Part shown: one piece after another, positions 1 through 64,000 of the stretch
Layout: each line of letters opens with the position of its first letter
Position numbering within the stretch: position 1 is the first letter of the stretch
Virus record (IMG/VR): IMGVR_UViG_3300010938_000034
Source: an uncultured virus (IMG/VR IMGVR_UViG_3300010938_000034)
Lineage: Duplodnaviria > Heunggongvirae > Uroviricota > Caudoviricetes
Strand: one strand, 5' to 3'
DNA: 64,000 bases
The notes under the pieces: generated by a model
Seen by the model: only the letters and a program-made list of their open reading frames with translations
Databases searched by the model: none
Told to the model about the DNA's origin: nothing
Translations under genes and position numbers: made by a program

Positions 1-126
1 GGGCTTCCGCTCCTTCTGAGCTTCCGCCCTGGTAGCTTTTCTTAGATTTACCTCTATAACGTGGAGGCTTCAGAGGCTTAGCTACCAAAACCCCTACGGA
101 TCGGTTATCGGGTCTCCGATCAACCC
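1..126 (-). repeat. Structured direct repeat, copy 1 (copy 2 at 37690-37813); candidate cis-regulatory RNA
   Basis: First 55 nt identical to 37690-37744, near identity to nt 98/37786; GGTAGCT...AGCTACC and CCTC/GAGG stems in both copies. Confidence 0.9.
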
Positions 127-137
127 TTTTTGTATCT

Positions 138-392
138 TTATTTGCACCGAGGTGGTTCGTCAGGGGTGCAAACCACCTCACGATGTCCATCTCCATATAA
201 ACGGTAGCAAGAATGCTTACCGTAGGAGATGACCCTTACCAGAATCCAAGACTCTGGTGAGGGGAAAATGATTTCCTCGCTCCATTGGTTTCCCGTTTTG
301 GAGCGAGCAAATACTCGTCCCTCAACCCCGTCGCTGTATTCAGCGACGAAAGTTGAAGTTCCTATCCCTGCCTTTTTACAAGCTATTATCAT
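138..392 (-). CDS. Hypothetical protein
   Basis: 84-aa ORF, GGAGG RBS, start overlaps the stop of the upstream ORF. Confidence 0.65.
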   Translation of the reverse strand: MIIACKKAGIGTSTFVAEYSDGVEGRVFARSKTGNQWSEEIIFPSPESWILVRVISYGKHSCYRLYGDGHREVVCTPDEPPRCK

Positions 393-628
393 TCCTCCTT
401 CTTCTCCTTATTATAAAAAAGCCCACCCTCGCCTTGAGCGAGAATGAGCTTTCTATTTTGATACACCCAAAGAGCATGCTTGCACAGATGCCCATTGAGT
501 GCGTGAGGACAAGAGCACTTGAGACTCTTAATCCCCACAAAATAAAATTGCCCAGGAACGGATTCAGATTCAATCTGAACCGTCTCTGGGCCAATCCTTT
601 TCCATGAGGAGGGGACAAAAGGTCTCAT
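389..628 (-). CDS. Small SWIM-type zinc finger protein
   Basis: CSC-x7-CKH motif (CSCPHALNGHLCKH); ATGA coupling to neighbours. Confidence 0.65.
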   Translation of the reverse strand: MRPFVPSSWKRIGPETVQIESESVPGQFYFVGIKSLKCSCPHALNGHLCKHALWVYQNRKLILAQGEGGLFYNKEKKEE

Positions 629-1017
629 TGTTCCTTCCTCACAAACCGAGTCACGGCAACAATGTTGCCGTGCTCATCCCTGATACAGGATTTGCCCGTA
701 TCAGGGGCCAGGAGATCGGTCCTCTCGCTGGCCTCGAAGACCAGCGAGGAGACCAAAAAGAAAACCCCTTCCTGAGGTTCAGGGAGTCCAACAACCCGAC
801 CAGTCTTTCGGGTCACAGTCGGAATCCCCTCTACCTCGGTTGAGGGGGTCTCAATCGTTTCCACCCGAGGAACTATGCCCTCAGGTGGAAAAATAACATC
901 CTCCTCCCAAAAGGGAGGGGGCTCCATCCACCCCTCTTCATCATAGTGAGGAAGAGTGGAAAACCTTTTGATCCTCACCCTGACCGGGTGAGGGGTCAAA
1001 TTCTTGACCATCGCCAA
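625..1017 (-). CDS. Phage hypothetical protein (NLTPH family)
   Basis: 130-aa ORF, AGGAGG RBS, first gene after the sigma54 promoter; NLTPH start and DLLAPDTG motif recurrent in phages. Confidence 0.75.
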   Translation of the reverse strand: MAMVKNLTPHPVRVRIKRFSTLPHYDEEGWMEPPPFWEEDVIFPPEGIVPRVETIETPSTEVEGIPTVTRKTGRVVGLPEPQEGVFFLVSSLVFEASERTDLLAPDTGKSCIRDEHGNIVAVTRFVRKEQ

Positions 1018-1047
1018 TCCCTCCTTTTTATTTTTTACTTATTTAAA

Positions 1048-1064
1048 AGCAATCCCTGTGCCAA
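1048..1064 (-). promoter_or_regulatory. sigma54 (-24/-12) promoter, copy 1
   Basis: Minus strand TTGGCACAGGGATTGCT = TGGCAC-N5-TTGC (GG-N10-GC); repeated at 37835-37851. Confidence 0.8.
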
Positions 1065-1090
1065 TTTTCAAAAAAATTTTTTCTCAATAA

Positions 1091-1257
1091 ATTCAATATG
1101 TTAAAAATTTAGCCAATCCTCCAAACTCCAAAAATCCTTACATTTTTGAACAAAACGCATTACAATTTTGAACATTTCCAAAAACACTGCCTTAACTATT
1201 TAATTTTATTCAACTTTCCCATTGTTCAATTTTGTTCAAAAAATTACAATTTTGTAA
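1091..1257. promoter_or_regulatory. IHF-like site plus four CAWTTTTG-core imperfect palindromes (putative enhancer-protein sites)
   Basis: ATTCAATATGTTA at 1091-1103; TTACATTTTTGAACA 1138, TTACAATTTTGAACA 1160, TTCAATTTTGTTCA 1225, TTACAATTTTGTAA 1244. Confidence 0.55.
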
Positions 1258-1276
1258 CCCAATTCACGCTCCTTAT

Positions 1277-1359
1277 ACTACTATAGTACCCAATATTACT
1301 AATTCTTTTTATATATTAATTTTATATATATAACTACTATAGTACCCAATACTACTAAT
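1277..1359. repeat. 27-bp direct repeat pair in an AT-rich, G-poor tract
   Basis: ACTACTATAGTACCCAATA(T/C)TACTAAT at 1277-1303 and 1333-1359. Confidence 0.8.
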
Positions 1360-1803
1360 ATTAGTAATAATATCTACTAACGTAGTATTTGTTATTATGT
1401 TGATATAACTACTAAGATAACCAATAATACTATTATTATATTTATTATAATTATTATAATATTCTATATATATTACGTATACTTGGTAGTAATGGATTCC
1501 ATATCTAAGGAGGAACTCCGTAGTTTACATAATAGATATTATCAGACGTAATTATAAGTATCTGAATTCATTAAAGATTTTTGGAACTTTTTGTGAAAAT
1601 GAGAAATGAAAGGCAAGGGGAATCCGTCGCTGGACTTTTTTATAAAAGGTTTGGCGGCGCTTACCTTCCTTCCCCCCAAAGAGAAATTTTTAGGGTTTTG
1701 GGGTTGTGGTATAGTTTAGAAATGCCTCTGTGGATTTAAATTTTGCGTTTTAAGGGGGGTTTGGTTTTTGTGGTCTTAAAACGTGAAATTTTTAATTTGG
1801 GGC

Positions 1804-1833
1804 TTGACAAAGTTTTTGGTTTGTGTTTATTAT
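1804..1833 (+). promoter_or_regulatory. sigma70-type promoter for module A, probably giving a leaderless mRNA
   Basis: TTGACA-N18-TATTAT, ATG at 1840 with no SD. Confidence 0.5.
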
Positions 1834-1839
1834 GGGGTT

Positions 1840-2034
1840 ATGAGTATTAGGGAGCAGGGTTATCCTTACGACATACCTATCAAGATTAGTCCTCATGTAG
1901 ATTTAGACATCACGATTACCTGGACGGGGGATAAGCCAACGACGATTGAGGTTGTAGGGTTGGGTAAGACTAAGACGATGACACTTACCTGGTCTGGGGA
2001 TAATCTTACTTCAATAGCAACAGTGATAACATAG
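1840..2034 (+). CDS. Small virion/tail-associated protein
   Basis: Beta-rich ORF (TKTMTLTWSGDNLTSI); ATG 1840 preferred over GTG 1783. Confidence 0.6.
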   Translation: MSIREQGYPYDIPIKISPHVDLDITITWTGDKPTTIEVVGLGKTKTMTLTWSGDNLTSIATVIT

Positions 2035-2042
2035 GGGGTTTT

Positions 2043-2321
2043 ATGTCAGATGTAAGATATTGTGTTCCAGTAACTTTGAAGAGGACAGTGTCGGTGACTG
2101 ATTTATATGCTGCTCTGAAATCGATATTGAATGCTTTACTTAGACCGATGTGGGTTGATCCGACAACTTCAAGGGTAAAAGCGGATGTAACAGCAACTCA
2201 ATCTGGAACTTGGAATGTAGGCACAGTAACTACACTTACCAATTTAGGAACAGCAAATGTTACTGGGATGTATATTGATAGAACAGCATGGGGACAGAAT
2301 ATTCGTCCTCGCATAACATAG
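2043..2321 (+). CDS. Putative tail fibre-associated protein
   Basis: VTATQSGTWNVGTVTTLTN fibre-like repeat; co-oriented. Confidence 0.6.
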   Translation: MSDVRYCVPVTLKRTVSVTDLYAALKSILNALLRPMWVDPTTSRVKADVTATQSGTWNVGTVTTLTNLGTANVTGMYIDRTAWGQNIRPRIT

Positions 2322-2334
2322 AAGGAGTGGAAAA

Positions 2335-3921
2335 GTGACAACTACGTTGGGCTTTAAGGATTTGATTGATTTACCGCAATGGAGAACGTTGGCAAATTCT
2401 ATTACAGCAACGGCTGCTGGTTCTTGTATTTGTGATGATGATAGACACGATGTATCAAGAGACCCATATTTATATCTTTTAATCAATGCAACCACTTTTC
2501 AAAGATACAATACCAGAAACGATGAATGGCAAACTCTGACTTCTCCAGCGTTGGCAGGGACTTTCGGTGCAGGTGCAGGGTCAGTTTTTGTTCCTTCGGC
2601 AGGGCCTTCTGGGACTTTAGCAGCAGGATCAACTACTACATCTGTAGTTCTTTCAACTGCTTTGCCAGCAGCAGTAGGTGTAAATCAACTCGCTAATAGA
2701 GGAGATGGCGTAGGATATAAGATAAGGATAATTGGCAATGCCACAGGTTCATCTGGAAAGACAGAAGAAAAATACATTATTGGAAACACTGGTGGGACTA
2801 CTCCCACAATCTACCTTGATAGTGCATTAAGTTTTACTCCTATTGCTGGAGACAGGTATGAGATACTGGCTGGTAGGGTAATGCTGATGTCTGCTGGGAC
2901 ATTGGCGGCTGGTATTGTCAAGGGCTATGATGTTGCCACAAACTCTTTTGTTACCGTAACTCAAACTAACCTTCCTGCGACGATTGGAACAGACTCAGAA
3001 TTTATCGCTCTCGATGAACAATATGTACCTAATACCAGAAATCCAGGTGAAGGGTTCTTTGGCAATCTTGTTGCAACCGCCAGTTCTTCAACCTCTATTA
3101 CGGGACAGGCAACTGGTGGAGACGCTGGGGTTTTGGCTAATGAATATAGAAATTTTCAAATTAGAATTGTTCAAGATACAACAACCCCAACCGCTGTAGG
3201 GCAGCGAAGGATTATTTCCTCTCATACTGCAGGCCCTTCTGCGGTTTATACTCTTTCATCTGCCTGGACAGTAACTCCTTCTGCCAATGCTACATTTGTA
3301 ATCGAAAATAATAACGATGTCATTTTATCAACTTCTGCTTCGACTACGATGTATTCTTATCGAATGGGTGGGTTTACCGCTGACGGCACTTGGTCTTATT
3401 CGGGAACAGTAGGGACAAATGGAGCACTGGCTTATGCTGCAAGACCTGGTGCTTCAGGTGCTGGAACTTGTGCTATACCTTCTTATGGCTTAACTCTGGA
3501 TACTGCCAAGAATGCAAGATATAGTTATATTTATTGGTTCAGAGGTGGAGCAACAAATACCCTCGATTTACTTGATATTGCAGGAGCAGCAGGAACTGGA
3601 GCATGGACAGGAGCGATTGTCTATGGTGGTCAGACAGGAGCAACTACATTTACCACGGGCACATCATCCTGTTATGATGCTGCAACTAATTCAGGAAAGT
3701 ATGGGTATATAAGTGTGAATGGGACTCAAAGGTTTGCAAGATTTGATGTGTTGAATAGAGTGCTTGAACCCTGGTGCTATTTACCTTATGCACAGTCAAC
3801 TGCGGTTGTAGGAGAAAAGGTAGCAACAGGATTGTTTATTGATGGAACGACAAAATTGACATTCTTGTATGCAATCCAAAATAGTGGCTCTGTATTCTGG
3901 AACTGTGCAATACAGAGATAA
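2335..3921 (+). CDS. Putative receptor-binding/tail protein, kelch-like propeller with two inserted repeats
   Basis: 528 aa, G/T/A/S-rich; kelch-like YLY..F.RY..W motifs; duplicated YKIRIIG..G/FQIRIVQ..GQRRII units. Confidence 0.6.
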   Translation: MTTTLGFKDLIDLPQWRTLANSITATAAGSCICDDDRHDVSRDPYLYLLINATTFQRYNTRNDEWQTLTSPALAGTFGAGAGSVFVPSAGPSGTLAAGSTTTSVVLSTALPAAVGVNQLANRGDGVGYKIRIIGNATGSSGKTEEKYIIGNTGGTTPTIYLDSALSFTPIAGDRYEILAGRVMLMSAGTLAAGIVKGYDVATNSFVTVTQTNLPATIGTDSEFIALDEQYVPNTRNPGEGFFGNLVATASSSTSITGQATGGDAGVLANEYRNFQIRIVQDTTTPTAVGQRRIISSHTAGPSAVYTLSSAWTVTPSANATFVIENNNDVILSTSASTTMYSYRMGGFTADGTWSYSGTVGTNGALAYAARPGASGAGTCAIPSYGLTLDTAKNARYSYIYWFRGGATNTLDLLDIAGAAGTGAWTGAIVYGGQTGATTFTTGTSSCYDAATNSGKYGYISVNGTQRFARFDVLNRVLEPWCYLPYAQSTAVVGEKVATGLFIDGTTKLTFLYAIQNSGSVFWNCAIQR

Positions 3922-3923
3922 GG

Positions 3924-4118
3924 ATGGTGAGAATCATGGATTTAGGTCAACTCATTCAGATTATGGAGAATAGAATTTCAACTCTGCAACGAATTTTAAC
4001 AGAAGCCTATTCGGCAGGAGATATTGACCGTTATAGCCAAATTGATGGTGAATTGAAAGAAACTCAATTAACATTAGAGAAACTTAAATCTATTACCAAA
4101 ATGGAGACAAATTTATGA
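3924..4118 (+). CDS. Small helical protein
   Basis: Similar to the next ORF (LIQIMENRISTL vs LIESLENKLTAL). Confidence 0.65.
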   Translation: MVRIMDLGQLIQIMENRISTLQRILTEAYSAGDIDRYSQIDGELKETQLTLEKLKSITKMETNL

Positions 4119-4474
4119 ACATCAACACGCTTATCGAATCCCTTGAAAATAAATTAACTGCCCTTGAAGCAAAAAAGAAAGTTGCAGTAGAAAAAGGCAA
4201 ACCCGAACTTCTTTTTACCTTCGACCAGGAACATATCGAGACTGCAACAACACTTAATCTCATAAAAAAGGCAGTAGAAGAAATCAAAGTCTACCAGGCA
4301 AAAGAAGTAAAAGAAAAACTCAAATTATATCTTCTTGAGAATCTCCCCAATCTGGCTTTCTATTTTAAACAGGAAAGTATCAACAAAGTAGTAAGCGATG
4401 CTTTAGAGCAGGCGTTTAATAAATTAACCGAAGAAGATTTTTTAAACAAGGTTGTAAATTTAGTAGAAAAATGA
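4115..4474 (+). CDS. Hypothetical helical protein
   Basis: 119 aa, overlapping start/stop. Confidence 0.65.
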   Translation: MNINTLIESLENKLTALEAKKKVAVEKGKPELLFTFDQEHIETATTLNLIKKAVEEIKVYQAKEVKEKLKLYLLENLPNLAFYFKQESINKVVSDALEQAFNKLTEEDFLNKVVNLVEK

Positions 4475-4487
4475 ATGGAGGTATTTT

Positions 4488-4802
4488 ATGGAGCAAATAG
4501 TAATAAGGGCTTATCAAGCGTTTGATTATGAGAGTGTTACAGTGAGTAGCACAGCGGTTGGGTTGACGGCAAGTAAGTTTAATTCTTATGCGGCTTATGA
4601 GATAAAGGCTTTTATGACGCTTGAGAGTGCTCAAATCAGGTGGAGAATAGATGGGACGAATCCAACCTCAACTGAAGGGCATTTGCTTGAGGCGGGTCAA
4701 AATTTAACTATTGAAGGTTATAAAAATTTGAGTCAATTTAAGGCTATTAGAACTGGGACTACAGATGGGGTTCTTAAGGTGACTTATTTGATTGCAAGAT
4801 AG
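4488..4802 (+). CDS. Small beta-sandwich virion protein
   Basis: VTVSSTAVGL...DGTNPTSTEGHLLEAGQ motif; GGAGG RBS. Confidence 0.7.
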   Translation: MEQIVIRAYQAFDYESVTVSSTAVGLTASKFNSYAAYEIKAFMTLESAQIRWRIDGTNPTSTEGHLLEAGQNLTIEGYKNLSQFKAIRTGTTDGVLKVTYLIAR

Positions 4803-4804
4803 AG

Positions 4805-4984
4805 ATGGAACAAGAATTATTTAACAAACTTACTGAGGAGGAAAAGTTGCGATACAACAACCTATCTCTCCAACTCGAAAATTGCCAACTCCGACTCTTC
4901 ATTGCCCAGCATAACTTTGAAGAGTTTGTGAGTCAGATGAAAACTAAGTATAGTGAGGTGAAGAAAAATGGGGATGATAAATGA
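4805..4984 (+). CDS. Hypothetical coiled-coil protein (59 aa, not in ORF track)
   Basis: MEQELFNKLTEEEKLRYNN... fills the gap between genes. Confidence 0.55.
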   Translation: MEQELFNKLTEEEKLRYNNLSLQLENCQLRLFIAQHNFEEFVSQMKTKYSEVKKNGDDK

Positions 4985-6104
4985 CTATATGCTTATTGGA
5001 GCGTTACCTTGGCCGTTAGTGGTTAAAGACGGCAGCGTCGGCATAAATACAGTTCCAGAAACAGATTTTGTTGATTTTCCAGGCAAGGTTAAATTGCATA
5101 TTCATACTGGAGACTATAACGGTGGCATTAAGATTACTGCAGGTTCTGGAAAATTCGCTGGTATATGGTTGGCTCATAACAACGCTAACCACGAAATGTG
5201 GGAAATGGCGTCTAGTTATAATACTTACTGGGGAAATTATTTTACTCTCTGTGACCATACGGCTGGAGTTGGTATAAACAATGATAGGTTTATTCTGGTG
5301 GGGGCGGGAGCGACTTCAGGTCCTTATACCGAAGGAACGATGGTTTGGAAAGCGGATAGGGTAATTGATACTTGGAACAAACCACAATTCCAAATCTTAG
5401 GTGAAACAAATGATTTACAGAAGTTGGTTATCGGCTACGATACAACTAATGATAGAGGAGTTATTCAGGCTGGACATGGTGGAGTGGGATATACGGGGTT
5501 ATTATTAAATCCATTCGGTGGCAACGTTGGTATCGGGACGACGAGTCCAGGTGGCTCATCCACAGCAGGAGAAAAAGTTCTCTCCATCGCTAACGGTACA
5601 GAACCTGTCGGTGGGGTTACTGGTCAAGTAAGTTTATTTAGCAAAGATGTTACAGGTTCAGCAGAACTTTTCGCTATGGACGCAGCAGGCAACAAAACTC
5701 AGTTATCTTCCCACCCCACTGACTTTCTTGACACTCTCCCTGTCGAAGACCATCCATTCCCTTGGGCTTATCGAGCTGAGAACGAATACTTGGGTAAGCG
5801 AATCAATGTTGACCTCGCTGGATTGGTTGCGGCGGTTGAGAAACTTACAGGTAAGAAGTTTATGTTCATTGAAGACATCGAGAGACGAGATTGGGACGCT
5901 GATCAGGAAATTCAGAGACTTGCACGAGAGGAAGAAAGACAACGAGCCTTTGCACAAATCGCAGACCTTGAACAGAAGATTGCACTTGAAGAAGACGAGG
6001 AGAAGAAAGCCGACTTAATCAAACAAAAAGATGCAATCGTCATTCCCGAATCTTATGTCAAGAAACCAATGCCAAAGTGGATGGCGGATAGGGTAACGAG
6101 TTAA
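4968..6104 (+). CDS. Tail fibre-like protein
   Basis: GSVGINT/GNVGIGTTSP fibre repeats; helical chaperone-like C-terminus. Confidence 0.7.
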   Translation: MGMINDYMLIGALPWPLVVKDGSVGINTVPETDFVDFPGKVKLHIHTGDYNGGIKITAGSGKFAGIWLAHNNANHEMWEMASSYNTYWGNYFTLCDHTAGVGINNDRFILVGAGATSGPYTEGTMVWKADRVIDTWNKPQFQILGETNDLQKLVIGYDTTNDRGVIQAGHGGVGYTGLLLNPFGGNVGIGTTSPGGSSTAGEKVLSIANGTEPVGGVTGQVSLFSKDVTGSAELFAMDAAGNKTQLSSHPTDFLDTLPVEDHPFPWAYRAENEYLGKRINVDLAGLVAAVEKLTGKKFMFIEDIERRDWDADQEIQRLAREEERQRAFAQIADLEQKIALEEDEEKKADLIKQKDAIVIPESYVKKPMPKWMADRVTS

Positions 6105-6106
6105 CT

Positions 6107-6370
6107 ATGTTTTATATTCTTTCAATATTGCTGACTATCTTTAATTGGGGAGACTATTTTCTAACCCAAAGGTTGTTGTCTTGTGGCTATCAGGAGTTAA
6201 ACCCAATTCTAAAAAAGTTAAGTATGTTTTGGGCTAAGTTGATTATAAATGTTGCTTTAGTTATTATAACCTACCTAACCCACTGGCTTGTTCTTGTCGT
6301 TCCGACACTTGCCTTACTTTCGGCTTGTGTTTGGAATGGAAGATTATTATACAAATATTGTAAGAGGTAA
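6107..6370 (+). CDS. Small membrane protein (ELNP motif)
   Basis: Hydrophobic segments, D..LT....G..ELNP. Confidence 0.65.
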   Translation: MFYILSILLTIFNWGDYFLTQRLLSCGYQELNPILKKLSMFWAKLIINVALVIITYLTHWLVLVVPTLALLSACVWNGRLLYKYCKR

Positions 6371-6372
6371 AA

Positions 6373-6708
6373 ATGGTTTTTATTATCAAAGACTACAAGA
6401 AAAAACAGATTAATCAAAAGTTTATTGATGAAGTTGGAGATAGAATTGGTAGTGTGAAAAAGCACTATGACGATATTGTCAAAGAATCAAGAAAGCAAAA
6501 GAAAGAATTAGAAGAAAGGTTAAGAGAAAGTGGTCTTCATGGAGTTAAGAGTTTTGAGATTAGAAATTTTGAAGAGTTTGCAAATATTGAGAAAACAATG
6601 AGTATGATTCGGGATTATAAAGAAGTTTCACAATCAACAAAAGATTTACTTAAAAAAATTGAGCCACTTCGAGCTATTGATGAAAAGGGTAACATAAAGA
6701 AGGTGTGA
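6373..6708 (+). CDS. Hypothetical protein
   Basis: 111 aa, GAGG RBS. Confidence 0.65.
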   Translation: MVFIIKDYKKKQINQKFIDEVGDRIGSVKKHYDDIVKESRKQKKELEERLRESGLHGVKSFEIRNFEEFANIEKTMSMIRDYKEVSQSTKDLLKKIEPLRAIDEKGNIKKV

Positions 6709-6709
6709 T

Positions 6710-7576
6710 ATGTCATTACCATATACTTTCTCAACACTCAATCTTACTACATATCCTAAAGATGCTCAAGGAAATTATATCTTACCTGCTTCTGCTTTGG
6801 ATGATAATTTTACTTATGTTTTGAATCGTATTTGGGTAAATACAACCGCACCTACAGATACAGATAAGTATCCATTCTGGTTAGATACTTCTACAAGTCC
6901 AAATTTATTTAAATTATGGAATGGTAGTCAATGGGTTACTTTTCAGAGTGCTGGTCAGACTGTAAGAAAGAATTCAGGAACGAATGTTGGAACTCGGAAA
7001 AGATTCAATTTTATTGAAGGAACTGGAATTACCTTAACCATTTCAGATGATGCCACAGATGATGAGATTGATTTAACGATAGGAAGTTCAGGGGGAACGA
7101 GAAAAATAGACTTCCCTGCCTCTTGTTTTGAAACAAGAGTTGCTACAGGATGGGCAGAATTTGTTCAGGTTCAGGGAACAAACTTTGATTGGGGCGAGTT
7201 AAGGTTTGATCCCTCGACAGATGAAAAAGCAATATCCCCCCCATTCAGGCTTACAGGATGGGGTGGTGGGAATATAAGTGTGAGGATTGGATTTAAGGCT
7301 AATGCTACAAGCGGGGATGTGATGTGGATAGTATCGTTTCTCGGAAGAGATACAACAACTCCAGAAGCCTGGGATGCGGCTTTTACTGACCACGCCTTAA
7401 GTGCAGTAACTGTTCCCTCAACCGCTGAATATTTAAAAGAAGCAGTATGGACAGGGACTCCATCAGAATTGGCAAATAATGACGCAGTTATTATGAAAAT
7501 TACAAGAGACGCTGATAATGCAGGAGATACATTAACAGTTGATGCAAAACTTCTTTATGTTCAAATAGAATATTAA
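6710..7576 (+). CDS. Tail fibre/spike protein
   Basis: LPYTF...ALDDNF head-binding-like N-terminus, WLDTS..KLWNGSQW and NFIEGTGITL repeats, beta-sandwich C-terminus. Confidence 0.7.
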   Translation: MSLPYTFSTLNLTTYPKDAQGNYILPASALDDNFTYVLNRIWVNTTAPTDTDKYPFWLDTSTSPNLFKLWNGSQWVTFQSAGQTVRKNSGTNVGTRKRFNFIEGTGITLTISDDATDDEIDLTIGSSGGTRKIDFPASCFETRVATGWAEFVQVQGTNFDWGELRFDPSTDEKAISPPFRLTGWGGGNISVRIGFKANATSGDVMWIVSFLGRDTTTPEAWDAAFTDHALSAVTVPSTAEYLKEAVWTGTPSELANNDAVIMKITRDADNAGDTLTVDAKLLYVQIEY

Positions 7577-7587
7577 GGAGAGAATGT

Positions 7588-7830
7588 ATGGATTTTTCTA
7601 AGTATTCTAATTATAAAATAAAAAATATGGTTAAGGTTGATAAAACTAAAACCAAACCAGAGATTACTTTAAGTCTTTACAATAGGGATACTGGAGAATT
7701 GGAAACATCGGAAGTTTTTGAAATAGATATTAAAGATTTGCAACAGACTTTGGTTAATCTTCAAGTGGAGAAAATGAAATTAGAAAATCAGATAAATCAA
7801 ATTAATGAATTAATAAAAGATTTAAGTTAA
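7588..7830 (+). CDS. Hypothetical coiled-coil protein
   Basis: AGGAG RBS, 80 aa. Confidence 0.65.
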   Translation: MDFSKYSNYKIKNMVKVDKTKTKPEITLSLYNRDTGELETSEVFEIDIKDLQQTLVNLQVEKMKLENQINQINELIKDLS

Positions 7831-7848
7831 TATGGAGGTCGAATATTA

Positions 7849-8310
7849 ATGGCAATTATGCTTTTTGGGAAAACTCCCGCTGATTTGGATACTTATGGCG
7901 GTGGGGATACAACGACAATTTTAGGACCTTCAATTAGTGCTTATCAAGCCCCGGGTCGAGGAATAATGAAAAGTTGGTCTATGTATAGTGCCAGTGCAGG
8001 ACCTTATAATGTGAAAGTAAAAGTTTTCAGGGATGACGGGACAAATTATGTCTTTATAGGAGAAGGTCCTGTGCAATCTGTATCTGGAGGTCTTAACGCC
8101 GATTTACCTTGCTGGATTCCAGTGGAAAAAGGCGATTTAATTGCGATTTATATTAGTGGGACTTATAATATTGAGATGACTTCTGAGACTGGAGGTAGAG
8201 CAACATATTCGGGAGATGTAACCAGCACATTGCCTAAAAGTTCGTGGACTCTCAGTGATTATTCTCTTGCTCTACAAGGTAAGATTTTTACAAGAGTAAG
8301 ACCGTTATAG
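7849..8310 (+). CDS. Beta-sandwich protein, possibly virion-associated
   Basis: IPVEKGDLIAIY motif; GGAGG RBS. Confidence 0.6.
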   Translation: MAIMLFGKTPADLDTYGGGDTTTILGPSISAYQAPGRGIMKSWSMYSASAGPYNVKVKVFRDDGTNYVFIGEGPVQSVSGGLNADLPCWIPVEKGDLIAIYISGTYNIEMTSETGGRATYSGDVTSTLPKSSWTLSDYSLALQGKIFTRVRPL

Positions 8311-8319
8311 AAGATTAAG

Positions 8320-9882
8320 ATGGCTAAAAGACAAAAAGAAGAAGTAAAACAAATTTCATATTCAGACCAGGAATTAAGACAAATTAAAGATGACTGTCTT
8401 TCTGGGCTTGAAGAAAGAAGAAAAATCTATGATACCTATGGTGAAAAGGTTTTAAGAAATAATCTTAAAAATCCCCTCTTTAAACACCTCGAAGACATTG
8501 TCTCTTTAATTTACTTTCCAGATAATATTATCTTCGATACAGTGATTCAATTAGATAAAGAAAAAATTACAAAAGATATGATTGAAAAATTTGGTAAATT
8601 AAAAACTGAAATTTATGAGGATTTTATTAATGAAGCTCTTGATATTCAACTCTATGATATTTTCTTCTGGGGATTAGTTTATGGTGCTTATTTCGTTAAA
8701 TTTTTTATCAATTCAGATAATGAAATAAGAATTAAAAAAGTTTCTCCCTATGATATTTGTGTTCTTTATGAAGATTATTTAGATTTAGATAAAAATCAAA
8801 TTATCCTTCACGTTACAAGAATTCCAAAACATATAGCCGTAAAAAGATATGGTGAAGATTTACTGGTAGAGATGAAAGAAGTTTCTGCACCTGTAAGACC
8901 TGAATCAAGATTTATTGCTCTGGTTTATTCTCAAACAAAGGGACAAGTTCCTACACAAGAAGATATGTGGGCACTTGAAAGAGATATGCCACCAACTCCG
9001 AAGCAAGTAGGAAAATATGTAGAACTTTATGAAATGTGGTTATGGGATGATTCGATTAAAGATTATTTGATGACTCAATTCATTGGTAATAAGATAATAA
9101 AGTCTAAAAACCCATTCATACCAAAAGTCCATCCTATTATCCACTGCGTTCCAAATCCAATTGAAGGATACTTTTTTGGACTTTCAGAAATTCATTTTCT
9201 TTATCCAATACAAGATAAACTTAAGGGACAAATTGACAAAATTGAACATAATGAAAAAATGCTTTCAGAACCACCAATGATTGTAAGTGGACTGACAGGT
9301 TCTATTGAAGCACAAGAAATCAGAAAAAAATTAGATACTCCTCGTGAAGTTATTGAAATTATTGATCCTACATCGAAAATTGACTTTTATCTTCCTAAAC
9401 TAACCCCAGAGATTCTTTATAATTCACTTCAATATTGGGAAACATCTTTTAAGGAATTAAGTGGTATAATGGGAATATTGGGGGGTAAACCACTTCCTAA
9501 TGTTCGATCTGGTTCTTATGCTTCAATCCTTGCTCAATTTGCTTCTGCTCCTCTTAAAAAGAAGGCCTTAAGGGCTGAATGTTTTATTGAAACAATGATG
9601 ACGATGTTTGCTAATATTAAAACAAAAATACTTGAGAAGTATGCTACGATTTCTGGAGTTCCTTTTAGGGTTGATGTTTTTGCTCATACTTCATCTCCGA
9701 TAGTTGCAACTTTCTATCAAGATATGTTATTAGAATTGGCAAAGGCAGATTTTATACCTGCGGAGGTTATTGTAGATATTTTACCTTTGCCTGAAAAGGA
9801 TAAGATAAAGCAGTTTTTAAGGATTAGGGCTATGGAGTTGGGTTATGAGAAGGAAACCCAGAAAGGCAAGGAAGAGACCTAA
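8320..9882 (+). CDS. Portal protein (P22/podovirus-like)
   Basis: 520 aa; GLVYG..FVK, VSPYD, NPF..HP, YFFGLSEI..L.PIQ motifs; upstream of scaffold and capsid. Confidence 0.8.
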   Translation: MAKRQKEEVKQISYSDQELRQIKDDCLSGLEERRKIYDTYGEKVLRNNLKNPLFKHLEDIVSLIYFPDNIIFDTVIQLDKEKITKDMIEKFGKLKTEIYEDFINEALDIQLYDIFFWGLVYGAYFVKFFINSDNEIRIKKVSPYDICVLYEDYLDLDKNQIILHVTRIPKHIAVKRYGEDLLVEMKEVSAPVRPESRFIALVYSQTKGQVPTQEDMWALERDMPPTPKQVGKYVELYEMWLWDDSIKDYLMTQFIGNKIIKSKNPFIPKVHPIIHCVPNPIEGYFFGLSEIHFLYPIQDKLKGQIDKIEHNEKMLSEPPMIVSGLTGSIEAQEIRKKLDTPREVIEIIDPTSKIDFYLPKLTPEILYNSLQYWETSFKELSGIMGILGGKPLPNVRSGSYASILAQFASAPLKKKALRAECFIETMMTMFANIKTKILEKYATISGVPFRVDVFAHTSSPIVATFYQDMLLELAKADFIPAEVIVDILPLPEKDKIKQFLRIRAMELGYEKETQKGKEET

Positions 9883-9962
9883 AAGGTTTAGAATATATTA
9901 CAGGTATCATAGACCAAGAAGAGTAGAGAAACGCTAACTAATTTCAGAGAAAGGAATATTAA

Positions 9963-10019
9963 ATGCCAAGAAAGAAAAGAGTAGGCCGTAGGGCCAAACG
10001 AAGAGTCAAAAGAATTTAA
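9963..10019 (+). CDS. 18-aa highly basic peptide MPRKKRVGRRAKRRVKRI
   Basis: AAGGA SD, ATG..TAA, lies inside a long inverted repeat. Confidence 0.45.
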   Translation: MPRKKRVGRRAKRRVKRI

Positions 10020-10103
10020 CTAATGGGATTAGTTAGTTGATTTCTCTACTCTTCGGTCTAATTAATTCCCATTAGGGAAATTTAAAAAAGGAGGTAAAAT
10101 AAA

Positions 10104-10412
10104 ATGGCTGAATTTGGAAGATTTGCAATATTTTCACCACGGTCAGTAAGTGGAGCTTACACAATGACGCTTGATGATAATTGTATTCTACATACTGTGG
10201 GTGCAACAAACCAAGCAGTAACTTTACCAAAGGCTTCACAAGTCAAAGGTAAGGTAGTTTATATTCAGAAAGTTGATTCTGGAGCGGGCTATACAGTTGT
10301 AACTGCTGCTTCAGGAGATACAATTGATGGAGCTGCTTCTGTAAATATTACTGCACAATATGGTAAGAAAATGCTTTTAAGCAATGGTTCGACCTGGTCA
10401 ACTATTGTATAA
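10104..10412 (+). CDS. Small virion structural protein
   Basis: VTLP.A...G....I.K.D....DTIDG domain common in phage fibre/decoration proteins. Confidence 0.7.
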   Translation: MAEFGRFAIFSPRSVSGAYTMTLDDNCILHTVGATNQAVTLPKASQVKGKVVYIQKVDSGAGYTVVTAASGDTIDGAASVNITAQYGKKMLLSNGSTWSTIV

Positions 10413-10424
10413 AAGGAGGCCAAT

Positions 10425-10865
10425 ATGCCAGAGAGAGGTATCTTAGACCAATTAGGGGTTAATTTGCCTCCTCCACCTGTAGGTGGAATTGGAGGTCAGG
10501 CAGTAAAACCACCAATGGCTGAAATGAGTAAACCTGCTGAACTTGGAGGTATAGAAGCCCTTGCCGATACAATGGTTACAGGTGCTTTGATGTTACTTAC
10601 TCAAGCGGTTTCTCTTTATGGGACTTCTGAAAAAGGTGATGGAGTAATCAGGGCTATAAGCACTTTGAAAAAGGTTATTCCTACAGAAAAGATGAAAGAA
10701 GCAGAAAGTAACATTATGGCACTTTTATCTTCTATTGGGAAACCAGGGACTATGGCAACTCCAGCACCAGCACCGACTCCAGAGACTTCACCAGCAGTAG
10801 CAGGAGCACCAGCACCGCCTACAGCTGGAGTGACTCCAGAGATACCAGCAGGTAGAACAATTTAA
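10425..10865 (+). CDS. Pro/Ala-rich head-module protein
   Basis: AGGAGG RBS, between portal and scaffold. Confidence 0.7.
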   Translation: MPERGILDQLGVNLPPPPVGGIGGQAVKPPMAEMSKPAELGGIEALADTMVTGALMLLTQAVSLYGTSEKGDGVIRAISTLKKVIPTEKMKEAESNIMALLSSIGKPGTMATPAPAPTPETSPAVAGAPAPPTAGVTPEIPAGRTI

Positions 10866-10879
10866 GGAGTTGAGATAAG

Positions 10880-11125
10880 ATGGCTGATGTTAAAGGTGAT
10901 TGTCCTTCAAACTTACTTGAAACAATCAGAGCACAATATAATACATTGCGAAACGATTTAAATACTGTTATTACTCTTGTCAATGAGCTTAAGACTAAAA
11001 TGAGTGCTCATACTCATACTGAAAATACAGCAGCGACATATACCCAGAATGCAACGACAGCGGCAGCTCCAACTATTACATCGGCATCTGCTTCTCTTAC
11101 TGCGGAGGCAGTTAATAGAACTTAG
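10880..11125 (+). CDS. Small structural protein
   Basis: Coiled coil plus AHTHTE motif. Confidence 0.6.
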   Translation: MADVKGDCPSNLLETIRAQYNTLRNDLNTVITLVNELKTKMSAHTHTENTAATYTQNATTAAAPTITSASASLTAEAVNRT

Positions 11126-11140
11126 TTCTGGAGGCTTGCG

Positions 11141-11335
11141 ATGGATTATAGTTTCGTTGGTGGTGTTGCAGTAGCTGTTGCGGGTATTGTTTTAGGTAAC
11201 CTTCTTTTAAATGGGATTAAGGGAAACAAAAAAGCTTCTGAAGAAGCATTCAAACTTTTCGTTGAAGAAACAAGAGCAAATTTTAGATTACTCAACGAAA
11301 GACTTGAACATATTGAGAATGCAATAAGGAGGTAG
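11141..11335 (+). CDS. Small membrane protein with coiled coil
   Basis: N-terminal TM, GGAGG RBS. Confidence 0.65.
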   Translation: MDYSFVGGVAVAVAGIVLGNLLLNGIKGNKKASEEAFKLFVEETRANFRLLNERLEHIENAIRR

Positions 11336-11336
11336 T

Positions 11337-11984
11337 ATGCCCGCAAGGTCGGAAAGGCAAATTTTGCATTGCCTAATGTTAAATAGTCTTCCTCAAACAA
11401 TAGAGCATAGATTTCAAAAAGGAAATGTGCCTCATAATAAAGGGGAAAAAAATTTTGTAGAACGAGTTTGTCGTTTTTGTGGGAAAACTTTTTTAATAGC
11501 TGAAAGTGCTTTAAAGAGGAATAGGGGGATTTTCTGTTCTAAACAATGTTTTTATGATAATAAGAAAAAATTTAGTAAAAGAGCTATGGTCTTTAAATTG
11601 TATAAAGAAAGAAAAACTTATAAAGAAATTTCACAAATTTTAGGAATACCACAAAGCACAGTAGGATATTATGTATATAAACAGAAAATATGTAATAGGT
11701 ATGGAGATGGTATTATAAACGGGGCAACAAGGCAAAGAATAAAAAATCTGTTAAATATTAATTCTTGTGAGTTGTGTGGATATGATAGAATTCTTGATGT
11801 TGCTCATATTGTGCCCAGGAAAGATGGTGGAAAATGGACTTTAGATAATGTTCTTATTCTTTGCCCGAATTGTCATCGTTTGTTTGACAAAAATTTGTTA
11901 AATGATGAGGAAAGAGAAAAATTAAATTCTATTGAAAGAGTTAAAAAAAGTTTGGAGGTGATGAAAAATTCCAGCAAAAAGTGA
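11337..11984 (+). CDS. HNH homing endonuclease (Zn finger + HTH + HNH)
   Basis: CELCG...AHIVPRKDGG....NVLILCPNCH; FCSKQC. Confidence 0.85.
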   Translation: MPARSERQILHCLMLNSLPQTIEHRFQKGNVPHNKGEKNFVERVCRFCGKTFLIAESALKRNRGIFCSKQCFYDNKKKFSKRAMVFKLYKERKTYKEISQILGIPQSTVGYYVYKQKICNRYGDGIINGATRQRIKNLLNINSCELCGYDRILDVAHIVPRKDGGKWTLDNVLILCPNCHRLFDKNLLNDEEREKLNSIERVKKSLEVMKNSSKK

Positions 11985-12162
11985 AAAACAAAGACGCATA
12001 GCAGGAATAGCTTTGTCTATAAAGCGTGGTGAAACCCCAAGATCATATTCTCCTGAAGCTGCAAGGATGGCCGAATCTATGTCTGAAGAAAAATTGAGAC
12101 ATTACGCAGGAAGAACGAAGAGAAAAAAGAAAAGAACTTCAAGAAGAAGCAGAAGAAAATGA
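11968..12162 (+). CDS. DUF3008-like basic protein, probable ATT start (not in ORF track)
   Basis: (M)PAKSEKQRRIAGIALSIKRGETP...MAESMSEEKLRHYA; GGAGGTG SD 7 nt before ATT; in-frame TGA two codons upstream. Confidence 0.7.
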   Translation: MPAKSEKQRRIAGIALSIKRGETPRSYSPEAARMAESMSEEKLRHYAGRTKRKKKRTSRRSRRK

Positions 12163-12539
12163 AAAAAATAATTATTTTAACATTGTTACTTTGTATTATA
12201 CCATTAATAGCGATAGGGAATGAAATACCAGCTCCTTTTGCTAAGGCTAAAGAACTTGCACTTAAGGCAACACCAAATGACGCAGGCAACTACATATTAG
12301 TCTTTGAGGGTTCTGACGCTTCCTACTATTTTTACTTGTTAGGTTACATACCAGGTAAGCAAATTATAGGCGTAGGCAAGTTAGAAAGTAAAGACACCGT
12401 CGTTGCAGAATACCACGAAGCGACAAAAGAGTTTAGTTTCTGGGTGAATGGATATCGCTATATGGATGTTGATAAAACAAAGGTGATAGAGTTTGCTTTT
12501 AAGGTATTTAGAGAATTGGTTGCAAGAAAACTAATTTAG
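12159..12539 (+). CDS. Secreted/membrane hypothetical protein
   Basis: Signal peptide MKKIIILTLLLC. Confidence 0.65.
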   Translation: MKKIIILTLLLCIIPLIAIGNEIPAPFAKAKELALKATPNDAGNYILVFEGSDASYYFYLLGYIPGKQIIGVGKLESKDTVVAEYHEATKEFSFWVNGYRYMDVDKTKVIEFAFKVFRELVARKLI

Positions 12540-12548
12540 GAGACAAAT

Positions 12549-13007
12549 ATGGCTGCTTTAATCCCTGCAATACTTGGTGCAGTAGTTGGTATTATTCCTG
12601 AGATTGTAAAATTCTTCAAAACAAGGGAAGACCATAAGCACGAACTTGAAGTAATGAAACTTCAAATCGAAGCGACAAAGGTAGCAGGCGAACAGCGTCT
12701 TGAAGAAATAAAAGTCCAGAGAGACATTAGCGAAGCAGAGGCTGCCTATAAATTCGCTGCACCACCACAGAAATCAGGGATTAAGTTTTTTGACGCCATT
12801 GTCTTCTTCTTTAATGGTCTGGTAAGGCCACTTGTTACTTACTGGCTCTTTATTGCTTATGTGGGTAACAAACTCAATTTAACCAATATTGCCTGGAGTG
12901 AATTTGACCAGGGTTTACTGGCTGGTGTTGCCTCATTCTGGTTTACTAACCGAGCAATGAGATATGCTGTTGGACAATTAGGCAGTGCAAGTAGCAAATG
13001 GTATTAA
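12549..13007 (+). CDS. Holin-like membrane protein
   Basis: VRP.VTY and FWF..R motifs, TM segments, overlaps the lysozyme start. Confidence 0.7.
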   Translation: MAALIPAILGAVVGIIPEIVKFFKTREDHKHELEVMKLQIEATKVAGEQRLEEIKVQRDISEAEAAYKFAAPPQKSGIKFFDAIVFFFNGLVRPLVTYWLFIAYVGNKLNLTNIAWSEFDQGLLAGVASFWFTNRAMRYAVGQLGSASSKWY

Positions 13008-13441
13008 CAGAAAAGGGATTAGAGTTAATAAAAATGTTTGAAGGTTTTAGTGCGACTCCCTATTTATGTGAGGCAGGCTATCGAACTATAGGATATGGTC
13101 ATGTTATCCGTCTTGGAGAAAATTTACAAAATGTTACTGAGACCGAGGCTACGGTTATTTTACTACGAGACATTGCTAATGCAGAAAGGGCAGTTTGGCG
13201 TCTTATTGGCGTTCCCCTTGAAGCTAATCAGTATGATAGTTTGGTATCTTTCTGCTTTAATCTTGGCGGTGGTTCTTTACAAAGGTCGACGCTCAGGCAA
13301 AAGTTAAATCGTGGCGAATACTACGAAGCCGCTGAGGAGTTTCCCAAATGGTGCTATGCAGGGGGTAAAAAAAGTAAGGGGCTTTTAAAGCGTAGATTGA
13401 TTGAAAAAGAAGTCTTTCTATATGGAGATTATCCTATTTAG
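12998..13441 (+). CDS. Endolysin, GH24 phage lysozyme
   Basis: FEGF...Y.C.AG..TIGYGH, LVSFCFNLG, GLLKRR..E. Confidence 0.95.
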   Translation: MVLTEKGLELIKMFEGFSATPYLCEAGYRTIGYGHVIRLGENLQNVTETEATVILLRDIANAERAVWRLIGVPLEANQYDSLVSFCFNLGGGSLQRSTLRQKLNRGEYYEAAEEFPKWCYAGGKKSKGLLKRRLIEKEVFLYGDYPI

Positions 13442-13458
13442 GAAGGAGGTAAAAAGAA

Positions 13459-13617
13459 ATGTCATTACTTATAATTATTTTATGGGTTATTACATTGGTG
13501 ATTGCTTTTGTATCGGGACTTCTGGTATATAGAAACAATGCAAAGAAATTTAAAAGACTTGAAGAGGAAGCCAAGGCTAAAGGAAAAACAGTAGAAGATT
13601 TAATTAAAGAATGGTGA
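13459..13617 (+). CDS. Small membrane protein, possible lysis accessory (not in track)
   Basis: AGGAGG RBS; MSLLIIILWVITLVIAFVSGLLVYRNN. Confidence 0.65.
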   Translation: MSLLIIILWVITLVIAFVSGLLVYRNNAKKFKRLEEEAKAKGKTVEDLIKEW

Positions 13618-13644
13618 AATCTAAAAGAAAGGAGGTGAGCAAAA

Positions 13645-13803
13645 ATGTTAAAGACAGGCAAGGCACGGGAACAGGTAAATGTTGATTTGGAGAGGGATAA
13701 GAAATTTTTGGTTGACCTTGACCGAGACCCTATTATTGGCTTCAATAAGAAGGTCACAGGTGTTTTAACCAAAAAACATCCCTCCAAAAAGAAAGGGAGG
13801 TAA
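13645..13803 (+). CDS. Small basic protein (not in track)
   Basis: AGGAGGTG RBS; MLKTGKAREQVNVDL. Confidence 0.6.
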   Translation: MLKTGKAREQVNVDLERDKKFLVDLDRDPIIGFNKKVTGVLTKKHPSKKKGR

Positions 13804-13806
13804 TCT

Positions 13807-14364
13807 ATGGAGTGGGATTTTGAGGAGTTACAAAAAGAATACGAAAGACTAAAAAAGGAGTATGAAGAAGTCAGTAAGGCAAAGACTGAATATGATGAGG
13901 TTATAAAGAAAGCCTATGCTGACCCAGAGTTAAGAGAACCTTTAAAAAAGATTGCTCGCAAGGTTGCTGGATTAGAAATTCAAGACCCAGCTTACGAAAA
14001 GTATACTAAGGAAGAAATTTCAAAACTTCAAAAAGAATTGGAAACCCTTAAATCTGAAAAGGAAGTGGAAAGTAAAAAATCCTATGCGAAACAACTTGAG
14101 AATGTTTTAAGTCAGTATGGTATCACTGGGGATGAAGTTAAGAAATTTCAAGAGTTTGTTTCAAGCACGGGTCTTGTTCCAACAACAATTTCTGGTTGGG
14201 AAATTGCAGCACAAAATTATCGTCGTTCTTTAGTGGCAGAACCTGTTTTTGGGAGAACAAAAACTTTCAGAGAGGCTGTTACTTCAGAAGACTATCTTAA
14301 GAACCCAAGTCAAGCATTTGAGAAAGACTTCTTGAATGCTTTAAGGTCAGCAGGAAAAAAGTAA
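13807..14364 (+). CDS. Putative capsid scaffold protein
   Basis: Charged helical protein just upstream of the capsid gene. Confidence 0.65.
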   Translation: MEWDFEELQKEYERLKKEYEEVSKAKTEYDEVIKKAYADPELREPLKKIARKVAGLEIQDPAYEKYTKEEISKLQKELETLKSEKEVESKKSYAKQLENVLSQYGITGDEVKKFQEFVSSTGLVPTTISGWEIAAQNYRRSLVAEPVFGRTKTFREAVTSEDYLKNPSQAFEKDFLNALRSAGKK

Positions 14365-14365
14365 G

Positions 14366-15133
14366 ATGGCATTTGGTAAAGGCTCTTTTCATCCGATGAA
14401 TGATCCCAAAATTCGGGAAATAGTTAGCCAGAAAATAAAAGAAAAATGGCAAGATCCTGAATATAGGGATAAGGTTTGCAAAACTAAAGGACAGGTTATT
14501 AAGGCCTTAAAAAGGAGGTGGAATGATCCTATACAGCGAGAGAAATTTGCAAACAAAATTAAAGAAAAGTGGAGTGATCCCGAATATAAAAAGAAAGTAG
14601 GAGAGAAAATATCAAAAGGTAAAAGTTGGAATTTGTTTACAAAAGAAGAGCTTGAAGACCTTTATTTGAATCAGAAAAAATCATCAGATGAAATTGCAAA
14701 AGAAAGGGGTTGCTCTAAAGGTTCAGTTTTAGATTATCTAAAAAAGTATGGGATAAAACGTAGAACAGTTTATGACTATATCCCAAAATTAAGAAAAGCC
14801 TTTCTTAGAGAAAATAATCCTCTTTGGAAAGATGGAAAGACAAAAGTAGATAAACTTTTAAGAGAATGTGCAAAGTATGAATTTTGGCGTCAATCGGTTT
14901 TTGAAAAAGACAATTTTACTTGTCAGAAGTGTGGACAAAAAGGAGGTGATTTAGTTGCTCATCATAAGAAACCGTTCTCCAAATTGTTAGATGAGGTAAA
15001 AAAGAATTTACCATTGTTTGGTTTGTATGAAGGTGCTCTTATCTATACTCCACTTTGGGATGTAGATAATGGCATAACATTGTGTTTAAAGTGTCATAAA
15101 AAAATTCACAAGATAGGAGGTAAAAAGAAATGA
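14366..15133 (+). CDS. HNH homing endonuclease with NUMOD3-like repeats
   Basis: KEKWQDPEYR repeats, HTH, CQKCG...AHHKK...NGITLCLKCH. Confidence 0.85.
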   Translation: MAFGKGSFHPMNDPKIREIVSQKIKEKWQDPEYRDKVCKTKGQVIKALKRRWNDPIQREKFANKIKEKWSDPEYKKKVGEKISKGKSWNLFTKEELEDLYLNQKKSSDEIAKERGCSKGSVLDYLKKYGIKRRTVYDYIPKLRKAFLRENNPLWKDGKTKVDKLLRECAKYEFWRQSVFEKDNFTCQKCGQKGGDLVAHHKKPFSKLLDEVKKNLPLFGLYEGALIYTPLWDVDNGITLCLKCHKKIHKIGGKKK

Positions 15134-16203
15134 CAGCGCCTTTTATGAATTATTCTACGCCCTATGGAATTTATCCTCCATCTGTAGAGGTAGGGGCAAA
15201 TGACATGCTTAATGCATTGTCAAGAGCAATCCCTTCGTGGGTCGTGGCTCAGAACCTTGGTAAGCTTTCTCCCCTTATGCGTAAACTCCTTACGATTGCA
15301 GAGGTGAAGGCTATGAGTTTCCCATTTATCAGCCAGCCAGTTGCAGGGACTCCTGTAAGTCATGCTCAATATGTAACGTATGATGGAGCATTTAATGTTC
15401 CAACTTCTCTTGATGTGGACTTGACCAAAATGCCTACTTTCTATGCTAACATGATTCTGGATACATTATATGTTACGGATATTGAAGCAAAGGCATTTGA
15501 AGCAGGCAATCCCTACATGCTTTTTAACAACCTTAAAACAAGGGCTTCTCTTGTTTGGATTGGGTTAATGGATACTTTGACCACCAATCTTACTGGAACA
15601 AGAGTGAGTGGAACAGAGGATACTAACAAGTTCTATGGACTCAAAGATGTTGTGGATGATGGAACCACGAATGCCAACTTTGGTAACCTTTCAAGGTCAA
15701 CTTACACTTGGTGGAACTCCAAAGTCTACAATGCAACGAGTTTATGGACTGACTCTCCTTCTGCTTTTGTTTATGTGATGAGGGCCCTTGCTAAATTCCA
15801 AAATGAATGTTCAACAATGGGGATGCCAACTTGTGCTTTTACTTCTCATGGAGTATGGCAAAAAATTGCAGAGTCCTTTACTAACATTGAACGTTACATT
15901 GTGGCTGATACAGGGAAACTTGAAGAAACCAGGCAGTATGAAGTAACAGGATTGATTGTTCAGGGAATTCCTATCTTTCCTGATCCATATCTAACTGAAT
16001 CTACCATTTACTTTTTGAATTTCGATCATTTGAGATTCGACTTTGTGGATGGATATGTTTCAGTTGTAACTCCCTGGTATAATATGACGATTGTAGGGAA
16101 ACTGGCTTATCTGGCACTAATTATTATTGGCGGGCAACTTTGGAGTGATGCTCCAATTGCTTCTTTTAAATTGACCAATATGCCAGCAGTTTCTAATGTC
16201 TAA
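15130..16203 (+). CDS. Major capsid protein (HK97-type, P22-like context)
   Basis: 357 aa; SPLM, GL..VVDDGT...FGNLSRSTYTWW, GIPIFPDPY..IYFLN motifs. Confidence 0.8.
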   Translation: MTAPFMNYSTPYGIYPPSVEVGANDMLNALSRAIPSWVVAQNLGKLSPLMRKLLTIAEVKAMSFPFISQPVAGTPVSHAQYVTYDGAFNVPTSLDVDLTKMPTFYANMILDTLYVTDIEAKAFEAGNPYMLFNNLKTRASLVWIGLMDTLTTNLTGTRVSGTEDTNKFYGLKDVVDDGTTNANFGNLSRSTYTWWNSKVYNATSLWTDSPSAFVYVMRALAKFQNECSTMGMPTCAFTSHGVWQKIAESFTNIERYIVADTGKLEETRQYEVTGLIVQGIPIFPDPYLTESTIYFLNFDHLRFDFVDGYVSVVTPWYNMTIVGKLAYLALIIIGGQLWSDAPIASFKLTNMPAVSNV

Positions 16204-16227
16204 TTGATTATGGATTTGGAAGGATAA

Positions 16228-16253
16228 ATCCCTGGGAGAATAATCCCAGGGAT
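16228..16253 (+). other. Stem-loop after the capsid gene (stabiliser or attenuator)
   Basis: ATCCCTGGGA-gaataa-TCCCAGGGAT; no U tract. Confidence 0.5.
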
Positions 16254-16281
16254 ACCTTCGCATAGGGAGGAGGATTATGTT

Positions 16282-16599
16282 ATGGTTGTAGCCTTAAATA
16301 CATCCGATAGGGAACTTATACTCTTTTCAGGCGGTATTGAGTATAAATTACCGATAAATGAGCCTGTAGAGTTACCAGATGTAGTAGCACAACTTTATTT
16401 TGGATATGGAATTAATGTTGATGAGGATTTGATGAATTTATGTATCAGCAGATTAAAGCGTTATAATCCTCAAATCTTTGGGCTACCAGATTCCGATGTT
16501 TGGGATAATTATATCCAGAAGGTTGAATTTAATATTGATGCTATTAAAGCCAAGAAAGAAACTTTTGATTTAAGGGAATTCAAGAAAGGTAAGTTTTAA
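16282..16599 (+). CDS. Hypothetical head-module protein
   Basis: GGAGG RBS, follows the capsid gene. Confidence 0.7.
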   Translation: MVVALNTSDRELILFSGGIEYKLPINEPVELPDVVAQLYFGYGINVDEDLMNLCISRLKRYNPQIFGLPDSDVWDNYIQKVEFNIDAIKAKKETFDLREFKKGKF

Positions 16600-16604
16600 T
16601 ATGT

Positions 16605-17186
16605 ATGACAGGACGAGACTATATTAATTGTGCAAAAGATAGTTTTTATCCCACTGAAACTTATGTTTCTGATGCAACACTTGCAACTTTTTTAAACTAT
16701 GCACGAAGGAAAGTTATTAAGCATGGGAAAATAGGTTTTACGGAAATATCTTTATCTCTGGTAGCCCAAACACCAAGTTATACTTTAACTAAAGATTTAC
16801 TCGAACTTTACAGTGTGCTTCTCGAATGGGATAATACAATCAGGTATTTATTAACTCCTATTCCCTGGGGTAGGTTTCCACTCTCTACAAGCACATTTTT
16901 TGCTCCTCCCTGGAATTACTCGTTTATTCCTACAAAAACAGTAGGATTTTATCCATGTCCAGATAGGGCTTATAGTGCCTATTTGTATGGTGTTCCTTTC
17001 CCATCAAAAACTTATACAGGCACAACTCTGGATGATACGGATACAGATATTACTACGGATAATTATCTTGAACCTGTCGCTGTTTTGGTTGCTTCAAGGC
17101 TTGCAAGTAATGACCAGAATTATGAACTTTCAGAATTTCTTGAAAGTAAATTATTTTTTGATATTATGAGGATTTCAAAGATTTAA
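16605..17186 (+). CDS. Putative head-tail adaptor
   Basis: LN.A.R, FYPCPD..Y motifs; position. Confidence 0.65.
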   Translation: MTGRDYINCAKDSFYPTETYVSDATLATFLNYARRKVIKHGKIGFTEISLSLVAQTPSYTLTKDLLELYSVLLEWDNTIRYLLTPIPWGRFPLSTSTFFAPPWNYSFIPTKTVGFYPCPDRAYSAYLYGVPFPSKTYTGTTLDDTDTDITTDNYLEPVAVLVASRLASNDQNYELSEFLESKLFFDIMRISKI

Positions 17187-17187
17187 A

Positions 17188-18663
17188 ATGGCTAAAAATC
17201 CTAAAAGACCCAAAACTATTGCTAAGGATTTTGAAATTTTACTTTCACCCTGGGAAGGTCTTGTTACATCTCAAGACGCATACACGATCCCTGAAACAAT
17301 GTCTGTATGGATTGAAGGGTTACCTAAACTTACGGGTGCGATTGAAGGTGTATTGAAATCTACTACAAAGTATACTCATACTAAAACGATTTCTGATTAC
17401 TTTAATTTTGCTTTAAGTGATAATTTCCATACCATTCTGGATGGAACAAATTTAACCTTTTTAAACTCTTCTTTTGTCTCTGCGGGAACTTTTTCTACTA
17501 CAGATACCATTTGTGATTTTGGTCTTCAAGGAAACACAGCAGTCTGGGTGGTTACCCGTAATTTTTTAATCACCTTTGATGGGACGACTGTTTATAATCT
17601 AACTGGTAGAAATGTTTTAGGAGATGCAATTTGTTACTGGAAGGGTAGAATCTTTATAGGGAAGGATAGAACAATAACTTTTAGTGTTCCCAATCCTGAT
17701 TACACAAATGTAAATAATCCTTTCGATACTGGGTCAGGTGCTGGATATATCACAATTAATATTGGAAGTTTTGGTAAGATTTTAGGACTTATTCCTAAAG
17801 AAGATAGTATTTATATTTTAACAGATAATAATATCCTTGCACTTCTCGGAACAACTATATCAAACGACCCAACCCAATGGTATCTTGCGGAAGTTATTTC
17901 TGGTTATGGGCTTACAGATGTAAGAAAATGGATTAGATATGAACATACTATTTATTACCACTCCAATATTGGTATTGTTAGTATCATTGCTACTGCACCT
18001 GAAAAAATAGATGATGCAATTAGTAATTTAACGGATTCTATTTATGGAATTAACTATTTTGTTTATAATGGTATTCCTTATATTGGAGTGATCGTAGATT
18101 CGCCTGAATCAGATAATAAAACTATTTGTTGTTACAATTTACTTTTTAAAAAATGGTTTTCCTTACCTTTGAATTTAACAACTTTTGCAACCATTGAGAA
18201 AGAAACTTATGGAATTCAGGGAGCAAATATAATAAAATTCTTCGATTCTGATAAATATTTTCCTATAAAAATTAAAACAAAAACCTTCTTTAACCTTGAC
18301 CAAATTTATTATAATTTAAGAACAATTTATCTTTATGGTAGGGGTAATAATGTTGTTAATTGTAATGTCTATGATGAAACAAGTAAGGAATTGCAATTTG
18401 GTTTCAATCAACTGAATCCTGTTTCAAATTCACTTTTGTTTAGCAATTCTTATGGAGATTTTTTGTTTAATAATACTTATGGGCATTTTATGTATGGACA
18501 GACTCCATATTTTTTCTTAAATGTTTATAAAAATCTTAATGAAAATTATCGTGGGATTAGAGTGAAACAATTTTATTTAACCCTTGAAAGCGAAGACAAT
18601 GGAGTTTATACAGAATTTATAAACTTGAAAGTTAAGGGAACTTTAGGAGCGAGGTATACATAA
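17188..18663 (+). CDS. Putative tail nozzle/stabilisation protein (P22 gp10-like)
   Basis: 491 aa beta-propeller-like (YWKGRIFIG, ITFS); position after the adaptor. Confidence 0.65.
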   Translation: MAKNPKRPKTIAKDFEILLSPWEGLVTSQDAYTIPETMSVWIEGLPKLTGAIEGVLKSTTKYTHTKTISDYFNFALSDNFHTILDGTNLTFLNSSFVSAGTFSTTDTICDFGLQGNTAVWVVTRNFLITFDGTTVYNLTGRNVLGDAICYWKGRIFIGKDRTITFSVPNPDYTNVNNPFDTGSGAGYITINIGSFGKILGLIPKEDSIYILTDNNILALLGTTISNDPTQWYLAEVISGYGLTDVRKWIRYEHTIYYHSNIGIVSIIATAPEKIDDAISNLTDSIYGINYFVYNGIPYIGVIVDSPESDNKTICCYNLLFKKWFSLPLNLTTFATIEKETYGIQGANIIKFFDSDKYFPIKIKTKTFFNLDQIYYNLRTIYLYGRGNNVVNCNVYDETSKELQFGFNQLNPVSNSLLFSNSYGDFLFNNTYGHFMYGQTPYFFLNVYKNLNENYRGIRVKQFYLTLESEDNGVYTEFINLKVKGTLGARYT

Positions 18664-19061
18664 TGCCTTTTAGGATACCCATGATATTAGAAAAAGACAA
18701 TCTTTTGGCAATAAGGGATTATAATTCCTTTCATGCTTTGGAGCATCAGGATATTGCTAACTGGTTAAATGCTCTGGCTAAAGCAAAAGGATTAAGCATT
18801 GTAATAAGTTATTATACTTTACCTGTTTTAGACCCTAATAATCGTGAATCAATTGAAGCATTTTTTACAACAAATTGGAGACAACACATAGTTTTTTATG
18901 ATTATTTGAATAAAATTGGAGCGACTTATTCACCACCAGTGTTCGTGTTTCCTAAAAACTACCCTAGCGAAATATGGGACTTAGATATTGAAAATCTGGT
19001 AAAATTGGAGTGGGAGGTGCATTTAAATTTTTGGAGGGCTATTGATATATTAAAAAGTTAA
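18663..19061 (+). CDS. Hypothetical protein
   Basis: Translationally coupled. Confidence 0.7.
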   Translation: MPFRIPMILEKDNLLAIRDYNSFHALEHQDIANWLNALAKAKGLSIVISYYTLPVLDPNNRESIEAFFTTNWRQHIVFYDYLNKIGATYSPPVFVFPKNYPSEIWDLDIENLVKLEWEVHLNFWRAIDILKS

Positions 19062-19062
19062 A

Positions 19063-19467
19063 ATGTTGGTATCGCATTTATTTGAATATATTTTGCATTT
19101 AACAAGAGGAACTAATGTAGGACTCATTAATGAACTTACTCCATTTTATGCTTTTTGTTGGGAAGTTGGAAATTATTTGTTTTTATCTGAAGGGAATAAT
19201 GTATCACTTTGTATCTATTCGTTTTGTAACTTATCGGATGCTGAAAGGATAGTGAGTTTACCCTATCAACAGGCTCTTTATGAGTCTGCCCTGGTTCTTT
19301 TAAGAAAACAAATCAGGGGAGATGTAGTAATACCTGATTTGGTTTGTGGGAAGGTTAGTAAAATAGGTAAAAATGTTGCATTAACAAAATGGAGGGATTT
19401 GGGAGCTAAAAAAATTTTATATCACAAAGCAAAGTTAAACAAATTTTTTCTTATACCGTTAAGGTGA
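19063..19467 (+). CDS. Hypothetical protein
   Basis: Co-oriented, precedes the ejection genes. Confidence 0.6.
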   Translation: MLVSHLFEYILHLTRGTNVGLINELTPFYAFCWEVGNYLFLSEGNNVSLCIYSFCNLSDAERIVSLPYQQALYESALVLLRKQIRGDVVIPDLVCGKVSKIGKNVALTKWRDLGAKKILYHKAKLNKFFLIPLR

Positions 19468-19480
19468 AAGGAGGTAAATT

Positions 19481-20197
19481 ATGGCAGCTATAGCTGGAAT
19501 AGCTGGAGTTCTTTCATCGGTTGCTTCCTTGGCAAGCACCGCAGTTTCAATTTATTCAGCTTTTAACAAACCTGATGTAAAAATTCCTGTTGTTAGAATA
19601 CCTGATGCAGAATTGGCACAGATTAATGCCGCAATTGAAGCGAACAAATCACTATCTGACCAAGCAAGGGCTACGATCAATCAGAATATCTCTATGTATA
19701 ATGAAGGAAGACTTTCTCCGCAATATCAAGCCAGATTAGATGAATGGTGGGCTCAGGCTTCAAGGAATCTTTCACAAAGATTGGCTTCTGCTGGTTTAGA
19801 AAATTCTTCTGTGGCTCAGTCGGCTTATAATGAATTAACGAGACAATATACTTCTTACTCTGCTGATTTATTGAGACAACAACTTAGTGATGCTCTTTCG
19901 TTATCAGGACTTTCTCAAGAGTATATTAATAATCTACTCTCAAGAACTCAACTTGAATTAGGGGCTCAATCTGCTTATGCACAATCTTATACTCAAGCGA
20001 TGGGAGCAGCACAGCAGGCAGCAGCACAAAGAGGACAGGCTGCAGCAGGATTGGGACAGGCAGCCACAGGATTGACTGGAACTTTAGAAAGATTAGGTGT
20101 TCCAACAACACCAGTTGCAGGGAGTGAACCGCTTGTTACCACTACGCCTGAAACTTTTTACTCTTTACCAGTATATGAAGCTCCGACAACTTATTGA
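19481..20197 (+). CDS. Putative ejection/DNA transfer protein
   Basis: A/G-rich N-terminus, LASAGL.NSS motif, Q/A-rich helices. Confidence 0.65.
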   Translation: MAAIAGIAGVLSSVASLASTAVSIYSAFNKPDVKIPVVRIPDAELAQINAAIEANKSLSDQARATINQNISMYNEGRLSPQYQARLDEWWAQASRNLSQRLASAGLENSSVAQSAYNELTRQYTSYSADLLRQQLSDALSLSGLSQEYINNLLSRTQLELGAQSAYAQSYTQAMGAAQQAAAQRGQAAAGLGQAATGLTGTLERLGVPTTPVAGSEPLVTTTPETFYSLPVYEAPTTY

Positions 20198-20211
20198 TAG
20201 GAGGATTTCCT

Positions 20212-20871
20212 ATGGGACGTAAAAAAGTAAGACCTCTATACATACAACCCTATTATAGCCCATACTATTATCAACTTACTGGATTCCAAACAAGTCCTGA
20301 TATAGATATTACTCCTCTTGTTACTGGAATTGAAAGGAAAACAGAAGTAGGGAAAGAAGAAGCAATTGCAAGGTTGAGAAATGCTATTATGGCTGCAATA
20401 GGATCACTTACCTATAACCCTTATGAAAGATTGGTTTCTGAATCTTTTGCAAAAAGGGCTGAAACTCAAGTAAGTCCCTTCAGGGGAACAGAAGCCATTG
20501 CACCTACTTTAAGAACAGCAGGGGCTTATGTGGCTTTGCCAGCACCTATTGAACCTAAACCTGCTGAAACTACTATACCAACATTTGAAGAGGTTGAACC
20601 TGCGAAACCTGCTCCTATTCATTATGCAGAAGAAAAAGAGCAATATGAAACTTATTTACCCACTTATCAAAAGGCTTTTGAATCTGCAAAGCAGTTTTTA
20701 GAATCTACAAGGCAAAATTTATTAACAATGGGATTTAGTGCAGAGGAGATAAGGGGAATGATGTCTCCTTATTTATCTGCAATTAGAGAGGGTATAACAT
20801 CATCTCTTGGTATGGGTGGAGTAATTAGACCAGAATACCAGGAGTTTGTTACAGAATGGGGGTTAGTATAA
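20212..20871 (+). CDS. Putative internal virion protein
   Basis: GGAGG RBS before ATG 20212; position. Confidence 0.55.
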   Translation: MGRKKVRPLYIQPYYSPYYYQLTGFQTSPDIDITPLVTGIERKTEVGKEEAIARLRNAIMAAIGSLTYNPYERLVSESFAKRAETQVSPFRGTEAIAPTLRTAGAYVALPAPIEPKPAETTIPTFEEVEPAKPAPIHYAEEKEQYETYLPTYQKAFESAKQFLESTRQNLLTMGFSAEEIRGMMSPYLSAIREGITSSLGMGGVIRPEYQEFVTEWGLV

Positions 20872-22130
20872 TGCCATTACGAGAAAATCTTAAAAATATT
20901 GATATTCCAATTGACGACGAGCCTATTATATTTGAAGCCATTGCCACTCCTCCTGAAGGAAAATTGAAGGTTGGGTTGGAAACAATTGGTGTAAAAGCAG
21001 AACCTATTGTTCCTCCCAAAGTTTTACCAAAAGAAGAAATTAAGAAACCACCAGAAAAACCGATAGCACCTAAACCACCAATTGTAACTAAAAAGGCTAA
21101 AGTTGAAATCAAGAAAAAAGAAGAAAAACCACCAGAACCTAAAACTAAGGAAAAATCAGCATTAGAATCGGTAGCAAATGAGAATATTAAACTTCTACTT
21201 AAAGAAGAAGAGCAATATAGTAATATCATAAAAACTGCAAATGAGGAATTAAAGAAAACCAGAGAAAAATATTTCTCTAAGATTGATGAATTTTCTAAAA
21301 AAATTGATGAATGGGGGAATAAACTTGACACCTTATATCAAAAAATAAGTGAAGAACTTGCTAAACCATTGCCTAAACCACCTACCAGAGAAGAAGTTGT
21401 AGAACCTAAACAACCTATTCTCGCTGTTTTAAAAGAACTAACTCCTTTTGTTGTTGGATTAACTGCTTTGTTGAGACCAGGTAAATATGGAGAAAATTTA
21501 TTTTATTTTAATAGTATGTATCAAGCAATAAGAGATGCAGATGATAGAAAATTTAAAGAATCTCTTGATAAATGGCAAAGAGAATTACAAATTGGATTGG
21601 CTGAAAAAAATAATAAAATCAATGCACTTAAAACTTTGGCTGATGGTATTAAAAGTCGAATGGATATTTTAGGGACTACTGGGCAGTTAGCCTTAAAGGG
21701 AATTGAAGTTGAAATATCAGGATGGGAAGATCAGATTAAAAATGCTAATGCAATGATTGATAGAATTAATAAGGCTGTTGAAAGAATAGAAGATAAATTA
21801 TACAAACAAAAAGACCTTGAAATAAAACAACAAAGACTTGAAATAGATGCTTTATATAAAATGGGAAGATTAGGAATTGAAAGAGAAAAAGAAAGAAGAC
21901 CACTTTCGCCTGAATTTAAGTATATTGAAGATTTAGAAAAACGATTAGGTAGAAGGTTATCTCCAGAAGAAATAGAGGAAGAACTTAAAAAATATAGAGA
22001 AACAAAAAAATTTGGTTTTGGATTCGGATTAGAATCACCAGCACCATTACCAACTACTCCTCCTCCCCCAAAAGGGTCACCAAAAGTAACTCCTGAACAA
22101 TTTGGAGAAAAACTTTACAGGTTTAAATAA
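20871..22130 (+). CDS. Putative ejection protein (Pro/Lys-rich plus coiled coil)
   Basis: ~420 aa; position. Confidence 0.6.
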   Translation: MPLRENLKNIDIPIDDEPIIFEAIATPPEGKLKVGLETIGVKAEPIVPPKVLPKEEIKKPPEKPIAPKPPIVTKKAKVEIKKKEEKPPEPKTKEKSALESVANENIKLLLKEEEQYSNIIKTANEELKKTREKYFSKIDEFSKKIDEWGNKLDTLYQKISEELAKPLPKPPTREEVVEPKQPILAVLKELTPFVVGLTALLRPGKYGENLFYFNSMYQAIRDADDRKFKESLDKWQRELQIGLAEKNNKINALKTLADGIKSRMDILGTTGQLALKGIEVEISGWEDQIKNANAMIDRINKAVERIEDKLYKQKDLEIKQQRLEIDALYKMGRLGIEREKERRPLSPEFKYIEDLEKRLGRRLSPEEIEEELKKYRETKKFGFGFGLESPAPLPTTPPPPKGSPKVTPEQFGEKLYRFK

Positions 22131-22141
22131 TGGAGGATTGA

Positions 22142-24679
22142 ATGCCTGAAATATCATTAACTCCCGATGAAAAGTTAATTGTAAATGATGCTATTCTTTC
22201 AGGCAAAGATGCTATTAATGTTCTCAATGATTTATTTGAAGGAACTAAAAGGTATGAAGTAAAAAAGGCTATTCGTGATGAAATAATTCATTTTAAAACT
22301 CATCCTGTTGACCTGGTAGATAAATTAAAAAAAACACCTGTAGAAACCAAAGGTCCTGCCGAATGGCTTTCATATAGACTTAAGCGTATTCCCCAAGTCT
22401 TTGAGGAAGAAATAAAGGGAGTAAAGAAAGAATTTAAGGAAGCAAGATATGCTCCCATGATGCAATCATGGAAATATATTTTTCCTGCCTTAAGAGCACT
22501 CAATATTCCTTTTGCACCAGTTAGGGCTTTAGCAGGAGAACCAGTTGAAGAATTAGCAAGAGAAAAAGGAGCTCCTGAATGGTTAAGTCGAATAATAGGA
22601 TATGTTCCAGAAATTGCAGCTACATGGGGAGCAGGGGCTTTATTAAAAACTGCAAAAGTCCCTCGATTATTGGGGATAGGTAGAAAGGCTGAAGAAGTAA
22701 TTGGTCCATCTTATGAAGTTCACAAAACAATGACAGAAGTTCCCCTTGCTGAGACTATCTGGAAAAGTATTGTAGAAAAAACTGAAACATTGAAAAAATT
22801 AGCACCACAGCAAAGAAAATTATGGAGAGAAGCCTTTAGAGAAAAAGTAGGTAATTATTTTGATGATTTTAATTTAGCCTTATCTGAAGGCGATTTTAAT
22901 AGAGCAACAGCATCAGCAAAAGCCCTAAAGGGTAATCTTGAATCACTTCTTGTAGAACATCCTGAATTTACTAAAAAAATTCCAATTTTTAGTGCCGAAG
23001 AATTGGAATCTATGGTAAAAACCATTCATGGAGCACCAAAGACTCTTTTTGAGAAAAAAGAAATTGTAGATGCCCTTGCTGATGTAGTTATTAAGGGTAG
23101 AGTGCCAGAAAAACATCATTTAAAAGCACTTCAAGAAATTTTAGGTTTTGATATTTCATCACTTGCCAAAAAGGGGTTTTTAGCCGATCTAATATCTTTT
23201 CCAAGAGCAATTATGGCTTCTACAGACTTAAGCGGTATCTTTAGGCAAGGTATTATGGCTGTTGGAAGACCCCAATTTTGGAAAGCTATTCCTAAATATG
23301 TAAAATCTTTTAGTAGAAAGAATTATGAAACATTGATGGAAAGTATAATGACTGATAATTATTTTATTAAAGCTCGAAAAGCTGGTTTAGGATTAACAGA
23401 TATACTTACTGGTTCAGAAGAAATGTTTGTTTCAAAGTTAAGACCTATAGGTATTGGTTGGTTAATTGAGGCTTCAGAGCGTGGTTATCAAGGATTTTTG
23501 AATAAATTAAGATTTGATTTATTCAAAGATATGGCAAGAAAACTTGAAAAATTGGGTTATAATATTGAAGAAAATCCAGAGAAATTCAGACAATTAGCGG
23601 ATTACATTGGAGCTTTAACAGGTAGAGGTCCACTTCGAGGAAGGCTCGGTAGAGCTGCAACAATGTCAGATACTTTTTTTGCTCCCAGATTAATCGCTTC
23701 AAGGGTATATTTTTTGAATCCCAAAAATTTAATTGCACTGCCAAGAGAATTAAGACTCGAAGGATTAAGAGATATTTTATCGGTTTCGGCTTTTGGGAGT
23801 GGAGTTTTAGGGCTTGCTTACCTTAATGGTGCAAAAATAGAGAGAGACCCAAGAAATGCAGATTTTTTGAAAGCCAGATTTGGAGATACAAGGATTGATC
23901 CCTGGGGTGGTTTTTTACCTTATGTTGTTTTATTATCCCGACTTGTTTCTGGTAAAGTTGTATCATCTACCAGTGGTAAAGAATTTGAAATTGGGGAAGG
24001 AATAAATAAGATAGGATATGATGAAATGATGTATCGATTTCTTGAAGGTAAATATGCTCCTATCCCTTCTTTTCTATGGCACTGGTTTAAAGGGACTGAC
24101 TTTGCAGGTCAACCTTTTGATGTGATTAAAGAAACATATACAAGACTAATTCCATTAACAATTCAGGATACTATGGATATTATTGATATAGAACCTACAG
24201 ATTTATGGGCAGTGCCTTTTAGTGTTACTGGATTTGGTGTTCAAACTTATATGGCAAATACATACTATAAAGATATTGATATTCCCAAAGAAATTAGAAA
24301 TAAAGTTGATAATGGTTTATTGGAAGTAAAATTAAATTTACCTATTAGAAGAACTTTACACGGATTCCCTTTAAGCGTAGATGAATCAGAAGCAATGAAG
24401 CAGGTTTTTGGGAAAGAAATATATGGAAGGTTATACAATCTATTTTCAGATAAATCATATCAATCCTTACCTGATATTGCTAAAGAAAAGGTAGTAAAAA
24501 GTATAATTACTCAAACAGCAGATTATGTAGCAACTAAATATTTCCCTCACAAAAAATACTTTCATGACTTAACTGAAATGATTCAATTTGCTTACAGATG
24601 GGATAAAAAGAAAGCCCAAGATTATGTTGATAAATTAATGAAAAGATATGAAAGGCAATTAAGGGGAACTTTGGATTAA
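22142..24679 (+). CDS. Large internal virion/ejection protein
   Basis: 845 aa; DLS..RQG, DPR..DFLK...G..RID.WGG, G.DF.GQP motifs typical of large polyvalent/ejection proteins. Confidence 0.65.
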   Translation: MPEISLTPDEKLIVNDAILSGKDAINVLNDLFEGTKRYEVKKAIRDEIIHFKTHPVDLVDKLKKTPVETKGPAEWLSYRLKRIPQVFEEEIKGVKKEFKEARYAPMMQSWKYIFPALRALNIPFAPVRALAGEPVEELAREKGAPEWLSRIIGYVPEIAATWGAGALLKTAKVPRLLGIGRKAEEVIGPSYEVHKTMTEVPLAETIWKSIVEKTETLKKLAPQQRKLWREAFREKVGNYFDDFNLALSEGDFNRATASAKALKGNLESLLVEHPEFTKKIPIFSAEELESMVKTIHGAPKTLFEKKEIVDALADVVIKGRVPEKHHLKALQEILGFDISSLAKKGFLADLISFPRAIMASTDLSGIFRQGIMAVGRPQFWKAIPKYVKSFSRKNYETLMESIMTDNYFIKARKAGLGLTDILTGSEEMFVSKLRPIGIGWLIEASERGYQGFLNKLRFDLFKDMARKLEKLGYNIEENPEKFRQLADYIGALTGRGPLRGRLGRAATMSDTFFAPRLIASRVYFLNPKNLIALPRELRLEGLRDILSVSAFGSGVLGLAYLNGAKIERDPRNADFLKARFGDTRIDPWGGFLPYVVLLSRLVSGKVVSSTSGKEFEIGEGINKIGYDEMMYRFLEGKYAPIPSFLWHWFKGTDFAGQPFDVIKETYTRLIPLTIQDTMDIIDIEPTDLWAVPFSVTGFGVQTYMANTYYKDIDIPKEIRNKVDNGLLEVKLNLPIRRTLHGFPLSVDESEAMKQVFGKEIYGRLYNLFSDKSYQSLPDIAKEKVVKSIITQTADYVATKYFPHKKYFHDLTEMIQFAYRWDKKKAQDYVDKLMKRYERQLRGTLD

Positions 24680-25050
24680 TGGCAAAAAGAGGAAGGCCTC
24701 CTAAAAAAAGTAAAGATAAGGGGATAGAAATTATTGATAAACTTAATACACTTGCTATCAATGTTCTGGATGATCTTTTTGAAAAAAGAAGGACAGGGGA
24801 TTCTATTAATTTTGATGACTTCAAGATTCAACTTCTGGCTATAAAAGAGATAAAAGACCTTTGTAAAATCAATGCAATGAGAAAAGATAGTTTTGGTAGT
24901 TTTTTTGACCAAGGAAGTATTGAAGAAAAAGAATTAGAAGTTGAAGATATATTTGGATTAAATGAACTGGAAGAAAAACAAAAGGAAATAGAAGAGGAGG
25001 TCTACGGTGATAGAACTTCAAGAAGAACCGAGAAGAAGTCGGAAGCCTAA
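24679..25050 (+). CDS. AT-hook protein, candidate terminase small subunit
   Basis: KRGRPPKK at the N-terminus; upstream of terL. Confidence 0.45.
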   Translation: MAKRGRPPKKSKDKGIEIIDKLNTLAINVLDDLFEKRRTGDSINFDDFKIQLLAIKEIKDLCKINAMRKDSFGSFFDQGSIEEKELEVEDIFGLNELEEKQKEIEEEVYGDRTSRRTEKKSEA

Positions 25051-25237
25051 ATCAAGTTTATCTAAAATAATTGGATTTACTATTATTTCGGGATTGATTG
25101 AATTTCTTATTATTATTGTTGTTAATATGGCCTTATTTCTTGTTGCTCTTCGTTATAAACCTGAAGCCTTGCCTTATGTTTTAGGGTTCTTTTTAATTTC
25201 CTGCGTTGCAAGATTTTTAAGGATTAAGAAAAGTTAA
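25007..25237 (+). CDS. Membrane protein
   Basis: Two TM segments, GGAGG RBS. Confidence 0.6.
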   Translation: MIELQEEPRRSRKPKSSLSKIIGFTIISGLIEFLIIIVVNMALFLVALRYKPEALPYVLGFFLISCVARFLRIKKS

Positions 25238-25680
25238 TGTTTCGCTTTCAGGAATATATCAATCGAAGAAATATTACTGATGATTTTTTAATTGATAAGA
25301 TAGAACAGTTCTGTTCTTCTTTTAAGTTGAATTTGATTAACGATAGTGCAATTAGAATGATGTTTATTGATATTGGAGTTGAATTTGGAGAAGGATATAT
25401 TTTTAAAGTCCTCAATTATTTGAGTAAAAAGTCAAAAGTTTTTATCAGAGGGAAAGTCCCTACTCCCGATTTTAAAGAAGAATACGCAATACACTATCTT
25501 AATACTAAGAATGTTCACGAACAATTTCTTTTTATTATGAGGGCTTTATTCAATACCATTGAAGCAAGTTCTACAAATTATCAAAAACTAAAGAAAATTG
25601 TTAATTATTTCTTTGAAAAAGCCACTGGTATTACTTATAATTATACTCAAAATGATTCTAAAATAATTAGGTATGTATAA
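25237..25680 (+). CDS. Hypothetical protein
   Basis: Coupled to terL. Confidence 0.65.
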   Translation: MFRFQEYINRRNITDDFLIDKIEQFCSSFKLNLINDSAIRMMFIDIGVEFGEGYIFKVLNYLSKKSKVFIRGKVPTPDFKEEYAIHYLNTKNVHEQFLFIMRALFNTIEASSTNYQKLKKIVNYFFEKATGITYNYTQNDSKIIRYV

Positions 25681-27481
25681 ACTAAAAAATTTCTTAAACT
25701 GGTGTTCTTATTTAAAAATATCATCAAGAGAAAAAGGAGTTACTTCTTTTTCTCCTCATTGTTGGTTTGATAGTCAAAAAATTTTAGTTCGTGAATTCTT
25801 TAGAGAAATAGAAAATGATTCTCCAGTAAGGGATTTTTTAATTTTAAAAGCAAGACAACTTGGAGTAACTACAATTGTTTTTGCCTTTGACCTTTTCTGG
25901 ATAATGCAGAATCCTTCTATCAAACTTGGATTTCTTTGCCACAACTACGAAGTAAGACCTAAATTAAGAGAAAATTTTAGAAGTCTTTATCTTAATTTAC
26001 CTAAAGCCTACAAAATACCTGTTACATTAGATAATCGAGAAATGATGCATTTTGTTAATGGTTCTGAAATTTTTTTCTATCATATTAGTTCTAAAGAAAT
26101 GAGTAGACAGGCAGTTGCAAGGTCTCAGTCTCTTACCTGTATCCATGCTACGGAGGCGGCTTATTACGACGCAAGTGATCCCAATAATGAAGTTTTAAAA
26201 AGTCTTCAAATCTCTCGTGCTAAAAATCATCCTGCAAGACTTACCATTATTGAATCAACTGCAAATGGATTTAATAATTTCTATGACTATTGGGTTAATT
26301 CTAAGAATAATCCTTCCGAAAAGGCAATTTTTATCGGCTGGTGGTCAAGAAATGACTATCGAATTTCTGAAAGCAATCCCTTATTTCAAGAATATTCTTA
26401 TCCTCTTACCAGAGAAGAAAAAAGAGCGGTTAATTCAGTTAAACGGTTGTATGGCCATACAATAGATATGGAGCAGATTGCCTGGTTTCGGAATGAGGTA
26501 GCAACGACTTATCAGGGAGATATTAATTTTGCCCTTCAAGAATTACCTTGGACAGAGGATGATGCCTTTAGGCTTTCGGGATACAAATTTTTTGATAGTC
26601 AAAAACTTACAGAATTTAGAAAAGAAACTGAAAAACAGGATGTATATTATCTTAATATCTATGCTGATATTAATGGAGTTTATTTAAGTGAAGCAAGTAA
26701 ACAAAGACATAATCTTGAAATTTATGAACTTCCTCAAGGTGGAGAATACTATTTTTTAGGGGCTGACCCTTCGTTTGGAAGTTCTCCTGATAGTGATAAT
26801 GCTGTTGTTTCTATATGGAAAGGTTACAATGATAGGATAGAGCAAGTAGCAGAGTATTGTGATAATTCAATAGGGACAATAGAATTTGCAAAATTGCTTG
26901 TCTTTTTTTCGTGTTTTTATAGACCAAGTTATTTAAATTTAGAGGTAACTGGACCAGGAAGGGTTGTAATTAAAGAACTTGATAAAATAAAAAATAATTC
27001 TTTTGATATTGGAGAGGTTCAAATTAATCTTAATAAAGAATTATATGACCTTGAAAGAATAAAGATAAATATAAGGGATATAAGGGAATATATGTATTAT
27101 CGACCAGATTCAATTAGGAGGAGTTTGGCAAGGCATTGGGAAACTAACCAGGGGACAAAAGAGGCTTTGATGAATCAAATGAAAAGTGTTGTAGGATTAG
27201 GGATGTTTATACCTAAATCAAAAAGATTAATAGAAGAAATGAACATTTTTATTAAAGATGGTTCTTATTTGGGTGCTGAATCGGGTAGAAATGATGACCG
27301 AGTTATTGCTTCTGCCCTTGCAATAGAATATTGGCGAACCTATTGGGCTCACAGGCTTGTCAAATATGAAGATGCTAAAAAGATCATTGAAGTTTCGGAA
27401 TCTAGGAAAATACTTGAACAGACAGGCTTAATACAAACTATTCAACCCTTTATTAAACCAAGAGTTCATATACCCGCATGA
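25673..27481 (+). CDS. terL: Terminase large subunit
   Basis: ILKARQLGVTT, IHATEAAY, IIESTANG, FLGADPS..DN, DDRVIA nuclease motifs. Confidence 0.92.
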   Translation: MYKLKNFLNWCSYLKISSREKGVTSFSPHCWFDSQKILVREFFREIENDSPVRDFLILKARQLGVTTIVFAFDLFWIMQNPSIKLGFLCHNYEVRPKLRENFRSLYLNLPKAYKIPVTLDNREMMHFVNGSEIFFYHISSKEMSRQAVARSQSLTCIHATEAAYYDASDPNNEVLKSLQISRAKNHPARLTIIESTANGFNNFYDYWVNSKNNPSEKAIFIGWWSRNDYRISESNPLFQEYSYPLTREEKRAVNSVKRLYGHTIDMEQIAWFRNEVATTYQGDINFALQELPWTEDDAFRLSGYKFFDSQKLTEFRKETEKQDVYYLNIYADINGVYLSEASKQRHNLEIYELPQGGEYYFLGADPSFGSSPDSDNAVVSIWKGYNDRIEQVAEYCDNSIGTIEFAKLLVFFSCFYRPSYLNLEVTGPGRVVIKELDKIKNNSFDIGEVQINLNKELYDLERIKINIRDIREYMYYRPDSIRRSLARHWETNQGTKEALMNQMKSVVGLGMFIPKSKRLIEEMNIFIKDGSYLGAESGRNDDRVIASALAIEYWRTYWAHRLVKYEDAKKIIEVSESRKILEQTGLIQTIQPFIKPRVHIPA

Positions 27482-27894
27482 TAGAGTTCATTGATACCAA
27501 AGGTAAAAAATTAACCTTTAGGGAATTGTGTTTTTATACTATTGGTATCAATCCTGCCCATCTTAAGGCAATTTTGGATAAAGGTTCAACAGGTGGATTC
27601 CCCTTAGAGAAGGCATTTGAAATTGAGCAAAAGTTAAAAAATTATGGTTTTGATATACCAATGGAATTTTTTTTGAAGGAAAATACAAGAAAAATCCTGA
27701 AAAAATATGTAGAAAATTTAACCGAAAATTTATTTACAATAAGAGAATATAATCCCAAAACTGGGAAATTAAATGATTTTAATAAGATAAAAGCAAAATA
27801 TGATATATTATTTGAAGAAATTAAAAGTAAAGTATTGGAATCATTTAATATATACAATCCTGCTTTTAGCACGAAGAAGAACACGCCACATTAG
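27478..27894 (+). CDS. Hypothetical protein, possible HTH
   Basis: LTFRELC...GINPAHL pattern. Confidence 0.5.
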   Translation: MIEFIDTKGKKLTFRELCFYTIGINPAHLKAILDKGSTGGFPLEKAFEIEQKLKNYGFDIPMEFFLKENTRKILKKYVENLTENLFTIREYNPKTGKLNDFNKIKAKYDILFEEIKSKVLESFNIYNPAFSTKKNTPH

Positions 27895-29028
27895 ATTTGG
27901 GGTAAATTTTTCAGTAATTACAGTATCGAATTCTCCAAATTTAACTTCCAAGGGATTAGCAAAATATATTTGAGGTGCAATCCATTCTTTATTTTTAATG
28001 TTATTTTTCCATTTTTTATAATAAGTGCTTTGCACTGGAGTTAGACAGTATTCTATTCTATCTTTTATTAATTGGTCTGTAAGGTATTCAAAAAGCCCTG
28101 AACGTTTTAACCCTTTTGCGTATATTTCTTTTACGGGTTCAAAAGTTTCGTTTAATAATTTCCTTCCACCGAATCTCTGGACAATTTCTGCCCTTGTCAA
28201 CTTAATAATTCTTAATATTTCATCACAACTTATCATCCTTTTTTCCTGATTAATAGCCTCAAGTGTATCGGTATATTTAAATAACTGCACGGGAATTTTT
28301 ATTTTATCCTGGTTTAAATCTCTGTAAGCAATATTATTATTAAACAATTTGTGTTTCAAACTATTATATTTTGAAGCAATTAAAACCTTACCAAGATTTA
28401 CTTCTTTTAAAAAAGAAAATAAAAATTCTTTTTTTACTTCAGTAACTTCGCCACTATAATCCGCAATTCTTAATTTAGGAATGTATGGTTGAATCCCATT
28501 TAATTTCATTTGGGGAAGAATTTTAATAATTTCATTATAGATTTTTATGGGGAAATGATAAAATTGATTAAGGTCATAAAATATATCAGCCTGAAAATCT
28601 TTTAAATAATTCTGTCCCCAATTTTCAGGATAATCGGAAATATTAGGGTCACCTGCTAAAATTAAATTTTTGGTATCTATGAAATTTTTTATAAATTCTA
28701 TACTTGGCTTACTTAAATCGTGTGAATCAATAACAACAATGGTATTTGCTTTGAATTTACCCATTGCAGTCTTTGCTCTTTCCCAAAAGACTTTATTGAT
28801 ATTTGGAGGATGGTTTTCTATACCTACAAATTCAGTAAAATAGGTATAGAAGTTATTTGTTTGAGCATCAAGGTTATATTGAAGTATCTTATCTTTTAGG
28901 GGGTAATAATAAGAAGAGTAGAAGAATAGAATATTAATAGGAGAGTAATTTTGGTATTCTTTTCTTAAGAAATCCAAAGTCCAATCAATATAGGAATTAC
29001 CCTTGCAACCTATGATTTTTATTAACAT
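27841..29028 (-). CDS. Degenerate UvrD/SF1 helicase-like protein
   Basis: Remnant motifs IIGCKGN, IVVIDSHDL, LILAGDPNIS, LNQFYH, EVKFGEFDTVI, RAKSRIVY. Confidence 0.6.
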   Translation of the reverse strand: MLIKIIGCKGNSYIDWTLDFLRKEYQNYSPINILFFYSSYYYPLKDKILQYNLDAQTNNFYTYFTEFVGIENHPPNINKVFWERAKTAMGKFKANTIVVIDSHDLSKPSIEFIKNFIDTKNLILAGDPNISDYPENWGQNYLKDFQADIFYDLNQFYHFPIKIYNEIIKILPQMKLNGIQPYIPKLRIADYSGEVTEVKKEFLFSFLKEVNLGKVLIASKYNSLKHKLFNNNIAYRDLNQDKIKIPVQLFKYTDTLEAINQEKRMISCDEILRIIKLTRAEIVQRFGGRKLLNETFEPVKEIYAKGLKRSGLFEYLTDQLIKDRIEYCLTPVQSTYYKKWKNNIKNKEWIAPQIYFANPLEVKFGEFDTVITEKFTPNLMWRVLLRAKSRIVYIK

Positions 29029-29031
29029 AAC

Positions 29032-29223
29032 TTATTCATTCTCTTCCATTTCCATCTTTATCTCTTCCAGTTCTTTTTCAATTTCCATTGCTTTTGCTTC
29101 ATCCAATTTATATTCCATAATCTCGTCAAGATAGTCTTCGTAGGATGGATAGCAACGACCATATCTCCAGATAGAAATTATATTCTGCAATAGTGTTAAT
29201 TCACCGTATTCATAAGGATTCAT
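29032..29223 (-). CDS. Hypothetical protein
   Basis: In the leftward operon. Confidence 0.55.
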   Translation of the reverse strand: MNPYEYGELTLLQNIISIWRYGRCYPSYEDYLDEIMEYKLDEAKAMEIEKELEEIKMEMEENE

Positions 29224-29357
29224 AACTCTTATCTTTCTGTGCTTGGTTTAACGTCCCACGCACCCCCGACATCAAAATTGAACATATCCGTAATTACTAC
29301 CTGTATCCGTAGGTTCATGGTAATAACACGGTTGCATAGCATCACCTCCTTCTATTC

Positions 29358-29570
29358 TCACACATTCCTGGTATCTTTAAGTAGGTCAATTACTTTTTGT
29401 ATTCTTTCGTTAAATTCTCTTTCTTCTGGAGTTATAATTAAATCACTACTCCAATGAATTACCATACAACCAGGCCTTCCCTCTGGACAAGGTATTTGAT
29501 AAGAGTGAGGCTTTATTTTTAAACTTTCCAAGATTTCAATAACTTTTTGTAAGGGTATAACCTCTTCCAT
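29358..29570 (-). CDS. Hypothetical protein (CPEGRPGC..H)
   Basis: AGGAG RBS. Confidence 0.6.
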   Translation of the reverse strand: MEEVIPLQKVIEILESLKIKPHSYQIPCPEGRPGCMVIHWSSDLIITPEEREFNERIQKVIDLLKDTRNV

Positions 29571-29795
29571 ATTTTTACTCCTTTTCTTATCTCAACGGTT
29601 GCATTATATCACCTCATTTTGACTTCATAGTTAGCAGAGTTTAGGCTCCAATCAAGAATCTCTCCTACGTTTTCCTTGCCAACGCACTCATTGCACAACT
29701 TAATTTCCCACACCTTACCACGCATAAATATCGTCAAGTCAAAGTATCTATCAATATCATTTCCGCAATACGTGCACTTCATAACATTACTCCCT

Positions 29796-30080
29796 TTAAT
29801 CTTGTGAATTTATAAAACTAATATCCGCTATTACATCTCCATCAACATTTTCAAAAGAAATTTTCTTGTCAATAGTTTCCATTTTCACCTCATTTTCCTT
29901 AAGAAACTCTAAATCAACTTTTATAATCAGGTATTTCTCGTCTTTGGCTACTATTATGTTTTCCTTATTTATCTCACAAGAAGGACGTTCATTTGGCAAA
30001 ACTGGTTCGATATTATAAAGTTTACCATCCACCCACTTAAACCTTTCAACAGTCATATGATCCTTACCTTTTCTTGACAT
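29796..30080 (-). CDS. Hypothetical protein
   Basis: GGAGGAG RBS before MSRKGKD. Confidence 0.55.
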   Translation of the reverse strand: MSRKGKDHMTVERFKWVDGKLYNIEPVLPNERPSCEINKENIIVAKDEKYLIIKVDLEFLKENEVKMETIDKKISFENVDGDVIADISFINSQD

Positions 30081-30489
30081 TTTCTCCTCCTTCACCAATA
30101 GATTGGGTAGGGTTAGAGCCCAACTTCGGGTAGATTTCCTGTAGTCGAAGTCAGGTTTGCAGGCTCACCACACCTGTCTAACCCCACCCTTGCCTTTATT
30201 TTTTATCAGTCCATCTCACAACAATACTAAACCCCTTTTCTTTTTTCTTCCAAATATGGAAACCTTTATGCCCTGCCCTTAAAAGGCAATCACAATTACA
30301 AATAGGTAAAATTATTCCCTTTTCACATTTCCTTTTCACTTACTTTCTCCATTTTTATAAAACCCTCATCTTCTTTCTCCACTTCGGTGCTTGCCCCATA
30401 TAACATTGCAAGCATATCAAGAAGCCCCTGCTTGACTCCTCTTCTTCTCAAATATGCTTTCAACATTTCCTTCAAATCATCATAATATA

Positions 30490-30804
30490 CTATCTTTTCC
30501 ATTGGTTGCCTCCTTTTTTCTCAATTTTTTCTCCTCTTAATTTTAATTGGGTTTTTCTTGAGATATATGGGTCTTTCCAAAATGGATTGGTTTCTGTTCC
30601 CTGGGTGTAAATATTCCAGGTCTTTGGTCTTCTTTTCCACCCGTCGCAGATTCGGGCTAAATCTCCATAAATGTCATCTCCGATTCCTAATGTTCGTCCC
30701 AGCAGAAGACATACTGTAGTTGTGCAACCTGTAGTATGCACTCGATAATATCGACAGTTAAAACAAGATTTGTCATGAAACTTGAGTTCTGGTAATACTC
30801 TCAT
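30490..30804 (-). CDS. Cys-rich hypothetical protein
   Basis: CFNC..C..C, coupled to the nuclease stop. Confidence 0.6.
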   Translation of the reverse strand: MRVLPELKFHDKSCFNCRYYRVHTTGCTTTVCLLLGRTLGIGDDIYGDLARICDGWKRRPKTWNIYTQGTETNPFWKDPYISRKTQLKLRGEKIEKKGGNQWKR

Positions 30805-31607
30805 TTTTCCCCCCCCCTTAAGCAATCATTATACCATTTACAAATTTTCTCAATTTTTTCTTCATATTCGGGCATTATTACTTCATGTCCCTGACCTGAC
30901 CGTGAATTTATATGTTTATTTATTCCCCACTCAGTCTCAAAACCCTTTTCACAGGTCTTGCAATATGGCTTTTTAATCATAATTTTTAGTGTTTTAGCAC
31001 ACATCCATTGAGGGCATAAGGGAAGGTCGCTATGTTCTCTTTTTTTAAGAGCATCCTCAATTCCCATCTTGGTTTTAAGCAACCTTCCCCTTTCTTCTTC
31101 CAATTCTTCACTGGTAAATGTTACATCATAAAAAGCCCATTCAGGAGCAGTCTTATTAGAATCGTCCTGTTTTTCAAGCAAGGAGAGAATAATTAGCCAT
31201 CCTTTGGTGATATTTTCAATGGCACAATAACCTTTAAGTTGATTGAGATAATGCTCATAGGTTTCCGCTTCTTTTCCTTCTTCGGCAAGTAATCTTCGGC
31301 GAGTTTTAATTTCTGCGGGGATGTTTCCCATAAAACTATCCACCGAATACTTGATACCATTCCATTCTTTGGTTTCCCCCTTTTTGTAACCCATTGCAGA
31401 CAAGATTCGATATTCAATTGTTTGTCCACTTGTCCAATATGCAATCTCCTCAATGGATGGTTTCATAGGTTTTACTATTTGCCAATATTTCTTTCGTGGA
31501 GTTAAAAGATCAGTTAAATGGATACCTTCTCTGGTATCTTTTCCCCAGTTATTTTGAACTTCCCCTAAGCACCATTCTTCAATCGACTTATTTCTATAAA
31601 TTTGCAT
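30801..31607 (-). CDS. PD-(D/E)xK (Cas4/exonuclease-like) nuclease with C2H2 finger
   Basis: HLTDL..PRK, SVD....AEIKT, QLKGY, C..C...HINS..GH, CKWY..C. Confidence 0.75.
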   Translation of the reverse strand: MQIYRNKSIEEWCLGEVQNNWGKDTREGIHLTDLLTPRKKYWQIVKPMKPSIEEIAYWTSGQTIEYRILSAMGYKKGETKEWNGIKYSVDSFMGNIPAEIKTRRRLLAEEGKEAETYEHYLNQLKGYCAIENITKGWLIILSLLEKQDDSNKTAPEWAFYDVTFTSEELEEERGRLLKTKMGIEDALKKREHSDLPLCPQWMCAKTLKIMIKKPYCKTCEKGFETEWGINKHINSRSGQGHEVIMPEYEEKIEKICKWYNDCLRGGEK

Positions 31608-31822
31608 TAAAAATCACCTTCTTCTGCTAAAATTTTACTAAGAAATTTATAGAATTCGTCTAAGTGTTCTGGTTTTATTGTTATCTTTTGGTAGACATTT
31701 CTATTTTTATATTTTTTAACCTTACCGAGAGACGCAAACCGATGCGTCTTCCATTGTTTATCTACAAACGAATCGTTAAGATTCCAGGTATATTGAATAT
31801 TATCAATCGTTATTTCCTTCAT
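31607..31822 (-). CDS. Small protein, possible PC4-like ssDNA binder
   Basis: Between the annealing protein and nuclease; KITIKPEHLDEF. Confidence 0.4.
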   Translation of the reverse strand: MKEITIDNIQYTWNLNDSFVDKQWKTHRFASLGKVKKYKNRNVYQKITIKPEHLDEFYKFLSKILAEEGDF

Positions 31823-32540
31823 TATTGGTCTCCTTTGAGAATTTTTGTTTTAGGGAATCTTTTAATTCGACAAGCATTTGGAAATGCTCTGGTAAAAGGT
31901 TATTCTTGAATTCTTGGTAATGTTTCGTCCACCAGTTCTTCAATTCATAAATATTTTTTACTTTCATTGCTCTATCGTGATATTCGGCAAACTTCTTTTC
32001 TGATTCCTTTTTAAATTGATCCATATCACTTTCACTAATTTCTTTAACACTTCCAACTTTCTTAGCATGCTCAATAACTGCTTGAACAATTGATTTGGGG
32101 ATAAGTCTCATTGAGGCATTTCTTGAAGCTTTAACTCCCCCCTGCTCGAACCAGAAGGGATTTAATGACCCGGAAGAATATTTTTTAGGTTGCCTTTTAA
32201 AACCAAAGGCAGTATCCAGTAAAATTTCTTTGCCATCTCTTGATACGACATATCTACCCGCTTTGACAGTAAAAAATGCCTCATCTTCCTTTTCAGTGAA
32301 AGTAACTTCTAACTCCCTGATGCATTCCCCTTGTTTGCCAAGTTCTCCCTTTGCTTCATCAACCCCCGCCTTGCTTAATCCCCAAATCTCTTGTCCTTTA
32401 TCTTTAAAGTGATAAGTTAGAATTTCAGGGAGTCTCCCCTCAAGTTCCTGGATGATTAGTTCATCATCCAAAGAGTCCATTATCCTGAAAGGCAAGGATT
32501 CGTCTTTTTCAATCTGTTTTGGTAGTTGCTTCTCTTCCAT
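31803..32540 (-). CDS. Putative single-strand annealing/recombination protein
   Basis: GLSKAGV..A, KA.RNA motifs; adjacent to the exonuclease. Confidence 0.55.
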   Translation of the reverse strand: MEEKQLPKQIEKDESLPFRIMDSLDDELIIQELEGRLPEILTYHFKDKGQEIWGLSKAGVDEAKGELGKQGECIRELEVTFTEKEDEAFFTVKAGRYVVSRDGKEILLDTAFGFKRQPKKYSSGSLNPFWFEQGGVKASRNASMRLIPKSIVQAVIEHAKKVGSVKEISESDMDQFKKESEKKFAEYHDRAMKVKNIYELKNWWTKHYQEFKNNLLPEHFQMLVELKDSLKQKFSKETNNEGNND

Positions 32541-32684
32541 ATTCCTCCTCCTTTTTGAAAAAATTTTTTATCTCCTCTTCAATTTTATCACTAAAAGAAA
32601 TTGTATTATAAGCAGAATTTGTTATAATAGTGATTGTTAAATCGCCATATCTATTTCTATAAATATTGAATTCTTTTATCATAA

Positions 32685-32894
32685 TTACCTCCTCCTTAAA
32701 TTCTTTTTTTCAAGGATACCAATTCTCACCTCAAGCGAAGTAAGTTCTCTTGAAATTTCCCTTTGATTTTCTTTTACCTTTTCTATCTTTTGAATCAATG
32801 CAGGCTCAACCTGACAGGCTCTCCAGTAATAACCTAAACCAACACCAATTAACAAGATAAAAAACAAAGTAAGTATTTTTTCATAAAGATTCAT
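32685..32894 (-). CDS. Membrane protein with coiled coil
   Basis: MNLYEKILTLFFILLIGVGLGYYW; GGAGG RBS. Confidence 0.6.
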   Translation of the reverse strand: MNLYEKILTLFFILLIGVGLGYYWRACQVEPALIQKIEKVKENQREISRELTSLEVRIGILEKKNLRRR

Positions 32895-32895
32895 A

Positions 32896-33177
32896 TTATA
32901 CCTCCCCATCCATATTTTCAAAAAAATGGCAATTTTTGGCATTGAAAAATATTTTTCTCACTCTTATCTTGTCTCCACGCAATTCCTGATCTGAAATTTT
33001 GAATAGTCTCTCGTCCTCATTTGCATTCTCCCATATCCTCTTTTGACATAGGAGAAAGAACACTTCATTTTGTTTTCGGAGTTTTAGATAAAGGCAGTTA
33101 AGGCAGGTTGGATATTTTCCTCTTTCGGCAGGCGTGCAATCCATTCTGCACCAATTACATGTTTTGCAATTTTTCAT
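32896..33177 (-). CDS. Cys-rich protein, leaderless first gene of the leftward operon
   Basis: MKNCKTCNWC; ATG 6 nt after the -10 box. Confidence 0.6.
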   Translation of the reverse strand: MKNCKTCNWCRMDCTPAERGKYPTCLNCLYLKLRKQNEVFFLLCQKRIWENANEDERLFKISDQELRGDKIRVRKIFFNAKNCHFFENMDGEV

Positions 33178-33183
33178 GGCTAA

Positions 33184-33212
33184 ACTATACCATAAAAAAA
33201 TAGTTTTGTCAA
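33184..33212 (-). promoter_or_regulatory. Leftward sigma70 promoter
   Basis: TTGACA-N17-TATAGT. Confidence 0.75.
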
Positions 33213-33293
33213 GAAAAAAATAGACATATAAGTTGTCATTTTTTAACCTTTGTTTTTCTTTTTCACAAGGTTCAACTGAAGTCAACAAGGGTA

Positions 33294-33322
33294 TTGACAT
33301 TCATTAAATTTTATGATATATT
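33294..33322 (+). promoter_or_regulatory. Rightward sigma70 promoter (extended -10)
   Basis: TTGACA-N17-TATATT with TG at 33314. Confidence 0.75.
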
Positions 33323-33328
33323 ACAACC

Positions 33329-33535
33329 ATGACACAAACCGAAATGGCTAAAAAATTAGGCATTTCAAGAACTTATTTAAATGGTATCCTCAATGGCAAA
33401 AGAAAACCCTCAATTAAGTTAGCCAAAAAGATAGCAAAGTTAATGGGAATATCTTACCTTGAATTAAGGAAAGATATAAAAGAAATTTTACTTGATTCAC
33501 TGGATGACCTTCTAAGGAATAGAAAAGCAATATAA
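33329..33535 (+). CDS. Cro/XRE-family HTH regulator
   Basis: MTQTEMAKKLGISRTYLNGILNGKRKPS. Confidence 0.9.
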   Translation: MTQTEMAKKLGISRTYLNGILNGKRKPSIKLAKKIAKLMGISYLELRKDIKEILLDSLDDLLRNRKAI

Positions 33536-33620
33536 TGCGGGGGCGGTCTCTACATTGAGGGGAGTAGAGAGGGGCAGTTTATCTGACTCTATGAAAGTGA
33601 GCCTCCGTCAATAAAAAACA

Positions 33621-33905
33621 ATGAAGATATTAGCCTTAATTTTATTACTTTTGGGCATTACCATTATTTTCAATGCCGAAACCAATGAAGGGTTTGTTTA
33701 TATAAATAGAAGTGGATCTGATGCTACATATATTTTGCAACCCTCTTTAAATCGAGTAACAGTGTTTGATTCTGATGGTAATTCCAATACAATGACTTAT
33801 ATATTTTTTTTGAAAATCTTTAAAGAAGTAAATAAGGAATTTGGTAAAGAAGATTTGCGGGCAATTATAAGATCATTCACGAAAGAACCCAAAATGATTT
33901 ACTAA
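33621..33905 (+). CDS. Secreted/membrane hypothetical protein
   Basis: Signal peptide. Confidence 0.5.
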   Translation: MKILALILLLLGITIIFNAETNEGFVYINRSGSDATYILQPSLNRVTVFDSDGNSNTMTYIFFLKIFKEVNKEFGKEDLRAIIRSFTKEPKMIY

Positions 33906-33906
33906 A

Positions 33907-34095
33907 ATGATTGATAAAATTGAAAAAATATTTGGTTATGCATTTTGGACATTTATTGTTTATCTTTTTGCAATTAGTTGCTATGGAGTGGGAGAAAAAC
34001 AGGGTAGTTTTTGGATTGGACTTTTTGGATGGTGGCTCTTCGCAATACCCATTGAATGGTTCATAAATAGAGACAATCCCGACCCCAAACCTTGA
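33907..34095 (+). CDS. Small membrane protein
   Basis: Two TM segments. Confidence 0.5.
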   Translation: MIDKIEKIFGYAFWTFIVYLFAISCYGVGEKQGSFWIGLFGWWLFAIPIEWFINRDNPDPKP

Positions 34096-34120
34096 CATTC
34101 GATTAAAAATGTGATATGAT
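34092..34120 (+). promoter_or_regulatory. sigma70 promoter for the replication gene
   Basis: TTGACA-N17-TATGAT; resembles the cro promoter. Confidence 0.7.
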
Positions 34121-34130
34121 AATTTTTAAA

Positions 34131-34248
34131 GAGGCAGGCAATATGGAAGCATTAAATCAAAAAAATAAAAACCAAAAGCAAGGGGTTGTTAGGAAAGCCT
34201 GCCCTCCGAGAGATCGGAATGCTTCCACCTAACAGCCCCTTTGTTTTT
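34131..34248 (+). ncRNA. Structured leader upstream of the initiator (C4-like antisense/attenuator architecture)
   Basis: 13-bp stem 34181-93/34228-40 plus U tract; internal segments complementary to 34131-39 and 34144-53. Confidence 0.55.
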
Positions 34249-34264
34249 GGTGGAGATAATATGT

Positions 34265-35008
34265 GTGGCATCACCTCAATTAGAAAATGGATATACTTCT
34301 ATTGCCAATGAAATTTTGGAAGCACTTTGGAAAATAAATTTATCCCCATATGAGTATAGAGTGCTTTTATATTTATTAAGAAAAACTTATGGATGGCAAA
34401 AGAAAACGGATAGAATAACCTTATCTCAATTTGCAAGAGATATTGGAATTGACCGTAGATTAATTTTTAGGGCTATTAAAAAATTGTCATCTAAACAGAT
34501 GATTGTCATCTATAAAGATGACAAAAATCGTTTAAGTTATGGATTTCAAAAGGATTATGACAAATGGTTTTTGTCATCTAAAAAGATGACTGTCATCTAT
34601 AAAGATGACAAGGTATCATCTAAACAGATGACAAAACTGTCATCTAAACAGATACTCACAAAAGAAAATATAATAAACTATACAAAAGAAAATATATACA
34701 TTGATCGTTTTAATGTTTTTTGGAAAGAATATCCTAAAAAAATAGGCAAGGGATATGCAAGAAAAATTTGGATGAAATTGAAACCATCCCAAGAACTTTT
34801 AGAAAAAATGCTTTCTACCTTAAAAGCATATAAAGAAACGGAGCAATGGAGAAAAGAAAATGGTAAATTTATACCCCATCCTTCGACCTGGCTTAATCAA
34901 GGAAGATGGGAAGATGAAGTTGAAACCATAAAACCAGAACCCCAGCCTATAGAAACTGGAGTCCCTGATTGGATAAAGGAGGCGATTAAAGATGGATGGA
35001 AAGGATAA
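34265..35008 (+). CDS. Replication initiator (lambda O-like N-terminus)
   Basis: ENGYTSIANEILEAL, LRKTYGWQK, FWKEYPKK, FIPHPSTWLNQGRWEDE. Confidence 0.9.
   Translation: MASPQLENGYTSIANEILEALWKINLSPYEYRVLLYLLRKTYGWQKKTDRITLSQFARDIGIDRRLIFRAIKKLSSKQMIVIYKDDKNRLSYGFQKDYDKWFLSSKKMTVIYKDDKVSSKQMTKLSSKQILTKENIINYTKENIYIDRFNVFWKEYPKKIGKGYARKIWMKLKPSQELLEKMLSTLKAYKETEQWRKENGKFIPHPSTWLNQGRWEDEVETIKPEPQPIETGVPDWIKEAIKDGWKG
34485..34655. repeat. Six iterons inside the initiator gene = probable origin
   Basis: TGTCATCTAWAMAGATGAC-type copies at 34485, 34504, 34572, 34591, 34614, 34638, then an AT-rich tract. Confidence 0.85.
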
Positions 35009-35297
35009 ATTTGGTAAAAGTCTTGGTAGGGATTGCATTAAATTAATTCAACGCAAACTTGCTGGTGTCATTTCAAAAGAAGAATTTTATAGCGAACTTG
35101 TTAATTTACATGAAAAATATCCTATACCTGGCCACGAACCATCGTTGACCAAAACAAGAATGGATAATTATCGAGAAAGAAATGTTATTGAAAATTATGA
35201 AGATATTTATTATTGGGATAAAACATACCCCAAAAATTTTTGGGAATCCGCTCAAATGTATTTGGTAAATATCAAAAAGGAAAATGATGAATTTTGA
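34992..35297 (+). CDS. Hypothetical protein
   Basis: AGGAGG RBS, overlaps the initiator end. Confidence 0.65.
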   Translation: MDGKDKFGKSLGRDCIKLIQRKLAGVISKEEFYSELVNLHEKYPIPGHEPSLTKTRMDNYRERNVIENYEDIYYWDKTYPKNFWESAQMYLVNIKKENDEF

Positions 35298-35423
35298 TAG
35301 TTTGTAATACTTGCAGTGCTATATTTTTTGACATTGATGAAAAAGGAAGAGCTGAAAGAGTCTACAAAGAGCATCTAAAATATTGTGAGCCCATTAGAAA
35401 AAAGAAAAGTTTGAGGAGGAAGG

Positions 35424-35717
35424 ATGAAAAATTATTACATCCATTTAGACAATGGAAAATGGCAAAAGGTTAAGGGTCGCAAAGTTAAAATTGAAGGTTT
35501 TGAAGACCTTGACTTGTTTTACTATAAAGAAGACGATTATTATTATATTACAGAAGGAAAGACAGGTATGAAGGTTGTTGGTGGCATTGAATCTTTAAAC
35601 ATTGCTAAACAATGTGCTCGTGATTTTTTGATAAAGATAAGAAAAAATAGAAAATTAGATAAAGTAATAAGTGAGTCAATTAAAGTATATGGATTGTCTC
35701 CAAGATATGAGGTGTGA
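35424..35717 (+). CDS. Hypothetical protein
   Basis: ITEGKTG motif, RBS. Confidence 0.65.
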   Translation: MKNYYIHLDNGKWQKVKGRKVKIEGFEDLDLFYYKEDDYYYITEGKTGMKVVGGIESLNIAKQCARDFLIKIRKNRKLDKVISESIKVYGLSPRYEV

Positions 35718-35718
35718 A

Positions 35719-36000
35719 ATGAATAAATTCAAAGCCAAAGGCGATAGGTTTGAGCGTGAATTAGTCCATTTAGCGGAATCTTATGGTTTAAAAGCATACC
35801 GAAATCGCATGAGTAGAGCAAGTCCTCAGGAACACTGGGATATTTCAATTGCTGGACGAAAATTCGAGGCAAAGAAGCGTGGCCATGGTTTTAAAGAAAT
35901 CCGTAAATGGCTCATTGGTAACGATGGAGTCATTGTAGGATCGGATAGAGAGGAGCCTTTGGTGGTTTTAAGACTTGATGATTATTTGAAATTGCTATAG
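35719..36000 (+). CDS. Hjc-like Holliday junction resolvase
   Basis: KAKGDRFERELV...D......FEAK...DREEPLVV. Confidence 0.8.
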   Translation: MNKFKAKGDRFERELVHLAESYGLKAYRNRMSRASPQEHWDISIAGRKFEAKKRGHGFKEIRKWLIGNDGVIVGSDREEPLVVLRLDDYLKLL

Positions 36001-36200
36001 GGAAGAATATATGGAATACAGAAAAACTCCAGAATATTGGCGAAAAAAATTAAATATTATACCTGGTATGTCTAAACAAGAGGCATTAGAAAAATTTTTA
36101 GATTGGCAAAAAGATAAAAAGACTTGTATTCGATGTGAGGAAAATGAATATAAATATAAAGATTTTTGCGACCTTTATTTGATCTGTAAGGAGGTGGAAA

Positions 36201-36425
36201 ATGGAATACCTAATGGTCAATTATCTAATCACGGAGAAAAATCTTGCAGAGGCTCTTGGGGTATCCAAACAAACACTTTTAAAATTACGCCAAAAAGGTT
36301 GTCCGTGGATAAGTATCGGAGGCAAAGTGTATTACTATGAACCCGATTTTATGAAATGGGTTTTAGAAAATCAGAAAAGAGTCACAGATATATCACAACA
36401 AATAACGGGAGATAATGATATATAA
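36201..36425 (+). CDS. Excisionase-like HTH protein
   Basis: ITEKNLAEALGVSKQTL..LR..G.P...IGGKVYY. Confidence 0.8.
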   Translation: MEYLMVNYLITEKNLAEALGVSKQTLLKLRQKGCPWISIGGKVYYYEPDFMKWVLENQKRVTDISQQITGDNDI

Positions 36426-36509
36426 ATAAAACAATATAATATATAACGCCAGATATGGTTTATCTCTAAACCTATATAAAACCATTAACTCTTAAAAAAT
36501 TGTGTAAGA

Positions 36510-36656
36510 CCCCCAGTCCCGTCTCAGGATTCTCACCCGTAACGTTAAGGATTGAGTGAGCCTTCCCCGTTGCTCCCGTTCCCTGCCCAGCGGTCAAGTG
36601 CAATCAAAGGCACTGACATAGGTCTTATGGTATACGCTCAATCCATAGACTGGGGG
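36510..36656 (+). ncRNA. Candidate ~150-nt structured RNA
   Basis: CCCCCAGTC/GACTGGGGG and GGATTGAGTG/CGCTCAATCC nested stems; GC-rich intergenic island. Confidence 0.4.
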
Positions 36657-36662
36657 ATTAAA

Positions 36663-36803
36663 TCTAATTTTCCATCTCCAGCCTATCTATGGGCATGGAG
36701 TAGAAACACTCCCTACATACCTCTATATGACGCCCGTCCTCGAGGATAAGGTCATAGAGGGCAACAACAAGTTTGCCACATTTGTCACATATATAACACT
36801 TCA
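36663..36803 (-). CDS. 46-aa zinc finger protein (not in track)
   Basis: AGGAGGTG RBS, TTG start, CDKCG...CRECF. Confidence 0.6.
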
Positions 36804-37152
36804 AATTAATCACCTCCTTATTTTTCTTCATTTGCCGTTTTTACTCCCAATAAATATGCTTGCGTTAATAGGGCACAAGTTCTAGTGAACTGTTCCCATA
36901 TTGCACACTTTTCCTTAAGGCAGTATTCTAAATGCTCCCTTGAACTTGCTAAACAAAATGGACATATTTTTTCGTTTTTCATTTTTTCTCCCTTCTCCCC
37001 GTATAGCCGATAGGTCAGCTTTGAGTTGTTTAATCAGGCCAAACACCGAATTTAAGCAACCAATCTTTTGTTTAAAACAAAAAGGGGTAGCCAGTCTTTC
37101 GACCAACTACCCCTTTTCTCGGTTGCCTATTGCAGTGAGGTGGGGTTGAATT

Positions 37153-37674
37153 TTATTCTAATAATTGTTCAAGTCCCTCTTCCTCCATATTTTCAATCTT
37201 TCCGTCAGGGAACGATTTATAAGAATATTCCCCTTGGGAAACCCTTCTACCAGAGATGCTGGCGTGAACTACCAGCTCTGGGCTTTTGACATTAACCAGA
37301 GCCCAAGCTGTCTCTCCAAGATTACCTTGGGGGGAATGAAACTCTTTACCCTCAGCAACTATTTCAAAATCTCCCTCAAGGGAGAAATCAGCTGACCCCC
37401 TATACCCCGATCTTTCTTTGACCAGGGCAACCCAGCCTTCTGCAGGACGAAGAACAAGAGCACCTTTTTCTGTCTTGACAACTTGTGCTCCATGGATGGG
37501 GAATTCTAAATCCCAAGGAGTCCACTGCTTTCCTGCATCTGGTGGGATTTCTTCAGGAGAGTGTGGGACAAAACTTTTATTAACCCACACCTTTGTCTTG
37601 ATGTGGTCGTGGCTACCAGCCACGAGTTCAATGTAGAAGAAGTTTTTCTCGTTCCTAAATAACTTTGCCTTCAT
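37153..37674 (-). CDS. Hypothetical protein
   Basis: 173 aa, GGGAGG RBS directly after repeat copy 2. Confidence 0.75.
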   Translation of the reverse strand: MKAKLFRNEKNFFYIELVAGSHDHIKTKVWVNKSFVPHSPEEIPPDAGKQWTPWDLEFPIHGAQVVKTEKGALVLRPAEGWVALVKERSGYRGSADFSLEGDFEIVAEGKEFHSPQGNLGETAWALVNVKSPELVVHASISGRRVSQGEYSYKSFPDGKIENMEEEGLEQLLE

Positions 37675-37689
37675 CTCAATCCTCCCTTT

Positions 37690-37813
37690 GGGCTTCCGCT
37701 CCTTCTGAGCTTCCGCCCTGGTAGCTTTTCTTAGATTTACCTCTCTATCGTGGAGGCTTCAAGGGCTTAGCTACCGAACCCCTACGAGCAGGTTTCAGGT
37801 TTTCTGCCAACCT
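37690..37813 (-). repeat. Structured direct repeat, copy 2 (5' leader of the sigma54 transcript)
   Basis: Matches 1-126; lies between the sigma54 promoter and the RBS of 37153-37674. Confidence 0.9.
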
Positions 37814-37834
37814 TCAAATTTTTACTTATTTAAA

Positions 37835-37851
37835 AGCAATTCCTGTGCCAA
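37835..37851 (-). promoter_or_regulatory. sigma54 promoter, copy 2
   Basis: Minus strand TTGGCACAGGAATTGCT; ~40 bp of context nearly identical to copy 1. Confidence 0.8.
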
Positions 37852-37886
37852 TTTTTAAAAAAACTTAAAAATTTCTTTCTTAATGA

Positions 37887-38020
37887 TTTCAATACTTTAA
37901 AAATTCCAGTCTCCATCAAAATACCCAATTTTGCGAAAATTACCTACGCATACACAAAAAATTTAAATAATTCCAACATCTTATAAACTTACATTTTTGC
38001 ACAACTGCACAATTTTGTGC
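37887..38020. promoter_or_regulatory. IHF-like site and enhancer-like palindromes
   Basis: TTTCAATACTTTA 37887; TTACATTTTTGCACA 37989; GCACAATTTTGTGC 38007. Confidence 0.55.
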
Positions 38021-38195
38021 AATTGAATTCATAATTTACAATATATTTTAATTTTATTAATATATATAAGCATTCAAATTTAAATAATTTTATTTTTGTA
38101 ACATAATTTAATAAATTGTATAATAAAAATTTTCTTATTGACTAATTTTTTAATTAATTTAATATATTACTCAAAATAAAAAAAAGGAGGTTTTT

Positions 38196-39674
38196 ATGGT
38201 AAAAAGAAGAGGCCTTGAGTCCATCGACTCTTTAATTGAAAAAAAGGTCAAAGATGTTGTTGAAGAAAAAATTGGAGATGAAGATACAGATTATTTAGAA
38301 CAATCCGATGACCCTGCACTTCAAAAAATCTTATCATCATTCCCCTCAACCGAAGGCTATTATGGTAAGCTTTACAAGATATTGCCTTCGGGTAAAGAAG
38401 AAATGAAACATACCTTTGAGGCTCTTGAAGAGATTTCAGACCCTGAAATTGAAGTTTCTCATCTTGCGAAAGAAAGAGGCTGGGGAAGTGGAGATTATAG
38501 ATTACGAGTATATAAACATGATAGCCCAGGTCTACAGAAAAGTTTAGCGATACGGATTGACGTGGGAGATACAAATAAGAACCAGCAGGGTTTAATACAA
38601 CCTCAAAATATTTCAGATACCATTAAACAGACCCTTGATGTTGCAACTGCATTAAAACAAATATCTCAACCTGATTTACCAATGCGTGAAATTAATGAGG
38701 CAATTTCAACTGCGTATAAAACAGGTATTCAAGTAACAAGAGAAGCCCTTCTTCCTCAAATACAAAATCAATCAGATTCAGCAATAAAAGTTGTTTCAAT
38801 GCTTAAAGAATTAGGTCTTTTAGAAAAGAAACCTCAAGTTTCAGAAATGGAAGTTACCGAAAGGGTAATTAAAAATTTAAAGGAGATGGGAATTATAGCT
38901 CAACCAAAAAATGAAGATGATATATTAAATAAACTCATAAAATTAAGAGAGGTTGGGTTAATAAAAATGGCAGGAGAAGATAAAGAAGATGTTTCAGCTC
39001 TTGCAGAAAAAATTAGACCAATTATAGATTTAGTTCAATCTTTAGGATTAGGTGGAGTTACACCTGAAAAACCAAATTTCTGGACTACATTAGCTCCTCA
39101 TATACCTTCGTTCATTGAAAAATTAGCATCACCACTAAGGGAATATTTAGAAATTAGAAAGATAGAATTGCAACAAAGAATTCAAAACTTATCTTCAGTT
39201 CCTAATCAAAATATTCAACAGATACCTCAATCAAATATACCAATACAAAATCCTAAAGAAGAAAGCAAAGAAAATTTATTAGCTCAAAATCCAATCATTA
39301 GTGAAATTGTAAATGCAGTTCAGGAAAGAAATCATAGTTTCTTTCCAAGATTAAAAGAATTGCTTACAATCTTTATTGGTGGCCATATATTTGATGCTAT
39401 AATATCTGGTCAAGTATCAAAAGATACAGTCTTTTCATTAATAACAAGCTCCCAGTATGGCAAATTCTTCAATAACGAACAATCAAAAATTTATTTTAAT
39501 GATTTTATAGAATGGATTAAAAAATCTGAAGTTGATATAAAAGGTAACGGTTCTTTTTATGCAAAATGTAATAAATGTAATATAGAATATGTTTTTACCG
39601 AAGAAGAATGGGCTAATGATAGTAAAATTTGCGATTGTGGTGGAACCTTAGAAAAAATTCAAGTGGCCATTTAA
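38196..39674 (+). CDS. Large helical protein with C-terminal Zn ribbon, first gene of module B
   Basis: 492 aa; repeated LKE(L/M/V)G(L/I) units; CNKC...CDCGG. Confidence 0.75.
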   Translation: MVKRRGLESIDSLIEKKVKDVVEEKIGDEDTDYLEQSDDPALQKILSSFPSTEGYYGKLYKILPSGKEEMKHTFEALEEISDPEIEVSHLAKERGWGSGDYRLRVYKHDSPGLQKSLAIRIDVGDTNKNQQGLIQPQNISDTIKQTLDVATALKQISQPDLPMREINEAISTAYKTGIQVTREALLPQIQNQSDSAIKVVSMLKELGLLEKKPQVSEMEVTERVIKNLKEMGIIAQPKNEDDILNKLIKLREVGLIKMAGEDKEDVSALAEKIRPIIDLVQSLGLGGVTPEKPNFWTTLAPHIPSFIEKLASPLREYLEIRKIELQQRIQNLSSVPNQNIQQIPQSNIPIQNPKEESKENLLAQNPIISEIVNAVQERNHSFFPRLKELLTIFIGGHIFDAIISGQVSKDTVFSLITSSQYGKFFNNEQSKIYFNDFIEWIKKSEVDIKGNGSFYAKCNKCNIEYVFTEEEWANDSKICDCGGTLEKIQVAI

Positions 39675-39686
39675 TGGAGGTTTGAG

Positions 39687-39917
39687 ATGACTAATTATTT
39701 TAGAACTCCACAAATGCAGTCAGGTAAAGGTTTTCGTTGTTTTAATTGTGGTAAGCTCTTAGCTGTAAAGTTAAGGGGAGAATACGAGGTTTCTTTTAGA
39801 TGTCCAAGATGTAAGGCATATTTATTTGTAAAGATGGGAGAAAAAATACCTTGGGCTGAAACAAAGCAAGAAGTAAAAAATGAACCTGAAGTTTCCAAAG
39901 TGGATTCTAATAGCTAA
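39687..39917 (+). CDS. Com-like zinc finger protein
   Basis: FRCFNCGKLLA...RCPRCK. Confidence 0.75.
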   Translation: MTNYFRTPQMQSGKGFRCFNCGKLLAVKLRGEYEVSFRCPRCKAYLFVKMGEKIPWAETKQEVKNEPEVSKVDSNS

Positions 39918-39920
39918 CTT

Positions 39921-40457
39921 ATGAAGATTTTCGGGCAAGCAATATCTCAACCTGTCAGGTTTCAAAGCTTAGGAAGTGGAAGTGAAGTAACTCCAAGAAC
40001 AATGGAGTTAATGAGAAAAATTATAAATGATTCTATTAGAAACTATTATGTTAGAAGATGGGCAGAAAAAATAATTGAAAGAGCTGGTGAAGATGATTTA
40101 TCTAAAGTCCAAGCTGTTTATGATTTCTTAGATTCTCATACAAGATATGTTAAAGACCCTGAAGGTTTTGAACTTTTAAAATCTCCAGTTGTTAGTTTAC
40201 AACTACTTGATGCAGGTGATATACCAGCTCTTGATTGTGATGATCTTGTTATTTTGTCTATGTCTTTATTAAAATCAATAGGATTCAGAGTTGGTATGAG
40301 AGCTGTATCATATACTCCAGAGAAAATTTATACACATGTTTACGGTCTTGTTTATGTTAAGCCATATGGCTGGATTCCTTTTGACCTTGTAAAGCATTTA
40401 GGATTAGGAAATGAAGCTCCATTAGTAAAATATCATTATATTGATTTGGAGATCTAA
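39921..40457 (+). CDS. Transglutaminase-like (papain fold) enzyme
   Basis: Y.KDP.G.E....P, DCDD (Cys), THVY (His), WIPFD (Asp) triad. Confidence 0.85.
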   Translation: MKIFGQAISQPVRFQSLGSGSEVTPRTMELMRKIINDSIRNYYVRRWAEKIIERAGEDDLSKVQAVYDFLDSHTRYVKDPEGFELLKSPVVSLQLLDAGDIPALDCDDLVILSMSLLKSIGFRVGMRAVSYTPEKIYTHVYGLVYVKPYGWIPFDLVKHLGLGNEAPLVKYHYIDLEI

Positions 40458-40960
40458 TGCTTTTAAATTTTGGTCAAATATTAAATTTATATCAAGAATT
40501 AAAACCAGGCAATTCTTATATTTTTACTTTTTCACATGGAAGAATTTTTGAATACCGTAGTGATGATTGGGTTTTAACTAATTTAAGAGAGAGATTGCTT
40601 AATTATGGGAATGTTGTTTCAGTAAGGAGACCTTTATTTTCAGATAGATATACTGTAGTAGTAATTCCAACAGTAACAGCAACATTACAAGATTGGTTAG
40701 AAGCTTTTGATGTTTCTTGGAGAGATATGGGATATAACAATTATTCTTTTATTCAAGCAGAAATTGGAACTATATCTACTCAACCTGGAGGTTTAGAACA
40801 GGTTGTTCCAAAAACAGCGGAAGTAGTAAGTAAAACGGTTAAGGAAGCTATTTCTCCTTTTGCTCCTTATATTATAATTTTGGGAGGAATTTATTTACTA
40901 TTTAAAGTTGGAATTCCAGAATATGCAAAAGCTAAAACAAAAAAATACAAAAAATTATAA
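40457..40960 (+). CDS. Membrane-anchored virion protein
   Basis: MLLNFGQ start, C-terminal TM plus basic tail. Confidence 0.7.
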   Translation: MLLNFGQILNLYQELKPGNSYIFTFSHGRIFEYRSDDWVLTNLRERLLNYGNVVSVRRPLFSDRYTVVVIPTVTATLQDWLEAFDVSWRDMGYNNYSFIQAEIGTISTQPGGLEQVVPKTAEVVSKTVKEAISPFAPYIIILGGIYLLFKVGIPEYAKAKTKKYKKL

Positions 40961-40981
40961 AATTAGTTGAGGAGTTAATTT

Positions 40982-41395
40982 ATGCTTTCTCAAGAATTAA
41001 CCGAGTTAGACTGGATTAAATCAAAGATACAATCAAGAATAGGAGAATTTTTACTTCTTAAAGAAAAACTATTAAAAATTAAATCTACTTCACTTGATTT
41101 AAATATTCAAGCAGAAGCTGAATCACTTCTATCAAAACAAAAATCTTTAGAGGATGATTTAACAAAAGCACAAAAAATAATTGAAAAAATAGAACTCGGA
41201 TTATATTCTTTATCGGATATAGCATTTTTAGGAACTACATATTATCAGATGGAAAAACATATATCGGATGTGAAGGATTTAGAAGAAAAATTTATAGCAG
41301 GCCCCAAACAGGAAGCTAAAATGTCAGGATTTGAATTTCTTATACTTTCTCTTATAGGTGGAGCTATTTTATATGGACTTATGCAGAAAAGATAA
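40982..41395 (+). CDS. Coiled-coil protein with C-terminal TM
   Basis: KMSGFEFLILSLIGGAILYGLMQKR. Confidence 0.7.
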   Translation: MLSQELTELDWIKSKIQSRIGEFLLLKEKLLKIKSTSLDLNIQAEAESLLSKQKSLEDDLTKAQKIIEKIELGLYSLSDIAFLGTTYYQMEKHISDVKDLEEKFIAGPKQEAKMSGFEFLILSLIGGAILYGLMQKR

Positions 41396-41566
41396 TGGTT
41401 ATATAAAAATTTCGGGTTTTAAAGGATTATGGACTTTAGATGAAGTAATTAATTTGCTTCAATTCTGTGGTTTAAAAGTTAAAATTTCAATGTCTACAAA
41501 GGGAGATGACCCTTTAGTCTCAGGGAAAGATTCTCCCAATTTGGTAGAAGATAGGAGGTGATATAA

Positions 41567-41803
41567 ATGGGAACTTATTTATACAGAACAGAAAATATTA
41601 CAGTTGGAACTGATCCTGTAACATTAACACATGGATTAGGAGTTGCACCTGCTGGTGAGGATGGAGCAGTCCTCATTACAAGAAGAGCTGGAACAGCAAC
41701 ATTAACAATTTCTTCAACTTCTCAAATTGTTATATTGACTGCTGGTGCAGCTGGTCAGACAATGGATGTTCTTGTAATGGCTTTCCATTCAATTATTAAG
41801 TAA
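41567..41803 (+). CDS. Small beta-rich structural protein
   Basis: LTHGLG..P motif, GGAGGTG RBS. Confidence 0.7.
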   Translation: MGTYLYRTENITVGTDPVTLTHGLGVAPAGEDGAVLITRRAGTATLTISSTSQIVILTAGAAGQTMDVLVMAFHSIIK

Positions 41804-41824
41804 CCTTTGTGTTAGGAGGAGAAT

Positions 41825-43687
41825 ATGGGATTAAAAATTGATTTAGGATGTGGTCGTAATCAAAGACCCAGCTACATAGGAATTGATATAGAGCCTTTAG
41901 GCCAGAAAATTGTTAGAGATATAAGAAGGGGTCTTCCATTTGGAGATGATGTTGTTTCTGAAGTAAATATGAGTCATTTTCTTGAGCATATCCCTCCTGG
42001 GGAAGACCTCTTCTTTGTTATCAGTGAAATTTATAGAGTATGCCATCATGGAGCTTTAGTTCATATTAGAGTTCCAAAAATTGGTTTTCCGCTTGCCTTT
42101 ATGGGAACGCATAAAAGTTTTTGGAATAAAGATTGTTTTATTATTTTTCAGAAGAATAATTTTCCTGGTAAATGCGAAATTCCTGAAAATTATGATTGGA
42201 ATTTCAAAATCCATAGCCTTGAAGAAACAGATTCCGAAATAATTGCAGAACTAACAGTTTTTAAACCTTATATTTCAGTCCATAGCAGAAAAACAAGTAT
42301 TATCGTTGTTTCATATAAAAATTTGAATGATACAAAGAGATGTATTGAATCGATACTACGCTGGACACGTGATGTTCCATACGAGATTATTGTTGTAAAT
42401 AATGACCAGAGTGAAGAATCGGTTAAATATTTTGAAAAACTTGGAAGTGATTTTAACCACATAAAATATTTAAATTCTCCGCAGAATTTAGGATGGGTTA
42501 AAGGAATCAATAAAGGTTACGAACTTGTCAATCCAGATTCAGAATTCGTTATTTTTGCCAATAATGATGTTATTGTTACAGAAAATGGGTGGCTATCAAG
42601 ATTATTAAACCATTTTACAGAAGATACTGGAGCAGTTGGACCTATTTCAAATTACATTATAGGGAGACAGTCTATTGCTTTTAATCATACGGGAATCTGG
42701 GAAGAATATACTAATACATTGATTGGCTTCTTTATGTGCATAAGAAAAGAAATAATTGATAAAATTGGTCTTCTTGATGAACGATTTGGTGAAGGTGGAG
42801 CCGAAGATCATGACTATTCAATTCGTATCAGAAAAGAAGGTTATCAATTAAAAATTGCAAGAGATGTATATGTCCATCATTCTGGCTCAAAATCATTTAT
42901 GCCTATTTTAGGTCCAGAAGGGTATAATAAATTCTGGAAAGAAAAAGATAATATATTAATACAAAAATGGGGAGAAGATGAAGTTAAAAAGCTATTTTTG
43001 CCTCCTTTAAAAGTTGTTATAGCTATTCCTGAAAAGACAGATTATGTTCATAGACTTTTTACATATAGATTATGTCAGATGATTAAACCTTGGAATTTTA
43101 CAATTGTAGATTGTCCAAGGGTTTTAATCCATGATGCTCGTAATTTATTAGTTAGAGAGGCTAAAAGAATAAATGCTCATTATATTTTATTTTTAGATGA
43201 TGATATGATACTTCCAACTGATTTATTTATCAGATTATTTGATCATCAAGCTCCAGTAGTTTCGGCTTTAGCATTTAAAAGAAGACCTCCTTATGAACCC
43301 TGTATTTATCACTGGGAATTCAATAAAAATAATGGTATTTTGGGGGTAAGACCTGCTTATGAACTTGTAAAAAAGGGATTGAAGAAGGTTGATGCTACTG
43401 GTTTTGGAGCAATATTAATTGATATGGAAGTTTTTGATAAAATTAAAGAGCCTTGGTTTGAGCTAAGAGATTATGGGGAAGATATTGATTTCTGTTTAAA
43501 ATGCTATGATGCTGGAATTCCAATTTATTGTGATACTGATTTAATTGTTCAGCATATTGGAGATAATGAGTTGGTAGATGAGTCCAGTTTTGAAAAGGCC
43601 ACTTTGGATGGAAAAATCCCACAAGGAATCACTGTTGAGATCCATGAAAAGGATAAAGTTAGAAGGCAACTGGTTTCATCTTTGTAG
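41825..43687 (+). CDS. Methyltransferase-like + two GT2 glycosyltransferase domain fusion
   Basis: IDLGCG, HFLEH; SIIVV.Y, NNDV, GAEDHDY; FLDDDM, ATGFG, GEDIDFC. Confidence 0.85.
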   Translation: MGLKIDLGCGRNQRPSYIGIDIEPLGQKIVRDIRRGLPFGDDVVSEVNMSHFLEHIPPGEDLFFVISEIYRVCHHGALVHIRVPKIGFPLAFMGTHKSFWNKDCFIIFQKNNFPGKCEIPENYDWNFKIHSLEETDSEIIAELTVFKPYISVHSRKTSIIVVSYKNLNDTKRCIESILRWTRDVPYEIIVVNNDQSEESVKYFEKLGSDFNHIKYLNSPQNLGWVKGINKGYELVNPDSEFVIFANNDVIVTENGWLSRLLNHFTEDTGAVGPISNYIIGRQSIAFNHTGIWEEYTNTLIGFFMCIRKEIIDKIGLLDERFGEGGAEDHDYSIRIRKEGYQLKIARDVYVHHSGSKSFMPILGPEGYNKFWKEKDNILIQKWGEDEVKKLFLPPLKVVIAIPEKTDYVHRLFTYRLCQMIKPWNFTIVDCPRVLIHDARNLLVREAKRINAHYILFLDDDMILPTDLFIRLFDHQAPVVSALAFKRRPPYEPCIYHWEFNKNNGILGVRPAYELVKKGLKKVDATGFGAILIDMEVFDKIKEPWFELRDYGEDIDFCLKCYDAGIPIYCDTDLIVQHIGDNELVDESSFEKATLDGKIPQGITVEIHEKDKVRRQLVSSL

Positions 43688-43699
43688 GAGGAGATAAAA

Positions 43700-44119
43700 A
43701 TGTTTAAAATTAAAGATATTAAAGAAATTTTAAATGATATGAGAATTTATTATTCTGATGGTGAATTATCGAAGGGTAAATTTACTTTGGTATTAGGAAT
43801 AACTGAAGATAAATCTGGCTTAGAAGGTTTTGTTTATACTTGGGATTTATTTGAAGAAGATGAAAATATAGATGGTGATGGATATTTTTATAGCGAAAAA
43901 GAATTGATCGATAGTTTATATAATAAAGGATTAATAAATAAAAAAACAGATAAAAAAGTAAAGACTTTGAAAAGAAATAAGGTAAAAACAAAAATGAAAA
44001 AAATTAAAAAATGTCCTATTTGTGGAAAAGATGATTTTGGAGAAGAATATATTTATGATGGGGTCAAAATGTGTCGTTCTTGTTATTGGTTGCTTAAATA
44101 TGGTGTTTGGCCTGGCTGA
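43700..44119 (+). CDS. Hypothetical protein with C-terminal Zn finger
   Basis: CPICG...CRSC. Confidence 0.6.
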   Translation: MFKIKDIKEILNDMRIYYSDGELSKGKFTLVLGITEDKSGLEGFVYTWDLFEEDENIDGDGYFYSEKELIDSLYNKGLINKKTDKKVKTLKRNKVKTKMKKIKKCPICGKDDFGEEYIYDGVKMCRSCYWLLKYGVWPG

Positions 44120-44189
44120 CATAATGTGGTCGAAAAGGGTTATTTCATTTCGGCTAAATGTGGTATGCAGCGGAGGATTAATTTTTAAA

Positions 44190-44441
44190 ATGGCTCAATA
44201 TTTTATTGGAATTACAGATGAAAAAGGAACGGTTTTATGGAGAACTCGTGCTTGGAGCAAAAAAGAAAAGGATTCAAAAGTTAAAAAAATACTTGACAGT
44301 ATTTACTATGAGAAAAATTTAACTGGTTTTGGAAAAAGTTTAGTTGAATCAATTCGTAGAGGTTATCCAAAATTTGTTACTGTAATTTGGGGCTATGGAA
44401 GAATAGAGAAAAAGGAGAAATATCCGATTTTAGTTAGATAG
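44190..44441 (+). CDS. Hypothetical protein
   Basis: GGAGG RBS before MAQYF. Confidence 0.6.
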   Translation: MAQYFIGITDEKGTVLWRTRAWSKKEKDSKVKKILDSIYYEKNLTGFGKSLVESIRRGYPKFVTVIWGYGRIEKKEKYPILVR

Positions 44442-44490
44442 CAAGGAGATAGAAAATGAGTGTTCAATTGAGTAAAGGAGGAGTAATAAA

Positions 44491-44694
44491 ATGGCACATT
44501 ATGGAATTGGTGTTTCTGGCTTATTCAGAGATTTTATTAATTATTATTTAAAAGTTCCTTATCATGAAGCAGTAAGGCTTAGTATAAAATTTGATGAAGA
44601 ATTGCAAGGTGCTGAATGGCTTGAACTTTATGATGGAACTACTTTTGAATTAACTTTTAAACCAAGAAAGGGAGAAAAAAGAATAGTTTTTTAA
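44491..44694 (+). CDS. Hypothetical protein
   Basis: AGGAGG RBS. Confidence 0.65.
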   Translation: MAHYGIGVSGLFRDFINYYLKVPYHEAVRLSIKFDEELQGAEWLELYDGTTFELTFKPRKGEKRIVF

Positions 44695-44707
44695 AAAGGA
44701 GGACTCT

Positions 44708-45049
44708 ATGACAAGAGAAGAAATTTTAAAAAAATTTGAAATTGATAAATATGGAATTATTCAAAGTCCAGGAAAATTTGAGAGTCATATGCTTTATGTT
44801 CCCTATTTTTGGGATATGGTTTTAGAAGGTTTTTATGATGAAGAATTATTTGATGAATATGATAGACCAGTTTCTTTTATTAAAATTAGAGAAGAAGATT
44901 TAGAGGAATTCCCAGAATTAGAAAGTATTTATGGTATTGCTCTTTGGGAAGATGATTATGGATTTGTAAATTCTATAGAGTTTAAAACAGAAAAAGAATA
45001 TCGAGAAGCAATAAAAGAACTTGAATCAATTGAACCAGAAGAATACTAA
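44708..45049 (+). CDS. Acidic hypothetical protein (PGKFE motif)
   Basis: AGGAGG RBS. Confidence 0.7.
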   Translation: MTREEILKKFEIDKYGIIQSPGKFESHMLYVPYFWDMVLEGFYDEELFDEYDRPVSFIKIREEDLEEFPELESIYGIALWEDDYGFVNSIEFKTEKEYREAIKELESIEPEEY

Positions 45050-45062
45050 GGGAGGTGATAAA

Positions 45063-45326
45063 ATGAGTTTATTAAAAATTTTGCATTCTATACCTATGAT
45101 GCCTATGGATTCATGGAATGATATAGTAAAAAATTTAGATGCGGTTGAACTACAATCTCTTGATAGAGATGCTTCAAGTTGGGCAATTATTTATGCTATG
45201 TTTTCTGAATACCTTGCTTATAGAGGTTCTGCTGGATTTGGAGACCATGGACATTATGACGCTTTAAAGCAAGCAAAAAAAATGGAAAAGAAAATTAGAA
45301 AAGCATTGGGTTATACTTATTCTTAG
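45063..45326 (+). CDS. Hypothetical protein
   Basis: GGAGGTG RBS. Confidence 0.65.
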   Translation: MSLLKILHSIPMMPMDSWNDIVKNLDAVELQSLDRDASSWAIIYAMFSEYLAYRGSAGFGDHGHYDALKQAKKMEKKIRKALGYTYS

Positions 45327-45336
45327 GAGAGCAAAA

Positions 45337-45567
45337 ATGAAAAAAGAAAAATATCCAGCAGTTATTGTATATGAGCCTGTTTTTAATTATTTGATAGGTG
45401 CAATCCAATTAATTCACTTATCAACAAAAGTTTATAAGAGAGAATGGGGGGAAACAGACAAATTTGTTATTAATAGGGTAAGAGAAATTGCCGAAGACGC
45501 ACTCAAAGAATTTGAATATAGATTAAAAAAGGGACATATAGTAGAAGGAGAATATTATAGATTTTAA
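45337..45567 (+). CDS. Hypothetical protein
   Basis: AGGAG RBS. Confidence 0.6.
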   Translation: MKKEKYPAVIVYEPVFNYLIGAIQLIHLSTKVYKREWGETDKFVINRVREIAEDALKEFEYRLKKGHIVEGEYYRF

Positions 45568-45589
45568 ATAATAATGAAAGGATAAAATT

Positions 45590-45868
45590 ATGAAGAAGAC
45601 ACTTAAACCTATAATAACTATGAAAGCTAAAAAAGAAAATAGTAATATTTATCACATAATAGATAACAAGAAGTGTGGTCAGGTAGTTGTCGAAGCTTAT
45701 GGATACCAGCAAATACCAACTGGAATGGGATTTAGAGGAAAAGATTTTGTTATAGATATTTTGAAATATCCTATTTATAAAGGATACTGTTTGGGTTGTT
45801 CTAAAAAAGGATATTTTAGAACTGGTCCTTATGAAATAAAAACTAAAAAAGTTAAACTTGGTAAATAA
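45590..45868 (+). CDS. Hypothetical protein
   Basis: Co-oriented ORF. Confidence 0.55.
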   Translation: MKKTLKPIITMKAKKENSNIYHIIDNKKCGQVVVEAYGYQQIPTGMGFRGKDFVIDILKYPIYKGYCLGCSKKGYFRTGPYEIKTKKVKLGK

Positions 45869-45882
45869 TAGGAGGTATAAAA

Positions 45883-46434
45883 ATGGCAAAGATAAGAAAA
45901 CCTAAAAAAATAGTCGCAAAGAAATATGGAAAGTTTATTCATGAAATAATTACTCCAAGGGAAGAAATTCCTGAAAAAGCAAAATTCAGAACTATTAAAA
46001 TGGATGCCCATAGAGTTTCAATCGCATATTGGGGAAAACCAGTAGCAGGGAAACATCCATTTTATGTGCTACATAAAATTCTCCACCCTAAGAAAAAAGG
46101 AGAACCTTGTAAATTAAAAGATAGATTGAAATTAATGGGAATTAAAGAGCTTGTTTTAGGAAGAGAATATGAAGTTGTAAGCAAATTACCAAAATTAACT
46201 GGCAAAAGAAGAGCAGGGAAATTGATTACCGAAAATCCTAAACCAGTTAAAATTTATGATAAAATTTTAGCAATTGAGGCACAAAAAGGAGATAGCTCTT
46301 TATTTCCTAAACAATATTTCAGGCATGATTTTAAAAAAGATAAAACACATGCTGAAATTTGGGGATTACCAGATGGGTCACTATTAATTAAATCGAAAAA
46401 AAGGAAAAAATTGTGGAAAAACTTTAATTATTAA
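45883..46434 (+). CDS. Basic protein, possible nucleoprotein
   Basis: K/R-rich; ENP and YFRHDF motifs. Confidence 0.7.
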   Translation: MAKIRKPKKIVAKKYGKFIHEIITPREEIPEKAKFRTIKMDAHRVSIAYWGKPVAGKHPFYVLHKILHPKKKGEPCKLKDRLKLMGIKELVLGREYEVVSKLPKLTGKRRAGKLITENPKPVKIYDKILAIEAQKGDSSLFPKQYFRHDFKKDKTHAEIWGLPDGSLLIKSKKRKKLWKNFNY

Positions 46435-46447
46435 TAGGAGGCAAAAA

Positions 46448-46693
46448 ATGAAAATACCAAAAGATTTAGTTTTATTACCAGACATTGATTATTTAACTGA
46501 TGAAGAAATAGAACTGGTGGATAGAGCAAATTGGTTCGAAATTGATGGATGGTTATTTGCTTCTGCAAAAGAAATAAATTATCTTAGCGAAGTTCCTCCT
46601 GAAGAACTTGGAATAAATATTCGAAGAGCCAAAATACAATATATACCTCATATTTTACATAGATGGGATGAAGAAGGTTTTTATCATGCCTGA
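46448..46693 (+). CDS. Hypothetical protein
   Basis: AGGAGG RBS. Confidence 0.6.
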   Translation: MKIPKDLVLLPDIDYLTDEEIELVDRANWFEIDGWLFASAKEINYLSEVPPEELGINIRRAKIQYIPHILHRWDEEGFYHA

Positions 46694-46718
46694 AGATTAA
46701 ATTTAAAGGAGGGTAAAG

Positions 46719-47015
46719 ATGGAAAATATTTCTAAAAAAACAAAGGAAATTATCAATCTGGCAAAAAAAATAAATTATGAAGCCTTGAATTATTATTATC
46801 CACATTCTCCTTCAACATTATTTCTTTGGATACTATCTGCTTTTGTCGGAGTTGATGATGAAATTGATGCTTTTAATACAATAAAATTTAAAGAGCCATT
46901 TCTTTCGTGGAGAGAAATGGAACTCCTAATAGATTGGTTGAATAGAATGTGGGAAATTTGTAAATATGATGAAGATATGCAATTATTATATAAAGCAATA
47001 ATTAAAGGGAAATGA
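46719..47015 (+). CDS. Hypothetical protein
   Basis: AGGAGG RBS. Confidence 0.6.
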   Translation: MENISKKTKEIINLAKKINYEALNYYYPHSPSTLFLWILSAFVGVDDEIDAFNTIKFKEPFLSWREMELLIDWLNRMWEICKYDEDMQLLYKAIIKGK

Positions 47016-47086
47016 AGTTGATGAAAGGAGAAATGAAAATAAAAAGAAAAATTATTAATATAAAAATAGAAGGGAGGTGAAATGAT

Positions 47087-48001
47087 ATGGCAACTGAGGC
47101 TTTTTTAATTAATCCATATAAAATAAGAAGGCGAAGGCGGAGAATTGTTTTAGATAACCCTAAAGGTCTTCCTCCAGCTTTACTCTCAAGAATGATGAAA
47201 ACTTATGGTAGAAGTCGTGGAATGAGAGAAGCTTGGAGACTTTACAGAATGGGAATTACAAAGAATGAACCAGAATTAAATCCTTGGGAGACTTTAACTA
47301 TTCCAGAAAGGTCTTTCAGGATTTGGAGAGATTCAAGAACTGGTAGATTTGCAATTCCCCCAAGAAGAAAAAATTTAGGAGAGGAGGTGATGTTAATGAA
47401 TCCAAGAAGAAGACGAAGACGCAGAGCCAGATATATTCTTGATAATGCATGGTTTGGAGACCCTGCTGGGCATAGAGCCGCAGCATTAAAAGGTTGGAGA
47501 ACAAGGAGAATGAAACGTAATCCTTTTGGAGAAGAAGTGATGATTGTTGGGAATCCAAGAAGAAGAAGGAGAAGAATTAGAAGAAGGTTATTCAGAGATA
47601 ATCCAAGAAGAGCAAAAGCAACAGCTTTACCTGCAATTTCTGTATCTAAACCAGCTTCTCTTTTAATGCCAGCTTTAGTTGGAACTGCTGCTTACATTGC
47701 AACAGAAAAAGTTCCATCAATGGTAAATGTTACTTCTAATCTTCCAAGATTAGGAGTCAAAGCAGCAGTTGGCTTTGCTGGTAGTATTCTTTTATCAAGA
47801 GTTGCTAGTGGAAGAACTGCTGCTGTTTGGGCTATAGGCTCTTCAATTAATCTGGTATCAGATATTTTGAGAACCTATATTTTTAAAGGAACTGCATTAG
47901 CTGGTTTAGGTGCTTTTCCTCGTAGAGGGGTAACATACCATGCTGGTTCTCCTTTAGGAGCTTATCCTTCTGAATACCAGTTTTCAAATTATCCAATGTG
48001 A
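47087..48001 (+). CDS. Arg-rich NP-repeat protein with C-terminal membrane domain (putative core/membrane protein)
   Basis: NP followed by poly-Arg three times; hydrophobic helices; LAGLGA near the end; directly upstream of the capsid gene. Confidence 0.75.
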   Translation: MATEAFLINPYKIRRRRRRIVLDNPKGLPPALLSRMMKTYGRSRGMREAWRLYRMGITKNEPELNPWETLTIPERSFRIWRDSRTGRFAIPPRRKNLGEEVMLMNPRRRRRRRARYILDNAWFGDPAGHRAAALKGWRTRRMKRNPFGEEVMIVGNPRRRRRRIRRRLFRDNPRRAKATALPAISVSKPASLLMPALVGTAAYIATEKVPSMVNVTSNLPRLGVKAAVGFAGSILLSRVASGRTAAVWAIGSSINLVSDILRTYIFKGTALAGLGAFPRRGVTYHAGSPLGAYPSEYQFSNYPM

Positions 48002-48102
48002 TAATCCTACCTTAAGCTCTTTGTAGCATTTTTTTTCGTAGCCTTTGTGCTTACAAAATAGTGTTTCCATAGTGAGCAAAGATTGAAAGGAGGTGAAATG
48101 TT

Positions 48103-49875
48103 ATGCCTTTTGGACAAGCTATTCCAGCAACCCCTGCTGACCCATTACAGGCTCAGGGATTTAGAACGCAGCGTGCGGAACTTCCAGAGGATTTGTGGCA
48201 ACCTTTGTATGACCGTAAACTTTATGCGGTCAATAAATTCCATGAAGTCGGAGAAAATCCAGAACGGATAACTCCGAGCCGAGCCTAAAAGGCAGGTGTA
48301 GAGACTAAAGTATGAAGGAACTTTCTCCAAAAAGAAGATCAAAAAAAATACTTTTAGGAACTTTAATGGGAGACTCTTCTTTATTTGAAACTTCCCATAA
48401 GAAAGCTATGTTTAAAACTACGCATGGAGCAGACCAGATCCACTATCTTATGTATAAATTGAATGCTCTCTATCCACTTCTGGGAAGTTTTAGAGTTTCC
48501 TTTACAGGTGGAGGAAGTTTTGAGAGATGGAATGCAAAGAAAAGGATAACCGCTTGGTCGTTAAGCTCTACCTATCTTAAACATATCTACGATGATTTCT
48601 ATTCCAATAAAATTAAGAAGGTAAGGCTTAACGTTTTAAGAAGAATGGATGAGTCTTCTTTGGCTTTCTGGTATATGGATGATGGTTGTTTAGCAAAATC
48701 AAATGGAAAGTTTTATGGAATCCATTTAAATACTCAAGGATTCGATCTTGAGGATCAAGAAACCATCATCAAATATTTTAGCGAAACATGGAAGATAAAA
48801 TTTCATATTACTGAAGAAAGAAAAAATAATAAAACCTATTACTACTTGAGAGCGAACAAGGAAGATTCAGAAAGATTTTTAAATCTAATTAATCCTTTTA
48901 TTTGCAGTTCCATGCTCTATAAAGTAGATCCTTCATACGAAAGAATGGAACATTCCGATAGGGATGAAGATATAGTCCGAACCTTGCAGGAATGCAAGGA
49001 GATTATCAGAAATGATAATCCTTCGGAAGATTCTAAGATTGAACTAAATGGAGAAATTTTAGAGGATATATCCAAAAAAATTGAGACCAAAGGCTATTTT
49101 GTTAAAGTGAATCACTGGAGGCAGAAAACTCCAATCATTTTTTTTAGAGTAAGTGGGGACTATGATTCATTAGAAAAAATTAAAATGGTCTTTGGTGGAT
49201 GCATTTACTTTAGTAGAGTTTGGATATATCAAGCTACAATAAATAGTTTCAAAGAAAAAATATTCCCAAAAATTTCTCCATTCCTGAAAACAAATAAATT
49301 TAAGAATCTTCCGATGTAACATATTGGTAAATTACCCCAATGCTGGGACTACGCAGCTGTCGTTTTTCTCAACTCCTATGGGTCAGTCGGCAACATTAAT
49401 TACAGGTGTGGGTGCGGCAGCAACAAAAGTTAAGGATTATAGGGATACCAATATGCAGAATGCTAATGTTGTTCCTACAAAACTTTTTAAATTTGTGGGA
49501 ATCAGCATTGCATTCATTAATCAGATGCCAGGAGATCCAAACAATGCTGCCGATAGAGATAGGGTAAGGAACAATGCCTATCTTAGATTCAGGATTGTAG
49601 ACAAGGATATTCTTTATATTCCTTTAGTCTGCATTCCCGAAGTGAATCCATTAGTTGTTGGTTCAACAACTGTTACAGCAACAACCATTTTGGGTTCTGC
49701 TGGTGGAGGTGGGCAGAATGTTCCAATGTATAAGCTACCTATCCCTGTAACTTTGAATCCTTACGAGAACTTTAGTGTAGATATTGTGCTGTCTGCTGCT
49801 GTTGCTCTTGCAAGCAGTTCTTATAGCATGGATATCTACATGATACTCCAAGGATTCATGAGAAGGCCAACTTAA
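48103..49875 (+). CDS. Putative jelly-roll capsid protein, spliced: join(48103..48216,49327..49875), 220 aa
   Basis: AGGAGGTG RBS; exons join in frame as ...WQPLYDR|VNYPNAGTTQLSFF...DTNM; beta-strand pattern. The jelly-roll fold is inferred. Confidence 0.7.
48217..49326 (+). mobile_element. Group I self-splicing intron (IA-like, with P7.1)
   Basis: P1 GACCGU/GCGGUC with U.G; P10 UUUAU/GUAAA; P3 UUCCAU/AUGGAA; P7 GACUA/UAGUC within AAGAUAUAGUCC; P8, P9 GGAA loop; terminal G49326. Confidence 0.9.
48312..49319 (+). CDS. Intron-encoded LAGLIDADG homing endonuclease
   Basis: LLGTLMGDSSL and LAFWYMDDG motifs. Confidence 0.9.
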   Translation: MKELSPKRRSKKILLGTLMGDSSLFETSHKKAMFKTTHGADQIHYLMYKLNALYPLLGSFRVSFTGGGSFERWNAKKRITAWSLSSTYLKHIYDDFYSNKIKKVRLNVLRRMDESSLAFWYMDDGCLAKSNGKFYGIHLNTQGFDLEDQETIIKYFSETWKIKFHITEERKNNKTYYYLRANKEDSERFLNLINPFICSSMLYKVDPSYERMEHSDRDEDIVRTLQECKEIIRNDNPSEDSKIELNGEILEDISKKIETKGYFVKVNHWRQKTPIIFFRVSGDYDSLEKIKMVFGGCIYFSRVWIYQATINSFKEKIFPKISPFLKTNKFKNLPM

Positions 49876-49936
49876 CGAAATTATTAAGGATTTTCGTTTA
49901 GCAAGAAATTGCGAAGAGCAATTTCGGGAGGAAGAT

Positions 49937-50734
49937 ATGGATATACCAAAAGAGGATTTAGCTTATATGGCAGGGTTTTTTGATGGTGAGGGATACATCT
50001 CCTTTTTTAAAGTAAGAGGAGAGGATTCAGTTGAATCTGGAATAACCCAAACTATTATGGAACCTTTGCTGTTATTTGCTAAATACTTCGATGGTAATAT
50101 CCATAAAGGGAGAGTAACCCGAGGGGGACTCCAGATATATAGGTTTAGAACCTCAAGTAAAGAGAATATTGGAGTCCTCCTTTCTTCCCTATTTCCTTAT
50201 TTGATAGTTAAGAAATCGAAGGCTATGCTTGCGTTGAAATTTATTGGGAATGAGATACCTCAGGAGAGTGCGGATGAGAAGTTTCTTATTCCTTATATGG
50301 CTGGATTTTTTGATGCAGAAGGTTCGATATCAGTAAGAGTTCGGAAAGAGGGCAAAAAAGTTAAAGTTTATGGTAATAAACTTCAACCATTAATTGTTAT
50401 GCAACAGACCTGTATCGAACCGCTTCTTTTATTTAAAAAAACTTTTGATGGATATTTATATGAAAAAGGTTCAAAAACTCAAAAAGGTTCACCTATATTT
50501 TATTACAGACTTAACCTTTCGCAGATTCCCAGATTCTTTGAACTCCTTGGAAAGTATCTGATTGTTAAGCGTCAGCATGCAGAATTGGTTTTTAGACTTC
50601 AGCAGATAAAGTTGAAGCATAATGGTAAAGATCCAAAGATTCATGAGAAATGGGATATTGCGAAACAGATTATAGATTTGAATTCTAAGAAAGGGAATAA
50701 AGAGAATTGTAAAATTCTTCAACTTATTAATTAA
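49937..50734 (+). CDS. Free-standing two-motif LAGLIDADG endonuclease
   Basis: YMAGFFDGEG and YMAGFFDAEG; own GGAGG RBS. Confidence 0.9.
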   Translation: MDIPKEDLAYMAGFFDGEGYISFFKVRGEDSVESGITQTIMEPLLLFAKYFDGNIHKGRVTRGGLQIYRFRTSSKENIGVLLSSLFPYLIVKKSKAMLALKFIGNEIPQESADEKFLIPYMAGFFDAEGSISVRVRKEGKKVKVYGNKLQPLIVMQQTCIEPLLLFKKTFDGYLYEKGSKTQKGSPIFYYRLNLSQIPRFFELLGKYLIVKRQHAELVFRLQQIKLKHNGKDPKIHEKWDIAKQIIDLNSKKGNKENCKILQLIN

Positions 50735-50760
50735 AATAAAAATTAAAGGAGGAAAATAAG

Positions 50761-51537
50761 ATGGCATGGAGAGAATATTTTATATATGGAATTAATTTTA
50801 GTAGTATAACTGCAGGTGATGGAACATTATTTACAAGAGATATTATTAGGATGGATAGTGATTCTGATTTTGAACTTCAAAAAATAGTAGCTATAGCAAC
50901 AAGTAGAAACTTAAGGATAAGAATTATTGATGATTCAACTGGAAGGTTTTTAATAAAACAATCAGCAAGTTTGAGGGATATGGCAGGAGGTAGTATTTTA
51001 ACACCTTTTATATTACCAAGACCTTTTCAGATTCTAGCAGGCTCAACATTAACAATTGAAGTTGCAGATTCTTCTGGAAAAAGTAATTCTTTAAGGCTTT
51101 ATTTTCATGGTGCAAAAATAAGACCAGGAGACCCGCCTTGGGGAGTTTATGATAATGTTACTAAAAGAATAGTTATGAAAAAGTATAAAGCTGTTTTACC
51201 ATTTATTTACAATACGGGAGTCCAAACAGTTTCAGGAAGCTTATCCACTTATACAAGAATTGAAGTTGATAATGATGCACATTTTTTAATTCAAAAAATA
51301 ACAGGATTTTCATCTCAGGCTATTTTACTTGATTTCAAAGATATGCCTAGAGATATTAGCTGGCAGAATATAGCTATCCATCACGAAGCAATTTTAGGTA
51401 GCGGAGACTTTCCTAATATTTTATTTGCTAACAGATTTATACCAAGAGGTTCGGTTATATCTATAAATGTCCAGAACTTATCTTCAAGTCAAGCTACCTT
51501 TGAAATAAATCTTATAGGAGTGAAATTATATGAATAA
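50761..51537 (+). CDS. Tandem two-domain beta-sandwich protein, putative second/double jelly-roll capsid protein
   Basis: Internal duplication: FIY..DSDSDFELQKI..PFILP..GSTLTI..GAKI / FIY..DNDAHFLIQKI..PNILF..GSVISI..GVKL. Confidence 0.6.
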   Translation: MAWREYFIYGINFSSITAGDGTLFTRDIIRMDSDSDFELQKIVAIATSRNLRIRIIDDSTGRFLIKQSASLRDMAGGSILTPFILPRPFQILAGSTLTIEVADSSGKSNSLRLYFHGAKIRPGDPPWGVYDNVTKRIVMKKYKAVLPFIYNTGVQTVSGSLSTYTRIEVDNDAHFLIQKITGFSSQAILLDFKDMPRDISWQNIAIHHEAILGSGDFPNILFANRFIPRGSVISINVQNLSSSQATFEINLIGVKLYE

Positions 51538-52294
51538 TATAAATTACTGTGATTGGAAGAGGATACCTCCTGATTTATGGCCAAGAATTTTAAAAGAATT
51601 AGGTGTAGTTCCTGAGGATGTAGTCAGAAGAGATAGACCTCCACAGCCCTATTTGGGAATAGGTATATATTTAGGTAAGGGGTTTCAGGGGAGAAGAATT
51701 TTAGTTACTACTACACCTACATTGATTATACCTGCTGGACCTGCTTATCCATATATGATTTTGAATCCAACAAGAACAGTTGGTTTAACTACTTCAGGTC
51801 TTCTTTATTCTGGAACTGTAAATGCGGCTGGAAATACACAGGATAATCCTTTAGGAGTGGCAAACTATTTAAATTTGCATTTGTTTTTAAATGTTACTGC
51901 TGTAAGTGGAACTTGGGATTTTATATCTCAAGTGTATGATCCTGTTTCACTTAATTGGGCTGATTCACAAACTGTATTTAGTTCAATAAATTCAACTGGA
52001 ACTTATTACGGATTTATAGGGCAGTTAGGAGTAGCTACTGATTTTGCAATAAGATGGGATCCCACAGCAGCAGGTTCGATTACATTTAGTTTATCCTATT
52101 CTTTAAAAGAAGGAACAATAGGTTCTTCTACTGGATTATCACAAACTATATTTATAGGCTCAAATAATGGAGTTACTCCTGATTCGGGATATCCGATTTT
52201 GGAAGGGCAAAAAGAAGTATTTGTAGTTGGGGAAAATGTTGAAATCTGGGCTGTCTCATATGTAAACCTTTATGTAAATATTTTCCAATTATAA
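51530..52294 (+). CDS. Putative penton/vertex protein
   Basis: VTTTPTLII..ILNP [inserted beta domain] IFIG..VTPDSGYPILEG..IWAVS. Confidence 0.55.
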   Translation: MNNINYCDWKRIPPDLWPRILKELGVVPEDVVRRDRPPQPYLGIGIYLGKGFQGRRILVTTTPTLIIPAGPAYPYMILNPTRTVGLTTSGLLYSGTVNAAGNTQDNPLGVANYLNLHLFLNVTAVSGTWDFISQVYDPVSLNWADSQTVFSSINSTGTYYGFIGQLGVATDFAIRWDPTAAGSITFSLSYSLKEGTIGSSTGLSQTIFIGSNNGVTPDSGYPILEGQKEVFVVGENVEIWAVSYVNLYVNIFQL

Positions 52295-52302
52295 GAGAAT
52301 TA

Positions 52303-53427
52303 ATGCCTATGAAACTGAAAAAGTTTAAATTTTTAATTACATTTATTTTAATAGGATTAAGTCTATTTTTAATTAGTATAGGTATAGCTCAAATTAACAA
52401 AGTGATTTTAGGAAATGTTGCTGTGCCTTCTTATTATACATTGTCTATTATCTTTAGTGGAACTGGGACTGGACAAGTTACTGCAACCCCAGGGGGAATT
52501 TTAACAAGTTCTGGTTATTTTGAATATCCTATAAATACAAGTATAACCATAAGTGGTTTAGGAACTGGAGGTTCTATATTTCTTGGTTGGTCAGGTGCAG
52601 GATGTTCTGGAACTTCTGATTGTAATATTACAATGGATAGTAATAAAACTGTTTATGCTAATTTTTGGGGGCCTCCATTGGGAAGTTACTTAATAGGATG
52701 GTATAGGTTTGATGAAGGAAGCGGTTCTACTGTTTATAATAGGGCAACAAATGGTTCATTAGGTGGAGGGTTATTACCAAATCTAAATGTAGTCCAGAAT
52801 GATAATGTTTTTTGGACATTCCTTTCTGGTTTTGGTTCAACAAGAGATATAGTATTTGGTGCTGGAGATGGTTTAGTTGATTTTGCATGGGCTAAACCTA
52901 ACAGGACAATTGGTGGTGCTAATAAATCATGTTTTGGAATGTTTGTAAGACCAAAATCGTCAAATTACCCTTCTGGTTCTGGCGGTATGGTAATGCGGAC
53001 GCAAGATAGTTATCTTGAAAGTGGTGTAGTTGGATACCATATTTCTAATGAAAATGAAGGAGGCTCTTCATCTCTGGATTTTGCAACTAATGTTATAGAT
53101 TGGTCTCCAGGAACTTCAGAACTTAGAGGAAGATGGCATTTTCATTTTGTAAATAATAATGGTCAATGGTGGATAGTTAAACCAGAAGGAGATAGAGTTT
53201 TAGGAATGTCTGGTATATCTATGGTTCAGACTATTAATTTTCAATGGATTTTTGTTGGAGTTAGGCATTCCGATTCTACAACGCCTACTAAAGGATATTA
53301 TCCTGGTGGAGTTTCTTATGGAGATTGGCTGATTTATAATCAAACAGCTTTAACTGATTCACAGTGGGCTGAAATTTATGATAATTTAAGAAGTAGATAT
53401 GGAATGGCAGTTAGGTCAGGATGGTAA
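52303..53427 (+). CDS. Putative spike/adhesin (InlB-B-like repeat + LamG-like domain), N-terminal TM
   Basis: GTGTGQVT..FLGWSGAGCSGT..C.ITM...TV.ANF; GWYRFDEGSG. Confidence 0.7.
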   Translation: MPMKLKKFKFLITFILIGLSLFLISIGIAQINKVILGNVAVPSYYTLSIIFSGTGTGQVTATPGGILTSSGYFEYPINTSITISGLGTGGSIFLGWSGAGCSGTSDCNITMDSNKTVYANFWGPPLGSYLIGWYRFDEGSGSTVYNRATNGSLGGGLLPNLNVVQNDNVFWTFLSGFGSTRDIVFGAGDGLVDFAWAKPNRTIGGANKSCFGMFVRPKSSNYPSGSGGMVMRTQDSYLESGVVGYHISNENEGGSSSLDFATNVIDWSPGTSELRGRWHFHFVNNNGQWWIVKPEGDRVLGMSGISMVQTINFQWIFVGVRHSDSTTPTKGYYPGGVSYGDWLIYNQTALTDSQWAEIYDNLRSRYGMAVRSGW

Positions 53428-53585
53428 AAATTAATGGAGTTAATTTGCAATGAGTGTAAAATCAAGTTTTATTTCACTTTTACTTGTAATTTTATTTTTT
53501 ATAAGCTTTTTTATAATTAGAAGCTTAATTAATGAAAATTTCAATAATGGATTAAAAATAATAAAAATCCATGTGGAGGTAAAGA

Positions 53586-54272
53586 ATGAAAATTAAAAAA
53601 TTAATAAAAATAAGCTCAATTCTTTCTTTAACTGGATTAGTTATAGTTCTCTTTTCTATTGGATTAATTAAATCACAGGTTCAGGAGATAGGAGGACTTG
53701 CAGTTGCTCAATCAGCTACAAAATGGAATTTTCTAAAAGATGCAGCTGTTGGAGATGATATAACTTACGGAATAGGAGCTTTTAGCTTATATCTTTATGA
53801 TGGAAATAATTTTGATCGTGCAAGAGGGGATACAACTTATGGCTTAGATGTAGATGTAACAAGAATGCCTGCTATAGTTGGTGATAAAACTCCTTCGGAT
53901 TCTTATTCAAATCCAACAGATGCTATTCCAAGCTGGTCTTTTATTGGAATTTGGAATGGCTCAACTTGGGATAGAGCAAAAGGAACTGGAGGAGCATTAA
54001 ATGTTAGCACTACAACTTCATCTTCTATTTCAACTGGGCAGGTTTCTGTTGGAACTTTAGCTACAATAATTGTTGCTTCAAACTCTTCAAGGCGGTCAGT
54101 GATTATAAGAAATCAAGGTGCAACTGATATGTATATTGGAAATTCAGGAGTTACAACCTCTAATGGTCTTCTTATAAAAGCAGGTGAATCTATCTTTCTT
54201 GATAGAAATACAGCAGCAATATATGGAATAGTTTCAAGTGGTTCAACTACTGCTGGTTATTTACAGGAGTAA
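53586..54272 (+). CDS. Putative spike protein
   Basis: N-terminal TM, YDGNNFDRARG/WNGSTWDRAKG repeat, C-terminal small beta-sandwich. Confidence 0.65.
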   Translation: MKIKKLIKISSILSLTGLVIVLFSIGLIKSQVQEIGGLAVAQSATKWNFLKDAAVGDDITYGIGAFSLYLYDGNNFDRARGDTTYGLDVDVTRMPAIVGDKTPSDSYSNPTDAIPSWSFIGIWNGSTWDRAKGTGGALNVSTTTSSSISTGQVSVGTLATIIVASNSSRRSVIIRNQGATDMYIGNSGVTTSNGLLIKAGESIFLDRNTAAIYGIVSSGSTTAGYLQE

Positions 54273-54273
54273 A

Positions 54274-55374
54274 ATGAAAAAGGTATATACATTATTGGCT
54301 ATTTTATTTTTATTATGGGGAAGTATAGCACTTTGCTCTGGATTTCTGCACGGAAATTTTGGAATCTGGATAAGAGAGAAAATGATTTGGTCAGCTGGAG
54401 GAGGTGGTGGAGGAGGATGTCAAGGAGGAGAAAATTGGCTTACGGGTTGGGGTTATAGGAAATGTGTTACATTAAGTAGGTCATCTGGAGCTGTTACAAA
54501 TTATCAGATGAGGCTCAAAGTTGGTGAAAGCTCTGGCTCTTCTGGTTATGATGTTCATTGTAACGGACATATCCTTGCAGATTTTAATGATTTAAGATTC
54601 ACAAAAGCAGATGGTGCTACCCTGTTAGATTACTGGATTGAATCAATTACTGGGACATCTCCGAATAGACTTGCAACGGTTTGGATTGAATTTGATTCAA
54701 TTGGAACTTCAGATACAACATTTTATATGTATTATGGGAATGCCAGTGCAAGCTCTGTTAGTGATGGAGATGCTACATTTATTTTCTTTGATGATTTTTT
54801 GGGAAGTTCTATAGATTTGACTAAATGGGATGTAACGGGATCTGATGGTATAACTGTAAGTGGTGGAGTGGTTATTTTGACTTCAACAGCAACAGTCCCT
54901 CAGGTTAGACTATTGTCTAAGAATGCTGTGCTTCAAGATAATCAAACGGCCTATAGGGCAAGAATGAAAGTGAATTCAGTAAATCAAGATACTGGAGAAG
55001 CTGGATCTGGGGGATTTTTCGATTCAAATAATTGTATTATATTTGATGTGAATCATAGAAATTTGACTGACCGATATAAATATGTCAATCGTTTGGCTGG
55101 AAATTCTACCAATTTAGACATTATAGGGACTATTTATGCTGACACATTTTTTACTTTTGATTTGATAAGGATAGGAAAGGCTCGTTGGTTACTGAATGAT
55201 GGCAATATGGTAGAGAATACAAGCAATTATTATACGGGAGATACTAAAATTAGATTTAGGTCTGATTATTATACAGCGAATCAGATATTGACTATTGATT
55301 GGGTATTTGCTCGAAAGTATAATTCCCCAGAACCAACTTGGGGAACTTGGGGAGCAGAACAAACACCACCATAA
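54274..55374 (+). CDS. DUF2341-type adhesin/spike
   Basis: WLTGWGYRK, DFNDLRFT, LLDYWIE, YMYYGN, FIFFDDF, DWVFARKY..PEP. Confidence 0.8.
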   Translation: MKKVYTLLAILFLLWGSIALCSGFLHGNFGIWIREKMIWSAGGGGGGGCQGGENWLTGWGYRKCVTLSRSSGAVTNYQMRLKVGESSGSSGYDVHCNGHILADFNDLRFTKADGATLLDYWIESITGTSPNRLATVWIEFDSIGTSDTTFYMYYGNASASSVSDGDATFIFFDDFLGSSIDLTKWDVTGSDGITVSGGVVILTSTATVPQVRLLSKNAVLQDNQTAYRARMKVNSVNQDTGEAGSGGFFDSNNCIIFDVNHRNLTDRYKYVNRLAGNSTNLDIIGTIYADTFFTFDLIRIGKARWLLNDGNMVENTSNYYTGDTKIRFRSDYYTANQILTIDWVFARKYNSPEPTWGTWGAEQTPP

Positions 55375-55396
55375 GTAATACAAATGAGGTATTAAA

Positions 55397-55738
55397 ATGG
55401 CAAAGATTTTTTCTTCTTCTGTTCAAGCATTAGCTTTAATGCCTAATTTAACTTCTTTTATAATTCAAACCTTAAATGTTACTACTGCTGGAACTCCAGT
55501 TCAGCTCCCTGACATTCCTGTTCCAGATGGAGTTGAACTGGTAATCAGAGCAAAATATTCTAATGGAAGAAATGGAATAATTTATTTAGCAAATAGTAGT
55601 GTCAATACGGCTGACCCCAATAAAAGAACTGAATTAAGAATGGGAGAATCTATTGGCTTATTGGTTCAGAATGCAAATTTAGTCTGGATAGATGCTAATA
55701 AAAATAATATTGGTATTGAAATTATTGTAGAGCAATAG
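55397..55738 (+). CDS. Small beta-sandwich virion protein
   Basis: VTTAGTPVQL...IIYL...L..GESI.L...N.NLVWIDA. Confidence 0.65.
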   Translation: MAKIFSSSVQALALMPNLTSFIIQTLNVTTAGTPVQLPDIPVPDGVELVIRAKYSNGRNGIIYLANSSVNTADPNKRTELRMGESIGLLVQNANLVWIDANKNNIGIEIIVEQ

Positions 55739-55745
55739 AAAGGAG

Positions 55746-56048
55746 GTGAATAAAATGCAGGAAGTCAATTTTGGACAATATGCCTTACCAGTGATTCTAA
55801 TGGTTATTTTGAGTTTTATCTACAAAGTTTTTGGAGAAGGAGATGGTTCAGGAGCTATTTCAAATCGAGCAAAACCTATAATTGCTATATGTGTTGGAAT
55901 GGCTTTAGGAATTATTGGTTTATTTTATAATGCGGTTGAGTTGACATTTAAAAACTTTGTAGATTATTTGCTTTATGGATTTATGACAGGTTGCTCAGCT
56001 GTTGGATTATGGGAAGGTTTTAGAGCAACTATAAATCCACAAAAATAA
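55746..56048 (+). CDS. Holin-like membrane protein
   Basis: Three TM segments, G.SAVGLWE motif. Confidence 0.6.
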   Translation: MNKMQEVNFGQYALPVILMVILSFIYKVFGEGDGSGAISNRAKPIIAICVGMALGIIGLFYNAVELTFKNFVDYLLYGFMTGCSAVGLWEGFRATINPQK

Positions 56049-56060
56049 GGAGGTTAAAAT

Positions 56061-56426
56061 ATGAAAAGAAAGATTTTTATACCGATAATGTTGGCAATGT
56101 TTTTAATTTCATGTGCAACGATTCAAGATCAGTGGAATAAGCTTACTCCTGATGAGAAAGCAAGAATCATTATTAATGACCTTCAAACACAGCTGTCTAA
56201 TTTATGGGATGTAGGGAAAGCTTATGTGGAGGCTAATCCAAAGTATCTTGATGAATGGAAAAATAAAATTGTCCCTATGTTTGATACAGCTAATAAGAAT
56301 ATTAAAGTAGCCATAACACTATCCAAATTGAATCAGATAACTCCTGATATGGTTTATGAAAATATTCAACCTGCTATTAATTCAATTATTGTTATGCTTG
56401 TCCAGATTGGGGCAATTAAAAAATAA
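56061..56426 (+). CDS. Lipoprotein
   Basis: Lipobox-like LISC after a signal peptide. Confidence 0.7.
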   Translation: MKRKIFIPIMLAMFLISCATIQDQWNKLTPDEKARIIINDLQTQLSNLWDVGKAYVEANPKYLDEWKNKIVPMFDTANKNIKVAITLSKLNQITPDMVYENIQPAINSIIVMLVQIGAIKK

Positions 56427-56441
56427 AGGGAGGTTATTTGT

Positions 56442-56621
56442 ATGAATAACAAAGATATAAATATTGAATCTGTTTTAATTCTTATAAATGGTTTAATTTC
56501 TATAGCCTTTAATATCTGGTCTTCAGTTAGACAGATAAAGGGAGAGGAAGCTATACCATCTTGGGAAGAGATTTTAAGCAAAAATATCCAACTACAAACT
56601 AAAATAGATGCTGAAAAATGA
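56442..56621 (+). CDS. Small membrane protein (not in track)
   Basis: GGAGG RBS; MNNKDINIESVLILINGLISIAF. Confidence 0.6.
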   Translation: MNNKDINIESVLILINGLISIAFNIWSSVRQIKGEEAIPSWEEILSKNIQLQTKIDAEK

Positions 56622-56759
56622 ATGAGAAGAACTCATTTTTTAAAGATATAGATTGGGATGCTCTTTTTTATGGTTTTGTTGGTTCACTTTTAGCTGGGAT
56701 AACTGTTTATTATTTTTATCAGAGAAAAAATTATGATCATAAAGTTGAAGGAGAAGAAG

Positions 56760-56960
56760 ATGAATTATTTGATTGATTGGATTTCAGATATGCTTGCTGA
56801 AGAAGAAAAAGGTATAGAAGAATATATAGATTTAGCTAATGAATTAGTAAGTCAGGGAATCCCTAAATCTGTAGCAGAAAAGGTATTTAGAATAGCTGAA
56901 GATGAAAATAGACATAAAAAGATTCTGGCAAGTATTTTAAAAACTATAGAAGGAGTTTAA
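56760..56960 (+). CDS. Mini ferritin/rubrerythrin-like helical protein
   Basis: EEEKGIEEY...IAEDENRHKK (E..Y, E..H). Confidence 0.6.
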   Translation: MNYLIDWISDMLAEEEKGIEEYIDLANELVSQGIPKSVAEKVFRIAEDENRHKKILASILKTIEGV

Positions 56961-56966
56961 ATCTAT

Positions 56967-57500
56967 ATGGCATTTACATATTATAGATTTAAACCTTCAA
57001 AAATAGAGCAAAAAAATTTTTCAGGATGGTGGGATGAATTCTGGGGAAGTTTGTATTCATATTTCAGAAGTATATTTTATAAAGAAGAATATACACAAGA
57101 GGAAGCTCCTTATTACTATGAAGAAGAACCTAAAGAAAAGACAATTGATGATATTATAGAGGAAAAAAGTTTGATTTATGGAGTTCCATCTAATATTGTT
57201 AGAGCTATTATAAAAGTTGAATCTAACTTTAATCCATATGCTGTTTCTATAAAAGGTGCTAAAGGTTTGATGCAGTTAATGGAATCTACTTTTAGATGGT
57301 TAGGTTTTGATCCAAATTACATTTTTGATCCTGAAACGAACATCGAAGCGGGAGTTAAATATTTACGGTATTTATGGGATAAATATGGAAATTTAACAGA
57401 TGCAATTGCTGCTTATAATGCTGGTAGAGTATTAAAATATATGCGGACTGGAAGATATGTTAACCAAAGTTATGTTGATAAAGTTTTAACTTATGCATAG
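56967..57500 (+). CDS. SLT-family lytic transglycosylase
   Basis: AIIKVESNFNP.AVS..GAKGLMQLM, NIEAG, AAYNAG. Confidence 0.92.
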   Translation: MAFTYYRFKPSKIEQKNFSGWWDEFWGSLYSYFRSIFYKEEYTQEEAPYYYEEEPKEKTIDDIIEEKSLIYGVPSNIVRAIIKVESNFNPYAVSIKGAKGLMQLMESTFRWLGFDPNYIFDPETNIEAGVKYLRYLWDKYGNLTDAIAAYNAGRVLKYMRTGRYVNQSYVDKVLTYA

Positions 57501-57509
57501 AGGTTTATT

Positions 57510-58526
57510 ATGTTTTTAGGTAATATACCGCAGCAAAATTTAGGACAATTTTCATTACCAAAAGAACCTGTTGATTTGAGTATTTCAGTAGCTAAATTAG
57601 GTGTTACAGCAGGTCAGATAGGAGCACAATATGCAGGTGGAGTTGCTTTAGGGTTAACAACTACGGCTTGGATGGGAATAGGAGTTGCACTTGCTGCTTT
57701 AGGAGCTATATATGGAATTGTTAAAGCAAAATGGAAAAAGGAAAGAGCAAAAGAAAAAGCAAGAATGGCCTTTTATAGGGCTATAAATCAAATAGGAATT
57801 GAATTAATAGACAAGGTTTATGGAATGAAGATTCCTGGATGGAAGTTTCCTGAAGTTTTAGAAGATCCAAGTAATGAGTATTACCAATTAGGTCTTTTAT
57901 ATTATAATTGGTCAAAAACTGACCGTAAAAATAGTTATGAAATAGCAAGTTGGATTAAATCAAAAGGACTTGAGCCAGCAAGATTTATAGGAGCTGATAA
58001 TGTTCCAGAAGGTTTGTCTTTAGATTACGATGTTGATTATATTGCTGATCCTGAAAAATACTTAATTGGAAAAGAAGCTCTTGAAGCTATGGGATATGAT
58101 AAGTCTCAATTTGTTAATTTACCTGTTCAGTATTTTGTAAGACTTATTGATATAATACTTGAAATTCCTCATGCTTTTATGGAACTTCAAGCACAAATGA
58201 TAAAGGCAGATTTAGAATATCACTTAAGAGAAGGAGGATTTGATCCTAAAGTAATTTTTGATAAAGTTATGCCTTCTGAAACTATACCTCCTACAATGTA
58301 TGAAATTACTGTATCTCCTGAAACAAAGCAAGTGGTAATACCAAAAGAAGCTATTTCTTTAGAACCTGTTAAGCCAGAAGAAGTGATTCCGACTGGAAAA
58401 GAAGTTAAACCTTTGGAAGAAAAAGGAGAGACTATTCAAATTGCAGGTCTATCGGTTAATAAAAGTTTGTTAATTTTATTAGGAGTAGGTTTATTAATTG
58501 CTATGCTAAAAAAGAAGGAGTTATAG
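57510..58526 (+). CDS. Membrane virion protein
   Basis: G/A-rich hydrophobic N-region; IAG + TM + KKK C-terminus. Confidence 0.7.
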   Translation: MFLGNIPQQNLGQFSLPKEPVDLSISVAKLGVTAGQIGAQYAGGVALGLTTTAWMGIGVALAALGAIYGIVKAKWKKERAKEKARMAFYRAINQIGIELIDKVYGMKIPGWKFPEVLEDPSNEYYQLGLLYYNWSKTDRKNSYEIASWIKSKGLEPARFIGADNVPEGLSLDYDVDYIADPEKYLIGKEALEAMGYDKSQFVNLPVQYFVRLIDIILEIPHAFMELQAQMIKADLEYHLREGGFDPKVIFDKVMPSETIPPTMYEITVSPETKQVVIPKEAISLEPVKPEEVIPTGKEVKPLEEKGETIQIAGLSVNKSLLILLGVGLLIAMLKKKEL

Positions 58527-58527
58527 C

Positions 58528-58881
58528 ATGTTTTATGGTTTTTGGGATATAGCATTACCTGTTTTAAATACTGCTATTTCAACAGGAGGTCAAGTATATA
58601 GTGCTGTTATAAATAAGGAAGCTGCAAAAACTGTTGCGGAAATACAAGCTCAAACTGCTCAGGCTCAGTTAGCCACACAGGAGAGATTAGCTCAATTACA
58701 ACTTGAAGCTTTAAAATCTTCAAATCTTAATACAGCAAGCTCTTCTGCTTATAGACCTACAACAGAATATGTTCCAGAACCAACTGTTGCTGGACTGGTA
58801 ACTGGGCAGGTTGGAGGATTTCCAGTGATTTATTTATTGTTAGGAGGATTATTATTATTTTTATTAATTAAAAAGGACTAA
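58528..58881 (+). CDS. Tail-anchored membrane protein
   Basis: MFYGF start; C-terminal TM + KK. Confidence 0.75.
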   Translation: MFYGFWDIALPVLNTAISTGGQVYSAVINKEAAKTVAEIQAQTAQAQLATQERLAQLQLEALKSSNLNTASSSAYRPTTEYVPEPTVAGLVTGQVGGFPVIYLLLGGLLLFLLIKKD

Positions 58882-58897
58882 ATTAAAGGAGGTTAAA

Positions 58898-59977
58898 ATG
58901 AGGACATTTGGTAGAATTCCTTCATTAAGAGAATTAAGAATGGCACTATCGGGTTTTGGCATACAAGAAGCACCTGTTTTAACTCAATCTTATATACCAC
59001 CTGGAGCTATGTATGCAAGTTTTCCTGGATTTGAGGGCAAATGGAATGTATATGCAATGAATAGACCAATTGGAACAATGGAATTCTGGAGTGAAGGAGG
59101 TCAGTTAAAAGGAAAGTTTTCTTTTGCATCTGATCCATTATTAGATATTATAAGTTCTTATGTATTAAGTTGGAGAAAAATCCCTATTCCTTCATTTGAA
59201 AGTGAAATTCCAATGTCTAATCTTAATGTTGATTTTAATGCAAATAAAATAACTTTTAGATTATTAGGAAGACCATATCGTATGGATCAAAATGAAATTT
59301 GGGGATTATTCTTAGGAGAAGCTTCTATAGCTGCTAATCAAATAATAGGTAGTTTAACCTTATATGGAATTCTTACTGGATCTGCTTCTCCTAGAGCTGA
59401 AGAACCATATGTAACAGAAAATCCAGGAGAGCCTAGATACCGTGCATATAAAAATTTATTATTTACTGTGATTGCACCTGAATTTACTAATAGTCCTTTT
59501 TTAATACAACATTTTGTAGGTGGATATGACCTTGAGTATCAAGTGCTTTTGGGAGCATATCAATATTACATTATTAATTTTAATGCAATAAAAGAAATGG
59601 CTCCAGCTTTTACTCCAGCTTTAGTGGTTGTAAGGTCTCCTACACCTGGAGTAACAATGGAAGTTACAGTTCCTGTAGTAACTTTGCCTGAAAAAACTGA
59701 AGAGGTAAAACAAGAATTACCCACTCCCGAACCTACTCCACAGCCTACAAGCGTAAATCCTCAACCAACAGTTGCAGAAACAGTTCCTGAAGAACCCATT
59801 GTAGAAATAAAACCAAAAGAAGAATTGGTTTCACCACCTCCAACTCCATTAGCAGCTGGATTTCCTAAGTGGGCTTGGTTACTGCTTTTAGGTATAGGGG
59901 CTTTTATTCTTTTTAAACCTAAAAAAGCTCAAGAAATTTTAAAGGTAAAGCCTAAAAGAAGAAAAAAGGAGGTTTAA
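58898..59977 (+). CDS. Tail-anchored protein with Pro-rich linker
   Basis: LSGFG; AAGFPKWAWLLLLGIG + basic tail. Confidence 0.75.
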   Translation: MRTFGRIPSLRELRMALSGFGIQEAPVLTQSYIPPGAMYASFPGFEGKWNVYAMNRPIGTMEFWSEGGQLKGKFSFASDPLLDIISSYVLSWRKIPIPSFESEIPMSNLNVDFNANKITFRLLGRPYRMDQNEIWGLFLGEASIAANQIIGSLTLYGILTGSASPRAEEPYVTENPGEPRYRAYKNLLFTVIAPEFTNSPFLIQHFVGGYDLEYQVLLGAYQYYIINFNAIKEMAPAFTPALVVVRSPTPGVTMEVTVPVVTLPEKTEEVKQELPTPEPTPQPTSVNPQPTVAETVPEEPIVEIKPKEELVSPPPTPLAAGFPKWAWLLLLGIGAFILFKPKKAQEILKVKPKRRKKEV

Positions 59978-59980
59978 TAT

Positions 59981-60199
59981 ATGTTTTATGGATTTGGACA
60001 AACTGCTCAACAGGAATTAGAAGAAATTTTAAAAGCTTCTTGTCCTCCAAAAGAAGAGGAAAAAGCTTCTATATGGGAAGCTAAGCTTGCTGGATTTCCA
60101 GTGCTTTTATGGATTCTACTTGGAGGGGCTTTTTTGTATTTCTTAAGTAAAAAAGAACCAATTGAAATGAAGGAGGTGTCCGAAAGTGTTTCAAGATAA
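59981..60199 (+). CDS. Tail-anchored membrane protein
   Basis: MFYGFGQ; KLAGFPVLLW. Confidence 0.7.
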   Translation: MFYGFGQTAQQELEEILKASCPPKEEEKASIWEAKLAGFPVLLWILLGGAFLYFLSKKEPIEMKEVSESVSR

Positions 60200-60827
60200 T
60201 AAAGAAGTTAAAGATTTTTATGTTCCAGGTGAAACTTATATTCTTGATGATTCTTCTGTTGTTTTTGAGGAAATGCCAGAAGAATATTTAATGAGCAAAA
60301 AATTACTACCTGAATGGGCATATGCTGAATGGAATTTACCTAAAGCAGTAAATGGAGAAATAGGAGATGGAGCTGAAATAAGTCCATATAGACCATGGAG
60401 AAGAAGAGCCAAACAAGTAATATTTGAAAAATTAAAAATGATGCCTGAACAATCTCAGATTTATTTAAAACCAGGAGAATCGGAAGAGGTTTCAGAAATG
60501 CCTCAACCTCCTACTACTTTTCTTGATGGAGTTCCAAATTTTGAAGAGGTTCCTCAATTCTTAGGAAATTTCTCATTTGGTCAAGTATCATCCGAAAGAG
60601 GAATTTGGGGAGAATTAGTATCTGCTTTAACAACTGCTGGAATGCAAATTCTTGAAGCTGAAAAGAAAAAATATGAAGCAGAAATAGAAGCTTATAAAAA
60701 GACTGTAACTCCAACACAAGCTCCCAAAGCAGCAGGAGAAACTACAATGAGCAAAATTTTACCTTTTGCTCTAATTGGGGGTATTTTATATTTAGTTTTG
60801 AAATCCCAAAAGAAGACAAAAAGATGA
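60186..60827 (+). CDS. Tail-anchored membrane protein
   Basis: Internal FSFGQ; KAAG + TM + basic tail. Confidence 0.7.
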   Translation: MFQDNKEVKDFYVPGETYILDDSSVVFEEMPEEYLMSKKLLPEWAYAEWNLPKAVNGEIGDGAEISPYRPWRRRAKQVIFEKLKMMPEQSQIYLKPGESEEVSEMPQPPTTFLDGVPNFEEVPQFLGNFSFGQVSSERGIWGELVSALTTAGMQILEAEKKKYEAEIEAYKKTVTPTQAPKAAGETTMSKILPFALIGGILYLVLKSQKKTKR

Positions 60828-61039
60828 AAAAACTGGTTTATAAAAGATTTAGGCCAAAACCTTTAATCCCTTTTGAGGATATTAATAAAGTTTTCTGGAA
60901 TATAAGAGATATAGCTGATACTTATTTAAATATAAGATATCCCGAAGTGCCTGATCCTGATTTATTCATTGCAGAAATAGAAGATCAAATAGATAAATAC
61001 TATACTATATATAGAAAGGAGGAAGACCTATATGAATAA
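60824..61039 (+). CDS. Hypothetical protein
   Basis: ATGA coupling. Confidence 0.55.
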   Translation: MKKLVYKRFRPKPLIPFEDINKVFWNIRDIADTYLNIRYPEVPDPDLFIAEIEDQIDKYYTIYRKEEDLYE

Positions 61040-61307
61040 CCAATTTAGTCAAGACTGGATGGAGTTTTATTATGATGAGAATTGGGGAGTTCCAGATTAT
61101 CCATTCTCAATCAAAGAATTCCAAGCTCCAACTGCTCAGGAAGCTCAACCGACTGTTGCTCAGCCTTTACCAGCAGAAGCACAAGTTCCAGCTGTTAGTC
61201 AAGCTCCAGCTGAACTTAAAGCTTCTATTTTGGAGAAAATACCTACTTGGGGATGGATTGCCATTGGAATAGGGGCATTTTTATTTTTTACAAGAAAAAA
61301 AAGATAA
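61032..61307 (+). CDS. Tail-anchored membrane protein
   Basis: P/A/Q linker, IPTWGWIAIGIG + RKKR. Confidence 0.7.
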   Translation: MNNQFSQDWMEFYYDENWGVPDYPFSIKEFQAPTAQEAQPTVAQPLPAEAQVPAVSQAPAELKASILEKIPTWGWIAIGIGAFLFFTRKKR

Positions 61308-61340
61308 TTTAATCTAAAGTTTTTTAAGGAGGTGATATAG

Positions 61341-61742
61341 ATGTTTTATGGATTAGGCCAGTATGAAGAATATTCACCTGATATGTGGAAAGGTTCTATA
61401 TATGACTTAAGTTCTGTATCTACAGGAGCTCAAAGCTCTTCATCTCAAGCTCTTCCTGTTTTACAAAGTTTAATTAGTTCAGCAGGAGTTGTTTTGGGAA
61501 AATATTTTGAATTATCAGCGGTAAAGGAACAGGCCGAAGCTGCTAAAACTCAAGCAGAAATTTTGGCTAAATTAAGAACTCCAACTACGACTACAGCAAT
61601 TCAACCAGCAGCAATAACTCCAACAACAAAGATAGCTGGGGTTGAATGGCCTATACTAGCTATAATTGGGTTTGGGATTTTTGTAGTGCTTAGAGGCAGA
61701 GAAAGAAAGGAATCTGTAAGAAGAAAAAGAAGGAAAAAATAA
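61341..61742 (+). CDS. Tail-anchored membrane protein (paralog of 58528)
   Basis: MFYGLGQ; ALPVL; KIAG + TM + basic tail. Confidence 0.75.
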   Translation: MFYGLGQYEEYSPDMWKGSIYDLSSVSTGAQSSSSQALPVLQSLISSAGVVLGKYFELSAVKEQAEAAKTQAEILAKLRTPTTTTAIQPAAITPTTKIAGVEWPILAIIGFGIFVVLRGRERKESVRRKRRKK

Positions 61743-62056
61743 TGAATACAACACTAATTATTCTAAGTGTTGCAGGATGGATACTGTTAGGTATAATAAT
61801 TCCTGTTTTTAGGTATATAATTAAAAAATTATATGAAGAAATTGACTCTTTAAAAAATTGGAAGAATTCTATGGAGGAAGAAATAATGATAAAAACAGAG
61901 CATAATCAATTATGTAATCAAATACAAAAAGAAAATATTCAATTAATTTTTAATAAAATTGAACATATGATGAAAATACATAAAGAGTGGTTAGAAGAAC
62001 GTTTGGGTAGATTAGAATCTGATATGAAATTATATGTTCAAAAGCAAAAGGAGTAA
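61742..62056 (+). CDS. Membrane protein with coiled coil
   Basis: N-terminal TM. Confidence 0.65.
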   Translation: MNTTLIILSVAGWILLGIIIPVFRYIIKKLYEEIDSLKNWKNSMEEEIMIKTEHNQLCNQIQKENIQLIFNKIEHMMKIHKEWLEERLGRLESDMKLYVQKQKE

Positions 62057-62059
62057 ATC

Positions 62060-62284
62060 ATGCAAATTAAAAAAGAGGATGATATTATTGAAATGGAGAA
62101 GGATGATAATGGAACTTATCATCCTATAACTCCATATAGGAGACCAAAAATAGAAGTCCATATGCATAATGAGATAAAGACACCACCTGTATATCAATTT
62201 TTTGAAGGTTTCATAATCGGATTAGAAGCAATTGAAAGATTCTTAAGAGTAAGTCAGAGAATTACAAAGGATTGGTTTAAATAA
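62060..62284 (+). CDS. Hypothetical protein
   Basis: AGGAG RBS. Confidence 0.6.
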   Translation: MQIKKEDDIIEMEKDDNGTYHPITPYRRPKIEVHMHNEIKTPPVYQFFEGFIIGLEAIERFLRVSQRITKDWFK

Positions 62285-62868
62285 TGACTGAATGGGCTGA
62301 TAAAAATAAAATATTTATTTCTTTACCAACTGAACAAATATTAGCTATTACTGCATATGGAGAAGCACGTTCAGAAGGTGGAGAAGGAATGATGGCTGTT
62401 CTCAATGTAATTAAAAATAGAACTAAAGATTTAAATAGATTTGCAGATAGTGAGATATTAAGTTTAACTGGAAGCCCTTATCATGCTGTTATTCTAAAAC
62501 CTTATCAATTTTCGATGTATAATCCTGGAACTTATTCAAGAGAAATAGCTGAAGATTTAGCAAATAATTTTTATGTAAAGCTTTTAAGTGATAATGAACT
62601 TCAAATTGCTTATAAATTAAGTGTTATGCTTTTAACAGGAGATTTAGTAGACAATACAGGAGGAGCAGACCATTACCATTCGGTTACTGTTAAACCTTCA
62701 TGGTCAAGCGAATTTCAAAAAACTGCACAAATCGGGAACCATATATTTTATGCTTCGGTTCCAGGATTAGGAGTTACACTTGCAGGTTTAACTGAAAGTC
62801 CTATTTCTTTGGTTTTATGGTTAGGTTTAATAGTTGGAATTACATATAGATATCTAAAGAAAAAATAA
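62284..62868 (+). CDS. SleB/Hydrolase_2-type cell wall hydrolase with C-terminal TM
   Basis: TAYGEARSE..EGM.AV..VI.NR, YQFS, TGGADHYH, IGNHIFY. Confidence 0.9.
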   Translation: MTEWADKNKIFISLPTEQILAITAYGEARSEGGEGMMAVLNVIKNRTKDLNRFADSEILSLTGSPYHAVILKPYQFSMYNPGTYSREIAEDLANNFYVKLLSDNELQIAYKLSVMLLTGDLVDNTGGADHYHSVTVKPSWSSEFQKTAQIGNHIFYASVPGLGVTLAGLTESPISLVLWLGLIVGITYRYLKKK

Positions 62869-62883
62869 AAGGAGGTTATAATT

Positions 62884-63069
62884 ATGGGAAAATTAATATT
62901 AGGCTTTGTTTTAGGATTTATCTTATCAGATGCTATTACAAATAAGTATCCTAAAGCACAGCAATTCAAAATTTCTCCTAAAACTTTGGAAAATCTTTTT
63001 CCTCCTATCGAAACAAAACAGCAAGTAAAAGGGTTTGAAAATGTCCCAAGATTATTAGTAAATTTTTAA
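62884..63069 (+). CDS. Small membrane protein
   Basis: AGGAGG RBS, N-terminal hydrophobic stretch. Confidence 0.6.
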   Translation: MGKLILGFVLGFILSDAITNKYPKAQQFKISPKTLENLFPPIETKQQVKGFENVPRLLVNF

Positions 63070-63082
63070 GGAGGTGATAATT

Positions 63083-63535
63083 ATGTTTTTTGGAGCTGTT
63101 CCTCTTTTAATGAAAGGATCTAAAGGTGAAGCAGTTAGACAGTTGCAAGAAAATTTAATTGCATTAGGATTTCAATTACCAAAATATGGAGCAGATGGAA
63201 TATTTGGAGATGAAACAGAAAAAGCAGTTAAAGATTTTCAATACACATGGGGACTTACTGTTGATGGAATTGCAGGCCCCGAAACAATGGCGGCAATGGA
63301 TCAGGCATTAAACCTATTAGCTGAAGGATTATGGAATCCATCCCTAGAACCATTACAGTATGTTCCTAGTGTAACTCCAACAGTTACTCCTTCAGCCATT
63401 CCAGCACAATTACCCAGTATTGTTCAAGCTATACCTCAAAAAATAGCTGGAATTGATAAAAAATGGTTTATAATTGGTGGAGCTGCTGTAGTAGGAGTAA
63501 TGCTTTTATTTAAGCCCAAAAAGAAAAGACAATAA
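63083..63535 (+). CDS. Peptidoglycan-binding domain protein with C-terminal TM
   Basis: GSKGEAVRQLQ..L, ADGIFG.ET..AV..FQ, VDGIAGPET; KIAG + TM + KKR. Confidence 0.9.
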   Translation: MFFGAVPLLMKGSKGEAVRQLQENLIALGFQLPKYGADGIFGDETEKAVKDFQYTWGLTVDGIAGPETMAAMDQALNLLAEGLWNPSLEPLQYVPSVTPTVTPSAIPAQLPSIVQAIPQKIAGIDKKWFIIGGAAVVGVMLLFKPKKKRQ

Positions 63536-63544
63536 GGAGGTTTT

Positions 63545-63898
63545 ATGAAAAAAATAAAATTTTTAATAATTATTGCTTCTATGTTTTTTATTCCTTCTGT
63601 ATTGATGGCTTCTCCTTTTCTTGTATGTGATCCCTATCCACAGGGGCAAATACAACCTGATTATTTTGTATTGAATATTGATGGTAAAGATGTAATTTCA
63701 CAAGCTATAATAAATCCAGATAATTCAAAACAGTTGAAATATGATATAGGATGGGTTTCCCCAGGGTCTCATAGTTTAACTGTTAAGGCTTGTATAGGGA
63801 ATAACAGTCCGTGGGATTTATGTAGTGAAGCAGTCCCTTTCGATTTTACAAGACCTTTCCTGGCTGCTCCCCCATCAGGTTTAAAACTTATTAGATAG
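63545..63898 (+). CDS. Secreted Fn3-like small protein
   Basis: Signal peptide; PFLVCDP..G.H..TVKAC. Confidence 0.65.
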   Translation: MKKIKFLIIIASMFFIPSVLMASPFLVCDPYPQGQIQPDYFVLNIDGKDVISQAIINPDNSKQLKYDIGWVSPGSHSLTVKACIGNNSPWDLCSEAVPFDFTRPFLAAPPSGLKLIR

Positions 63899-64000
63899 AT
63901 ATGATAAATTTAATTAAGTATCCACCAAAATTTTATGTTCTTTACTCTAATAAAGGATATGAGCTGAGATTACTTATAAGGCCAGATGGAAGGATGTATA

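Follow-up and report, generated by a model that had tools for sequence, protein, structure and literature searches.

The window, by which we mean the whole 64 000-nucleotide stretch of DNA analysed (IMG/VR record IMGVR_UViG_3300010938_000034, from an uncultured virus), carries on its plus strand a capsid-like gene that is split by a group I intron. Exon 1 (48103–48216) comprises 38 codons, its last base being the U of the Arg38 codon, and starts 7 nt downstream of a Shine–Dalgarno-like sequence, AGGAGGUG (48088–48095). The intron (48217–49326) is 1110 nt long, is inserted in phase 0, ends in the ω-G and contains no P2 helix. Exon 2 (49327–49875) contributes 182 codons and the stop and encodes most of a single jelly roll. 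Excision of the intron gives a 663-nt reading frame for 220 residues plus stop, as the initial annotation, made from the sequence alone, had proposed; homologues and intron-less alleles agree with this in-frame product. Left unspliced, the exon 1 frame meets a stop at 48286–48288 and yields a 61-residue stub only.

A query with exon 2 returned 285 homologues. Alignment of the spliced protein to uninterrupted homologues, which had been suggested as a check, came out in its favour: 106 of the 120 homologues listed align across both exons and span the junction, the best with 93% identity across all 220 residues, and the exact junction peptide YDRVNY is present in 49 of those listed. When the family profile was used to score 64 U|G pairs that lie close to the ends and keep the frame, 48216/49326 ranked top (378 versus 371 bits) and the other pairs, with lower scores, were rejected. 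Two called proteins, P0020 and P0055, start exactly at Val39, which suggests that more distant relatives may carry introns at the window's own site.

The intron is also seen as an allele. In the public hot-spring runs X2 and X3, DNA contigs omit exactly 1110 bases and are joined at 48216|49327; the join is unambiguous, and 84 letters align on its shorter flank. Contigs that carry the intron and continue into the exon came from run X4 and from run X1, where part of the intron exists in two variants. Because both kinds of allele occur, the insert is real and polymorphic; being DNA, the contigs of the four runs fix its ends and its presence or absence among close relatives, not its splicing. Among the public runs listed as holders of the sequence, none was of RNA. 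In X1 and X4 exon 1 is further interrupted, between 48185 and 48197, by an insert of roughly 725 nt that is probably another intron.

Ribozyme core

The internal guide sequence (48221–48232, plus strand, as are all elements of the intron) pairs with both exons. Residues 48226–48232 form the 7-bp P1 with the exon strand 48210–48216 (computed pair probability 0.8–1.0), in which the exon end GACCGU (48211–48216) faces GCGGUC (48226–48231) and U48216·G48226 is the U·G pair, and UUUAU (48221–48225) pairs with GUAAA of exon 2 (49327–49331) to form P10. The 5′ half of the core (48238–48307) contains the 5′ strand of P3 (48238–48243), P4 (48248–48253/48272–48277), P5 (48257–48260/48266–48269) and, from 48278 to 48307, P6 (48278–48280/48295–48297), P6a (48283–48286/48290–48293) and the 5′ strand of P7 (48301–48307), with A48302 bulged and G48303 in the G-binding pair. 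The 3′ half (48945–49019) contains the 3′ strand of P3 (48945–48950), P8 (48951–48966), J8/7, the 3′ strand of P7 (48973–48978) and, from 48982 to 49019, P9 (48982–48999, with a GGAA cap) and P9.1 (49002–49019). The segment AAGAUAUAGUCC (48967–48978), which includes the 3′ strand of P7, occurs once in the window and matches the RF00028 consensus. The arms of P1, P10, P3, P4, P5, P6, P6a, P7, P8, P9 and P9.1 are all complementary. Both guide pairings, P3 (48238/48945), P7 (48303/48973), P8, the GGAA-capped P9 and the terminal G49326 had been recognized in the initial annotation and are all present; P4–P6, the LAGLIDADG reading frame and the stems that loop out both insertions are additions to it.

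Without its two insertions the ribozyme is about 230 nt long. In partition-function calculations P4 forms in the core-only fold and P9.2 in the P9.2-only fold; the pair probability of P7 reaches no more than 0.2, since a pseudoknot such as P3/P7 is beyond what the program can fold. The Infernal search that had been proposed gave a divided answer. Rfam RF00028, run on the window in gathering and E-value modes, returned chance matches only and no group I match, which would be because of the roughly 600-nt (610) insertion in the middle of the core: kindred introns whose core is uninterrupted score above the RF00028 cut-off (L055, 56.6 bits; second intron of L099, 86.8 bits). A covariance model of the 5′ core half (R1), built from the capsid introns of nine relatives with the window left out of training, gave one strong match in the 64 kb (48233–48310, 61.4 bits, E ~2e-15), the next scoring 15 bits.

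In the introns of these nine relatives 12 of the 18 P4–P6a pairs vary on both sides, a count equalled by none of 500 shuffles, although it includes near-duplicates (L079, L081) and is inflated by relatedness, as related sequences can beat shuffles without structure. A compensatory change in P5, U–A to C–G at 48258/48268, is seen in the run X1 allele, and P8 changes from G·U to A–U in the intron-plus contigs of X1 and X4. The window's intron has P7.1 and a short P5, and several kindred introns have no P7.1 (L055, L079). Introns of subgroup IA have P7.1 between P7 and P3 and no P5abc. The proposal of a group I intron with exact ends is thus upheld, on the basis of the homologues, the intron-less DNA alleles and the covariance model, and by its group I features the window's intron would be expected to self-splice. 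A guanosine bound in P7 would attack after U48216 in P1; P10 would then align the second step, in which exon 1 attacks after G49326 and is ligated to exon 2.

Intron-encoded protein and proposed intron mobility

The two insertions are each closed by a stem. P7.1 (48310–48938) is a 10-bp stem (48310–48319/48929–48938) that closes a structured 610-nt loop, and P9.2 (49023–49314; stem 49023–49040/49297–49314) closes a 256-nt rod-like loop that codes for the third domain of the intron protein. Both loops are more stable than all of their shuffles (P7.1, z −6.4, 20 shuffles; P9.2, z −5.4, 100 shuffles). The stability of the P9.2 duplex was equalled by 0 of 3693 control duplexes and the energy of the P7.1 duplex in 11 of 3700 control windows.

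The intron reading frame (48312–49319) encodes 335 residues, starts at AUG 48312 inside the P7.1 stem and stops 7 nt upstream of the ω-G. Residues 12–189 are a LAGLIDADG_2 domain (Pfam PF03161; E 4e-28, 99 bits against a cut-off of 25). The linker that follows is encoded by the ribozyme core, the frame crossing P3, P8, P7, P9 and P9.1. The third domain (about residues 239–335) has a predicted LAGLIDADG fold, with a TM score of 0.73 to the LAGLIDADG_1 cluster of the structure atlas; its sequence-profile match is weak, ranking third of 1001 against shuffles. A P7.1-like stem lies at the start region of the nuclease in all five complete P7.1-type introns tested, the AUG of L048 being just outside it, and in four complete P7.1-type relatives the frame likewise reads into or through the core. 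L055, L079 and L085 have a single-motif LAGLIDADG gene in P9. In L079 (5404–6054) the unspliced exon 1 frame is open through the whole intron (245 residues), so that exon 1 is fused to the P9 LAGLIDADG. The three-domain protein of the window probably arose from a P7.1 nuclease that lost its stop codon and was fused to an older P9 LAGLIDADG gene ('core creep'), which would have become the third domain.

Kindred group I introns occur in the capsid-like gene of 13 of 87 related loci. The set consists of 84 loci, duplicates included, plus three, and disfavours split genes because its metagenome part was taken as the best 80 of 117 matches. After clustering at 95% protein identity an intron is present in nine of 52 clusters (the proteins used were the window's and the 82 that could be recovered out of 84, with L097–L099 left out). 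The gene has nine intron sites, the window's own and eight others in relatives. In window residue numbering they are R21|T22 (L048), D30|L31 (L079, L081), L31 phase 2 (L005), W32 phase 1 (L055, L060, L099), L35 phase 1 (L005, L075, L076, L085), R38|V39 (the window), Y173 phase 1 (L070, L099), Y184 phase 1 (L083) and R217|R218 (L024). Intron ends in L005, L048, L055, L070, L075 and L079 were taken from a family-profile scan and those in L024, L083, L085 and L099 were read from the sequence, L083 and L085 being cut by contig ends; the second intron of L099 spans 10422–10638. The nine site codons are all at least 94% conserved; of 217 columns, 81 reach or exceed 90%, and the nominal chance of 1e-4 is overstated because six of the nine sites cluster. 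Most introns of the family end in GUAACA followed by 4–5 nt and G. In L005 (8919–10007) two introns flank an 11-nt middle exon, and the first of them (173 nt) appears truncated after P9.

The introns are concentrated in this gene. In 659 kb of loci, 12 of 13 matches to R1, a model trained on capsid introns, fall in the capsid-like gene; the two downstream neighbour genes are split in 0 of 70 and 0 of 50 loci, and three other neighbour genes show one short gap each. A second, more distant group I-like intron of L024 (1400–1650) interrupts not the capsid gene but a short gene that follows a nuclease-like ORF. L070, with an intron, and L015, with none, have capsid proteins at least 99% identical, and intron presence forces at least eight changes on a quick tree of the capsid proteins; the introns have therefore moved or been lost recently.

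A free-standing two-motif LAGLIDADG gene (49937–50734, plus strand) directly follows the capsid stop, outside any intron. Such a gene occupies the same position in eight related loci (L006, L008, L009, L011, L013, L024, L027 and L097) and is a candidate for intronless or collaborative homing.

We are highly confident that the best explanation as a whole is a group I intron with a LAGLIDADG ORF in a capsid-like gene, capable of splicing and homing. The nuclease frame lies in two loops that the P7.1 and P9.2 stems keep away from the core; with the AUG within the P7.1 stem, the folded, splicing-competent RNA would therefore repress translation of the nuclease. The enzyme would cleave, near Arg38–Val39, the intron-less capsid alleles of relatives infecting the same cell, and repair of the break would copy the intron into the cut allele. 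The patchy distribution of the introns lends only indirect support to homing by the intron ORF.

It is rather unlikely that the intron splices but has lost its own mobility, its ORF being a decaying nuclease or a maturase and its spread depending on the free-standing LAGLIDADG (collaborative or trans homing). Consistent with such a loss, the third domain has no acidic residue in its motif, the first LAGLIDADG motif of the ORF reads GDS, and the same gene harbours introns with no ORF (the first of L005, that of L024 and the second of L099), the one in L024 lying 8 nt upstream of the capsid stop beside a free-standing LAGLIDADG homologue. However, the 335-residue frame is uninterrupted, the two-motif domain retains both of its acidic residues and the Pfam match spans positions 2–168 of 168; moreover, intron-less L006 has the free-standing gene at 93% identity to the window's, yet no intron.

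With the mobile, splicing intron as the preferred reading, a broader picture can be put forward tentatively as a conceivable one. In a widespread and so far undescribed lineage of tailless, single-jelly-roll bacterial viruses, the capsid gene may be a homing battleground in which one intron family occupies at least nine conserved codons and swaps endonucleases between P7.1 and P9, helped by free-standing LAGLIDADG genes just behind the capsid stop; the P7.1 stem may switch between capsid mRNA and a nuclease that destroys the capsid genes of rivals, and the three-domain ORF may have been captured as the fusion product of one invader and its successor and have taken on a new function, as a maturase or in DNA binding.

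Host protein and its virus

The fold was predicted with AlphaFold2 (100 sequences) for P0002, the 93%-identical homologue, rather than for the spliced product. The P0002 model is a β-sandwich with a pLDDT of 84. Its best match among solved structures is SPV1 VP4 (Foldseek E 7e-4, Z 7.9, r.m.s.d. 3.5 over 137 residues); this Z is below the tool's stated bar of 8 and the scores are middling. Capsid chains of SH1, HHIV-2 and HCIV-1 give Z 6.3–6.4, those of P23-77 also match, lower than SPV1 VP4, and the unrelated cellular jelly roll PHM (Z 6.8) falls between SPV1 VP4 and these viral chains. The top BFVD match is an unnamed 211-residue protein, and the nearest named atlas clusters, the PM2 and PRD1 capsid domains, are leads only. 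In SSIP-1 the family profile ranks the 211-residue virion protein gp46 best of 415 frames (E 1.6e-4), and the hhalign alignment to it is weak (35% probability, 34 columns). The profile recruits 447 clusters at 50% identity. Searches of Pfam, PHROGs and PDB sequences returned nothing for the capsid-like protein, and tblastn of 50,697 phage records gave no match. The jelly-roll capsid assignment of the initial annotation is in keeping with the predicted fold, through SPV1 VP4 and the SH1, HHIV-2 and HCIV-1 chains, and with the weak profile match to gp46. On this modelled fold and its matches, the split gene very probably encodes a capsid protein, and is likely to encode the major one, of an uncultured bacterial virus that probably lacks a tail and contains a membrane.

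Related loci preserve a block in the order Arg-rich protein, capsid-like gene, 258-residue two-domain protein, 254-residue protein. The 258-residue neighbour (50761–51537, plus strand) is predicted to have two tandem β-sandwich (jelly-roll-like) domains and on this prediction is likely to be a second virion protein; its profile does not match SSIP-1 gp47. We regard it as unlikely that the split gene, with a real intron, codes for a minor virion protein (a penton or second capsid protein) and that this neighbour or another gene supplies the main capsomer. The tandem domains, the PM2 P2-like size and the presence of the neighbour in 70 loci fit that assignment, as does the occurrence of more than one single-jelly-roll protein in both SPV1 and SSIP-1. 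However, the domains do not superpose on PM2 P2 (TM 0.28) or the STIV MCP (TM 0.25), and a classic double jelly roll is not supported for this protein; the split gene is the more conserved of the two (93% versus 78% identity to L006), has a strong ribosome-binding site and finds its best structural match in the SPV1 hexamer protein, VP4.

If splicing were unneeded, exon 2 would be translated alone from TTG 49324, where an open frame of 183 residues exists, or the gene would be a dead inserted copy. The exon 1 part is indeed absent from 14 of the 120 homologues listed, but several short homologues start at or near mapped intron sites. Exon 1 carries the family's most conserved motif and the beginning of the first strand, the record contains no second copy of the gene, and the intron helices are kept with compensatory change in independent alleles; we judge this explanation very improbable.

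The capsid-like gene, as we read it the likely major capsid gene, lies in a region rich in C-terminally anchored proteins. Lytic transglycosylase, endolysin-like and peptidoglycan-binding genes are also present nearby, and we therefore assign a bacterial host. Upstream lie an Arg-rich protein (47087–48001) with repeated NP-R-R-R-R blocks, kept in 62 loci, and a Lys-rich protein (45883–46434), kept in 53; the two are possible genome-condensing proteins. No Walker A motif was found in the reading frames of the right part of the record (the 38–65 kb region) or in five related loci, all partial. An FtsK/HerA-type packaging ATPase is a feature of Helvetiavirae/Singelaviria. No terminase was found in three related virus records and two MAGs, all incomplete. 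The structural region in the window alone exceeds 26 kb and related records reach 70–77 kb, one with inverted terminal repeats; these sizes and the peptidoglycan-directed enzymes led us to reject Portogloboviridae, which have a circular genome of about 20 kb and a Sulfolobales host. Assignment of the host from MAG labels was also rejected, the labels being discordant (Roseiflexus, Pacearchaeota, Woesearchaeota, Gracilibacteria, Lithacetigena, Syntrophomonadaceae), as expected for binned viral contigs.

The left 37 kb of the record is a tailed-phage genome, with a terminase (25673–27481), an HK97-type head gene (15130–16203) and a replication initiator. It is bounded by an exact 55-bp repeat (1–55 and 37690–37744), beyond which the jelly-roll virus follows on the right; a 22-bp repeat lies at 1032–1053 and 37819–37840, and none of four left-hand tailed-phage-type genes tested occurs in the related loci. 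The record is likely to be two viruses joined, either at assembly, the two having a control element in common, or as a true composite. In the left-hand phage an HNH gene (14366–15133) is flanked by a scaffold-like gene and the HK97-type head gene; neither it nor the LAGLIDADG gene downstream of the capsid gene gave a covariance-model match that would place it inside a group I intron. The intron finding is unaffected. The record looks composite further to the left, but the chance that the intron is an assembly artefact is negligible, given the intron-plus contigs in the independent runs X1 and X4 and the kindred introns in the same gene of 13 other loci.

Relation to known systems

The initial annotation had called an intron in a putative jelly-roll capsid gene unusual. 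This needs qualifying, as introns in major capsid genes have been published for the tailed phages LittleE and Tuc2009 and for the crAss-like Delta and Zeta groups; the novelty lies in the tailless, single-jelly-roll setting and in the number of sites. The intron in the major capsid gene of mycobacteriophage LittleE was found to splice by RT-PCR and is classed there as 'most likely' group I (Pope et al., 2013; PMC3706429), a report that also cites the capsid intron of lactococcal phage Tuc2009. Like the window's, the LittleE intron follows an exon-end U, ends in G, contains a LAGLIDADG-like ORF and is absent from close relatives, but it belongs to a tailed phage and its ORF is on the bottom strand (PMC3706429). 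In the window the host protein is a predicted single jelly roll, the sense strand carries the ORF, which is inserted in P7.1 and traverses the core, and the family as a whole uses nine sites. The crAss-like phages of the Delta and Zeta groups also have group I introns in their major capsid gene, in some genomes more than one per gene (Yutin et al., 2021; PMC7886860); those phages are tailed and carry introns in many core genes, whereas here the introns are concentrated in one.

The IA-type introns described in Bastillevirinae (PMC11878797) share the P1–P10 core and a loop-encoded nuclease that splits the covariance-model match, and PHROG 11023 LAGLIDADG_2 occurs both in one bastillevirus intron of that report and here. 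Overlap of the ORF with core helices resembles 'core creep' (Edgell et al., 2011; PMC3073962). In T4-type phages RNA stems hide nuclease start signals (PMC2988022), and by analogy the P7.1 stem may play the same start-hiding role here. Unlike RF00028 and phage IA introns, the window's intron combines a P7.1 nuclease and the lack of P2 with an ORF that runs via P3, P8, P7, P9 and P9.1 into a second insertion with a third domain. A further difference is the 3′ motif GUAACA-N4/5-G shared within the present family.

Sphaerolipoviridae and P23-77 are placed in Helvetiavirae, realm Singelaviria (PMC12714852). With these, SPV1 (Portogloboviridae; PMC8459092) and SSIP-1 (JN880423) the present virus shares a predicted single jelly roll, many tail-anchored membrane proteins and a transglycosylase. 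In SSIP-1, gp46 is followed by a 256-residue virion protein, as the capsid-like gene here is by the 258-residue one. Identity to proteins of single-jelly-roll tailless viruses is 11–14% only, and the related records here are 70–77 kb. The single-jelly-roll capsid of Helvetiavirae/Singelaviria has its counterpart in a predicted β-sandwich with middling scores (Z 6.3–7.9); those viruses have two paralogous single-jelly-roll MCPs. The present record has one copy and a neighbour with two tandem domains. A search confined to the open-access literature turned up no group I intron in tailless or single-jelly-roll prokaryotic viruses. A group I intron occurs in a chlorovirus capsid gene. Mimivirus and Faustovirus have intron-containing capsid genes, and self-splicing introns are described in several chlorovirus genes (PMC7019647). 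A survey of double-jelly-roll prokaryotic viruses (PMC5894146) does not use the word 'intron'.

The element is, and would be expected to work as, a group I intron that carries a LAGLIDADG gene; new about it are the host lineage, the occupancy of nine sites, the position in P7.1, whose stem contains the start signal, and an ORF of three domains. With it, the range of mobile group I introns comes to include a tailless, single-jelly-roll lineage of prokaryotic viruses. Because the hallmark gene is broken in about one in seven loci (13 of 87), gene callers and capsid-based classifiers miss it; the window's record, for instance, would be classified from the tailed-phage genes in its left part. The family offers a compact natural series, in which introns with no ORF stand beside P9-type, P7.1-type and fused ones and some share a site, and which is useful for testing core creep, collaborative homing and the translational control of homing nucleases by ribozyme helices, and which also bears on nuclease-mediated competition between co-infecting viruses.
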